Both the position numbers and the translations under genes were made by a program. A model generated the notes under the pieces. It did no database searches and was not told where the DNA came from. It worked only from the letters and a program-made list of their open reading frames with translations. From positions 9,114,001-9,178,000 of the forward strand of contig OZ004608.1 in assembly GCA_963924565.1 (NCBI GenBank): 64,000 nucleotides of DNA, written 5' to 3'. The stretch's first letter is position 1. Each line of letters begins with the position of its first letter. Shown here one piece after another: positions 1-64,000 of this stretch. The DNA is from Ascidiella aspersa. Its lineage: Eukaryota.

Positions 1-897
1 CAGGGTAGCATGTCCATTGACATGAAGCATGTTAAAACCTGGCATCACAATATTTTGGTTGGTAGCAAGTCAAATAACTCTGTTCAGACAACAATGAGGG
101 ATAAGGAACAGCAAAAAATAAAGGGTTTAAGTTACTATATATTTTGTCAGGAAACCCAAATACGAAAATATCTGATGGTTGAAATTTGTGAGTTTAGCTT
201 TGTTACACAGATCCTGCTTTATAGATATTTAGTGACTTTCTCTCCAGTTTAGATAAGTTAAAGTTAAACAGCAGTTGTGTTGAATTATGTTACAATACAG
301 CAGCAGCAGAATATGTTGATGAGGACAGTGAAAAGACAACAAGATTATCCATTTCTGACAAGAAGCAGAAAAACATTTCAGATCAGGAAAAAATGATTTA
401 CTGTAAGGTGAGAGGTCAAGTTTTAAACATACCTGCTATCAAACTGTACATTTAATATGTATCAAAAAAAATTACCTTTGAACATTTTATCAAGTCTTCA
501 TTAGTATTAGAGTTGGACTGAGACTTTGATAGGAGTGAGAATGCAATTATGCACAGGCAAATATGATAAAAAAAACTTTAGGACATATTTTTCCGTTTTA
601 ACAAGCTCAATTTTCTTTCTTTTATGAAAGGTGAATCAGGAGAGTTCAACAGTTTTATGAAACATTATTTGTAACAAAAAACAGAGAATTGATTAACTTT
701 TAATAGCCAATTAGTTTTACTGAACTGGGTCTACTGGTCACTTTTACAGTTTGTTGAAAGTTGTTCTCATTTAATTATTTTATTGTTTTACCACTCACTT
801 ATAAAACAATATTATGTCGAGTTAGAACCCGACAGCCGACAACCAGTTTGACATCATTTTTTGCAACAAACATCAAAAACTGTTGTTTTATTTGCAG

Positions 898-3800
898 CCG
901 GGGTCAGCTGCATCACCCTCACCCCACCATAACCCCAACAACCCCATGATGAGACAGCAGGTAAATCTTAAAAAGGTTTTTATCTAATGTGCAAGGAAGC
1001 GTGAAATGGTAGACCTGCACTATGAAGGGTGTATAGTGCCAACTAGCGGTCAACCAATTTGATATGTTCATTTCAGTGGTGGCGCTGTCGAGCTGTACCA
1101 CACAAAATGCGCACGACCTGCTTGACAGTTTTAGCCTTTTTAGTAATCCAGCGTTTGAATTTAACAAAACTTAAAACGTGTATGTTCATTGTTTGGGGTA
1201 AGGAAGGTCAGTTGTAAGCAGGGCTGGGGAGCCGGAGCTGGAGCCCGGAGCCCGGAGCTAAGCATTTTCTCTGGAGCCGGAGCCCTTTTTATTATTTTTG
1301 TGGAGCTGGAGCCATTTTTCAATTTGTGGTGCTAAAGCTAAGAAATTATATTTTGTTTCATCTCCAACGTTAGTAGCCAAAAGCAATTTTTAAAACTTGC
1401 CATTGGATAAGTGACTGGTGGCACCGGAGCTTGAGCCGGAGTCATTGGGTGTGTATTTGATGGCTCCGGAGCTGGAGCCGGAGCCAAAGTATATGAGTTT
1501 TACTACTCCGGAGCTGTAGCCGGAGCCAAAGGATTGAGTTTTACGACTCCGGAGCTGGAGCCGGAGCCATTTAATAATCGCCTGATGGCTCCGGAGCTGG
1601 AGCCGGAGCTGGAGCCGGAGCTAATGCTATTTTACGGTGGCTCCCCAGCCCTGGTTGTAAGATTTGGTTAAAGTAAAAAAAAAACACTTTCGCCGAACAA
1701 AAATTACATAGGCGTAATATATTTGCATTTTTAATAATGTTGTTGTTTTTTTAGTCTTACATGTCACCGAGATACCCGCCTGGTGGCCCACGACCAGGAA
1801 TGCAAGTAAGTCAACTGAGTGTGCTAGGATTATAACATGAACAGCTCTCAAAAAGCAAAATAATACAGTAGTTTACTATACCAAGGTCTTTTAGCATTGC
1901 ACTGGCCCAAAAAACAGTTGACATAAATGCATTACACGCATTCGGTTAGCCCTTTTAATGGCTTTCAATTGTGTAACAGTTTCTTATTTACCATGGTAAA
2001 CGTAAACTATATATTTAGAATTTCAGGGTTGCCCCACAATAGCTTGGTTTATTTATTGTTTTTCGCATTGCTTATGACTTGCTATTTAGATGGCACCTGT
2101 TTAGGTTTGCTGTTTTAATAACAAATTACTTTTTAGGGTCCAGGTCCACAACCCTTGTTGCCAGGAATGGAGCGTCAAGGTAATTTGGTTTAAAAGCAGT
2201 CTGCTAGTGATGTGCTTTATTTTTGTACATCAGTAGTTAAAACAACATATTTTTACCGCAATAACTTTTTTTTCAGTATAGTGGTTAATAAAGTGCTATC
2301 AAATTTCCGTCCAATTGTTAGCTATCAACTTTTCAGTATGAGAAGCTTTACAATCAACAGTGGTGTAACACGAAAAATCAATTGAAAAAACATGAACTAT
2401 TCAATTAGGTGAGATTATGTCGTAACGTTTTAGGTCTTAATAAATCGCTGGCAGGATTTTTCTCATTAAATCCGCAGGATTGACCTAACAAATATTTGCT
2501 TAATAGCAGCTGAATGGTTATTCAACGAGGGCAATTTTTGTAGGAAGACTGCCTTTAAGGGCAAGGCCAATCAACATGGCATACAAGACCATGTTTGTTC
2601 GTTAAATGTTCTCTTGTGTACACGGTTCGCTTGTTCCCCTAATTGACAAAGAGTTTTATTCTTAAGAGTTTTCCGTGGTGTAAAACTAGACAGAAAAGTT
2701 TTCACAAGGGAGTTTATTAATTTCCTTTCTTTCGGATACAAAGAAGCAAGATAGCCGACCACAGTATTTTTTCATTAATCTTGCTTGGCTTTGCCGAATT
2801 ATCCGCTCTGCATTATAAGGGCTGTCATATTATAGCCCTATAAGCGGGTCGGCAGTTACAAAAAAAAATAGAAAGAAAGATGAGATTTGTCACTTTTTAA
2901 AGTGTTAATCTGAAAATTTAAGAGGTTTCCAAAAAAGGTTGTGATAAATCGATTTTTTTTTTTCTTTCTCAAAACAAAATAACCTTTAAAAATATTGTAC
3001 CAAGTTTCTCAAAACAAAATTACCTTGAAAGAAATCGTAGCAAGTTTTTCAAAACAAATCACCTTTTAAAAAATCGTACAAAGTTTCCCCAAACAAATTT
3101 CTCAACATAAATTCATCTTTCAAAAAAATCGTACCAAGTTTCTCAAAATAAAATTACCTTTTACCACACGCTTGCTGATGCTATTCCACTTTGAAGACAG
3201 TCGAAATACTCTGTGTCGTTTTGCTTGATCGATTCATGTCGCCCGACTTGATCGCCGAAGATGTAAAGCCTTCTATCTGTTCGCACAAATACAAAGTTGT
3301 GTTTGCTTAGCCCGTCCAATGGATCACTGACTGATTGATGACTCGCGATTGGATTGTTGGGACTTCATTAGTTTAGGCTTGAGATATGAGTGCAGAGCTT
3401 AGAGGCGTAAGTATGCGATTTGTAAAATTATGGGGAACTTATTGTTAAATATATCAAAGTCAGACAGTTTAACAGCCAGCATTGTAAGAATATTACCGTA
3501 CAACCGTGCTTTATCATCAGTCAAAGACGAAATGACAAAAAAGCAGAACATTATACTTCGTTTCTGTCAATTTTTTAGTTTTCAATTCTAATTTAACTTT
3601 GCCCGGATGAAGCACGGTTGCGCGAAAGCTTATTAAGATTTTAATACAATTGGTCGTTAAGAGTGTTGTATGATTTGCAGATTTTTTTTAAGTTGTGTCG
3701 CTTTTTTACTAGATTTACAGAACAAATGCAAAATGAAGTTTTGCAAAAAATACGTACTCAGGCCCACTAATATACCATCTACCGTTTAACATGACCGACA

Positions 3801-6800
3801 AACGTCGATTCGCTTTTAGGCTTGTAAACGCACAATAAGAGACAAGGAACGCCCGTCAATTAACTCGTTATTGATCTGTCCGATTATGAAACCAACCGCA
3901 AACGCAATCGTCCTCGGCCCGTTAATCTTCCCGTCTCAATAAGAGGCCGCCGTCGCATCTCATTTGCTTTCGCTTTTGATCGAGGCAAAAAAACGCCGGG
4001 CGGCGACGCTGGTGGCATTTCGCGGTCGACAATCGTTCCAGGCTAGGTGGTTTATTACCGGACCCCTTTTCGCCAATTCAACGGCTTTGTTTCCCGTTTT
4101 TAACCCTGTTTTTTAAGCCACCGGCGACGGTTATGTGCTGTAGCCCGTAGGTCAGTTTGTGCTGTGGTAAACGACTACTGCCTCTACAGTATTTTAACCT
4201 GTCTTTTGAGCCCTTTTCAATCTAGGCGACCTCTGTAACGGCAAAAAATTGTATTCCTTTGAAGCAGCAGCTGATTGATTAAACTTGTGCTAGAGCATAG
4301 GTGCCCAAACTGCGGCTCGCGAGCCGCATGCATCTCTTAAACCTGTTTGATGCGGCTCTTACGTTCAAGTTGTAAAGTATTTTTTAGGATCTCGGTGTCA
4401 ATTCCCGTGTGCTTAAACTCAAAAACTTTCTAATATGTCTTAGCCCGTGTTAAGCAAATCTTGCCACGATAAACACACCTATTATAACTACTAGACTGTA
4501 GAAGTTTTTGCTCTAAACTCGTTAACTTTCCAATATGTTTTAGCCCATGTTAAGGTAATTTTGCCAGCCGTCACTCAAAATAGCAGTCATTAGATCGACC
4601 GCGAAGACTTTGCAAATCAGTTAAAATTCGACAACGCCGTGTCATTAAAAAATGGGCTTTAAAATACGAAGCCGTCTTTTTTTTTACAAGGGCCACGCAT
4701 TTTCACTCGTCAAGCCACCAGGCTCAATTTAGCTCCAAAGTTTTTGGAGTGCCATGTGAAGGGGCCTCGACGACGGATCGGGTTCGAAAGGCCAAAAACG
4801 AGCGTAAATGATTTATACGCGCTCGCCAGCCACTGTCAGAGTGCCCGGAGCGTGGGAACATCGGGCGTTGAGCTGCTGCGCGTGATTCTTTGGGGACTTG
4901 GGACGAGTGCGCTTTTCCTTGCACTTTAACGGACCGTGAAGTCTTAACTTAAACCGGTCAACGGTGATAGGCGAAAAATTGTCGCGTGGAAATTTGAGAT
5001 GCGACTTCTGCTTTTTCCGTGTAATATACCATTACGCTTTCGTAGTATGCCAAGTTTAACCCCAAATACGGCGATTAAGCAAAATTGCACAGCTTATTGG
5101 TTCAGCTAAGCAGTCATGAAATCCGGTGTGGTTTTACTTAGATGAAAGCTACGTGTTTAAATTTAAAATTCGAAAAAAAATTCTTATTTCCGCGACACTT
5201 TACAACAAGATCCAAAGCGAACAAAACTTGGACGTAACTACCAACGACATTATTAGAAAAACAGCTTAAAATGTACCTTGACTAAACGTAAATGTTTTGT
5301 TGAAGGAGTCAATTTTCAGTCATATCAGTTTTTCAAGACGTGTCTTTCGAAGCTCAAAATGCGTAGTGCCCTGCCAACAAACCTCAAAACCGCTTGAATA
5401 GTTTAGTCAAAAAGTGTCCCATCCCAACCAGAGAAGCGGCAACAACTCGCCAGGTAGAAACTTTGACTACCAGCACCGCCACAAGGCGCCTCACGACATC
5501 CAGCCAAATTTGCGCCGTGTTTTCCTACGTCGCGACCCTTGTTTTTGCGAGCGGGGGGCGCTTGACAAAACAACGCCAAGGCTAAGAACTCTCGGCGCGG
5601 GAAACGAAGACGACCTTTCCCGCCGAAGTCTGACGACGCGCGCCTAATTGCAAAGCTGTGTTGCATCTGTCGGGCCTGCCTTGTCATAACTTGGGCAGCG
5701 GTGTGCGCGCGCAATTACCAACGCCGTGTCGCCTGTCGACTCTAATCGCCGAATCTCCGTGACGAATCAAACCCCAGACCCCACCCCTTGTACTGGAGAG
5801 CTTGCCTTAGTTGCATTTACTGCCGGTTGCTTTACGTTTGAAGTTCTCAGCAATTTCTCGCGATTCGATATTTTACATAACACACGCAACCATACAACAT
5901 ATAAGAAAACAATAGGGTATATTACTTTGTAATACGGAACCAACATATGAAATTTAAGTGTTTTACATTAATTTGCAAATTTGATTTTCTTTTGTAATAG
6001 TAATAAAGTAATAGAGTTGCCAATTTGTTGAAAAAAAGTTTGGGAATTTTACAGTTTAATTTCGAATATTAGTATTTTCATTTTTCTTTTAAATCCCCAG
6101 ATATATATTAATTTTTAAACGAATTTACCCAAACGTTGGTTTCGTTCAGCCTCCAAGCAATCCGTGCGTTCAACACTGAACCGCAATCTCGCGTTTTTTT
6201 CACGCTTAACCGTATTGACGCGCGGTTGCTTTTCAGTCTTCAGCTAACTCAAAAAACCTGTTGTAGAATAGAGCTTTTTTATCTAAATGTTCGATTCCAC
6301 GAAGGTTGTTCGCGCTTGAAAGGTGCGTATGCCACATGTTTGTTGGCAAACCTAGGAAACCCGAGCCCTTACTTCCACGTTCCTACACCTAAACCAAGTC
6401 TACAGCAGCAGTTGACTAGTATGGCCGATTTAAAAAGTCCTACCTTCGTCGAGATCGTACCGATTTTAAGGAGCTGTACAAGTGCAGTCTTGACCTTATT
6501 CATCCCTACTGACGTTGTTGCGTTTGGCCCTTGTCCCATGGTGTTTCAAAGTGTACCGGGCGGGAAACGCACGGGGCACCAATAACACGACTCTTTTCAA
6601 CGGTAAACTTTACACCAGGGGTGTCCAACAAGCTGCACGCGTGCGAAATGTGGCACGCGACCTAATAAAAAATGGCACGCAAGCCCTCCCCAAAAAATAC
6701 TAAAATTGTTATTTAGCCAATTGCCAAAAAAGCTCAATTTGTTATTCAGGAAATTGTCAGAAAATACTAAGTTTGTTATACAGCCAATTGCCATTGTTTG

Positions 6801-9800
6801 TTCACAATATAAAACAATCGCGGCAATCACGACAACCAACAATTACTTTTGATATTATAACATTATACTGTAGTGGAGGCTAGCATTCACATAATATTAT
6901 ATAGCTTGGTGTGAAGAAGACACTTTGATGTAGTGATGCGCATTTCTACTAGACAGTTTTTTTTCAAATTTAAATAAACGTTCTTATTTTTGGTAAAAAG
7001 GCGCTTTTATGATTAAAAAGAATTGGTTCGGTTACGAAACTTTGGCACGGGAAGAAGTTATAAGATAAAAATTGGCACGCCGGCATGATTGAGTTGGACA
7101 CCCCTGCTTTACACTATCTTTGAACCATATCAGGCGCTGCCAAACCAGTAGATCAGGGCGAACAGCTTATCTTTAATGCAAACACCGACTATCTTTAGTT
7201 ATTTGTTGACATACGCTAAAAAACAAATTGACAACCCCGTGGCTGAAGACTCACAGTACAATGACATCCACACCAACAGTACAATGACATCCACCAAATG
7301 TTCTCGTTTGCGCTATAGGCTGCATAAGGAATATTTGGAAGTTGACAAACCTTTTGTAGCATCCATCACCTTCGGTCTTCCATCCATCCACCGTTGCTCT
7401 TCGTTGAAAATACTACAAAAAGGCAAAGAGTTGTGAATCGTGTTCCCAAAACAAATCTGCAGTCTACAGCCTATATTGACAAAAAAACGAAAGTAAAACT
7501 GGTCGTGCGCAATAAAAGCGGCGGCCTAAAAAAAATATCCCTTGCTCGCCGGGCAATACCGAGATATGGAGAACATAAAGCAATCCCAGGCTCGTCTTGT
7601 TCCCGCCGTAAAGCCCACGGTTACAATAGCCCGATGAATGATCGCCGTTGCGGCCGCGTTGTGACCCTGACAGCCTTATCTCCGCAGGCATTGACCGCGC
7701 GGGGCCTAAGACACCCCCCATTCTTTAGTCGAGTGCTTGCACTTGAGCTATATGACAGCCTCGCGCCGCACACACTTACACGTACGCACCAAAAAACGCG
7801 CCTTCGCAAGGAATCTGGACAGTCAATGAAGACCTGTTTGCTGCCTTTGTTTTGAGCCCGACGTTTGATTCATGTCAGTTTACAAGAAAAATTGCGTAAG
7901 AAATCGGCCTGGAAACAGTTGAGCGAAGAGTCCTATAGATAATCCTTTGCTTACACACACGTGCGCGTAAATACCCAGCTAGATTTTGAGGCTGCTTAGT
8001 AAGCCACCCATTGTTCATTTTTTGGCGGATCCCAACCATTCTTTATGCAGTGGAATCGACTTCACGCTTTCACATGAACCGGCAGGGTGCAAAAATTGCA
8101 CTCCAATAGAGTCATAAAAAGGAGCTGGCATTATATATAATAACCAGCCAGATTTTCTGATCAACCAGGCCAAGCATTTTCTCTACTAATGTTAAGACAT
8201 TTACTTGAGCTGCGGTTAAATCTGTTGACCACTTATCACCCGTTTAGGCTGGAAAAACTGTGAAAATATTTCACCCAACAAAGAGAGTCATATATTTCTA
8301 AAATCGGGCCGCGTTTGCCTTGCTTTTGTGTGAGTCAGATTTTAAGACCAACAAGACAGCATTTTCCCTCTTAACGTTGAAACTTTGAACTAAACTGCGG
8401 TTGAATCTGTTGGCCACTTACGCAGCACCCGTTTAGGCTAAAAAAAAAGCTTAAAAAATTACGCCCAACAAAGAGAGTCATATATTTCTAAAATCGGGCC
8501 GCGCTTGCCTCGTTTGCCTCGCTTGTGTATGTGTAGTGCGCGGTCTGGTAAGAAATGAGGACAGCCGAGGCCAAAAGCGATACTTAGGCACGTACGATCG
8601 GCCGATTAAATTACATTAAGCCACTCGTAACGACGCTGAATCACGCGCGTTGCATGTGCGCGCGCGCTCGTGCATGTGCGCTCGTGTGTGCGTGTGTGCC
8701 ACCGCTTCCCGGCCATTAAGCTAACCCAATATTGACCCTTGCAACGCGTTTAAACTTTACCGCCGCCATTGTGCGACAAGGGCGCTTTTACAAGTTGTTT
8801 GGCAAGCCCGTGCTCGTTACGTTGTGCTGGTCATGACGGCGGCTGTTGTTAAGCTCGCTTTACCCTGTGCCTTTATGAGAGTCGAGTTTTCGGGAATTTT
8901 TCTTCGTCGTTATTTGACGGGTGTGGCCTTTTGTTGCCAGGGGAAGGAAACGTAGTTGGTTTTTGTTGCGAATTCGCCAAAGATTAACAGAAGAAAGTCC
9001 GCGATTTGAACGGCGTTTGGCGCCATAACTATTTCCGCCATCATAAAACCTAACCCTTAACGATTTACATGTGACATTTATTGTTTTAAAGCTCTTTATC
9101 TGCCACTAATCAAAATAACAAGAAACGCATATCGACTGGATTGGCATCGAGTTATTTCAGTGCAAAACAACAGCCCTTGTATAAGGCCCGACCACAATGT
9201 ACTGAAATAACAAGAGGCAATGTTTATTCACTAAATATACCTTCGGGTGCACAGGCCTTTCGTCGCCGTGCAAAGCACACTTCGCCCTCCAAGTACTTTT
9301 GTAAAACGACCCAAAAGCGCCAACTAATAATAAAGACCCAAAACGTGAACGATGGACAATTTTTAAGTTTCGGGGGCAAGTCTAGACTTACAAACCTCTT
9401 CCTATTTCGTATCCAGAAAAGTTTGCAGAAAATAAACCAATGGTGAGGCAACATTATTGTATTAATAGGCTACAACTTTTTCGTTCCTTGAAATCGATTT
9501 GTAAGACTGCTCCGTTTCAAAATCGCAACTTTGTATTTAGATAAAAAAGAACGCTCACTACCAAAAGCTCCTTAAAGGTAAAACGCTTTTTCCCTTACGC
9601 CTATATACCCGAGCCTCCCATGCTCTTTCGAGTCGCATCCATCCGTCACTCCATCGCGATCCTGTCTTTGAGCGATCGGCCAATCTGCGTTAACCTGGGC
9701 TCGCCAAGCTTGCTTTGACGTGGATCGGCATCAACAGACAGCAGCGCGAATGGCTTCGTAAGCTTCGTCGGTGGCAAACGACAAGAGTGATTGGCCGGTC

Positions 9801-12800
9801 GATAGTCGCCTCTAGTCCGCTTAAACCGCGACTTCACATCTCCCAATGACGAACCTAATTTCAACCGACAGCGTATACCATTGCGGATTTGCAAAGAGGA
9901 AAGCCTCGGGACCTATTTTTAATTTAAGGACAAGATAGCTGCGGTTTCATTTTCGCTGCCGTTTCGCCTTGAGGTGTAGAGTCTGCCAGTGTGATCCGCT
10001 TCCAACCATAAACCTATAGGCGCAATTTGAACCCTCGAAGATCCAATAAAAGATTTTAAACTCGCGCTCTAAAGTCAGGCGTGTTTAGGCAGCACATCAC
10101 TCACGACGTCAACGTTTGATTCGAAAATGTTGCAACAGCTGTTGTGTACAAAGGGAAGCCGCGTTTTCAATTACCGACACGAAATCGAGTTAATTCAATT
10201 GCAACGCCACTTTAATGATTTCGTTCGCTTGTAAAACTTCGTTATAAACCGATCCCCAATTTCGACTTGCCTTAAAGATTAAAGGTAGAACTGTCCCAGA
10301 GGGGAACCAAAAGTTAATCGGGACCCACTGCATTCCAGTCCCATTCTGGCTAAGACATTGGCGGGCAATGTTTACCATAAAACCCGCCAGTGACGTAATC
10401 TGTCGTAGCTTCCCGCCATTATGGCGACATTGACAGCTGCTGGCGGACGTACCACAAAATTTGAGTTTTTTTCAGAAAAATTTGGCTAAAATCATGCACA
10501 AAAGGTATGGATTGCAGATGGGGTCCGCCAGTTTTTCGGAGTTTTTAGCCTTCTTACCTGCTCGCCAAGAACAACGGCTGCATGCTTGGGCGCTTCACAT
10601 GTATTCTATCCTCTTTGTTGGTTACACCAGCGGTTCACAGAAGCAGCAACAGCAGCAGCACCAGCGGTAGTCATTAGCCAGGGCGAGTTCATGCACGACT
10701 CATCCTCTACAAACAAACAATAATCCGATTAGAGCGCTGTGAAAGCCGCCTATAGCGCAACGCTAGTCGCTGTATTTTGCCGTGTTCCGCCTGTTTTTTC
10801 CGCGTCGAAAATACACAAGGCCGCCTCGCCGCTCAGCCGCTCATTAGCTACGCAAACACGCGCCGCTCGAAACTTTTCACTCTGCCAACGCGGAATTTCT
10901 GTTGTTTTCAGGCGAGAGCCCCAAAACTGTAAGTTTCTTTTCTACTGTGTATACGGGCAACATCTCGCTCAGCCATATTTCTTGCAATCTGCCGTTTTCG
11001 TTTGGTACAAAGATGGTTTGCCGCCTTTGAACCTTAGCTGCGAATTATTGTCAAAGGTTTACTGTATATCCCAGCATTTTCTTTTCAATTGAAAAATGTT
11101 ATGAAATTGGACAAATACAATTCAAACTTTTGTCCCACCCGAAATTTGAAAAGTTTTTACAATTTTGGGTCCCATAAGGGCATAAACCTCTCAGGTTCTT
11201 TTCCTTTTCCTAGATAGAGTTTTGTAAGCGTTTTTTCTTTTAAGTTCTTTAGCTTTGCCAAAGCCGCCTATTTTGACAAATTTTCAGCCGTTTTTGAATG
11301 TTAAACAAATCTCTATCTTTAGCATCACAAAAAAATCGCGTCAAGCCTTGCGAAAACAAACGATAGATACAGCTCATCGCAATCTCAGCCTCAAATCTCC
11401 GCAAACCTTTTGTAGCGGCCGCGTAATTAGTCACTGCGACGTGTCACAGCTGTCCGCCTGTCGCCCACCTGACACACGCCGCTTCTGGCAAACAAACAAA
11501 CAAACAATACCTGACTAATTTACGCAGAGCTTCAATGAGCTTAAACCGGCTAAACCGAAATAAACCAGACATTGGGAGCCGACTGCATTTAGGCGGTCAT
11601 AAGTTGGTTATACTGTTAAACCGTGCAGTGCGATGTTTGCCGCCGCTAAAATGGAGGCTTTTATTGTTGGCGATTCAAGAATTACCCTTAGGATTTCGGT
11701 TGGTTACAAAACTCTATTTCAAAATTGGTTACAAAAATTATTTCAAATTGGTCAATTTGTTGGTAAAGTACACTCAGAGCTGGTAAAATACTGGAGTCCG
11801 GCGCTTATCCGAGGTAGGTGGCCGCTTAAATGGATGCTTTTTTGTTGGCGATTCAACAATTACACATTCGGTCGGTTACAAAACTAAAAGTTGATTTAAA
11901 TTGGGCAAAATTTTAATGAAATACACCCAGTGGCGGTAAAATACTGTAGTCCGGCGTTTAATCGAGGTAGGTGGCCGCTTAACGTTATCTCATCCGCTAA
12001 GTGCCTGTCCAGCTGAACACACCGAAGCAAATCGGCCAAAGTGTGTCGACATCGACGCCCCCTTTGATGCTGACGCCAATTAGGCGACGCAGCGTGCATG
12101 CAAAAAGCGCCAGCGATTCACCCCTGGTCTCCCCAATTGGGCCTTCAGCCGTACCAGCTTCTTGTATATCGGCAAACGCCGCTAATGACCCTCGGGCCCG
12201 CTCGCAATACCAACAAGCGACGAAGATCGGCTCGAGTGTGTTTGCCTCCGCCGCTCGACCAATTATGCGACGGCGGCGAGTTGAAAGACCCCGGCACCGG
12301 CTATAAGCTAAACACGAGGCTGCCGAAAGCGAAAGTGCAGCGAAACCGGCGTCTTCTCGCGCACTTGAGAGGCGTCACAAGAGCCCGAAAACCGGAACAG
12401 CCCTAAAGAAACAATTCGGCCTTCTACGGTGTCTCACCTTATTCTGGTCGCCCAAAACGTCTTACAAAATTTTGGTTGCCCAAAACGTCTCACCATATTC
12501 TGGTTGCCCAAAAGACTAGTGCGATGTTTGTATATTCTCAGATAACGTTATCCGAGACTAAACGTTAATCGGAATTCATATCTGGTGCCGTCAAAGATTC
12601 CCGCTTAAAAAAAATCCTACGCCAAACTTATGCGATTTATTCTTAAAAAAGGAATTTTTCATTGCAACAAGGCGATATTTTACGCCAAATGACGTCACGA
12701 CTGTGGTTTTGGGCCACATTTCACGGCAAAGATATTTAGCGTGAAGACACTGGAATGCAATTGGGTATCGGATTAACCGACACGCCCTTACAAAACGGCC

Positions 12801-15800
12801 CACTGAATGGGGAAAATAGGCTAAAAAGTGTCTGTAACACAATAATAACAATGGCGCCGATAGTTTTCTTGAAGCAAACCGCGGTCTAACTTGTTTTTTT
12901 GCTTTTCTACGCATTCTTTTGCGAGATACTTGTAGATTTGACTCAGCGATAAGTCGTCTATCCCACAAGCACAGCCGTGTGTTGACCACATTAACTTGAT
13001 CCCCAAAGAAATAAGCTCAGAAAACGAGCCTTTTGTGACTGTTTTTGGTGTCTATATTCCACCCATCTTAACCGCTTCAGGCCAGAGTTCGCCAAGGGTT
13101 TTTACCAATCCGCGTTAAATCGTCTACCTTACAAGCACAGCCGTGTGACCACCACATTACATTGTCTCAACATCGTCGAGGTAAAATGCTAACTAAAAAC
13201 AAACCTTCTGTGACTGTTTTTGGTATATATAATATATTCCGTCGATCGTAAGCCAGAGTTCGCTAAGGGTTGTTACCAAACCCGTTTGGTCGTCAATTCC
13301 ACAAGCTAAGCCGTCACCCATTGTATCGATGTCGTCGAGGTAAAAAGGCTTAGAAAAACGACCCTTTCGTGAATGCTTTTGCATCTATATTCCGCCGATG
13401 ATAACCGCTTCAGGCCAGAGTTCGCCAAGGGATATTACCAACCAACAGCAGTCGCCAGAAGAGCGCGTTCTTGACTTTCAAGCCGCTCGTGCCGCAAACG
13501 ATCCACTGCGGAAGTCGATAATGTAATTGGAACTGCCAGGTTGCGGTTGTCCGTACACGTACATTGCTACAAGCGCAAGCTCGCTTCGTCCACCTCGGCC
13601 TAAAAGCTATGCACTGCACGAACCGCACGAACACGACCTTTTTGGTAAGCAGGACGACTACAAATGCAAGCGGTTACCTTTGACCCTGATTTCGTGCCGT
13701 TTTCCTTTTTGCATGGCAACTATAACATCAAACACTTTCTCGTATTACCAACGGGTTTTGCCATATTTTCTTGAATTTTTGCCTAGTTTTTATATGTATA
13801 TACTTAAAATTAGCCTGCCGCTTTTCTGTATTTTGTCAAGTTTTTCATTGACACAATAAAATCCAGGCTTGGTTTATATCCTAGCTGTACTTTGGGAGTT
13901 ATCGTGCTATTTCCGCCCAATCTAAGCTGTTTTAAAGCCCAGTTGCTCACATGACCACTTCCAAATCAACCAGCTCACTTTTCCGAGACCGGTATCCATG
14001 GCTTTTGACAAAATGTAGCATTTGAAACGGCCCGGCAAACTGCCTAAGCACCGCATAAGCAAGGTGTTTGCGCTTTAGGCTCTAATTGCCAAAGCGGTCG
14101 CGTAAAGCGGGCATTTATTGCCTCCTAATGACCGCTTTGCCGAGCGTCGAGTCGCCGTTTCCGCGTCAATAAACCTGCCATAAACCAATCGTAATGCCAA
14201 CCACGGAGCCGTCAAGCATCTTTCCCGGCCTGAGACATCAACGGCGCGCACGCGTGTGTGCACAGATGTCAGGTCGGACGGCGCATCACACACACACTTC
14301 CCAGCCTGGACACTTAGCAGTAGGCCTGGGCCCCTTTCGTGTACCGTCGATTTAATTAAATGGGCGTTCCGCGCAAAATGCCCAGCAAACACAAGCGCTA
14401 CTGAGTGTCAGTTTAAGCCGCCCAAGCAAGCCAGCAGGCTGCGATCAATAGCCACCGTCAGGCAACTCAATAAACGCTTTCTGGCATCCATGGTGCAGCC
14501 TGTAGCCCCGCAATCGCGCCCTGCCATCTACGGGCGGCGGCTTAGCCTCGACGTTACGGTGTTACGCCACCGCTACTCCGCTTACAAAACAAACAAATTG
14601 CCAAGCGAGATAATTGGTAGCAGCAAGGCCCCGCCGCACGCATTAGCCCGAACGAACGACTTTCGAATCGCCACTTTTCCTTGAAATTGCATTCTAGCCC
14701 TTAAATGTATAGCTTCCTGCGATACCGCAAATGACCACTTTTAGCCCGGACTTGGGATGTTAAGTACCTTTTCTGGTCCTAAATAAAGGGACTTTGCCCG
14801 AAAGGACCGTGTAGCTTGTAATCAAGCTGACCTTTCTACTTTTGGTCCCACCCGCAACGCGTTAAACGCAGACGAAACAGTTGTAATTCGCGTTACTTAC
14901 ATTCACAAGTGTGTACATGTATTTCGGCCAACCCAGCACTGATAGCACTGCATCACAACAAACTAACACCGCTTATTCGCTAAGTTCGACACACAGCGCT
15001 CAGCCTGCTTGATTTCCAGGTTCTTAAACTTGTAAAACTCCCTCGATAAATCGGACTGAGACAGAATCGCCTGGTGCTTAGCGCAGATTTAACTTGGGCT
15101 GAAATTAGATCCGAATGACGCATGGCAAAGGTACACCGCGCCAGCCTTGCCCATAACACCAGTTGTACAGGCTGTAATCTAAGATCAGCACAGCCGCCGC
15201 ATGTACTACCTACTCGTGTATCGACGTGTAGGCTTGCCTAACCCTAGCCTTATGGGCAAAACAAAGTTTACTGGCAACGAAACCAGTGTAAGTATTATGG
15301 CTTAAAGTGATACAATAACATAACCTGATCAATCACCTCTTTGACAAACTACGTACAACTTAACCTGTTTTCTTACTTAAACAGTGATAAATTGCTCGTA
15401 TATCTAAGCGTAGGGCTGAGAAAAATATCATGAACCATTCTGCTCTGAACACAATCCACTTGTTCTCAATTACTTACCGCGTTAAAATTCCGCTTTACAT
15501 CCCTTATTCCTTTTATTCACTGTTTCAAAACCGACTCATGTTATTCCATTTTTAGCGGCACTTGCGAAGCCGAAATCCCGCAGAAATAAACTAAACTTTG
15601 TCCAACCCACTACGCCGGCGCATCGCCTGAACGCCGTCCAGCCAATGCCTGTTGACGGCCGCGCAATTTGCTCAGTTGCCGTTCGCCCCGCTTTAGCCTT
15701 TCTTTCCTCGGCCGTACACAGACGAACGGCAGGCCGTGGTCGTGTCATGGCTTGCGGCCGCCTGAGCTCTGTCTGACCGATTTTAACTGTGATTGGACAC

Positions 15801-18800
15801 AAAACTAGATGATGGGTTTATTATTTTGACCGTTTTTATTAAAACGATTCGGGATTTATCAATGTGGAAACAAATTAATATAACACTGGGTCTTTGCTGT
15901 TCTACAATACATTACAACGCGTTTCGCGTTTAGTTTTATTATGGATTTGTTCCTCTTTCTGGCTTTCATCAGTAACACGAAAGATTTCTTTGAATGAAAA
16001 CTGTCGTTTGTTGTCCCCGGGGTTTTATGCGATAAAAACGAAGATTGTTGATAGATGTAGTCGGTTAGTGTGGTCAAATGCTCCAGCTCGTCTTTTGCCC
16101 GCAATTTTGTGCCTATTTTACACCACTTAATTTGTTTTCATGCTCAGGGCAATCTGTAGTACTTCCCACAAACCAAGGCTTAAAATTATCTTTGAAGTGA
16201 ACACAAACTTATCATGCGGCGGCCAATGGAAAGGATGCAATAGTACGCGACCCCAACCAAGCAACTATCAAAATGAGATGGCAGTGTTGCGCGTGATATA
16301 CAGTTCTGTCAGCCTATAGGGTGGGGTTGGTATAGGTGCAGAATCTTCGGTTTCGCCCTTGGTCTCGTACTATACATCGTCTTCATTAATATTTCACCCC
16401 GTTTGCGCGCTCGCAAAGAAGGGCATTGGCGCATTCAAAGTGTGGCACTGTTATCAAGCCATCTCGCGGGCTTATTAATCCACGCCACCCGTCTTAAACG
16501 CAATAACACCTCGGCGAAGGAGAAACTGCACGTTTGTACTTTTCTCTTTTTAGACAGGCAACTTTTTATTTCATTCATTGTTTCTATTCGGCATGCCAGG
16601 CAGAGTATTTTAGCACATAATCGCCTAAAATATTGACTGATTTCAGTTGTGGAATTTAGCAAGCGGGATCTTTTCAGATCTAAGTAAAACCATAAACTTT
16701 GCTATGTTGTAAGACACATAACCATGTATTCTGTTTGGCAGCGACTAATTCTAACAGGAAATACTCTATAACCATGTAAAACGTATTGCTGGGTGGCTGT
16801 GGTCTTCATTTTCTTATCCGCCCCTACTGTGTTTACACTGTTCTTGAAATACACTTCCATCTTTCTCATCCTCGGGCTACATTCATTGCCATCAGCCCTT
16901 GAATCGCCCATTGTCGCGTCACCGTTGCCCCTGTGACGCGACAATTGAAGGTGTTCTCTGGAACGAGCCCTTTGTGTTACAGATCACTTTAACAGACCGC
17001 TCTTTTGCACAGGGCTGTTATTTTAGCACCTCTATCGCAAGATATTGGGCCGCAGATTGGCGGTTTTGTCGTTTTTATTGTGGTCGTCGACATGTTTTCC
17101 CGGTGTAGAATAATTTGCTCTATATATTGCTTTGTAAATCTGTCATTCGGATGTTTAAATAAACAGGCCCCGGAAAGTTTTTTCTGGTCGCAACAAGTGT
17201 GCTGGAAATTGCAACACTGCTTTACTCGACATGATCTTTATCCTTTTTGTCCAAAAATATTTTTTGTCTTTTATTTTAAATAATATTTTCCTGGTTATCC
17301 AATTGATTGTTTTGTTTTTTGTCTCTCCTGTTCACTTGTCAAGATTTACCTTTAAGGGGGACAGTCTTTCCCTAATAATTGAAAAGTTTCTAATACTAAG
17401 CGGATCATATAATAAAACAAACAGACAGACTTGATCAAAGTATATCGTTGCTTAAAGGTTCAGAAAATAATAACTGCTACAGCGACTGATTACAAGTACC
17501 CAGAGTCTGTAAAAAATAGTTTTAATCTCGGATTGAAAGGTACTCGCACCACACAAAACTAATGAAAAACTAATGACCCTTTTAAACGGCCGTCGTTACT
17601 CCTAATCCCTTTTCCAACCCGGAACAGACCGTTCGCCGTTGCTAGTCACGTAAAGCCAACATGGCAAGTGTTATCGTCAGCGCACGGTTCGGCGGCACGG
17701 GCATCGCAAATAGGCTTTGCGCAGCCCAAAAAACAAAGCTCAGCCCGGCGCCGAGAGCGCTTATTGCCGCCAGCTTAGGCGCCCGCCGCGTTTATCGCTA
17801 CTTCGCTTCTATTTCTCGAGGGAAATATCCCAGAACTTGGGGATCAACGACGCAAGACGCCTCGTTTAGTCGACTGACGATTATTACGGGCAGAAGTGGC
17901 TTTGGAGTTGGACCCGTATCGCGCCGGATCCGGGCTTTTTAACTGGCACTTGAATGCGGGTTGTTTTTAGAGCGCTAAATGCTTTCAGAGCGGAAGTAAA
18001 TAAATATTGTCGAGTGTCGCTTTCTACGCGTAATACTTTTCTGGTTAAATATTCTTGTTTAAATGCCCTTCTTTATATTATTATGGATTGCTTGAAACCA
18101 TATTGTTCACAAAGCAATGCCAACTAAACTGACATGCTTGTTGTCGACTATGTACATAGCCATTAATCGAACCCGATGCAATCTTCTTAAGGCAGTACTG
18201 CTGTTCAAAATGGTTCAGCTAAAATAAAGATCTGCGAAATTAAAATAAAATCAAAAATTTACCTTACTAAAAAGATTCCACAGAGTTACAGAAGACCCCG
18301 TGCACTTTACACAGCAGCCTGGCTTCTATTACCAGATGTCGCCCTTCCGAAATGTCTGTGTTGCCATTACGCATCCCAAACCTTTCATGTGGAAACACTG
18401 CCACCAGCCCACCCCCCTGTTCGTAGTCCCACGCCAATACCAGGGCGAAATTAAATTATTCCGTCATTACGTCCTACTTTAAAGTTTTGGTCATTACGTC
18501 TTACTTTAAAGCCTTTTACACAGAGGATCCATTAACGCTCCTGTATCAATTCATATAAACCTCAATTTAGTGTCGACTGTTATTTTCTTGTCTGCGTTGA
18601 GAAACGCCTTAAACTAGCCAATTAGGAAAGCCACATAATATGGCCAAATGTTATCCGTTGACTCCCACAACAGAAACGTTGTAGAGCCATTAGATAACTA
18701 AATCCACTTGTGTGGCCTTAGGCACAGCACGCAGTGCGTGAAGTGATACGCCCAATTGCAAATATCCGTTCTAAAGGTTTTCCAGTTGCGTTCGCCTTAG

Positions 18801-21800
18801 ATCCTAAACTGCTATGTCCTTGTTTTACACTATCAAGGTAACTAATCCTCATTCTTTCGTTGTTGTTGTTTTTTATTATTGGTGCTTTAACACCTAAATC
18901 ATGTACCTCCGATGTCGTTTCTCAGTATCGCGTATTTAGCTTCGGGTTTTGCTAAAGTTACCGTACTTACCCGTAAACTGTTTTGTTGCAGGACCCCAGA
19001 TGGTGCCGATGACCCGGATGGTTCACCCCAGGGGAATGCCCGGCGGACCCATGGGGCCAGGGTGGGGCGGATCGGACCAGTTTCCCCAGGTGAGTGTTTT
19101 TTTTTTTTTTTTTTTTTTTTTTAGTGATATCACGCATTCTAAATGTATGTAATTTAAAAAAAAATTCAAACATCTAAATTTAAGCAGCCCGACGGCAAGC
19201 TAAATGATTTATATTTGTAAAACTTGACAACTGTAAATTATACTTGGACAATTGCGTCTCAGCCGCAACAAAGTTTCTATAAATGTCACCTGGTGCGTTT
19301 TGTGTGATCTTTACATGTGTTTTGTTGCAGCATTTCCGAGGCATGCCAGCCAGCACAATACCTGGTCACAGCGGGATGCCGATGCCGATGTAAGTTCGCA
19401 TTGTTTAACGTGATCCATGTCATTATTTTCATAGAATATGGCATGTTACTTTGAATCGTCGTATAGCTCTACCGTCGTACTCGTTTCAGAGTTTATAATG
19501 TGTTAAAAAAAACAATTACAAAAAAGTTATCAAACCTAGCCACGCCCGACCCTTCCATGTGTTTATCATCATGCTTTGAGCCTTTTTTTTCACCTTATGT
19601 TTAATTTACAATCTTAAGAACAGATCGCCTTAAAAATGGCATAAAAAATGGTAAAAAAGGATCTTCATAGCTATTAAAGCATAACTATTAAAATTCCTAC
19701 TTTTGACTTAAATTTTATGTTTCATCTATTGTTATGACGATTTTTTTTTGCATGGCCAGTGGCCACACAAGCTAAGTCAACCAAAAGTTGAAACCAGGAC
19801 CGCATTTATTTTTCATGTTGTTTGTGCCAATAAAGCATCGCTTGTACCTAACGCGAAACCATATGCAGTATCATTCCTTTTGTTTTGGCGTGCATTGATG
19901 GAGCTCAGCGCGCTAATTGTTGTGCGTTGTTTTGCAGGCACGCGCGCCCAGGGTGGCCCAACCCGTCCGGACCTGTCGTAAGTGAACTACTGTTGCTGTA
20001 AATACGATTAAAACGAAGTTGGCGGTAACCTTGCAGCTATATTGGGAAGCAATCGTGCAGCAAACTCGCCGTCTAACTCTAATCCTCAGATGATGTTGTA
20101 TACGTTTACCTGTGCCTATTTCGCTATAAACAAGCATAAAATGTTAACGTTCGAGTTGTTTTTAAACGCATCTTACATTTTGTTTTGCATTTAGGGTCCA
20201 CCCACAGGCGGCCCCCCAGGAAACCCGATTATGCGAAGCCCCCAAGGTAAAACCCACGTTTTCTGACTTTTAATTGTTTTATTACGCCATATTGTTTTCT
20301 AGTTCATTCATTGTCACATGGATGTTCTCACCTCACCGACATGCCTATGCTGGAATCACGATTTTGTCACTTTATTGCCTTAATATAATATATAAAAACG
20401 TTGGTTACGCTCTTTAAAGATTTTGTTTATCAGTCTATTTTCTAGATTGCGTTGATATCGTGTCAATCTGCTGAGATAAATTTTCTCAAAACAGTTTACT
20501 ATCCCTAAGTTTTGCCTAAATGCTATCTATGCCAATTTTAGTCAAATTGGCGCTTGCTCTCTCGCTAAACTCTATTTTGTTTTTGGCACATTGGAGCATA
20601 GTGGTTGGAGGTTGTAGTAGGACGTAGTAAGAACGTCAAAGCCCATACAGAAATACATCTTACAAATGTTAAAAATAAATGTAAAGATATTCAAAACGTT
20701 CAAAATGCTATATTGTTTATATGGTGCTTGATATGCTTAATACGTTTTCTTTATATTGATTATCGCCGAGTATTATAGTTGCCAACCCTTAAAACCTATA
20801 TTACAAATACCAACCCTTACAACCTATGCTGCAATATAGGCCCCAGGCCCCATATGCACCCCGGGCCCCATCCGAGCCGTTTCCCCCCACTGCCCCACGA
20901 CCCAAAGAATCCAGGTGACCGAGCGATGTGAGCTGTGGGGATTTCTAACCCCTAATCCGTTGAGTAGCAGTCGAATCGAAGCATAGGGGGTTCTTAACCT
21001 GACACACAGTAATAATGCTTATATGCACTGCATTGCCAGTAAAATATCGTTAAATTGTCCTGTTTGAAGTAAGAAGACAAAAAAATATTTCCAAAACGCT
21101 TGATAGATCAAGAAACAAGAACATTTCATGTTTAGCGCCAGTACAAAATATTGTTGTATTCTTACAAAGACACAAAAAAATATCTACTCAAGGCATAATC
21201 GGATTTAACAAAAGATACAATTGTAACCTTTTTGGATGGCCGGTTGAGTGTTGTATTTCTGGAATCACAAAGATACTGTAATACCTCCCAAAACCATTCT
21301 TTGGTTAAAAAACGAAATATCGCCCAATTTTACAGTCACGAAATTTAGCATTGTGCTTCCTGCTGAGACATGAAAAAATACCCAATACATTAAAAATTAA
21401 AAATAACCCTTTGGCGCCAAACCTGTCAAAAATATCTACCCAGTGCATTTTCGGGTCAAAACGGTATTGTTGTTGTTCTTCACGGAGACACAAAAGCATC
21501 CAACATATGCATTCAAAATAAAAAAAGCATAACACTACGTCACTACAATTTAAATAAATTGCTTTCTTTTTACCAATTTCAATGCCAAGTGTGAAAAGGT
21601 TAAGAACCCCCGTCAGCAGAGCACCTCGTATAACACGCAACCGGCGTAAACGGGCTATGTGCTGTGTGGCATGCCAATCCTGCACGTATACTGGTTCTAA
21701 CCCGGGGCCGAATCGACCAATCCATCGCTTGCTACATATTAATGCAGTGTTTCTCAACCCATGAGTCGCGATTCGAAATTTAGTCGCCGGCTACAAAATT

Positions 21801-24800
21801 TTTATATGGTTAGATTTGTTGTAATTGGTTCTGATAAAACGTTCGCCAATACTTCAAAAAAAATTGTGGATGTAATACGTAGACATTGCTCATAATGATT
21901 TGATTTGAATCATTTACGCCAATGTCCTATGTATTGTTCTCTTGCAAAAGTTTCAGTGAAAATAATTGGCTCAAAAAATAAGAAGGCATTTGTTGTTATA
22001 ACTGCTCTTTGTACTTGGGTCGTTACAAAAAAAGGTTGAGAAACAGTGTATTAATGCAACGCGTGCAAGGTTTAACACGTGCGAAATGCTAAGGGGCATG
22101 CCGTGGCCCGCGAAACACTAATCGCAACCCTTTTTGTCGTAATTCTGCCCTAACCGGCTGCTGAAATGCATGAAGTAATATTAATAATATATTGTTAATT
22201 CCTGTGTTGTTATTTTCGATCGTGCATTTTCGTGTGTTTTACGGTTCAACTGCGGGCTAGTAATTTGCTGTAGTGATCATCGGTATAGTTAAAAAAAGTA
22301 ATTTCTGTGCGTAATTTCAGCTTTTGCCTATAATTTATTTGTAATTTTTTAACCTTCAGCGTCACATTCTGTTAGGCCTCTCACCTTTAGCGAGTCAGTT
22401 GTCGTGATTTTTTTAAAGAAACGAAACTGGCATGGGTGTTTTTTTAAGTACTGTTCGTTTTGTCTCGTGCAGATCCGATGAATTCTGATTACATGGGAAA
22501 ACCCCTTCCTCACCCGCAAATGTCACAATCGGTAAGCCCCGATCGTAATGTCAAGTTTGTTGAGTTTCAAGAAAAAGAAGCATTTATCACATTTTTATAA
22601 TCGCGGCAATGATCAAACCGCTCACCAACTTAAAAAATACTAATTGTTTATTCTGGTATAATCTTTAACATTGTACGCTGTGCACACCTATGTTTTTTAT
22701 CACAAAGTAGCTGACATTTAATGAGTGTTCAACTTTAATTGTTCATGTCATCGCCGCGTTTGTATTTAATTAAATGGCAATCGAATTTTCGAATTACGCC
22801 GCCTAAGAGCAATAATGTTGCTACCTGCCTCTGGAACATTTGTAATGCATCTCTCTTTGAATAAATCGCTCTTGGGGGCTACCCTGAAAGTTAGCATCTA
22901 ATATTTTAAATTTTGGTTTAATCATTAGGAGCTTTGATTAGATTCGAATTTCCATCCGGAGAATCTACTAGCGCTTGTAACCAATGGGAGAAAGTTTGAA
23001 TCTCGTTTGATTTTTGTGTTCAAGTAATTTTTATCAAAAAGTAAACTCCTCATTCGCAAATTGTATGATTTTTTGTGAGCGCTGTTCATATGATTAAAAT
23101 TATGCTTTTTCAAACATGAATTTAAAATATCTTTAAACTTTTATACGATTTATCTGTCCCTTTCTTACTTGTTTTGTGTTTTTTTTGTGTTTTTTTACTA
23201 TTAAGTAACTGAACAGAGGATACTTAAAGCTTTACCTTACTTTAAAAACATGTTTTGCGATATGCAGCAACCATAATGACGTAATTGTGTTTGTAGTACC
23301 CGGGGGGTCAAGATGGCCCCATCCCCCCGACCTCGATGCCGATTTCCGGGGGAGCCCCGATGTCGGTGTCGACCCCGAATATGGTGCAGCCCCTGAACGG
23401 AATGAACGGAACCGGCCCCGATACTTCCATGATGGACGGGATGCCCAAGGTTAGTTTGTTATTCTCTTTTGTAATCTGAAATAAATAGATCCAAAAGAGC
23501 CACAACGGTTAAAAATATCTACAACAACCTTATTGAAATGCAGGATACTGCGGCTACGCCAAAAACAGCATCATTATTTCTGCTAAAAAAACTAATTCGA
23601 AAGTATATGCTGTTTTTCCGAATATAAACAATAAAAATGATAGTTATAAGTAAAAAAAAATCGCGTTATTTTAAAATCGCCCTGAATTTTAGTTACATTT
23701 TTTAGTAAACCAGTGATTCCCAACCGGAGTTGGGAAATTCCGCGGCACCCTTTTGTATTGTTTATAAAACTCCAAGAGTGTCGCGTATATTTTAAATTGT
23801 TTTGTATTTAACTTTTGGCTTACTTCTTGTTTAAATTTTCTACACTTTCACAGTGCACCAAATCGGAAAGTTTTCCTGCATTGTGGGCATTTATGTGCTT
23901 TTCGATTTTTTTCAGTTTCGTTTGTTGTGAAATTGCATTAAACCACTTATCGAACGTGGTGATGCGCACCGTTTATACCAGGGGTTCTTAACCTTTTTTG
24001 TATGTTTTATAGGGTTGTAAAGGGGTGGAAAGTTTCCGGGAATTTGGGAAACTTTCCTGGAATTTTGAAGGACCCGGGAATAATGGGAATATTGGGAATT
24101 TTCAAATTTGGCATTTATGATGTTTAAAACATTTGTTAAATATTTTATCAACCAGAAAAAAATATTGAAAACCGATCTTAAGCATTTCTAGTTGAGTAGG
24201 AGGAGATGACAATGAAGTTACTAAGAGATAAGGATTTTGCCAATTAACTAAAATAGCTATCATCGCGAAAAATAATGTTATCGACACTAGATTATAAAGA
24301 ATTAATAGGCTACTATAGGCTAACTTAGCAGTTAATCTGAACTAGGAAGGTAGGCCACCAATACCTACGGCTTGCACACTTTTTGTCCTGTCAGCTGATG
24401 TGAGGCTTTTGATTGATAGCTTATTTACCCCCTAAAACGAAAAAATTTACCCCAGGTTAAGAAAGGCTGGTTTATACTCTATTTATGGTGCCCTAAGGTT
24501 GAAAAGCTAAGACCTAAATTACCACGCGAGAACACTTAAACAGGTCAACATCACCATTTCTCCTACATTTCCAGAGTTCGCCCAGCAGCATGTCGATGAA
24601 CAACATGGCGGGTCCCGCTCCGCCGCAGATGGGTCCACCTAGCGGACCGGGCGGCGCGCCTCACACGCCGCAAGAGGGCGACGACGGGGCGTTCGGCATG
24701 GTGCCCGGCTTCAGCGAGAACGTGAGTAGCAACCCGCAGATGGGATCGTACTGACGACGGCCGGACGCCGCGCGCCACACTCTGACGCGCTTCCTGCGCT

Positions 24801-26834
24801 CGTGACGTCATCATTGCGTGACGTAAAAGGCCTGCAAGCGAGGCGGTCGCCCTTCCCGAAAACGATCGAACGCCTGGTCCTCCCTGTTAAGGCGCCCGAT
24901 CCTTTTTCGTTTCTTTCTGACACCGAGCCGCGTTTTGTAATGTTGTAAATACACCGAGCGTCCGAGCTCTACTCAAGGACATTTTGTAAAGCGTTAACAA
25001 ATTAATTAACCAAATTTACCTTTAAATTGAGAGACTGTAGATGACTTTTCGGCGATTTTATTTATCAGTCGTAAAATGCTATAAAATGGCTGGCCTTATT
25101 TACGCCAGAAAGGTCTAAAAACAGGGGTGGACATTGGGCTTGGGCAACCTACAGCCCGCAGGCCAATAAAAAGCATCTGGCCCGCCATCTTATTTTCAAA
25201 CCAAACATGAGCCCGTTCCTTATATTATTTGGCTATTTCGACTAAATAAATACTGAAATATTTCGACCATGCGCAAATATCGTGTTCATGCATCTAAGGT
25301 GTTTGTATTTTAAGGGCATCTTTTCAGGCTAAAAATTACACATTTTAGAATATAATTGTCAGTTAAAATTTAACGACCCGCGGAGACCTTTCTGGCTTTG
25401 GCCTAAGAATGAAACGTTTGCCCACCCCTGGTCTAAAGAGTATCTACAGAAACGTCTTCTGTGTGGTCGCATCGCACTGTTATGTCACGCGGAATGTATT
25501 ACTAATTGGTGAATACATATAGAAAAATACGTAGCTGTTATTAACTGCCTTAACTCGATTGGTAAAACAGTTAGATTTCCTCTCGCCGGTCGCTTAAATT
25601 TTAACTTTGCTTCTTATGCTAATCACTCTGACGAATGGCAGATAAACACCACACATAATGCCGTCCAATAAAATAGCCCTGAATAGTGTCCAAAATAGTG
25701 ATTTCTATTTTAATGGACACTCGGAAATCACGCACAGCTAATCTTGCGCCGTCGGGAGTGGCCTGTCTTCAATATTTATTCCCACGCTCGGTCGTCCTAT
25801 ATTTTGTACATAAGCCGTTGTGATCAGCGGCCCAACTTCTCGCTTTGGTTGCCGCTTTTTTTCTGAGACGCGTCTCTCGTCGTTTCGACTTGAATAAAAC
25901 CCGATTTTCGTGAAAGTATTTTCTTCTTCTTCGATGTTGGAAGCCTTTGAGCGAAGATTCGACTCCGCGAAGTTTGAAAGAAGGCAGCTGCATGTGCATT
26001 TGCATCCGATATTGACATGTTTCGCTGTGTGTGCTTTTTTTGTACCTTACCTGTGTTAACCCCGCGATCCATTCGTGTCTATTTAAACAAAAATGACTAA
26101 AAAATAAATTAACGTTAGAGCCGCGAACAAATCGCGACTATTTTTACGAAACGAAGGAAGTATTTGTTTACCTCTTGCCTTAATTCCTGTCTCAGCTATT
26201 TTAATATTACTTAGGTCAACATACTGAAAAATATCAATTATGCTTTTCTATTTCTAACCTTTTGGCAATATCAATATTAACATAATAACATAAAAAGTCT
26301 TTTTTATTAAAATTACTACGATTGTGATCTGAAATCTCCCTAGCTGTTATAAGGACTAATACCAAATTTCGCTCAGGCAACGAAAGCAAGCTGTCTATTA
26401 CATAGCGTGTGGTGTTCTTGCTCGGCTTTTACCATAACAAACATGTCGTCTTCGCCTAAAACTTGTGACTAAACATAAAACTTCAGTAACACGAGGCTGT
26501 ATATTGTACATGGTCAAACCACTAACCCGGTGTTCCTTGTTGTTTTTTCCATGTCCCTCAATATGCATTGTGCCTCCTCTGCCTGTCGAATGCTCGCTTT
26601 CGTCGCTCAACTAACCAACCGTCGCATGCCCCCCGTGCCCTCCCTCATCATGACGTCGTGCGCACCTCGTGACGTCACGCCTGCTCTGACGTCACGTCCC
26701 GTCAGCAGACGCACAACGAGTCGGCGGCCATCTTGAAGATCAAAGAGACCATGCAACAGGAAGCCAAGAGGTTCGAGGCAAAAGACGGGGACGGAAATGG
26801 TACCGTCGGCGGGGAATTCCCTTTTATGTCGTGA
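898..26834 (+). CDS. SSBP3: Single-stranded DNA-binding protein SSBP2/3/4 (Ssdp) pro-orthologue, 5'-truncated (LisH/LUFS N-terminus lies upstream of the window)
   Basis: Phase-consistent GT-AG exons: 898-960 (PGSAASPSPHHNPNNPMMRQQ), 1755-1805 (SYMSPRYPPGGPRPGMQ), 2137-2179 (GPGPQPLLPGMERQG), 18992-19089 (PQMVPMTRMVHPRGMPGGPMGPG..), 19331-19389, 19938-19977 (HARPGWPNPSGPV), 20195-20246 (GPPTGGPPGNPIMRSPQ), 22473-22531, 23297-23449 (..MMDGMPK), 24575-24721 (SSPSS..HTPQEGDDG..FSEN), 26706-26834 (QTHNESAAILKIKETMQQEAKRFE..FMS*). Motif order matches the recalled vertebrate SSBP3 Pro/Gly/Met-rich region (FMSPRY, QPLLP, PPRGM, WPNP, GPPGTPIMPSP, DGLPK, TPRDDG). The symbol stands for the SSBP2/3/4 family. 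Confidence 0.9.
1219..1653 (+). mobile_element. hAT-type MITE with internal GGAGC(C/T) tandem repeats
   Basis: 15-bp TIR CAGGGCTGGGGAGCC..GGCTCCCCAGCCCTG, perfect 8-bp TSD GTTGTAAG (1211-1218, 1654-1661). Confidence 0.92.
2965..3163. repeat. AT-rich minisatellite, ~39-bp unit, about 5 degenerate copies
   Basis: Recurrent TTTCTCAAAACAAA(A/T)TACCTT..AAAATCGTACCAAG. Confidence 0.8.
6616..7106. mobile_element. hAT (Charlie/Buster-like) MITE
   Basis: TIR CAGGGGTGTCCAAC..GTTGGACACCCCTG, perfect TSD CTTTACAC. Confidence 0.9.
8210..8530. repeat. Tandem duplication, period ~185 bp
   Basis: CTGCGGTT..CACCCGTTTAGGCT..CCCAACAAAGAGAGTCATATATTTCTAAAATCGGGCCGCG occurs twice. Confidence 0.85.
11642..11982. 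repeat. Tandem duplication, period ~153-179 bp
   Basis: TTGTTGGCGATTCAA..GGTAAAATACTGxAGTCCGGCG..CGAGGTAGGTGGCCGCTTAA occurs twice. Confidence 0.8.
12432..12513. repeat. 28-bp tandem repeat, 3 copies
   Basis: TCTCACC(T/A)TATTCTGGT(C/T)GCCCAAAACG. Confidence 0.8.
12954..13440. repeat. Tandem triplication, period ~166-170 bp
   Basis: ACAAGCACAGCCG (12965, 13131, variant at 13301) and GCCAGAGTTCGC(C/T)AAGGG each occur three times. Confidence 0.85.
20840..20914 (+). CDS. Candidate 75-nt symmetric cassette exon of SSBP (GPRPHMHPGPHPSRFPPLPHDPKNP)
   Basis: TAG acceptor ending 20839, CAG|GTGACC donor at 20914/20915. Phase 1-1 matches the host intron 20247-22472, frame is open and Pro/His-rich, and it is a GC-rich island in an AT-rich intron. 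Confidence 0.6.
21745..22048. mobile_element. hAT MITE
   Basis: TIR CAGTGTTTCTCAACC..GGTTGAGAAACAGTG, perfect TSD TATTAATG. Confidence 0.85.
23979..24469. mobile_element. hAT MITE, apparently nested in an older element beginning CAGTGATTCCCAAC at 23711
   Basis: Imperfect TIR CAGGGGTTCTTAACCT..AGGTTAAGAAAGGCTG, perfect TSD GTTTATAC. Confidence 0.8.
24722..24754 (+). CDS. Alternative SSBP C-terminus by read-through of the 24721 donor (VSSNPQMGSY*)
   Basis: The frame stays open through AAC|GTGAGT to TGA at 24752-24754. AATAAA signals follow in the intron (e.g. ~25667, ~25893). Confidence 0.5.
   Translation: MSSNPQMGSY
25122..25430. mobile_element. hAT (Charlie-like) MITE in the last SSBP intron
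   Basis: CAGGGGTGG..CCCACCCCTG termini, subterminal GGCCCGC motifs, GTCTAAA on both flanks. Confidence 0.75.
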
Positions 26835-28667
26835 TCCGGCGCGGAACCAGACGCCCCTGGCGCCATGGCGCGTCGGGGCCCGCGAAGCCCCTTAAAAGAC
26901 GCCACGGCGCCAACCCGCATAGTCAGCTCGCACACTTGGAATGAAAAGCCCTTTTCTCGCCTAGCCAAGAACCTGCGCGTTTTTTTAACGTAAAAACATA
27001 TACTCACACGTAGCTTGAATGAGCTTCGCGAACAACCCGTTAATAACACTAAAATAGTTTGAGTTAAACTAATTAACCAGCGACCAGTTTTACAACATTC
27101 GTCTTTAATAATTGAGCTTTTTTGACAAAGACCTAAATCATTGCCGAACGTTGAACCATCAGAGCTTCAGTAGTAGTATACCTTTTAACCTGTTGCGGAA
27201 TTTTAGAGCGACAAACTAAAAAGAATGATATCGCATGTAACATTTCAACGCTTTTTGGGACAAAACAAGACGCAAGTGTTATTTGTTTAACATCCTTAAA
27301 AAGACAGCCCTTGTCTGGCAAATGTACGATATTTCAAGTACATTTAAGTCGAGTTATGTCTGGTTCAAGAACGCTGTGTTGTACACTTAAAAAAAATATA
27401 CCCAAAATAAAATGAAAAGATGTCCACTATTTACTTGACCTTGCCTTACTTACACTTCAAAGCATCGGAACAACCTAACTACCTTACTTTAGCAACTGAA
27501 TGGCAGAAAACCTTTTTGTCACGTCCGCTTCATGTGCTGCAAGTTTGTAAACTCGCCCGCGTCTTCTCGCTATACCTTTACGCGCTTCGAACGTTGCCCT
27601 AAACTAAATTTACCGAAATACGCTAATTTTTTTTCTTAGGGGGCATTTGGTATATATACATGATCGGTATTGACATAAATACGTTGTATCGAGCATCCGT
27701 AATAAACACGCTAAACACAGCGTTTGAATTACGAGCGTTATGCAATTGAACAGGTTAGTGATACGGACGGGCTTATATTGTAGCCGCAAAAACATCGTAT
27801 TTTTTTACTGCTGTACGCTGGGTTCGCTGCCCGTGTAAGCAACCCGACTTTTCGGTTTTACAGATCAAACGGCAAAACAGTTCCCTAACAATTGAGCATT
27901 TCCTAACACCGTTTCGTAACCCTTGAAACACCCGCGCGCTTTCGCAAGCACACTCACTCACACACACACAAGCACGCACAGTGTGGTCACTGTGATGCAA
28001 CCTGTCGCTGTTTCGACTTATTTAATTCGACCGCGCGAGCATATACGTCTCTGCTTAACGCTTCTTGCGTTTTCTTGACCGGCCACGCATTTCTATCTAC
28101 ATATAACGTCGTGTCTTTTCGCTTTTTTGTACAGCGCTTTGTATATATTGTCGGAGCCGCCGACGGTTCTCTTTCGAGGTACGCACGTAGCTTAGAACTT
28201 CAGACGCAAAATTGTAGCCCCCATTTGTTCAACGTGTCGAAAAAGCTACTGATAGTTGGTAGTTCGAACTTTCGGATTTTGATTGCCCAGTAAAAACGGC
28301 CAATTCAGGAAGCAGCAGCCCCCCTACTAACGCCCTGTTTTGTGCCATATTTTAACTGGACTTTCAAACTGAACCCCCAAAAATGTAGGCTGGCCTTTGG
28401 TGTGTAAACAATCCGTTTTGGCCTATGACCTATACCTGTATTTTACAGTGTCCGTACAAGAATCGCTCTCTCATATATCGTTTTACTTTAAATCCGTTCA
28501 TTCGATTTTTATGCTGATCTTTGCGTTGTATTCGCATTTAATGTCGTTTAAAATGTAAAACCACTTGGCTGAAGCGTTCGACGGAGTCAAATTTCCTTGT
28601 CAAAATCAATATAAAACCTAAATGGTAAACGATGAAACAACAGGGCATGTCATACAATGGTATATAG

Positions 28668-28940
28668 CAGTGGTTCTCAAATTTTTTGTCAAACGGACTA
28701 ATTTTCTATTAGTAAAAGTGTTCGCAAAATCAAGTAATAGGGAAAAAATAGTTTTTTTCCGACACTGATCAGTAATTTAAAATTAAAAACTGTAATTTAT
28801 GGACACAATTCCATTTATTTTTTAACATGTAATTTGCAGTTTTAACAAATAGTAGTCGATAAAAATGCAAGGTTAATGTGCCCATGAACTCCCATGGCCC
28901 TTGCACGGACTCCAATGAGACTACGGGTTGAGAAACACTG
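28668..28940. mobile_element. hAT MITE
   Basis: TIR CAGTGGTTCTCAA..TTGAGAAACACTG, perfect TSD GTATATAG. Confidence 0.88.
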
Positions 28941-31900
28941 GTATATAGCGTGCGTTGTCCGAAAAATAGGATTGTATCTGTTAACGATTTAAGTGGAAAT
29001 ATACGTTCTGTCTTGTAGGCGTTTAGACCGGGGTAGTAAGTGATCAAAGACCGCGTTTTCGGCCTGGAAATAATCTTGGGCAGATATAAAAAATACCTAG
29101 ACCACCACAATCTTTAAAAGACTTAACCGAGACGTTTTTATCCCAAAATTCCACGTTCGCTTTTAAACCTTTGTGAATTCAAATATGCCCAAAACGTTAT
29201 TATTGTGTCGACTCGACCTATAAGCCCTATGCGTTCGTTAGGGATACCTTTGGTGGCTGTAACGTGGCCACAATGGCCACCACTCAGCCAACAGCAGGAT
29301 TTGCAATTCGTCCGTTTTTCATCCACTTTTTCAAACAAGTATTACCGCAGTCTCTTCTTCATATAAACCGTTTTGTGTCCAAGATAAGAGATAACGACCA
29401 TCACGTCGCCTTTATTACAAGGATCTTCTCTACTGTTTGGTGCTCATCCCCCTGTGTATGATATTCGATGGTATGTAACGCGAACGAACTCTTCTTTCCG
29501 ACTTTTCTTTCGTTTTCGACTAGTTAATGCATTCGTTTCGCGCGGCAACGCCTCGACACACGAGTATTGTTCGTTTTTTCGTAGATCGTTTTCGCTTTTT
29601 CGCCGTTCGTCAGGCTTCACGGGGAATGTGTGTCCTCGCGCCATCCCTTGTAGCACTAAGGCTGCGGCCCTTTGGTCGGCCGCGTGTGACTCTCGACCTG
29701 TATCTAACGAAATAAACGAAACGCGTTTTGTGTACCACTAGTGACCGACCGGTCAATGCTGTTCCTGCAAAGTCAGTGAAGGAATTTGGTAATTAAAAAA
29801 AGGATTCAAAATTTCAAAATGTTTTGAAGAACTTTTTTAAAATTTAATTTAGTCACTTGTCTGTAAATCTTTGCACTTTCACAGTTGTATCATTAGGAAT
29901 GTTTCATCGGTTTAATAATCGACGAACTTGATTTTTTCGAAGGATTATTTTGGTAACTTACAGCAACCAAGTAAAGGAAAAAATGACAGTTAACATTGTA
30001 GTTTTGGATATTTTTTGCTGAATGCTTTAAATACCAGCGAATGTATTTTCTCAAAAAAATCTTTGAAAAATTGGCTAGTGAATTCCTGCTATAGGTTGGT
30101 AATTAGGCGGGGTTCAAACCTATAAATGCTGTTCTCTGTCATTTTTTTTCGTTGTAAGCCGTATAGCAGTTTAAAGAACCGGAAAATGTCGATTCTGTAG
30201 CAAAACATCTTGATATAATTTTTGCAAGCAACCGGCTCGATAACCTGATTAGGCTGCTAAAATTAGCCGTCCGACGGACACCGGTTAGTATCCTCCGGCT
30301 TCGCATTGTCCCTACACTCTACAGAAGGGGAGAGTCCAGCCAAAGGTACACCCTCTGATCGAATTAAACCTTCAAAAATCCAGTCAACTCGAAGCAACAG
30401 GGCACCGTAAGCGCTCCTGTTGTCGGAAAAAATGTGTGTCGGATCCTATTCGCACGCCTTTGTCTGTCAAGTGCCGTCAGTCTCAAAAGGCGGACACGCG
30501 ATCCGCGCATTGCCGCCAGGTGGCGCTACGCCTACATGACACCCGACACCGCTTACATGGGCCGGCGCTAAACCCGTAACCCGGGTTACCCGCTCTCTCC
30601 GAAGCGACACAATGCGCGAAAACACGGAACCCGGACAAGCATTTTTGGCAGGTACACGAGCAGCAACCGCACGGAAGCTGTTTGATCGCTCGACCTGGGC
30701 GAATTGCTGTGAAAGCGACAGAACAGCAAACACGACTTACCCGAGGCTTGTTTGCCGTGACTGGAGACTTCACCACTTTCGACTGCTTCTGTCATCATAG
30801 CTCGTGTGTGTCGCAGTCACAGGCTTTTGTTTCATGTGTACAAAGAACGCAATCGGTCCGCCTTTGTACGGGTCCTTTAACCGGCTTCGGCGATCCTGTT
30901 TGGGCAACAGTGTCGTTCTTTGCGTGCGCACTTGTCAGGCAGCTTGAGGTGACTCGGCCAGGCAAAGGGCGGAATGCAGAGTTACAAGTGTACCGAAACA
31001 GGTTGACGCGAGGCAGGCGCTTTTAGTGGCTGTATTGGCAGCATGTACGACAAGCAAGTGTATACAGGGTCATAATAGGCGAGATCCGGAAGTTGGATGA
31101 TTAATAATTTAGCGAGACTTAACTCGTACAAATCTTATAAAAACATACACATACAAGGCATATGCTTTTAGGTTTGTGTCAGGCTGGTGTGGGTATATTT
31201 GTGCAAACACATACAGGTATCCTTATATGCTTCAGCAGAATCGGGTTTGAGGAGAGGATTCAATCTGTAACTTTACTCGATTCAGTTTTCCTTTCCTTGA
31301 AAGGGTTTAGGAAAGTTGCTTTTAGGCGTATACTAAAACTGTATTATACATTTTACCCAATGATATAAAAAGGGATGGTATATCAAATATTAAATTGTAA
31401 GCCCTGAAGTGCCTGACAATGTCTTTGAATGAAAACAGATGTGGTGGACTTATGTAGTGTTGTAAATAAATTATTTTGAAATGACTCATATTCCTGTGAA
31501 GTAATATTAAAAATTCGTTATGTCAAAGTCACGTCATTTAAAAAATAACTAATCAATTTCCAGGCATCATAACTAAAGCAAGTCAAGTCAATGATTTAAA
31601 AATAAAACATTAAACTATTAAAATTGGTAAATAGGAAAACCGAATATGAGAAAAGCTCAATTTAAAAATAACAAAACCCAGCATACAACAGATTAATAAA
31701 ACTCAATTCCAACTTACCTTATTTGACTCTATGACTCAAGTCCACGTCAAGTCATTTGCCCGAAAGACTCAAGTTAAGTCAAGTCATTTTAAAACAGTGA
31801 CATAAGTACAGTGAGGTCAACACAGGATTTATGTGAAACGTCAGCTGATTTTCCGACTTTGGAACAGTGTGCAAATGTGCATTCTTTAAAATTTGTGCAT

Positions 31901-32026
31901 AATTACTTGAATGTTTGTCGGTCATTTAATTAGATCTAAAACACAAACGAACTACTGGTGTTCTCTGAATACGTGTGTGTTACTAGAAGATACTGTTTTA
32001 CTCGAATGCTTTAACACGGATTAGAT

Positions 32027-35000
32027 ATGCCGAACTACAATACACCGGGGCACCCGTATTCATCGCAGAGCATTCACGTCACTTCAAGCCCGCTATACAA
32101 GAGCAAAGATGGAACGTAAGTCGTATGTTCATAAAACTAGTTTTTTGTCCTACCAACTTTATTCAGTCAAAATGCTTTGTGTGAAGACTGGCACAAGCTA
32201 TCAATCATGTGGCACAGTTTAATTATTTCCAAACTAGGCGTTGCTGCTACACCTTGTGTATCACATATTTCCATTATTTGTTGGAATTCAAATATATTTT
32301 TAATTTTATTTCTTAACACACTAAAAATTTAACAATATCCCGCACCCTAAAAAATCACATAATAACATACCGCAGTTTTTTGTCGAGAAACTTGTAATGG
32401 GGATTTAACAGTTTTTAAAAAATGTTTCTACTCCGTTTTCTTCCATCGGTAAAGTGAAAAATAATATGCATGTCCGAAAACCAATTATTAATAGTTCGTA
32501 CAAAACCAACATGTAGACGAAAACATTTTTTTTTGGAGGGAGGGACACATAACAAACCCGAGTAAGAGGGTGCAAGCGCATTAGTAGAATTTTAAACTAG
32601 TTTAAAATAGTGTTTAATACCCCAGCAGACGCTCTTTATGTTGAGATTGACTTTACCACTGATTGACATACCCTCCGTACATGTTTGCTTCTACGAACAA
32701 ATTCAACACAAAGGTTCTTTATTAATTAGCCAAGCCAGAGCTTCACCTTCGCGGCTGGGAAACATGGGGTTTTACACATGACCACACCAATAAGGCCTCG
32801 CGAGCAACACAAAATGCGTGTCGTCGGATTGTTTTACAAATCGGCTTTCAATATCAATACAGGCGCCGTGGTTCGTGGGTAAGTAGCGCAAAGTACACAC
32901 TTTAAGGTCGCAAGTTAATCCTTAACAACACTCCAGGGCAACTTGGACCATTGCTCGCGGGTCCCAGTTGATTGTCGTCGGTTTATTGGACGATGTTGCC
33001 AAGACGCTAATCCGGCGTCCCCGGGCCACAATGGGATGTCGTGCGAACGGATTAACTTCCCGGCCCTAAAGCAACATTCGGACCACTTGGGATGAGCTAA
33101 AATCATCTTCGTCGTTGGTTTTGGGGGCCGCCGAGTGTTTCACTAATCCTCGCCGACACACGGAACACTCAATGACGAAGCTAGGCTTGCTGATTGAGGC
33201 ACACTTCTTTGATGTTTACTTTTGCTAGCGCCGAAAGCTCGGTAAATGCTTTTAGCGCGTTGTTTTGGAAGAGTGTGCGAGGAAAATTCTAGTGAAAAAA
33301 TAAACACGCCCTCTTTAACTCTTCAGATTTAGGGCGCCGAAGCTCGTTAGGTTATTTTTACGATATTTGTAAGCTTTGGCGATCACGTACGCAATTTGTA
33401 AAAGCCCTCGCCTCTTTAAATATAGTTTATGAGTAGAATGTACCCGCTAATTACTTTGAGAGGATCACGCCTAGGGATTTTTCATGGTTTGTTTTTGGTG
33501 AACATAGAAATAAAGTATTTTGGCGAAAATAAACCTTAGATTTTACAACTTTTACGGTTGAATGATTTAAAGTAAAAAATACATAAAACAAATGCACATG
33601 CAGTACCAATAGGCCTTGAGTTTGAGGTATGTTCTTTGCTCGTGTCCGATTCTGTAAACAAGCATTTGAAGTATCATTCACATAGGTAAAATCCAAAGTT
33701 CGAAAGTCCGAGTAAGCAAACTCCTTTAAACCAGGGCTTATTAACTAAAGCAAATATGGGTGAAAGTAATACTCTTAGAGCTATACTCTACATACAAAAT
33801 TTGAAAAGCAAAACAGTCCTTAACTACTATTTACTCCATTGGCAGCTGTAGTTAAAAGTCCTGCTTCAAACAAATGTCTCGTGGTTTCACTGGGGTTGTG
33901 TCTGTGATGCGAGCAACGGGGGAATGTAATTCCATTAGTTTAAAGCAGTGGTCCCCAACAGGGGTGCCGAGGCACTTCGGTACCATTTCTACTGACCAAG
34001 GATGTCGAGAGATATTTGGGATTTTTAGCAATCTTATTTTTTCCTATTGGTAGGCCTTTTGTTACAGATGTTTGTGTGAGATTAAAGCCCATTAATCAAT
34101 CGGTATTTTTTTCGATTGTGTAGGGCAGTGATTCCCAAACTATGTGCCGCGGCACACTAGTGTGCCTCAAGAGATTTCCAAGTGTGCCGCGAATCTTTTT
34201 GTAATTTTGGAAATAAGTTAGTTTGTATTACCAACTGGCATACACGCATACATTTTAGACTTAAATGCGCACTATCCATTACAAATTAATCATATTAAGA
34301 CATTTACACATAGTTTGCCGTGTATTAAGGACGGTTGTAAAATGACTCTATTGTTATTCTGATAAAAGTGTGCCGCGAAATATTTAAGATATTTTTAGTG
34401 TGCCGCGAGCCAAAATGTTTGGGAACCACTGGTGTAGGCCTAGAGTTGATTTCCTAATAATGAGGAGGGTTAGGCCAGAAAAGGTTGAGTAAGGAACCAC
34501 TGGTTTAAAATTTTAATTTTTTTTTTTATCCAGGTACGACTATCCGCTCATGGGCAACGTGGACTTCACCGTCCGACCCGGCACGTCAGGGATAAACCGA
34601 GGAAGTCCCAGGGGGAGTCCCCGTAGCTCCTTGGGTTCCTCCCAGGAGTCATCCCCTCGCTCCCCAAGAGCCAAGACCGCTCCTCCCGGGTACAAAACCA
34701 TGCCTCCGGTTAACAAGCACAAAAAGGTGGTTAATTATCATCACTATATTATTTCTGCAATGCGATCCTTGTTACGATGGCTTGTGGGGCTGGTCTTTAA
34801 AATTAAACAGCCTTAAAGGAATACCTAGCAGGAACACGGTTCGCTTCTATTTTATATTTGAGTCCGATTTTGCTGTTTTTTTGTCGCAATGTTTGACTAG
34901 TTTGATGGTGACCCAAATTTAGCGAAATATTTGGCCTTTGCCAACATAGACAACAAGTTTGGAAAATGAGTTTTTATAATCACCAAAACATTAGTGCCGC

Positions 35001-37149
35001 TCTTGATCGCGCAAACCGAGAGATGATTTGGAACAATCAACTTTTTCCAGTAAATTATTCGAGCAATGCCATAATCATTGTCGCTATATGGAAATTGTGG
35101 AATTGCTACTTCACATTAAATGAACCAGCCATGAAAAGACGCAAAAGTAAATATACAATCAGAAAAATAGCCAGCTGTAATATCAGTACAAGCTATTACT
35201 ATTTGTTTTCAGCTAATAACTCTGAACTTCCGGCAACTGACCCCCTGGTGCCGCGATATGTACCGCTGGTTCACCCCGGACCCAAAGCAGGGCGTCTGGC
35301 ACGACAAGGAGGACCTGGACCGATACAGGCAGCAAGTGTTCCGTGAGAGGTTGCCGGCCCAGCGCATCTACCACGTCGATAGGGGCCTCATCCCCAATTA
35401 CTCTGGCTATGTTCCGGGTAAGTTGACTCGAAGCGAAAGAAATCCCTGTCTCGTAAACCTGGTCGTAAAGCTAAGATGCGTACTTTACGATAAGCCTATA
35501 GGCAAAGGGTGGGTACCTATACCAAGTGTTTGAGGTGTCTTGACCTTTAGACCAAGGTAGGTAAATATGTTGGTTTGGTATCCTACCATAGAGGGTCAGG
35601 ATTATATGGAGTTGACAATAAAATAAGTTCAGAATATCATTACGGTCGGAATGTGACACACTTCAAAACAAGGTTAAAAATACTGATAGCTAATAGTCGA
35701 AATAAAGTCTAAACCTAACACCTCTAAATTTCTTTGACTTCGTTTCTTCGTCGGTCGCCGTAAAGGTGCTCGTTGCAAGAGAGAAAAATGATACAGTAAA
35801 CGACATAACTCCATTGAAAAGAGCATATTTTCCATTTTTAAGAGCTCCGTCCAAGCGAGCATCGTCACGCTACTCTTAAATAGAAATGAAGTAACCTTAT
35901 TAAGACAGACAAAAAACTATATCTATTTGAAATATTGCCCTCGCTTACAATGCGATTTGCTTTGGTAGTGTTACGTTATTTTCCCCAGACAGGAAAAATG
36001 ACTCCCTTTTTATTCGAAAACTGCGCTCGCGCTTGAGACGCGATTTCCTTAGTATTTCACGCCAAAAGGTTTATATTTTGCTGATAATAGCTACCACGCC
36101 AGTTGATTACATACCGCTTCACCACATAAGTGTTACTCTCATTATGGGAAAGCATTTTGCTAGCATCAGCGCTTTTTGGCAATACAGTAAGGCTTTTTCA
36201 GATTAGAGCGAAATGCACAAAACGCATCACATGTTATAAAAATAGTATAGACCGAACGTGTAGCGTTAGTGTAACGTTTAGGCATAATTTAAAATGGCAT
36301 GCCATTTAGGGAAAATTTCATTTTTCAGCCTCCTCACATAAATGTTACGCTTCCCCTAACATTATTCTTTGTTTACATGTTTATGTTTTGGCTGTAGAAC
36401 GAGGCTAGCAAATTTACAAGGACATGTTACAACGTAATATGCAATAGGGATTTAGGAGATAAAGCATGTTGAATTCTTACGTTTTGTTCAAGCATGTAAA
36501 ATCCAGATAGACTTATTCAGACAACGGTAAATTCGTAAGATACCTAGGACATCGACAGAACACCTTTACCAATTAGAAAACTGGTGAATATTCTATTTAA
36601 ACTGGGCAATGCCGTGTATTTCGTTTAATAGCAAGACCTAAACCTGTCAGAACAAAACCTAAACCTTGGGAAATTATTTCTAAATAAGGTTGACGTAATG
36701 TTCTGGTAGCATCGGTTTAATTCTAAATAATATTTGCGTTTATCAGGTTAACCCGTTTTGACATAACCCATACTGCAGTAGAATTTACCACAACAGACGT
36801 TTTTTATCATACAATATTTCGTGTTGGTTAAATAAACCACGAAAACCTAATGTAATTCAAAGTTGTCTTACTATCACTTTTATAAGGCTCGTATTACAGT
36901 TTAACTTCATCCAGTCTAATCACAAGTTTAAAACATACAAACACGTCGACTGGTCGGGCTTAACACCATTGTTTATTTAACCGTATACTAAAATCCTATA
37001 AATTCGCTCCAATACTGTTATAATTATCAGGTCAAAAGTTTCGCTACGGTGGGACCTGGGCTCGTGAAACAGTCAACGCCAACACAATCGGTGTTCCAAG
37101 AAGATGGGAATCGACGTCATTCTTTGAAAATCGTCCGATCGGTGCTTAA
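32027..37149 (+). CDS. FAM166/CIMIP2-like ciliary microtubule inner protein, ~201 aa, 4 exons
   Basis: Exons 32027-32115 (MPNYNTPGHPYSSQ..DGT), 34534-34726 (YDYPLMGNVDF..RSPRAKTAPPGYK..KHKK), 35213-35417 (..QRIYHVDRGLIPNYSGYVPG), 37031-37149 (QKFRYGGTWARETVNA..IGA*). Total 606 nt with consistent phases. IYxxxxGLIPNYSGYVPGxKFRYGxTW matches the FAM166 PYG/GFG repeat. Confidence 0.75.
33946..34502. mobile_element. hAT MITE containing a nested hAT MITE (34126-34431)
   Basis: Outer element CAGTGGTCCCC..GGAACCACTG with TSD GTTTAAAG/GTTTAAAA. Inner element CAGTGATTCCCAAAC..GTTTGGGAACCACTG with TSD GTGTAGGG/GTGTAGGC and GTGTGCCGCG subterminal repeats. Confidence 0.82.
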
Positions 37150-37844
37150 CCTTACATCGGTCTGCATTCAAAGCATTCATCGCAATTGCTTGTGTTTCTA
37201 TTTTCTTCTTCTCTTTGTGCCAAAGACATTTTTTGGCATTTCAGAACTTTTCCAGTCGCATTTGTGCATTCTTTCGACTGCAAAATTCTCCAGCACTAAT
37301 TACCGTAATTGTCCAGCTTTAATTGGAGTTCGATTTTTATTCTGAGATTTCCGAGCTTTGTAAAATAGGTTAAATTAAATGTGTTAGTGTCATATTATAA
37401 TTTACACATATAAATATTAACATTTTACAAAACGTAAGAAAAAAAAAATATTAATCTGGTTTTAGTTGTCCCAATAGCAACCTTGGTGAAATGCGTACAC
37501 TGCTCACATTTTGACTAAATAAACATAAATTAGATTATCTTTTTAGATTACTATTTTATTATTTTGAGTATTACTTCATGATTGAAAACAAGTTCGTTCG
37601 TTATTATTTACTGTTTAGAATTTTAAATGATTCGCTTTTGAAACTGTGACTTGAAAAATAAACTTATTATTTTGCCTCTAAATCTATTTCTTACAACAGA
37701 TTTAGTTTAAAGTTCATCTCATAAGTTTTGTTTAACTGAACGATTATAATATAGTTTAATCTTTCAAACTTGACTTTGTATTTGTAGTTTTACCACGGTT
37801 TTACAGCTCCTTACAAATATTACGATAACATATTTTAAATGCGC

Positions 37845-37915
37845 TCTCATGGGATTTCAATCCCATTGCTCATTCGCCATTGGTTCAAAATTGTATGACG
37901 TCAGATAGCGGCAAG
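37845..37915 (+). promoter_or_regulatory. Putative KIF11 core promoter: inverted CCAAT, reverse CHR, CRE
   Basis: ATTGG 37879-37883, TTCAAA 37884-37889, TGACGTCA 37896-37903. A candidate 5'UTR donor CAG|GTATCT follows at 38036 with an acceptor ending 38746. Confidence 0.5.
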
Positions 37916-38119
37916 TTCGATTTTTACTTTGTTGAGATTGTTTAGGTTTTTACAATGGAAGTTAGTTCGTAAACGGTGGATATTTACGTGTTTTAACAAC
38001 GTTTTAAGCAATTCTAATATTTAAAACGTAGCACAGGTATCTTAATTTAACGTTAGATCTAAAAATCTTAAGGAGGTAACAGACATAAATTTGGTTTTAT
38101 TCTTGATATACCTTTTAGT

Positions 38120-38322
38120 GGCGCTGGTCTAGAATCCTACCACAACGAAACACCATTTGGGTTAGGGTGCGGGTTAGCGTTTGGGTTAAGGTGGGTCAAG
38201 TATTATTATTAAACTAAGAATATAATAATACTTGACCCACCCACACCCGAACGCTAACCCGCACCCTAACTCAAATTTTGTGCGTTGATTTTAGAACTGT
38301 GGTAGGATTCTAGACCAGCGCC
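38120..38322. mobile_element. Fold-back non-autonomous DNA element with GG termini and 8-bp TSD (Merlin-like)
   Basis: 25-bp TIR GGCGCTGGTCTAGAATCCTACCACA, inner inverted repeat GTTAGGGTGCGGGTTAGCGTT..GGTGGGTCAAGTATTATTAT, perfect TSD CTTTTAGT. Confidence 0.85.
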
Positions 38323-38778
38323 CTTTTAGTTTCAAATACTAACTTGAGTGTATTTAGATGTATAAGGTACTTTAAAGCTACTTTATGTTTACCTACAGAA
38401 AATTATTCAGCTTACATCTTAGTTTTATTCTTGCCTTATCTTAGTTTGAAGTTTATTTAAATTTTATTTATTTTTAATAATTGCTTGATATTGAATAATT
38501 CAGCGCTTAGAATCCTATACCTGGCATTTAAATAACTATTAAATTAATGGATATTATTTGGGTTGAGGTGCAGGGTCAATTGTTATTAAATTTATTCACC
38601 CAGTTTGCAATTTCAATTTTGGCGATTGGTTGTGTTACTAAACCTATAAAAATAAAATGGTAGGATTCCAGACCATCACCAAAACTTCTATTGATTATTA
38701 GGTTGTCTTGCAAATAGTTTTGCAATAACCTTAGTTTTTCGCTTAGTCATAAACTGAATTGCCTATTGGAAGATCACA

Positions 38779-41700
38779 ATGTCAAAAAGCCATGAAAAGA
38801 TTCATGTGACCGTGCGATGCCGGTAGGTCATTCAATAATTTCGTACACAACTTCACTTGTTCAAAAAAATAAAAAAATCATATTTTGGTCTTAAAGGCCT
38901 ATGACAGAGAATGAACGATCTCGGCGAGTAAAAAAGGTAGTGGAGTGTAACACCAGTGGGCAGGAAGTTAATGTAGTTACCACAACTGGAGGCTTGGCAC
39001 TTAACAACTTCGGAAATGCACAACTTACAAAGACATACGGCTACGACAATGTAAGCTTTAATTTTGGTCAACTTGAATTTCATGTGCTGTTGTTTAAAAT
39101 GTTATATTGCTTAGGTATTTGGTCCACACTCATCACAGTTGGATGTTTACAACAGTGTTGTGTCAGGCCAGTTGCAGGATGTGCTTTCCGGCTACAACTG
39201 TACAGTCCTTGCGTAAGTATTGTTCAACCATTCTTCAAAGCTTATTTTGTAAAATGTGATGTGTCAAGAGGTTAATCATTTTTATGAACAAAGGTCTAGG
39301 TTTAACTTTGAAGTGGTATATATAATATATTAGAGGAGTTTGAGAGGTATAATATATATACTATGAACTTTCATTTTGTCAATTTTTGTACCCCTGTTGC
39401 CCACTAATAGAAAACTAAACTTGTATGCCAAATGCACCCGCCATTTTTTTATCCACACACTAAACCTGTACCACCACAATATGAATATGTACCAGATTTT
39501 TCCATACGTTAGAAGTGTGGTGTACTTTTAACCTTAGTTGCACCTGATTACCCCAAATTTTTTATGCCGTGCACCCGCAAGATCTAACATACTTTCCATA
39601 TGGGCCTATTTTGCCTATTGCCAACCTACGGAAAAGTGATGTAAGATGCATCTTATTCTGTAAACTGTCACTCTTTTCTTTTGAAATTCTAAAACTGAAT
39701 GGTTTCTTTAAAGTGGCGTTGTATGACTTTGTAGCTATGGCCAGACTGGAACTGGAAAAACATTCACAATGGAAGGAGAACGAACAGTGGGTCAGGATTA
39801 CAAGTGGGATTCTGATCCAAGAGCTGGGATTATTCCGCGTGCTTTAAGTCAACTGTTTGACGAGCTACAAGCAGTGAGTATACATGTGTTTGCTCATGTT
39901 TTACATTTCATTATATGTAGTGTTTGCAGCAGCATTGAAACTACTAGTTTTATATTAATAGAATATTTAATATATAAAAATTTGTTATTTGTTTGTCCGA
40001 AAGTAAGTCAGGGTTCATTTAAATTACTACAGAGTTTCTGTTTCATTGAGTAACATACAGAGAAAAGGTCTTTCACTTAAATTTAGTGTCTAATTTATGG
40101 TGAAATTTAAAATTTTATATAATATTTATTTATTTATTTAACTATTTCTGTTTTACCTAAATTTACAATTTTTATTTTCAGATGGGAAGTGAATTCAGTG
40201 TCAGAGTCTCACTGTTGGAAATTTATAATGAAGAGATCTATGACCTGTTGTCTCCCTCAAACGGAATGGTGAAAATGCGTATTTATGATGACAGCAGCAG
40301 GAAGGTTAGTAAACTTAGTATATATATATATTATACATAAATTTGATACCAAGCAGCTTGTATTAGAGTTAAAGTCTTTAACACAAATATACAAAAAATA
40401 ATTTCAAACTTTTAAAATATAGGTTGAATTTTTCCTTCAATTTATCTTTTAATATTTTACAGGGTTCCGTCGTTGTTTCCGGATTAACGGAGATCTTGGT
40501 CCAGCAAAAGTCAGATGTTTATGACATTCTTCAGCAGGGGGCAGCAAAGCGTAGAACAGCGGCAACCAACCTTAATGAATTTTCAAGCAGGTGTGTAATA
40601 CAAAATATTTACCCTATGGCTTGTCAGTAAGGTGTGATATTTACTTATCAATAATTTAATTGTAGATCACACAGTGTGTTTTCTGTGACTGTTCACACCA
40701 AAGATGTTACCACCAGTGAAATGGTTGAAGAGGAACTCATCAAGATTGGAAAACTAAATTTGGTACAAACAAAGTTTATCTTATATAATATTTTTTACTT
40801 AAAATAACTATAGCTGCTACTTTTTAATCTGATAGTGCTTTTTTAATCTCAATGTTTCCATGATTTATTTTCTAATAGACCCTTTTTGTGTCTTCATCAC
40901 AACCTAAATTAGTATTAAGACTCATTATGGTATATTTAATTGTCAAACGACTTACTGTGAACTGTCAAACTATCAAAAAAAACTACCAAAAAAAAATGTG
41001 ATATAAAACACTGAACTTATGCCCAGCGAAACCTTTGATATCCCTCACAGACCTCAATTTAAGCACCACTGTATCAATGTATGCCACTGCCAAACCTGGA
41101 ATATAGCAAACGTAACTGCTTTTATTTGCGAAACTAACTCATTTTTTTCCTGTTCAACAGGTGGATTTGGCTGGAAGTGAAAACATTGGTCGTTCAGGTG
41201 CAAGTGACAAGCGAGCAAGGGAAGCCGGTAACATCAACACAAGCTTGCTCACACTTGGTCGTTGCATCACTGCACTGGTGGACAGGGCACCTCATATTCC
41301 ATTCAGGTGTGGTAGAGTGTCAATGTTTTAGTAAAAAATAATATACTTTTATATACTTTTTTCTTAAGGCTATTTCTTGTATAACAAAAGGGGTGCAGTG
41401 TCTTTTTAACTTTATTTTTTTACTAATTTTCTTCAAAAGTTAAAAACTGAGGCCAGCTAAATGTTTGTGGAAAATGCAAATAAAGTGTTGCCAATTTTTC
41501 TCTGTAAATTTTAATACGAAAACCTATAGGTTATGTGTCAGTTAATATCCTAATTTAAGTTATAATCGTATTGCGATGATTTGAACAGGGAAAGTAAGCT
41601 GACTAGACTGTTACAAGACTCACTTGGGGGCGCCACCAAGACTTCCATCATCGCCACTATTTCGCCTGGAAGCGACAATCTTGAGGAGACTCTAAGCACC

Positions 41701-44700
41701 TTGGACTATGCGTCGAAAACTAAAAACATTCACAACAGACCACGAGTCAACCAGAAGATGACAAAGAGGGCTTTAATCAAGGTAGAACATATCACTAGAC
41801 TTACGAAAGTAATTTATCCAAAGTAGGAATATATTATACTAGACTTTATATCCCGATAAAAATACCTGATGTTTCAGACAAAAAGTGTCGCGTTCCGATC
41901 TAATACCAAATGATTACTCATTACTATGGCCAACCGAGCATAATACATAATATTGATTATTGAAGCAGAGTATTGGGCTTCATTTTACTTTAATTTTAGG
42001 TCCTCCAGTTGTTAACCTATTATTTTTTGAGAAATATACCTTGCAAGATATAATACGTAAGTTTAATTTTTGCTGAGACTTTATAAAAATTTCGTATTGG
42101 ATTGGCACCAGTGCCGCTCTGCTCTACTATCACACAAGTACTGATACCACCGCTTTGTATCGGTTCATGGCTCCGATCCGAGTCCGCCTCCCTGAAAGAG
42201 TGTGGTTTTAAAAAACTAGCCATTAAAACGCTATATTTTGCGGGATAATATACTCTGATTTTTGCAGTTTCATCAACTTAACAACTAAGCTAGCGAGTGA
42301 CATATTGCAAAACCTATTATGTGTTCAATTATGCCAAATGCTTGTATTTGCAGGAATATGATGACGAAATCAGAAAGCTTCAAAGAGAAGTTCTGGCAGC
42401 GAGAGAGAAAAACGGAATTTATCTTGACCCAAAGCAATACCAGTAAGACAATTTGCTGCAAAGCACACTTATGTGTTAAGTTTCAACATCATAAATTTAG
42501 TTAATGCAGAGTTGAATAAAATACACACACACATATGTGTTTAATAACAACTGTGATCTAGCCCCTCGGAAATTATGCGGTACTGCTGTACTGTTGATCC
42601 CCTTCAATGTCAAGTTGTGTTTACTAACAGAATGTGGTAAGCATTGACCTATGGTTGTTTCCCGACTCGCTTCTCTCTAAGCCTGTGCAGCTCAGTTGGT
42701 GACAGTCCTGGTATGACCGGAGGTCGTGAGTTCGAACCTCACTGCAAGCTAGTTGTTTTTCTAGCCTACCTTGCTCGCAGTGATCAACAGAATCGGTAAT
42801 GCAGGATTGTTACAATTGTTTTTATCGGGACACGTTACTTCGCAGGGAAATGCAGAACAAGATTGAGGAGCTAACAGCGACTTTGCAGCAACGTCAGGAA
42901 GACCTTCAGAAGTTCAAGGTCCTCTTCTCTGACACTTCTCGGGAATTAGAAGAAGCAACATCAAGGCTTAACATCCTTTCCGATGTAAGTATTTATTTAA
43001 CGACCTATTTTTTGTTTTAGGGCAAGCCAATCAGCATTTAAAACAATGAAAAAGTAAAAAAAACATTAAGAGTTTTTGCCATCCCTCTTTAGATTTCAAT
43101 CATAGTTTGCTGTTAAACTTGTGTCGCATAGAAAAAATAGCAATACCTTAAAAAGTTTACTCCAGTTTTGCGATCTTTTTAAGCAATCAAAGAGAAAACA
43201 AAATCTTTTTTTTAATTTCCTCGTAAAAATAACCTTATTTCATGTTGTTGTTTGCTTGAATCATCATTAAAACATCTCTTTTAATAGGATTTGAGTGAGA
43301 CGAAAAGCAAACTTGCGGAACAATGCTTTATCAAGGAAGCGCATATCGAGCATGGAAACGAGGTCATCAGCAAAGCAAAGCAGGTGGAAATCTTTTTTTT
43401 TAAATATCGCAAATTAAACAAAGCGTGTGAAAGTCACGCGAAAAAGGGACAATAATTTAAATGTTCTGACAATTAGAATAATGAATTTGAAATGCTCTAC
43501 ACAGGCCATTATTCACTACCAGTCGCACTGATCGACCTTTTCCTAGAAAAAATTTAGCTTAAGCGTCTTTTAAAGCAGGAGTTCTTATGTTTTCACGTTT
43601 AAATGCCGCTGGGCTATACAGAAATCAACCAGAGCACCTGGTAAGCGGTAATAATATATGGACCAACGGTTATACACAACAAAAAATGTTATTTTAATGC
43701 CAAAACAGCAATACACTAAAACTTAACTGCCATTTAAGTCTTCCAGTAATACCTCGCCATGAACCCAACACTGCTTTAAAGTTACAACTTGCGCTTTTCA
43801 ACCGGTAGTTCGCCAGTTCTTCACAGTTTACGTATTTTTTCCTCCAGCTCCTAGACACAGCCGACGTGGTGACGGATGACATCGAGAGGGTCCACGAGAA
43901 GGTTGATCGCGTGCAGAGCGCAAACGAGATCAACCTCCGCATCGCCGGATCGGTGTCCGAGAGAGTGAAAGAGGACGCTTCTCATCTGCGAAGTCAATCC
44001 ACCACCATCCTACAGCAGAACGCCGCCTGCATGCGAGACCTGCTGCACGGTCTAGGTAAGTTAGGTTGCTTTTTTGTTGCCGCTGTGTGTTAAATTAAAA
44101 AAATCGGCTTGTCGGGTTGCTTTTTTCGGTGCTGTGCTTTGAATGAAAAAAAATCGGCTTTTGTGTTTTTTACGCTCGCCAGCTTCTTTGCTTTGTCGGA
44201 TATTGTTCCATATATAGAACAGCACTTTCGATAGTCCACGCGAATATTTAGGCAACGTACTGCGAAAAAATTAAACTTTGAAACATTTAATATTGTAAGT
44301 AAAGTAGTCCTCAAGAGTTTTTAAAGTAAAACACTGTTGTTTTTTCAGAAACCATGAAAGATGAGCAGGATACGAGCATAAACAAGCTCTCCTCGCAGAT
44401 AAACGGTTTCAGGATTTCCCTGCAAGAAATGCAGCAGGTAACGCATGTCCCGATGTGCAAATCGAACGAACTGAAGCCAATGACAACTATTTGTACAATT
44501 TATACATCTTTTTTAATTCGTGTTGCTTTCTTTAGGAACACTGCAAAACTATGACTTCGTTTTCGGAGAACCTGGTTTCGCTGGACGACCAACACGAGGC
44601 ATCACTTAACAGTAACAAGGTGAGTGGCGTGTAACTTTTCTCCTTGAGTTATAAAAATCCACCATGCCAGGTTTCAAACCTAAAGCGTGACTAAAAAAAA

Positions 44701-47700
44701 AGATAAAAAGAGACTGAAAAGGTGTATTTAAATTGTAAAGCTGTTTGTTTTTATAAATTACCGCTCCAATAGTTGTAAATTTTTTGATTGTCATGATACT
44801 TTCTAAAGCAGGTTTTTTCTAAAGCCATTGTCATGATACTTTCTAAAGCAGGGGTTCTGAAACTTTATTTACCCCGGACCCCTAAATTGTTTTTTTGCTT
44901 CGCGTGGACCACGGTAAGCAAGAAATTTAAAAAATGACGTCATAATTTGACGTCGTAATACAAATAGACTGTAGCAATCTGCAGTTTTCAGTCCACAAAA
45001 TGTAAAAAGGAGAATAGAAATAGATACATTCGGTGCAAAAACGTTTTATTTTTAATTAAACTCTTTCCTTAGAAAAATTTATTACTTCCTAAATATACAC
45101 CAATATTTCAATTTGGCCTTCACGGACCCCCTAAAACTAGTTCACGGACCCCTAAGGGGTCTATGGACCCCAGTTTAAGAACCCCTGTTCTAAAGGTTTG
45201 CAAGTTAATCAACACTTGGGGCTTCAAATCTGTTTTTGCTTTTGCTTCTTTGCACGCAACAGTTTTATATGCGCCCTGGTCTTTGTTGAGTTCCCTATTT
45301 TGGCAATTTTTTTATTAGGTATGTGCGATACTTGGTATTTTATTTCTCTGTGTACGACAATCTGTATGAACAAATAAGCAGAAACAATTAAAACAAAAAT
45401 CATTTAGAGACTTTTTGTAAGTTAGAAAACAAAAATTTGCCTTGTTGAAGCGCAAACCATGGCTAAACTTCTTATGTCTATTGGATATGTGATCGCCACC
45501 GATAACAACCTAGTATCCGGACGAGTAGCAAAACTACCACTAAATATTAGGTATTAGGTACCACATGATGTTACCGAACGTGCTTGGTTATCTGAAACAT
45601 TTATAGCAATTGTGTATACAGGGTTTTATTTAGGGTTTGGTTTGGGTGACCGCTAAGTAGTTTTAAGAGACCGCAAGTGTTTCATTTAAATACCAAAAAG
45701 TCCAAAATTTGGGAAACCGCTGGAGAAATTTGGGGGACCGTTTCGCTTCCCCAAAAAACCTTAAAAAAAACACCGTGTGTATAACAACTGAGATCTCGCT
45801 CTTCAGAAGTCGTACTGCCAATGATAACGGCACACATATCACCTCAATAGGCGCCGAACTTGTAATTCCATGGCGTTTTTTTTCTCGGCGGTGCAGAATT
45901 GCTTATTAATTTAACCTAACAATAATTTAACTAAACGTAACAATAATTGAAAAAATGCATAACACATAACAAACATAGTTTGGGAATTCTATGGCATCGT
46001 GTCTATATGTTAATTCAGGGAAATTTTAAACACCTTTGATTTACTAAAACTAAAATATTTTGCACATTTATTAAAAACGTTTTGACGCCCTGCGAGAAAT
46101 CCAGGGCGTCTAAGAGCGCTCTGCACGTTCGGCGCCTATGCCTCACTGCACGCTAGTTGTTTTTCTAGCCTGGCCTTGCTTGCACAAAATCCTTAATTGA
46201 TCAACTGATTTTGGTTTCCCTCTAAACCAGGGATGTACGACCCGCATTGCGGCCCGCCTGGTGTTCATGTGCGGCCCACCACTTATTCTCACTTTCAGTA
46301 GCCTTTATTTAAAGCAATTGTTTCTACTTTCGACCATCATAAAACCGTGTAGAACACGTAGTATTTCATGAAGGTCTAATCTTATATGTATTGTGAGTCT
46401 ATAATCGAGCCCAATGTCGCATTTCAACATCAGTCGAACACATGCGTACCCATTGTTGTTGTGTGTTTTTGCGGACCGGTTCAAGGAAATATATTAGCCG
46501 AAAAGGTGTCGTTTACAATGGCATAATACGGCATTTATAAACTCAATTTAAGGCGAAGTTGTTTTATGACGTCACGATATGACGTAACTTATGACGTCAC
46601 CCATTTAATTTAATAGGTTTTGCCGCCTATCGAAGTGGTAATGCGACCCATTCGTCTAAAAGGTTGGACATCCCTGCCCTAAAGGCTCCCGGTTTGCTTA
46701 GTCATCAAACGGTCGAAGTTGTTATTAATCGTAAAAATAACATTAGCGATTTTTTGCAGGACAACATTCTTACTCAGCTGGCGATAACTGCGTCGAAGAT
46801 GGAAGGCCTGCAGGTGATCTCTACCGACATGCAGGACCTAGTGCGATTCGTGCATCAGAACGCAGAACAACGCAGGAAAGAGGTAGAACAGTGTTTGTTG
46901 CTTATATACGAAAACACTATGCGGCACACAGTTTATGTTAGCGGTGTATTAGCTGTAGAAATGCCTGCAGTACACATATTGTGATCTTTCGATATAGTTT
47001 GTTTGCTGTTTGAACAAACGTCTAGTTATACAACAGATTCTTTCAGGGTGCGGTTAAAATCCACCTCTTAATCATTTTGATAAACGTTTAATTCACCTCG
47101 CTAACACAAAAAGATGAAAGCATATTCTATTGTCTACACTACAGAGTCTAGGACGCAAGTACACATGTGATATGAAACAGTTTATGTTTCCAAGGTTAAT
47201 TACTGGCCAACTGGAATGAAAGGGATTTGGTAGTTCTTGTGCGACTGTTATTTATGTGGTCTTATTTTTCCTTAAATTAGATACAAACCCAAGTTGACTC
47301 TATCCTCGACCACCAGCGGGATATTGAAGATTTGCTGAAGGGGGTAAAACAAACCGACCAAGAAATGATCGGAAGCAGCAAGGTAAGCAATTTCGGGCAC
47401 TTTAAAAATAAAGCTAACCAAGACCAAGTGACTAATTAATACTTTTGTATTATATACTTTTCATTCTTAACGAATAAAAATCTGTGTTTTACAGGCGGAA
47501 ATGGAGAAAATGATGGCAATGGTGAGTATCTATAATTTTGTTGCATATTGTTGACTTTTTCCCACTTTTTTAAAAAGTCGAATAAAAAAAATATAATAAA
47601 AATGATTTTTTAATTTACTTTGAAATAAACTTAACATTGATATTTAAGGTATTTAGCACATTAGTAATATTTTATAAAGCCGGTCGGAGATAATAAAAAG

Positions 47701-50700
47701 AGTTAATCATCAATGCTTTCCCGCAGTCGCTATGCTTAAAAGAGCCTGTTTAAATCGCAAAAATTGATTAACCTTAATAAGAAAGCCTGAAAATAGAGTA
47801 CGTTGTGCATGCAAAGTCGAAGAAGTACATACCGCTTTATCACACTGTTACCGATCCTAATCATACAACACAAACTCCACTTGTTCAAACTTAATAACTG
47901 ATCCCGAATCTTCGACAACCCCTGACCTCTGACCTCACAGATGCAAGAGAGCGTGACGAGCATGTTCGCCAGTATGACGGAGCGCAACAGCAGCAGGGCG
48001 AGCTCGATCGATCGTGGCTTGTCGTCTGCAGCAGAAGCTCGTGAAAAACTTGTGGAGTCCAAGGAGCGACAACTGGAACACATCGATTCTCTGCAGGAAC
48101 ACGTAAGTCGGCTGTGTCCGCTGCTTTGTAGCGATGTGTTTTTTTGTGCGACTAAAGTGCATACAGAACTTTATGTGAAAACACCGATGCCCCACGAATT
48201 GAACTCGTTAAGACCTAAATCTGTGATTGTTTTTTGTCACGCGGACCCTAAAAAAAATTTTGGTTTGCGTGAACCGGGGACGTCATGAAGTTTTTCGAGG
48301 TGGCGGTAAAATATAAATTGACTTAAAAAAAACTGCTGTTTTCGGTCCTACTTATGAGAAAATATTAAACTTGAATCGAATCTAAACAGATCCAAGGAAG
48401 TGGAAAAGCGTTTTTTCTGTTATTATATTTTCTTTTGAAGAAATCAATCTTTTTTTAATTTTTAACTAAGATTTAATAAACTTGGAAAATTAGACGTACC
48501 ACCAAGAGGTCTTTGGACCCCAGTTTAAGAATCACTGACCTAACAGAAGTAAGCGACCCCCCGCCCCCTCCAATATGTGTATAACTTTTCATTAAAAAAT
48601 TATGATTTTAATGAATTTTGCAAGAACGCCGGTTTCCGGTGATCTGCAACGGCTTGCAGTTATTACCCTTTTAAGGTTGTGTGATGGCTATTTCATGTAC
48701 CATACAATATAAAACTCAAAGTTGCAGTCAATCCTAAAAATTATTCCTGTGAAATAAATACCATTAGAACTGCAATTGTTGTCAAAATGTATTCAAAAAG
48801 AGAGTTGAGAAATGTATGTAATACTATAGAAGCTGAAATAACGCCATATTTTTAGCATTATTTTAGGGCACCAATGTTGGCCCCAACTAAAGTGACTATT
48901 TTTAAATTACCGGACTTCAAAATCTTTTGAGCGAAATAACTTGACTCGAACTTCATTTTTAAAAGTGATTTACAACATTTGTCTTATCGCTATTTCCAGT
49001 GCTCGGAAACTCTCGCATCCAGCGCAAAGCGGATTGGCGTGGTCCAGTCCTGCTTCGACCAATCAGCGCTCGACCTGCGCCGTGACGTAGCGGGCCTGAC
49101 CGATGAGAGCCGCGCAATCTTCGCTCGGACGAAGAAGGCTTGTGATGCTTGTGTGGAACAGAGCAGCTCGACCCAGAAGGTAATTGATCGTCGCTCGGTA
49201 TTATGCGCCAAGTTGTGAAAGTTTTCGGAAAGACATTAACAGTCTTTTGGAGAAAGCAAACTGTAGACTTTGAATAAAATGTCATCAGCCCTTGATTTCA
49301 ACTCGATTTATTTCTATTCTTAACCGTATGAGGGTTATGTAAAAAAAGGTCATCAACGTTCAAACCTGGCCATTTTCATTTACTTAAATTGTTTTTGTAC
49401 TGATTGAAAAGCAATAAAAACCCTCGGCATTATTTTTTTTTTTTGGCTGAAGTTAAGTTTTTAGCAAACTTACGATTTAACGAAAAACTGATGGCCAATA
49501 TGGTATTACTTTGGCAGTAGAAACTCGATACGTGAAAATGTTGCGTGTTTGTCCCAGGTGGTTTAAAAAAAATTAGTTTAGGCCATCTTAAAATTCCTGT
49601 GAATTTCTCTAGGTCTTTATTGCTGTGCAATTGGATAACATTTTGCGGTTTCTGCTAGATTCTAATATAGCATTCTAGCTATTGTTCACTTTTTATTATT
49701 GGTAACAGCAATGCACCGTAAATATTTTCCGTTACTTGCTGCGCTTCATCAAAACTCTTCGTTAAATCTCCTAGAAAATTCCAGAAATACGAGAAAGCAA
49801 ACACGTGCCTTATCAGGACCCGTGACCTCGTCCTAATCTATTTCCATCGAACAAGATTCCGTTTTATTAAACCCTTCCCTACTTCTTCAAGGCTTGTGCT
49901 TCGAGCGGCGTCGCTCTCGAGCGCCAGTGTGCTGATGTGGTGGCCCAGCTGGGTGACACGTCATCATGCCACCTGGAACGTCTTGTGGGGACAGTGCAGG
50001 AGGTGCAAGACAAAACGTCACTGGCCGAGGAGGCGATCAACTCGGCCACTAGATCCATCGTACAAGAGGTGGAAGACTTCTGTGCAAGCAAGATCGTGCG
50101 TGTGCTGCCCACAGGTTCGATCAGCTTTGATAGCGTTTATTTGGTTGGATTTTAGGATTGATTTAACTTAAATCATTTAAGTGTTTAGTCCAGGTGAAAG
50201 CACCAGCATCCCAGAAAAGATTTGCCATTTTAATTGCCGATTTTGTAAATTTAAGTGTGAAAATCTTAATGATATCCAATATGTTTAAATTCGACAAACA
50301 TTTTTTTTGAATAAATATTCATTAGGAATTACGCGTTGTATAGCATATGTACAATAAGCGTATCAGTACTGAATGTTCGAGCAACCATTGTAGAGAGGTG
50401 TACAAAAATTCTTCGTTTAAAAATTTGCGGGGCTTAGTTTTATTTTAACGAGGCAAACGGGGGGGGGCGGGGTCGTTCCGCCGCCACGTAATAATTGTTA
50501 AATAGGTTATTTTTTTCGATTTTTTTCGAGCAACGCCCTAACGTTAATGTCATTAACAAGGTTGTTTGGTGGGCGGAAAATACGAACCGCCTCTCCGAAT
50601 TCTCTAGACTTAGAAAACTTCTAGGTTAGCTGATCGCTTACCGTACTACAATTGCGTATCCGTATATAGTTTAATGAAAAACACGTATAAGTTTTTTCAA

Positions 50701-52284
50701 TTGATGTGATCCTCTGGCGATATTCCTACCAAGCCACAGCCTCGTCGCATCGGCAGCCTGTACATCAGGGCTACTTAATTGGCGGACCGCTGTCCGAATG
50801 CGGACCTTTTCAGTGTGCAATGCGATTTGATGAGTTTTTTCTTGGCAAACAATTGCTGCTGTTCGTTGAAAACCTCTTTCTATAGTAACGGACATTACAG
50901 AATTCTCAGTTGAAGCGAAGGATATATGTAAATTATACCGTATTACATTTTGTGTGACTGTAAATTATTTCATGATAGTTATAACGGATCTACTTTTCTG
51001 ACTGGATCTTTGCTGAAAATGGTTGAGTAGCACTGCTGTACTTTAATAAACGTAGAAACGGAACTGTTTGCTCCAACACAGGCGAAACTCCAGCAAGGAA
51101 GGAGTACAAGTACACCCGGCATATCCCCGCCGCTCCAGAGGAGGGGGATCTCTTGCGGAGGTTCCAGGAGCGGATGCAGGAGGCTGAGGATGAAGATGAG
51201 GGAGCGGACACGGAGGAGGAAGATCAAGAGCTCTGCTCCGAGCTGCAGGAGGAAATGGACTCGGCGGAGACGCTTTCTCTTCAGGTTCGCTTCCGACTTT
51301 GGTTACGTTGTGAAGTAGGTTTGTCCTAATATATCGAAACGGAGCCGATACCGGAAGCCATGTGGTACTTGTTTGGTATTAGTGTGGCATCGGTACCTAT
51401 GCGATATCAAATTTATATGGCAATTTAAGACGTGATTTACCGTCCAACGTGCTGTTTCTATTTAAACAAAAAAATTATTTAAGGGAAAAGGTTAACAACT
51501 AACACTAAAGCAAATTTTGCCCAATAACATACACCAAGTTTAAGTTTCAATTATTTCGTTGTTTAAGCGAAGTAATAGCGTCACTTTTTTGTCCAAAAAA
51601 TCGGAGATCGGTATCGGAATATATAAATAGTTAAATACCGAACATCCCTAGTTAATAGTTGTCTCATTTCCTGACTTCGGACGATTTCTTTTAGTTTAGG
51701 CGACTTTTTTTCTTTTGTATTTACAATATGTTTTAAACCTTGTGCTGTTGTTCGTTTGCAGAGCTCAAATTCGGACGATCTAAACCAAAGCATCACGATC
51801 CCAAGTGGAGGCGGTGGCATGCCATTCTTTACTGTAAGTTGTGCTTTTTTGCTTCACTTTTAGACAACAAGTCAGCTATTCTTATAACCAGGGCTGGGAA
51901 GCTACCGTAAAATAAATTAGCTCCGGCTCCAGCTCCGGAGCCATAAGGCAATTATTAAATGGCTCCGGCTCCAGCTCCGGAGTCGTAAAACTCAATCCTT
52001 TGGCTCCGGCTCCAGCTCCGGTGCCACCAGTCACTTATTCAATGGCAAGTTTTAAAAATTGCTTTTGGCTAACTAACGTTGGAGATGGAACAAAATATAA
52101 TTTCTTAGCTTTAGCACCACAAATTGAAAAATGGCTCCAGCTCCACAAAAATAATAAAAAGGGCTTCGGCTCCGGCTCCAGCTCCACAAAAATAATATAA
52201 ATGGCTCCGGCTCCGGCTCCAGCTCCACAAAAATAATAAAAAGGGCTCCGGCTTCGGCTCCAGCTCCACAAAAATAATAACAAT

Positions 52285-52319
<35 letters not shown>

Positions 52320-52869
52320 TGGCTCCCAGAGAAAATGCTTAGCTTGGGGCTCCGGGCTCCAGCTCCGGCTCCCCAGCCCTGCTTATAACCACCTCGAAAA
52401 GTGCAAAACGCTTGTTTTTTTTGATCGAAAATAACTAGTTGTGCCTAGATTTATCATAAATCAGCCCCTTAAGCGAAAATGTTAACCCATGGACTGAGGA
52501 ACTACTCGTTTTGTTACATATAATGTATTTTTTCTCATTATCCCATTTTTTCTCGTTAATAAACTTCCAAACCATTGCGAAAAGCTAAATACAACATCTA
52601 TAAACCCTCCGGCGATTATGTTATCCCCAGAACTAAGTATCTACTCGTTTTGTAGCATAGAAAGTATTTTTTTCTTAGTTATCCCCGCTCGCTAACAAGC
52701 TTCCAAACCCTTGCGTAAAGCTATTTACTCCGTTTATCCACAGAACCGCAAGGGATCCAGGTCGGCACGGACGGCAAAGACCCACTCCAGCAAGTTGGCC
52801 GCGCCCAAGAGCAAAATTCTGACGAGCCGTGTGCCCTTGCGCGCCACGCAAAACACTCCAAACTACTGA
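38779..52869 (+). CDS. KIF11: Kinesin-5 (Eg5/BimC family), ~1014 aa, 24 coding exons
   Basis: Exons 38779-38822, 38897-39050, 39115-39212, 39735-39873 (P-loop [15 protein letters not shown]), 40182-40304 (LEIYNEE), 40463-40590 and 40666-40762 (switch I NEFSSRSH), 41161-41306 (switch [15 protein letters not shown]), 41589-41781 ([14 protein letters not shown]), 42354-42442 (AAREKNGIY), 42846-42984, 43288-43383, 43848-44055, 44349-44437, 44536-44619, 46760-46882, 47281-47382, 47495-47521, 47941-48102, 49000-49179, 49892-50114, 51082-51284 (BimC box [11 protein letters not shown]), 51762-51833, 52744-52869. Sum 3045 nt in frame. Confidence 0.96.
42681..42790 (+). mobile_element. tRNA-derived SINE-like element or tRNA pseudogene in a KIF11 intron
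   Basis: A-box-like GCAGCTCAGTTGG, T-arm/B-box GGTCGTGAGTTCGAACCTCAC, degenerate anticodon arm. The 3' part CCTCACTGCAxGCTAGTTGTTTTTCTAGCCT..CCTTGCT recurs at 46141-46184. Confidence 0.7.
44849..45187. mobile_element. hAT MITE (CGGACCCC subterminal repeats)
   Basis: TIR CAGGGGTTCT..AGAACCCCTG, perfect TSD TTCTAAAG. A related degenerate copy lies at 48221-48537. Confidence 0.88.
45619..45775. mobile_element. Short MITE
   Basis: Imperfect TIR CAGGGTTTTATTTAGGGTTT..AAACCTTAAAAAAAACACCG, TSD TGTGTATA on both sides. Confidence 0.65.
46228..46676. mobile_element. hAT (Charlie-like) MITE
   Basis: CAGGGATGT..ACATCCCTG termini, TGCGGCCC subterminal motifs, degenerate TSD CTCTAAAC/CCCTAAAG. Confidence 0.75.
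51889..52381 (-). mobile_element. Second, inverted copy of the GGAGCC-repeat hAT MITE
   Basis: Reverse-complement similarity to 1219-1653, TIR CAGGGCTGGG, perfect TSD CTTATAAC (51881-51888, 52382-52389). Confidence 0.92.
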
Positions 52870-54110
52870 TTTCCAAACGCTATCGCTCACTATAAAGAAG
52901 ATTCAGCGTAGTGCGTTGTGTTGATATGGTCTGCTTTGTCGAAATTTCTAACACTATTGGTCAACTTCGTTTATATACATAATATTAATATATTTCATTT
53001 GGTCATGCCATGTAAAACGCTCTAGTTACTAACCCAACATGTGTACAATGTATGGTATACTGTACCTTTAACTGACCTGAAGTAAAATTCTGTTCAACTG
53101 CCTTCGTTATTTTTCTCTTACTGCCCTTTATTTCGAGTCTTTCAAATTTCTTCTGAATTTAAGTAGCTTCGTTCACCTTGTTTATCAGGTCAGTGTTTGC
53201 TTTCATTGCGCTTTACGCCCATTTGTCCTAAAATTAGTAGAAAACCTTGCGTTGCTGCCCCTCGAAATCATACTTTTATCGCCCAATTCGAATCTTAGCG
53301 GTTTTCAGCCTTTGCTTTCACTGCTTTCAATTGGTCATAGATTGTTATAAAATCTTGCGTTTGCTGCCCCCCGAACTCAAACTTTTATCGCCCAATTCGA
53401 ATCTTAGCGGTTTTACATGCGCTCGTTTTATGCGCGATTTCTAGGTTTGCGGTTTTATGTTGTCCCGTGATTTGGGCATTATTCGTGTTTAGTTTTGTAC
53501 ATACCAAACTCAGTTCGATTTTAACAAGCAGAATGTATGCGCATACCGATGCTTCGTCTTACGCGCATAAGCCAGTATATTTGCTCTACAATGTCTGGTG
53601 GCTCTGCTTTCACTAAATGTGCATTTTTCTGCTTCTGTTTATACTGCAAATAAACGAGAAATGTCCTCATTGCAAATTCTGGGTAGGTTAAAAGAAACTC
53701 CTGTTTATCTTATGAGTGTAAATCCAAGACTGTTGTGCATATAACAAAGTTTGTCATGTATCCGAAAAAATATGTTGCGGTTATAGTCAAACCTGTATTT
53801 TATCACCACAAAAAAACGACAAAACTGGATATTTATATTTAAAATGTCTATGCTTGAAGCTCGAAGAAAACATAGAATACTTACGATAAAATGTTGTAAG
53901 ATTTCTATGATACAGCATGTAGAGTGGAGTTTTAACTTTATCTGTGAACTGAAAGGTCGAAATATTTTCAAGTACAGTAACTAGCAAAGTAAGTAGAAAA
54001 GTAGCGTCATATAATAAGATAACTATATTACGATAATTCTTCGACCCATAACCTAATAACATGATATTTTATAATTAGTTTATTGAAGCGGGTTCGCTTT
54101 TGTCTTTTGT

Positions 54111-54313
54111 GGGTAATACTAATTTACAGAATGATGAATGGTCGGAACGCTCACTAATTTAAGTGTTACCCCGTTAAAACAATAATTAACCGCACAATAT
54201 TTGAGTTAGGGTAAGGGTTAGCGTTTGGGTGAAGGTGGGTCAAGTGTTATTATATTTAATAATAAAACTGTGAGGGTTCCGACCATTCATTTTTCCGTAA
54301 ATTAGTGTTACCC
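54111..54313. mobile_element. TIR element with different termini but the same TTAGGG-like core
   Basis: Long TIR GGGTAATACTAATTTAC..TGAATGGTCGGAAC / GTTCCGACCATTCA..GTAAATTAGTGTTACCC, perfect 9-bp TSD GTCTTTTGT, internal GAGTTAGGGTAAGGGTTAGCGTTTGGGTGAAGGTGGGTCAAGT. Confidence 0.8.
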
Positions 54314-54415
54314 GTCTTTTGTGCACCGTAACTCTTGACTTTTTCAGTCTTGCACCACCAAGATCTGGTTAAGATGTGACGTATTTTTCAGGCGAGTTCA
54401 TTAAGAACAAATATG

Positions 54416-54581
54416 GGCGCTGGTCGAGAATCCTTCCACAAACATTATTTGGGTTACGGAGAGTCAAGTAATATTGTTAAATAATAATACTTGAACCACC
54501 CTAACCCAAACACTAATCAAAAATAGTGTGTGTTGCTTTAATAATTGTTTTAACGAACTAGTAGGACTCTAGACCAGCGCC
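54416..54581. mobile_element. Second copy of the GGCGCTGGTC fold-back element
   Basis: GGCGCTGGTCGAGAATCCT..AGGACTCTAGACCAGCGCC termini, flanks CAAATATG/CAAACATT. Confidence 0.8.
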
Positions 54582-54641
54582 CAAACATTCCCTGAAATGT
54601 ATAAATGAGGACAATTTAATTTTTTTCTATGAATTTTTAGG

Positions 54642-57600
54642 ATGAGTGACAGTGGTGAGAGTTCAGATGATGAAATCCATGTGCCTAGATTACATGATGA
54701 AGAAGATGGAGATTCTGACAGAGAGGTTAATCTACAATAAATATTTAGTTTATGTGACTATTTGGCAAGATAGTATACAATGCACAACCGTGCAGTATTC
54801 AAAATAAACCGTCAAATTTAACAAAACCAGATTTAAAAAATTGTTTTGGAAAAAAAAACTCCTGGTACCTCTAATATGTAAAAGTCTAGTCAAACTTTTG
54901 GCTTGAAATTAAAAGTACCCAAATAATTAACTATAGAAATTAGTAAACCTATTTGAGCTTTATTTCTTCATAGAGTTTGACAAGGTTTTCAACAAGAGTT
55001 ACCTATCACTTGTTTTACATACGCCCAGGTAGATCCTAATTTTAAATTTCACTTTCTGCAGTTGCAAATTGCATTTGAATCTGGACTACTGAAGCCAGGA
55101 TTAGTTCATCCGATCACAGCACCACCACCTGCCATTAACAATTTGGTACGATTTTTTAAATGGTCTATCTGCTTGCCAAAGATTACCTGATGTTGCACAG
55201 ATTCAAATAAACTGATATTTGAAATCTTACGAAAAATGATTTATATAATTGTTTGATCATTATACGTGTACTTGAATATTTTAACTATCCAAAGATTGTT
55301 ATCTTTGTATATCTCCTTTAGCTAAACTGTATGATACCATGCAAAGGACCAAGTTATCTTGCAGAGTGTGCAGTGCCGGATTAACCCTATACCTAAGCAC
55401 AAGATTGTGATACACCCAATATATCTGTCATTAAAAAATATTTAATGAGTAAAGACAAATTAAAAACAAAACTATATATAAAACTATATAGCATGTTAGC
55501 AACTATGAATATCTAAACAAATATGAATTTGTGCTTGTTTTGCGTTAAATACTTTTTCGTAAAAATGATTAGGGTAAAACAAATATAATATCAGACAATC
55601 ATTGTTTTATGGTTCCCCCTTTCCCCGGACGCCCTAAGCACGTGCTTATATTGCTTAATGGTTAATCCCAGTTGTGATAATGTGTTTGGAGTAACATCTC
55701 ATTTTTGTATTTTTTTCCTGAGAGCCAATTTGTAAAATGGTACAGATTTCTGCTTTATTAACTTTGTTTTTAATTTTTCAGGAAGGTTTGACACAAAAAC
55801 TAGAAGAAATTCAGCAAACCAACCTAGATTGGGTGGAAAGACTGGATGTCACTGTAAACAGAACCGAACTACTTGAGAACGAAAATGACAATGGTGAGAT
55901 CTTTTTTAGTAACTGGTCAATGCTAAACAGACTCAAAACTTATTTTAAACAAATACAAGCCTTTTTAACTTGCCACACGTCCTTTAATTTAACTAGCCAT
56001 TAAGGTTTCAATATGTTTTTTTTAACCGTAGAGGAAAATGGTGACTCAGAGGTGCACAATGACTTCAAACGAGAAGTCGGTTTCTATGAGCAAGCAAAAT
56101 CGTCGGTCATCATAGCAATGAAGCGATTACATGATGCGGGAATAAAGACCAAGCGACCAGAAGATTATTTTGCTGAAATGGCCAAAAAAGATGAACACAT
56201 GAAACGCGTAAGTCAACCATTTGTTAGTGTCATTAAAGTTGTTGAAACCCTAGTCTGCTTTTAATGTACTAAAGCTGGAGACCATAGCTTCGGGGCCAAG
56301 CATTTTCTTTGAGGTTAGACCCTTTTGAAGTAAAGCCATTTTTTTATTTTGTGGGCTGGAAAATGCTATTAAACAGTTGCACCTCAGCCCTGCTTTTAAC
56401 AGCTATCTCTATTTGTTATCTTTAGATACTGGAGGGTTGTAATTTTAAACATAAATCACATTTTTAGGGTTTTCAGTTTGGTATATATTTTTGTTTTAAG
56501 TTGCATCTTTATGGCCTGAGTTTACAGCAAAATACAAGATGTCCCTAAAACCATATAAATGGAAAATGTCACTTTTCATCTCGAGATTTCTGCCTAAAGA
56601 TGCCATTTTGTAATTTTTGTTACCTTGCACTGTTAAACACTATAATGAAATATTCCACAGGTGAGGGAGAAACTGCTAGCATTACAACGACACAGGGAAA
56701 CTGCCGAAAAAAACAGAACCAATTTCAAGCTACGCAAGTATGGCAAGCAAGTGCAACAAGCGGTCACAATGGAAAGACAACAAAGGAAAAAGGAGTTGTT
56801 GAAATCAGTAAAGAAATACCAAAAGGGTGATTAATAACTGCATAAACCCCTTTTATATAAACAATTTCTCTTTTTGTAACGCTTAGCATCTGTAATTGCT
56901 TAGTCCAGTAGTTCTTCACCCCATTTTCGTCCCATTTACCCCTCAACCGACATTCAAACTTAAATCCCCCTAGAAAAAACAGCACCTAAATAATTCGGTG
57001 CAAAATAGGGTGTAACCTCTTTAAAAGGACAAGCTTTTGAGTCGCTATATTAGGACCAAATAATTAGAAATCAACTTTGATAAATGATATTTTAATGAAA
57101 CAAATTTGTATATGCTGTTGTAGAAAACAGCAAAACTACTTAAAGCTTAACATGACGTTATAATAGGTCACTTGCACAGTCATTGTTCTGTCTCGCTTGT
57201 GAAAGAAAGAACTGTACTGTTTGGAATTTGAAGTGGGCTCTGCTAATAACTTACTCTGGTCGTTTCTGTTTTTGTGCCAATATTGCAAACACTAAAAATA
57301 AAAAACACAAACATATGATTTCTTACAAAAATTACAAATCCCCCTTGGAACCCAAAAAATCAACCTCCCTCTGGTTGGAGAACCTCTGGCTTAGACCAAT
57401 ATATATTTTTTTCATGAAATCAAACTCGATGTTAGTTGTAACTCTATTTATTTTTCCAAATGTAAATATATCCTGTTTCTGTTTCATTTTTCAGGTCAGT
57501 CAAAGAACTTAGATTTTCTTGAAGAATCTGACAACCAAAGAGGTCCAGGGAAAAAACTTTCGCAATTACAAAAGCTGCAGCAACAAAAGTAAGGGAATTT

Positions 57601-58287
57601 AAGGCAATTTTAAAATGCACCTCTTGACACACTGTTTTTGAACTACAGGAAGCTAAATCCCAAGCGCGCGCAAAAGAACAAAAAATACGGTTTTGGTGGT
57701 AAAAAGCGTGGACAGAAACGAAATGACAATCAAAGTGCCAACAACGTATCTGGTTTTAAGAAGAACATCCACAGTAAAAAGGTTTGTGTTTTAGCTTACC
57801 TTCTATTTGCCTCAAATGTTGTATTTTTTTATTTTTTTGTCTTACAATTAAAAGACCAATTTTATATGCAATTGTTTTGTATGTATTTTCAGTTAATATA
57901 TCCCTTTTTAAACTTAACAAACTTTATTGTAAATTAAACACATTGTCATTAGACCAATAATGGTTCACAAACTTACACAAAGGTAGTTTCAAGAGTCCAA
58001 GCAACACTGTTAAAATTAGTTTTATTAATAAGAATCATCTAGCCCTGCTTAAAATGTTAGAATTTAGTATGAGCTGTGTTTTTATAATATGTTTGTGTTA
58101 AAATTGATTGGGTCATTATTAGTATTCAAAGGAAGTAATTGGGTAGATAAAAATATAAGATCATTTTCTGCCTGTGATTTAAAGCTTATGATCATGTGAT
58201 TAATCACTTAAAACTTTTGTGTTTTAGGCAACTAACAATCAACGTCCGGGGAAAAGCAAACGAATGAAAAACAAAAACAAGAGATGA
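54642..58287 (+). CDS. EBNA1BP2: rRNA-processing protein EBP2, ~302 aa, 8 exons
   Basis: Exons 54642-54725, 55062-55145 (LQIAFESGLLKPGL), 55782-55893 (LDWVERLDVT), 56032-56207 (NDFKREVGFYEQA..TKRPEDYFAEMAK), 56661-56826 (LRKYGKQVQ), 57495-57588, 57649-57781 (KNKKYGFGGKKRGQKRN), 58228-58287 (RPGKSKR..*). Sum 909 nt. Confidence 0.95.
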
Positions 58288-58711
58288 TTTCGTTGTTTTT
58301 CTTATTTTCTGCTCTTTACTAGCTAGCTCTCAAAAAAATACGCAGGCGCTCTCTTTTACCAATTTATTGAAATGCGTGTTGTATTTCACGACAATAACCT
58401 GGTAAAAGTTGTATTGCACTTGTCAACTGAGGGTCAATCGATTTTTTTTTTTCGGGGAAAAAATTTAAAATATGTACCAGAGCAAACAAGTTAGAAAAAT
58501 ACAGAAATTGGATTACATAGTAGTACGCTTGCTTCACTACCAGCGTTTTTGTGAGGTTTGTTACTTGTTTCCTTCACCCTGCGTGGACAATAAAAAGACA
58601 AAAAAAACAACAACAAAAAATGGCTATGATATAGCAAATACAGCATAGTGTTATATACTACTTAAAAAAAAGTGATAGTCCGGTCTAGGTCCATTAAACA
58701 AACTGGCAAGA

Positions 58712-59775
58712 TCATTGCAAGTTCTCGGTCTGTTCTTTTAGCCTCCAGGCAGCATCCATGTACTTGGTTATTTCCGAATTCTGTCGAGGGAAGTTTAAAC
58801 GACGGTCTTCCCGGCTGTGTTGAACCTGCAATAACCAGCACAAGTTAGAGAATATTACAACTCGTAGGCACATTTTAGCTAAGCATGTCCAAGTAATAGG
58901 TGAATACAGCAAATACCTGATACCAAATGGTTAGTATCGGTATCAAATTGATAAACATTTCAGCCATGATCTGCGATCCAACGCAGTGATTTATAGCTTT
59001 AAAGGCAAATTAATCAACAAATAGTAGATTCGCAACTAGATGTACACGAACTTGTTCAGGCTAACACAAATTTTGGCCTAATAACCTTGAGGAAAATACC
59101 TTTTACCTTCCAATTTTATCTGTTTTACTTATTTGGTAACAATAATGACGTAAATTGGTAACTAATCGGAATAAACTAGAAGGACCAGGCAACCATAATT
59201 CCAGCATCGAGCTACGGTGACTTTCACTCAGTTGTAACATGTAACTTTTACCACTTGCCTTGTCATCAATCGTCAATTTTAGGGCGTACAGTTCCCTGCT
59301 AGAGAAGCTTATGTGCCCACAGTCCCAGACTTACCAGAGGTTTGTGTATCCAGCCATACTCCTGGGCTTCGGTTTGTGGGTGCAGGTACTTGTGGACGGG
59401 CTCTTCAGACGCCCGGTGAATGATCTTCAAGAAGTTCTCTATAGCAAGACAAACTCGCGGTAATGGCTTTAATCGAAAAGGCACTTCACAAGTATGAGAA
59501 TAATAACAAACCGTCTTCCTCGCCATCCGCTGAGTCGTGATACGAGTTCGGCTTGCCAGTTAGCGTGTACACTGCAAAGCAACAGCACGGCTGCTATTAG
59601 GCTTGGAAGTTTCAGCGGATTAACTTAATCACGGCAACTTACTTTTCTTAAACGGGTTAACGCTGTAGTTTGTGTAGAGCTTTTGGTTTCGGACTTCCTT
59701 CTTAATGGTTTCGCACAAGATTGCATTTTGATGAACAATGTTCACTGGCTCTTTTTCTCGCGGTTGCTTCGACAT
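58712..59775 (-). CDS. CFAP144: Cilia- and flagella-associated protein 144 (FAM183 family), ~136 aa, 4 exons
   Basis: Minus-strand exons 59775-59643 (MSKQPREKEPVNIVHQNAILCETIKKEVRNQKLYTNYSVNPFKK), 59571-59512 (YTLTGKPNSYHD), 59438-59335 (FLKIIHRA..PVHKYLHPQTEAQEYGW), 58825-58712 (DRRLNFPRQNSEITKYM..*). Sum 411 nt. Motifs are typical of FAM183. Confidence 0.9.
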
Positions 59776-60084
59776 TACGAGGTTAGATAAAACTAGGGCG
59801 ACCTGAGAAAGTAAACTTAATGGGTAGAAACTAAGAACGCGAAATGTACCTCTCTTAAAAGTGTTAACTGCCAGTAAAATAATTGTTTTACTTTATTGCA
59901 GTATAATTGCTACCGTGGATATGAAAGGTTTTGCAGTTACTCCGCCCATATCCCATGTAAGAATAGCGACAACTGTTCAACAAAAGCAAACGCGGACGTT
60001 TCTAAAGACGCTAATTACAGTTGCTAGAACTAATTGGCATGCAGTTACAACTTTTCTCTCTGCTGTCTTGCTGTCTCGGGAGCA

Positions 60085-60385
60085 ATTTTAGCTTCCCAGG
60101 AAACGTTATAGGTAAAACTAGGGTCCTTTGTTAGCCGACAGCATATTTCACTCGAACGTCAAGCCCTCCAGTAGACAAATACAAGCTGAGGAGTTGCGAA
60201 AACAAATCCTTGAAGAATACCAAGGCGCATTTTACAGCTGACCCACGCTCACCTTGTTGCCAGGCGCTCCGTAGTTGGGAGCTTTCAAGCTCTCAGCCAA
60301 TCAGAAAGCGGAACGGGGTTGTGTTGTTCTTTGTCTACGTCATAATGAAAGATAGAAGTTACAGTTGAATGGGCGCGTCGGAAAC
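60085..60385. promoter_or_regulatory. Putative bidirectional CFAP144/FZR1 promoter
   Basis: Head-to-head ATGs at 59775 (-) and 61216 (+), CpG-rich patch, NF-Y consensus AGCCAATCAG 60295-60304, X-box-like GCTTCCCAGGAAAC 60091-60104. Confidence 0.55.
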
Positions 60386-60799
60386 GCATCAGTGGGTAGT
60401 TAATTAAGGTCTTCACGGTCTCGGACATCTTGTTTTTCGCAGCCTAGTTAGGTTTTAGTTCGTCGCTAAATGTTTTTTATAGCAAAGTGTGGAAACTTGA
60501 ACGAATGTTTGCGTAGCGATCGGGGTTTTTCGCACCTACAGACAACGCCGCCCAGTTTAGTTAGTTTATAGGGTGTTCGCTGTCCAACAGCCAGTAACCT
60601 GGGAAATGAACTGTCACGGTGTCATTGCGTAGTACAGGAACTTAGCAACAGCTGATGGGAGGGCAGCTGACGGTTTTTCAATAAATAGCTATAAATTACG
60701 AGATGATTTAGGCTCAACGTTCAGTTATACAGTTGGCGATATACCAGATTATATGGTGGACTAGTTTACCTGTATTTTTTGGAAGTCTTTATATTTTGG

Positions 60800-61004
60800 G
60801 GCACTGGTCTAGAATCCCTACCACAACAAACACTAATTGAGTTAGGGTGCGGATTAGCGTTAGGGTCTGAGTAGTTTGAGCCATATTATTAAATAATATT
60901 ACTTGACCCACCCTCACCCAAACACTAACAGATACCCTAACCCAAATATTTTGTGTTGCTTTAATAATTGATTCAACGCCATGCTAGGATTCTAGATCAG
61001 CCGT
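60800..61004. mobile_element. Third copy of the GGCGCTGGTC fold-back element
   Basis: GGCACTGGTCTAGAATCCCTACCACA..TAGGATTCTAGATCAGCC with the same GTTAGGGTGCGG/ACCCTAACCCAAA core. Confidence 0.78.
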
Positions 61005-61215
61005 CATTAAATATAAGTTATAGTTTCCATATTATAATACATAGTTTGTACAACAAGATGTTTTTAGAATATATGTTTTAAACATATCCCTCATTATTAC
61101 TAAAATTGTTTATCATATTCCTTTATTTCATGTTAAATAAGGTAATATCTCAAACATAGTACACTGTTTCGGAATGAGTACATACAGTTATATTGGATAA
61201 ACCTAAACTTCAACT

Positions 61216-63707
61216 ATGGATCAAGACTTTGAAAAGCGTCTTTTGAAGCAGCAGAATGGACCTCCACCAATATCGCCATTATTATCGGTACAACTTGTTA
61301 TCTACAAAATTTCACTCTAAACGTTTATTTGAATATTATGAGTGTAGGAGTTGTCCAGGTACTGAAGTCTGCTTTAGGATTATTGTGCAAGAAAGGCAAG
61401 CCCAAAAAAATCTAGCCTGTTATATCTCAGCAAAATGTCCCTCCACGGTTTGAGCTATTTCAATTGAAAAGTAATCAAATGCTCAAATGTTTTTATGGTT
61501 TTCGTAGTAATTGTTTACAAATATTAGCAGTTACTTATTATAGCTGTGCAATTTTCGGTTACATAACGATCCCCTTTAATTATTCACAGTTTTTAATCTT
61601 GGAGCTATGCAGTTGGCTCAATGAAAGGTGTTTGTGATTACCTATACTATTATGAGTGTATTTTTGTTGTTGTTGCAAACAACACTATTTGGGAAAAAAC
61701 AGTTTAAGTTATAGGCAAAGCGGAGCAATTTTTAACAAACAACATGTTAATGGAATTCGCATAAACGAATATCATTTTTGTATAAAAAAATCAGCCAACA
61801 GATACAGCACAGTTTTTGCTTTAGATATATACAACGCTGCTGTTTTGTTAATCATTGATTAGGTTGGTATTGACCAGATGGCCTTTACCGTAGAACAGTG
61901 GTTGCTATACTTTTCGCCTAGCCGCCTCTCATGCTTTTTAAAAAATAGTGGGAACCCTGTCGATTTTTAAAACTACCAACTGTACATAGGCTGTCAAAAA
62001 AATATATACAAGATTAACATCACTGAGAAGAATGCTCTCCAGCCATAGGCGCCAAACTTTCAAAATTCCAGGGCCCTATTTTCTAGACTAGACAGTGCAA
62101 AATTGCTTATAATTAAATAAAAAAAATGTGAGCTCTCATAGATAACAACTGTTGCCTGTTATCACTGAGCAAACCATTTTGCCTTTTAAAACTTTCTTTT
62201 TGCAACTTTTTGGGCAGTACGCAACAATAATTAAAAGAACTATTTATTCCATATAACATAAAAAAACATAGTTTGGGTATTCTAATTATGGTCTTGTTTC
62301 CATGTGGTAATTCAGAAAAGTTGAATGTGCTACAGAAATTGTTTTGCACATTTATTGATAACTTGGTAAAATTCCAGGCTGTTTTGACGCGTTATAAGAA
62401 ATCAGGGCATTTAAAAACCCTCTGCACACCCACGTCCTGCGCCTATGTCTCTAGCTTATATATTTCGGCCAATAAATTTGCAAGGACACCATGTAACTCA
62501 TTCATAAACTACTGCTCTATCAGGTAATACTAAACCACCACAGCTAATTCCATTGTTTCTCCTCAGCCTGCCGCTTCACCATTTGCCAACCGACACCTGC
62601 CAAGGTCCCTGCCTCCTTCGCCCAGCACCCTGTCGCCAGTGAAGCCGGAGCGCTGTGGCGATCGCTTTATTCCGAGCCGGGCCGGCGCCAGGTGGCACAT
62701 AGACTTTAACATGATCTCGGAAAAGGGAAATGGCCGACAAACCAGCAAAGTGTCGAACCAGCAAAACCAGCAGAACCAGCAGCAGCCTCAACAGCAATCA
62801 TCGCAGCAGCAACAGCAGACCCAACAAACCGCAAGCCAAAATCGAAAAAACAAAGATGTGAATGAAAATGGCAAAGGTATAGCAATACTTGTTTTTGATT
62901 TCTGTTTTGTGTTTGAGTTCATAAAAGAATTTCTTAAAACGTTAGTGATTTAAGTATTAGTGTTTTTGGCTAAAAAGCATTTAAACCAGGAAATGGCACT
63001 TTTGAAATTTGGGCTGCCATTATAGTTTCTGTTATGATTGACTGCTAGTAGTTTTATGCAGTATTTTTTTGTTGTGACATTTAGTTTGGGACCATCTGCT
63101 CCATGTTTTGTATTGATAGCCAACTATCAACATGTCCTGTGTCTAAAAAAACTCTGTTTATAACTCACTTGTTGGATAGATTAAAACCAGAGTTTTCATT
63201 ACAGATAATTATATGAAGATTATTTTGTGAGGAATTTGCTTGTAATAGAAACATAGTTAATTTATCAAGATGTTTAAACCAAATTCCTATGTGTAGAATA
63301 ACACAATTTACACCACTTTGTAGTATTCCCTAAAATAATGATTTCGAGCTCCCAAAATTATAAAATGCAGGTCAAATAAACAAACTTCAAAATTGTTGCC
63401 AGATTGTACGTAGCAATAGTTGTAGGGTACTGATAGTTTGAAAATCATTCCTGTTCCATCTCATTTTCTTACTAAAAATGCTATTTAGCCTGTGTGATGT
63501 TGCCGGCATATGTTTGATGGTTTCACTGTGACATGTTTTGTCTCGCATTACATGTTTATATTTTTTCCCGCTACAGACAGTTTGACATACCTTTGCCTGT
63601 TGAGGAACGAACTGCTGGGGTCGGAAATCGACCGAATCAAAGACAGCCAATCAGAAGACAGGAGAGTTATGGGAAGTCCATGCTCAGAAAAAAAGAATCT
63701 TTTTAAA
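61216..63707 (+). CDS. FZR1: Fizzy-related APC/C coactivator Cdh1, 3'-truncated (WD40 domain lies beyond the window)
   Basis: Exons 61216-61287 (MDQDFEKRLLKQ, compare vertebrate MDQDYERRLLRQ), 62567-62876 (C-box DRFIPSRAGA, then poly-Q), 63577-63707 (DSLTYLCLLRNELLG..SEDRR..EKKNLFK). Confidence 0.93.
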
Positions 63708-64000
63708 GTAAGCTACTTTATAATTTTGCAATGATCTTTTTGTATTTTTCTAAAGGCTATAGTGTTTTTCAGTCATGTGCACTGTAGATAAATTGTTTTG
63801 TCATCAATCAAAACTTAAGTCACCCCAACCTAGTAGTTTTTAACCCTTGAAGCTATTTTATGTGCTTGGAGTAATAAACCTAAATAAACCATAATATGCT
63901 ATGTGTGTTTTGTTTTGTATTGTTTGTGTTTGGTCTGTTAGCAGTTCAAATTTGCCACCCAATGCAAGTCGTGCCCTGATCCTTTTGTTTGTTTGTATTT

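Follow-up and report, generated by a model that had tools for sequence, protein, structure and literature searches.

The last intron of an apparent SSBP/SSDP gene of Ascidiella aspersa separates two conserved C-termini and would be spliced from a distant branch point, predicted at A26525, with the TGACGTCA clusters at its two ends not acting as a conserved switch, a reading to which a probability of about 0.55 is given. The gene lies in a 64,000-nt stretch of DNA that was analysed as a whole (hereafter the window; features in Table 1), for which an initial annotation had proposed that mutually exclusive TGACGTCA pairings could control the isoform choice. This proposal was not sustained, as the motif is abundant, is absent from the orthologous intron of locus L062 and pairs near the level of shuffled sequences. 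The clusters are probably copies, specific to this lineage, of a word found in large numbers throughout the genome, and not a conserved pairing switch.

Table 1. Features at the 3′ end of the SSBP/SSDP gene, in window positions; negative numbers are distances to the acceptor.
Feature	Position	Strand	Remarks
Penultimate SSBP/SSDP coding exon	24575..24721	+	ends ...GFSEN; phase-0 donor after 24721; based on translation
Short tail VSSNPQMGSY-stop, by read-through	24722..24754	+	begins at the 5′ splice site GTGAGT
Alternative last intron	24722..26705	+	1984 nt; 3′ UTR of the short isoform if retained
5′ TGACG cluster	24752..24824	+	sites 24752, 24783, D 24801-24810, E 24816-24824; local D:E hairpin
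MITE-like insertion	25122..25431	.	terminal inverted repeats, near-duplicated 7-8 nt flank; raised DNA read depth
AG-exclusion zone	26496..26703	+	208 nt; longest AG-free plus-strand run in the 64-kb window
Predicted branch point CACTAAC and adjoining U-rich tract	26520..26556	+	A26525, -181; zone start -210
3′ TGACGTC cluster A, B, C	26651..26696	+	starts 26651, 26670, 26687; ~18-nt spacing
Tandem acceptor CAG/CAG	26703..26708	+	one Gln more or less; from sequence
Terminal exon, long tail QTHNESAAILKIKETMQQEAKRFE...FMS-stop	26706..26834	+	42-aa tail; 79% identical to Clavelina lepadiformis SSBP P0001

Two C-terminal tails at the last SSBP junction

By homology of its last exon to Clavelina P0001, which carries PF04503, the gene appears to be a member of SSBP/SSDP. 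Two window fragments searched alone gave no SSDP match, the Clavelina proteins P0003 and P0004 match PF04503 above the cut-off, and the model covers neither tail. The penultimate exon showed 77% DNA identity with L062, and its peptide agrees by inspection with P0003 and P0004. The initial annotation had placed a C-terminal isoform choice at this last SSBP intron, which was borne out, as both endings are annotated in Clavelina (P0003 long, P0004 short) and in Ciona (P0127 long, P0131 short). The short tail has its counterparts in L062 (VSNNPQMGSY-stop), P0004 and P0131, with similar short endings in three other proteins (P0009, P0010 and P0012). Its 33 nt differ between the window and L062 by three synonymous changes and one replacement, and this mainly synonymous change is suggestive of selection acting on the peptide. 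Proteins of echinoderms, hemichordates, amphioxus, priapulids, molluscs and lampreys also end in the long tail, which sharks have in a diverged form, and alternative short endings at the same junction were found in sea urchins, amphioxus and sharks, as well as in ascidians. Judging from these protein records, the choice between two tails at this junction may be old.

A single Gln at the tail junction sets the Ciona isoforms P0127 and P0007 apart, as the tandem acceptor of the window would permit, and the L062 acceptor has a single AG. In addition, shark, paddlefish/sturgeon and bird SSBP3 records (P0014, P0020, P0032 and P0056) have preserved a diverged long tail as one of their alternative endings, beside the usual short vertebrate ending. 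Further upstream, an internal exon encoding GPRPHMHPG... occurs in both genomes (window 20840-~20915, L062:2387-~2464); the segment is present in Clavelina P0003 and missing from P0001 and P0006, so this exon is likely a conserved cassette exon.

Layout of the intron, transcript coverage and variation

The metagenome scan gave at least 596 stretches and at least 45 loci, and among the loci listed L062 and L063 carry the ascidian-type tail; as these are 99.8% identical to each other, they represent one orthologous intron in effect. Prokaryote and viral contigs, when searched, gave no further orthologous DNA. The intron is contained entirely in L062 (2409 nt) and has the same layout as that of the window, with a short tail by read-through as opposed to a long tail by splicing, an AG-free zone, and CTAAC followed by a U-rich tract.

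The boundaries in the window (donor AAC/GTGAGT after 24721, acceptor CAG/CAG ahead of 26706) were placed from homologous proteins, which point to GT..AG ends and an in-frame join. The acceptor region is single-copy. Five AATAAA words were found in the intron, two of which (25165 and 25245) sit within the MITE-like element. The 5′ splice site (window 24722-24755, L062:4595-4628) is predicted to pair with the Tyr-stop codons of the short tail, in a hairpin of -12.7 kcal/mol in the window and -14.5 kcal/mol in L062 (z of -1.37 and -1.48), located in coding sequence and showing no covariation. Each intron also has one TGCATG, which we take to be an Rbfox-type word, at different distances to the acceptor (window 25989, -717; L062:6704, -300), while ACTAAC, presumably a STAR/QKI-type word, is present in the AG-free zones of both. 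No Rfam match was obtained at E up to 1 in 24500-28600.

The RNA data came from a single stranded run, of which ~6% was read, with an overall depth of 0-9x. All coverage was sense, with 0.07-3.6x over eight repeat-free intron bins, 0-4x across the AG-free zone and 1.5-9.4x past the long-tail stop, and the depth was 0 both in the two motif-bearing bins and in two repeat-free bins of the preceding intron. At this shallow depth there was no splice joint of the intron among those listed, no lariat, and no clustered ends or poly(A) end. The coverage fits a partly retained intron or a long 3′ UTR, and pre-mRNA or 3′ bias would look alike.

The contigs of a second individual were identical to the window across 24447-25023 and differed at 16 positions across 26274-27774, none of them in 26402-26800. 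Such a difference-free stretch gives weak support to a possible constraint on the AG-free zone, clusters included. Moreover, two haplotypes of run X1 are set apart by 17 letter changes and 2 gap letters over the 244 nt of 26060-26303, with near-identical flanks.

A long AG-exclusion zone and a predicted distant branch point

The AG-free zone of L062 is 265 nt long and is, like that of the window, the longest on the plus strand of its locus. At other acceptors the zones span 22-59 nt (eight of the window gene) and 11-111 nt (six in L062), and only 6 of 60136 background AG-to-AG gaps reach at least 200 nt, two of these spanning N runs. Among 43 other-animal loci, zones of 13-77 nt were measured in 20 with an intron at the same place, some of these 20 being near-duplicates; the other 23, which were cDNA-like, too short or redundant, were left out of the count. 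None of the 41 other B:C-like doublets examined (of 71) stands in an AG-free run of 208 nt (maximum 192, median 66), so the zone is not a product of the motif.

Past the CACTAAC of the window, the next 30 nt comprise 23 pyrimidines, 15 of them T, and past its L062 counterpart (-168) 24 of 30, 18 of them T. In each species, the CTAAC at -181 or -168 is followed by the most U-rich 30-mer among all branch candidates, the others lying at -92, -59 and -17 in the window and in the range from -261 to -14 in L062, whose best candidate is ~100 nt inside its zone. The alignment of the branch-tract region between the two introns beat 970 of 1000 shuffles, a modest result. In -20 to -4 of the window acceptor there are just 4 T, compared with 8-10 at seven of the eight other acceptors of the gene; with 6 T of 17, the L062 acceptor does not stand out as poor in U.

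In the accessible part of the study by Gooding et al. (2006, PMC1431707), an AG-exclusion zone with a branch-like sequence and a pyrimidine tract is the mark of a distant branch point. The same portion links the layout to alternative splicing, describes zones conserved without alignable sequence, places regulatory elements usually between branch and AG, and estimates that no more than one half to one fifth of the human zones of at least 100 nt mark a distant branch point. The long zone and a branch consensus with a pyrimidine tract were both found here, and alternative splicing is annotated for Clavelina and Ciona.

The lariat at -181, the scanning to the first AG, the regulation of the isoform ratio and the 3′-end formation of the short isoform are proposed as follows. 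U2 would bind at the remote branch together with its U-tract, a lariat would arise at about -181, and scanning downstream would pick the first AG at 26704-5 or else the one after it at 26707-8; in such a scheme, AG would have been kept out of the 208 nt because scanning takes the first one that it finds. Retention of the intron, or polyadenylation within it, would be able to compete at a slow, weak acceptor whose proximal tract is poor, leading to the short tail.

The palindrome clusters and the abundance of their motif

The motifs described in the initial annotation were all found in place: CGTGACGTCA at 24801-24810 and GCGTGACGT at 24816-24824 (80 and 95 nt past the donor), together with the three TGACGTC units before the acceptor. 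Its pairings could likewise be drawn, namely the B:C hairpin (26668-26677 with 26687-26696; 10 Watson-Crick pairs, 9-nt loop, -14.2 kcal/mol), the A:B hairpin (26651-26660 with 26668-26677; 10 pairs including two G-U, -9.2 kcal/mol) and the long-range partners D:C and D:B (10 bp) and E:B (9 bp). Beyond these, a local D:E hairpin (24805-24811 with 24818-24824, pair probability ~0.95) and two more TGACG half-sites (24752 and 24783) were detected. In local folds, the pair probability of B:C ranged from 0.67 to 0.98 by context and that of A:B from 0.01 to 0.28, with the top value only in the shortest context. Both clusters contain CTCGTGACGTCA (24799 and 26666), and they resemble each other more as copies on the same strand than as complements.

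TGACGT is absent from both strands of the L062 intron, neither end of which has TGACG, although TGACGT occurs 11 times elsewhere in the 14-kb locus. Past the stop codon, the 5′ cluster region has no block alignable to L062 (711 of 1000 shuffles as good). A 17-nt match between site B and locus L107 was discarded as a shared element for falling in apparent coding sequence.

The word itself is common. A total of eight TGACGTCA copies were counted in the window, compared with 0.68 expected, and 60 evenly spaced genome stretches gave 40 copies in the first 200 kb and 65 in all 600 kb; by excess, the word is fourth among 8-mers in a 264-kb sample. The B:C-like doublet had 89 strand hits genome-wide (0 for the reversed control), which come to ~72 places, the window's own included, as 17 were counted by hand on both strands. 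A looser doublet followed by YAG had 944 hits, compared with 2 in the control, many from one repeat family. An abundant repeat family has two TGACGTCA copies 5 nt apart (window ~44900-44960 and many other genome places) and is the source of many doublets. The initial annotation had itself cautioned that TGACGTCA is also a CREB/ATF site with other occurrences in the window.

Regarding the clustering, 2 sites in 179 nt appeared in 71 of 20000 dinucleotide shuffles and 3 sites in 210 nt in 9 of 20000, while 31 of 2998 real background tiles of 200 nt had at least 2 sites and 3 of 2998 had 3 sites. Clusters at both ends would thus occur at ~1e-5 per intron, or about one case per genome for an assumed ~1e5 introns. 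Such an arrangement is unusual per intron, yet expected about once in a whole-genome read, and chance is not a full explanation for its presence at this regulated intron.

Possible other roles for the clusters and the zone

The clusters may instead be DNA sites for CREB/ATF-type bZIP proteins, grouped as two small enhancer modules in the intron that have no part in the splicing choice. This is unlikely, albeit in keeping with the presence of clustered TGACGTCA/TGACG sites, including the same-strand copies of CTCGTGACGTCA, with the identity of TGACGTCA as the canonical CRE and with the lack of promoter bias of CREs in Ciona, both according to the available text of PMC1796609. However, the sites are not conserved in L062, and doublets also occur in the repeat family and in apparent coding sequence, so that their presence alone implies no function.

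Single-stranded sites for a splicing regulator, either UGACG repeats or overlapping YCAY, would offer another role, in which the clusters tune the distant-branch intron in this lineage. YCAY words are bound by Nova proteins. The 4:1 sense-strand bias of TGACG in the 5′ cluster, six YCAY in the AG-free zone and three past the donor, and the location of the 3′ cluster between the predicted branch and the AG are all consistent with this role. In contrast, the L062 zone has only two YCAY, TGACG is at neither end of that intron, and the predicted hairpins would bury the 3′ copies, which makes such a role quite improbable.

Cluster unit C overlaps the proximal branch candidate CTCTGAC (A26689, -17), and splicing could start from this or an intermediate candidate (-59, -92), the AG-free zone then being a pyrimidine-rich regulatory tract. 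Both zones are 64-65% pyrimidine, and part of the long human zones is unrelated to branching, as reported in the accessible text of PMC1431707. Nevertheless, zones of the same composition average 6-8 AG, with only 12 and 2 of 20000 shuffles free of AG, a significance overstated because the zone bounds are set by the absence of AG. Furthermore, no U-rich tract follows the -17 site, whose L062 equivalent is at -14. A proximal or intermediate branch is considered improbable, and the distant branch at A26525 is the preferred reading.

Pairing between the two ends of the intron

The entire intron was folded at minimum energy and under constraints, and its two ends were co-folded. The long-range pairing foreseen in the initial annotation did form in the co-fold, as three colinear antiparallel helices (D:C, E:B and 24782-87 with 26700-05), one of them across the acceptor AG, whereas the minimum-energy fold of the whole intron kept the local hairpins; imposing the long-range pair raised the energy by 2.7 kcal/mol. 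This gap is within model error, so the local and long-range states could compete. Complementary elements of at least 10 nt with mutually exclusive partners are present, an exclusivity that follows from the palindrome itself.

With wide bounds, the net gain of long-range pairing was -9.0, compared with shuffle means from -10.1 to -11.4, and 111-142 of 200 shuffles were as good. With tight, hand-chosen bounds it was -12.4, a borderline value: 36 of 1000 dinucleotide shuffles attained as much, as did 66-68 of 1000 in which the motifs were kept. The raw duplex, at -41.5, beat 1000 of 1000 dinucleotide shuffles but was matched by 72 or 210 of 1000 when the motif cores were kept. Among background cluster strands, 1 of 50 pairs as well, and the opposite, unphysiological strand pairs better (-48.7 vs. 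-41.5). None of seven local folds had a significant z against shuffles (e.g. 0.76, -0.75 and -0.95). In L062, the whole-intron fold contains no pairs between the donor region and the acceptor zone, and the pre-acceptor spacer folds worse than shuffles (z +2.41). A long-range AAGCG:CTCGCTT pair, hinted at by a 12-nt inverted match between the species (E 0.23), and a GT(G/C)ACGTAAA block were rejected as conserved elements, as the regions align no better than shuffles (711 and 676 of 1000).

Positional conservation of the motifs, the initial annotation's own test for the switch, failed in the one distant orthologue, with 0 TGACGT/ACGTCA in 2409 nt. A lineage-specific form, in which competition between the local hairpins (D:E and B:C or A:B) and the three long-range helices sets the isoform ratio, would agree with the colinear helices of the two-fragment fold, with their lying merely 2.7 kcal/mol above the whole-intron minimum, and with a raw duplex that surpasses every dinucleotide shuffle as well as 49 of the 50 background cluster strands. 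The 3′ cluster also lies between the predicted branch and the AG, the usual place of regulatory elements in the accessible portion of PMC1431707, and none of the 16 differences of the second individual falls in 26402-26800. Against such a switch are the wide-bound net gain weaker than the shuffle means, the motif-core-kept shuffles and the better opposite strand, the lack of motifs, of donor-acceptor pairs and of a structured spacer in L062, and the lack of an Rfam match. Moreover, in the predicted long-range state the acceptor AG and the -17 branch candidate are both paired, so that splicing would probably be impeded, not favoured. The alternation of B:C and A:B could mask or expose the -17 candidate. 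Only a small chance is conceded to a lineage-specific switch, because there is a single distant orthologue for comparison.

Significance

Developmental enhancer complexes include SSBP/SSDP as a core partner of LDB1. The long tail of this protein persists in animals from priapulids and molluscs to lampreys, with alternative endings recurring at one junction across groups. No literature on the choice of SSBP tail was found in searches, also on ascidian branch points, that covered few subscription papers. The distant-branch intron in two ascidian-like genomes would give a concrete handle on tail switching in Ciona-type embryos. Furthermore, self-complementary transcription-factor words can mimic RNA switches, which makes an orthologue and a motif-preserving control necessary. 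It is improbable that the CRE word, as the commonest palindrome of the genome, was recruited into an RNA switch on top of an older distant-branch-point intron, alternating between local hairpins and a three-helix stem that covers the acceptor AG; if true, the recruited switch would decide whether SSBP keeps its pan-bilaterian tail, with the same letters possibly doubling as CREB/ATF DNA sites. The AG-exclusion and distant-branch layout is already known, and by analogy the last SSBP intron would be a further case.

Comparison with known systems

The SSBP/SSDP family (PF04503) is a partner of Chip/LDB in the available text of PMC4571689, a portion in which nothing was found on the SSDP C-terminus. 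The exons of the window match Clavelina and Ciona SSBP proteins, and neither tail lies within the PF04503 model.

As far as the accessible portions of these papers go, the switches of Drosophila PGRP-LC (PMC6191721), of the conserved complementary regions with the Nmnat splicing/polyadenylation switch (PMC8052449) and of human ATE1 (PMC7797038) share with the window that exclusive helices of at least 10 bp can be drawn near an alternative 3′ end. However, those switches rest on conserved elements and, for PGRP-LC, also on minigene mutagenesis, while the partners in the window are self-complementary copies of a common word, missing from the one orthologue. By sequence comparison with this distant orthologue, the intron of the window appears to lack the conservation that characterizes competing-pairing switches.

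In the yeast introns of COF1 and UBC13, as presented in the available part of PMC3239191, a stem lies between branch and acceptor, and a hairpin such as B:C would similarly shorten that distance. The yeast stems mask internal AGs, whereas the zone of the window simply has none, and the spacer of the window folds no better than shuffles (z -0.75), that of L062 even worse (z +2.41).

Compared with the distant-branch-point exons described in the accessible text of PMC1431707, the branch is here a predicted one, in a terminal intron of an invertebrate chordate with a choice between splicing and read-through, instead of next to a human internal exon. On the other hand, both share a zone of at least 150 nt, a branch-like word with a pyrimidine tract toward the 5′ end of that zone, alternative splicing, and a zone conserved in the orthologue without alignable sequence.
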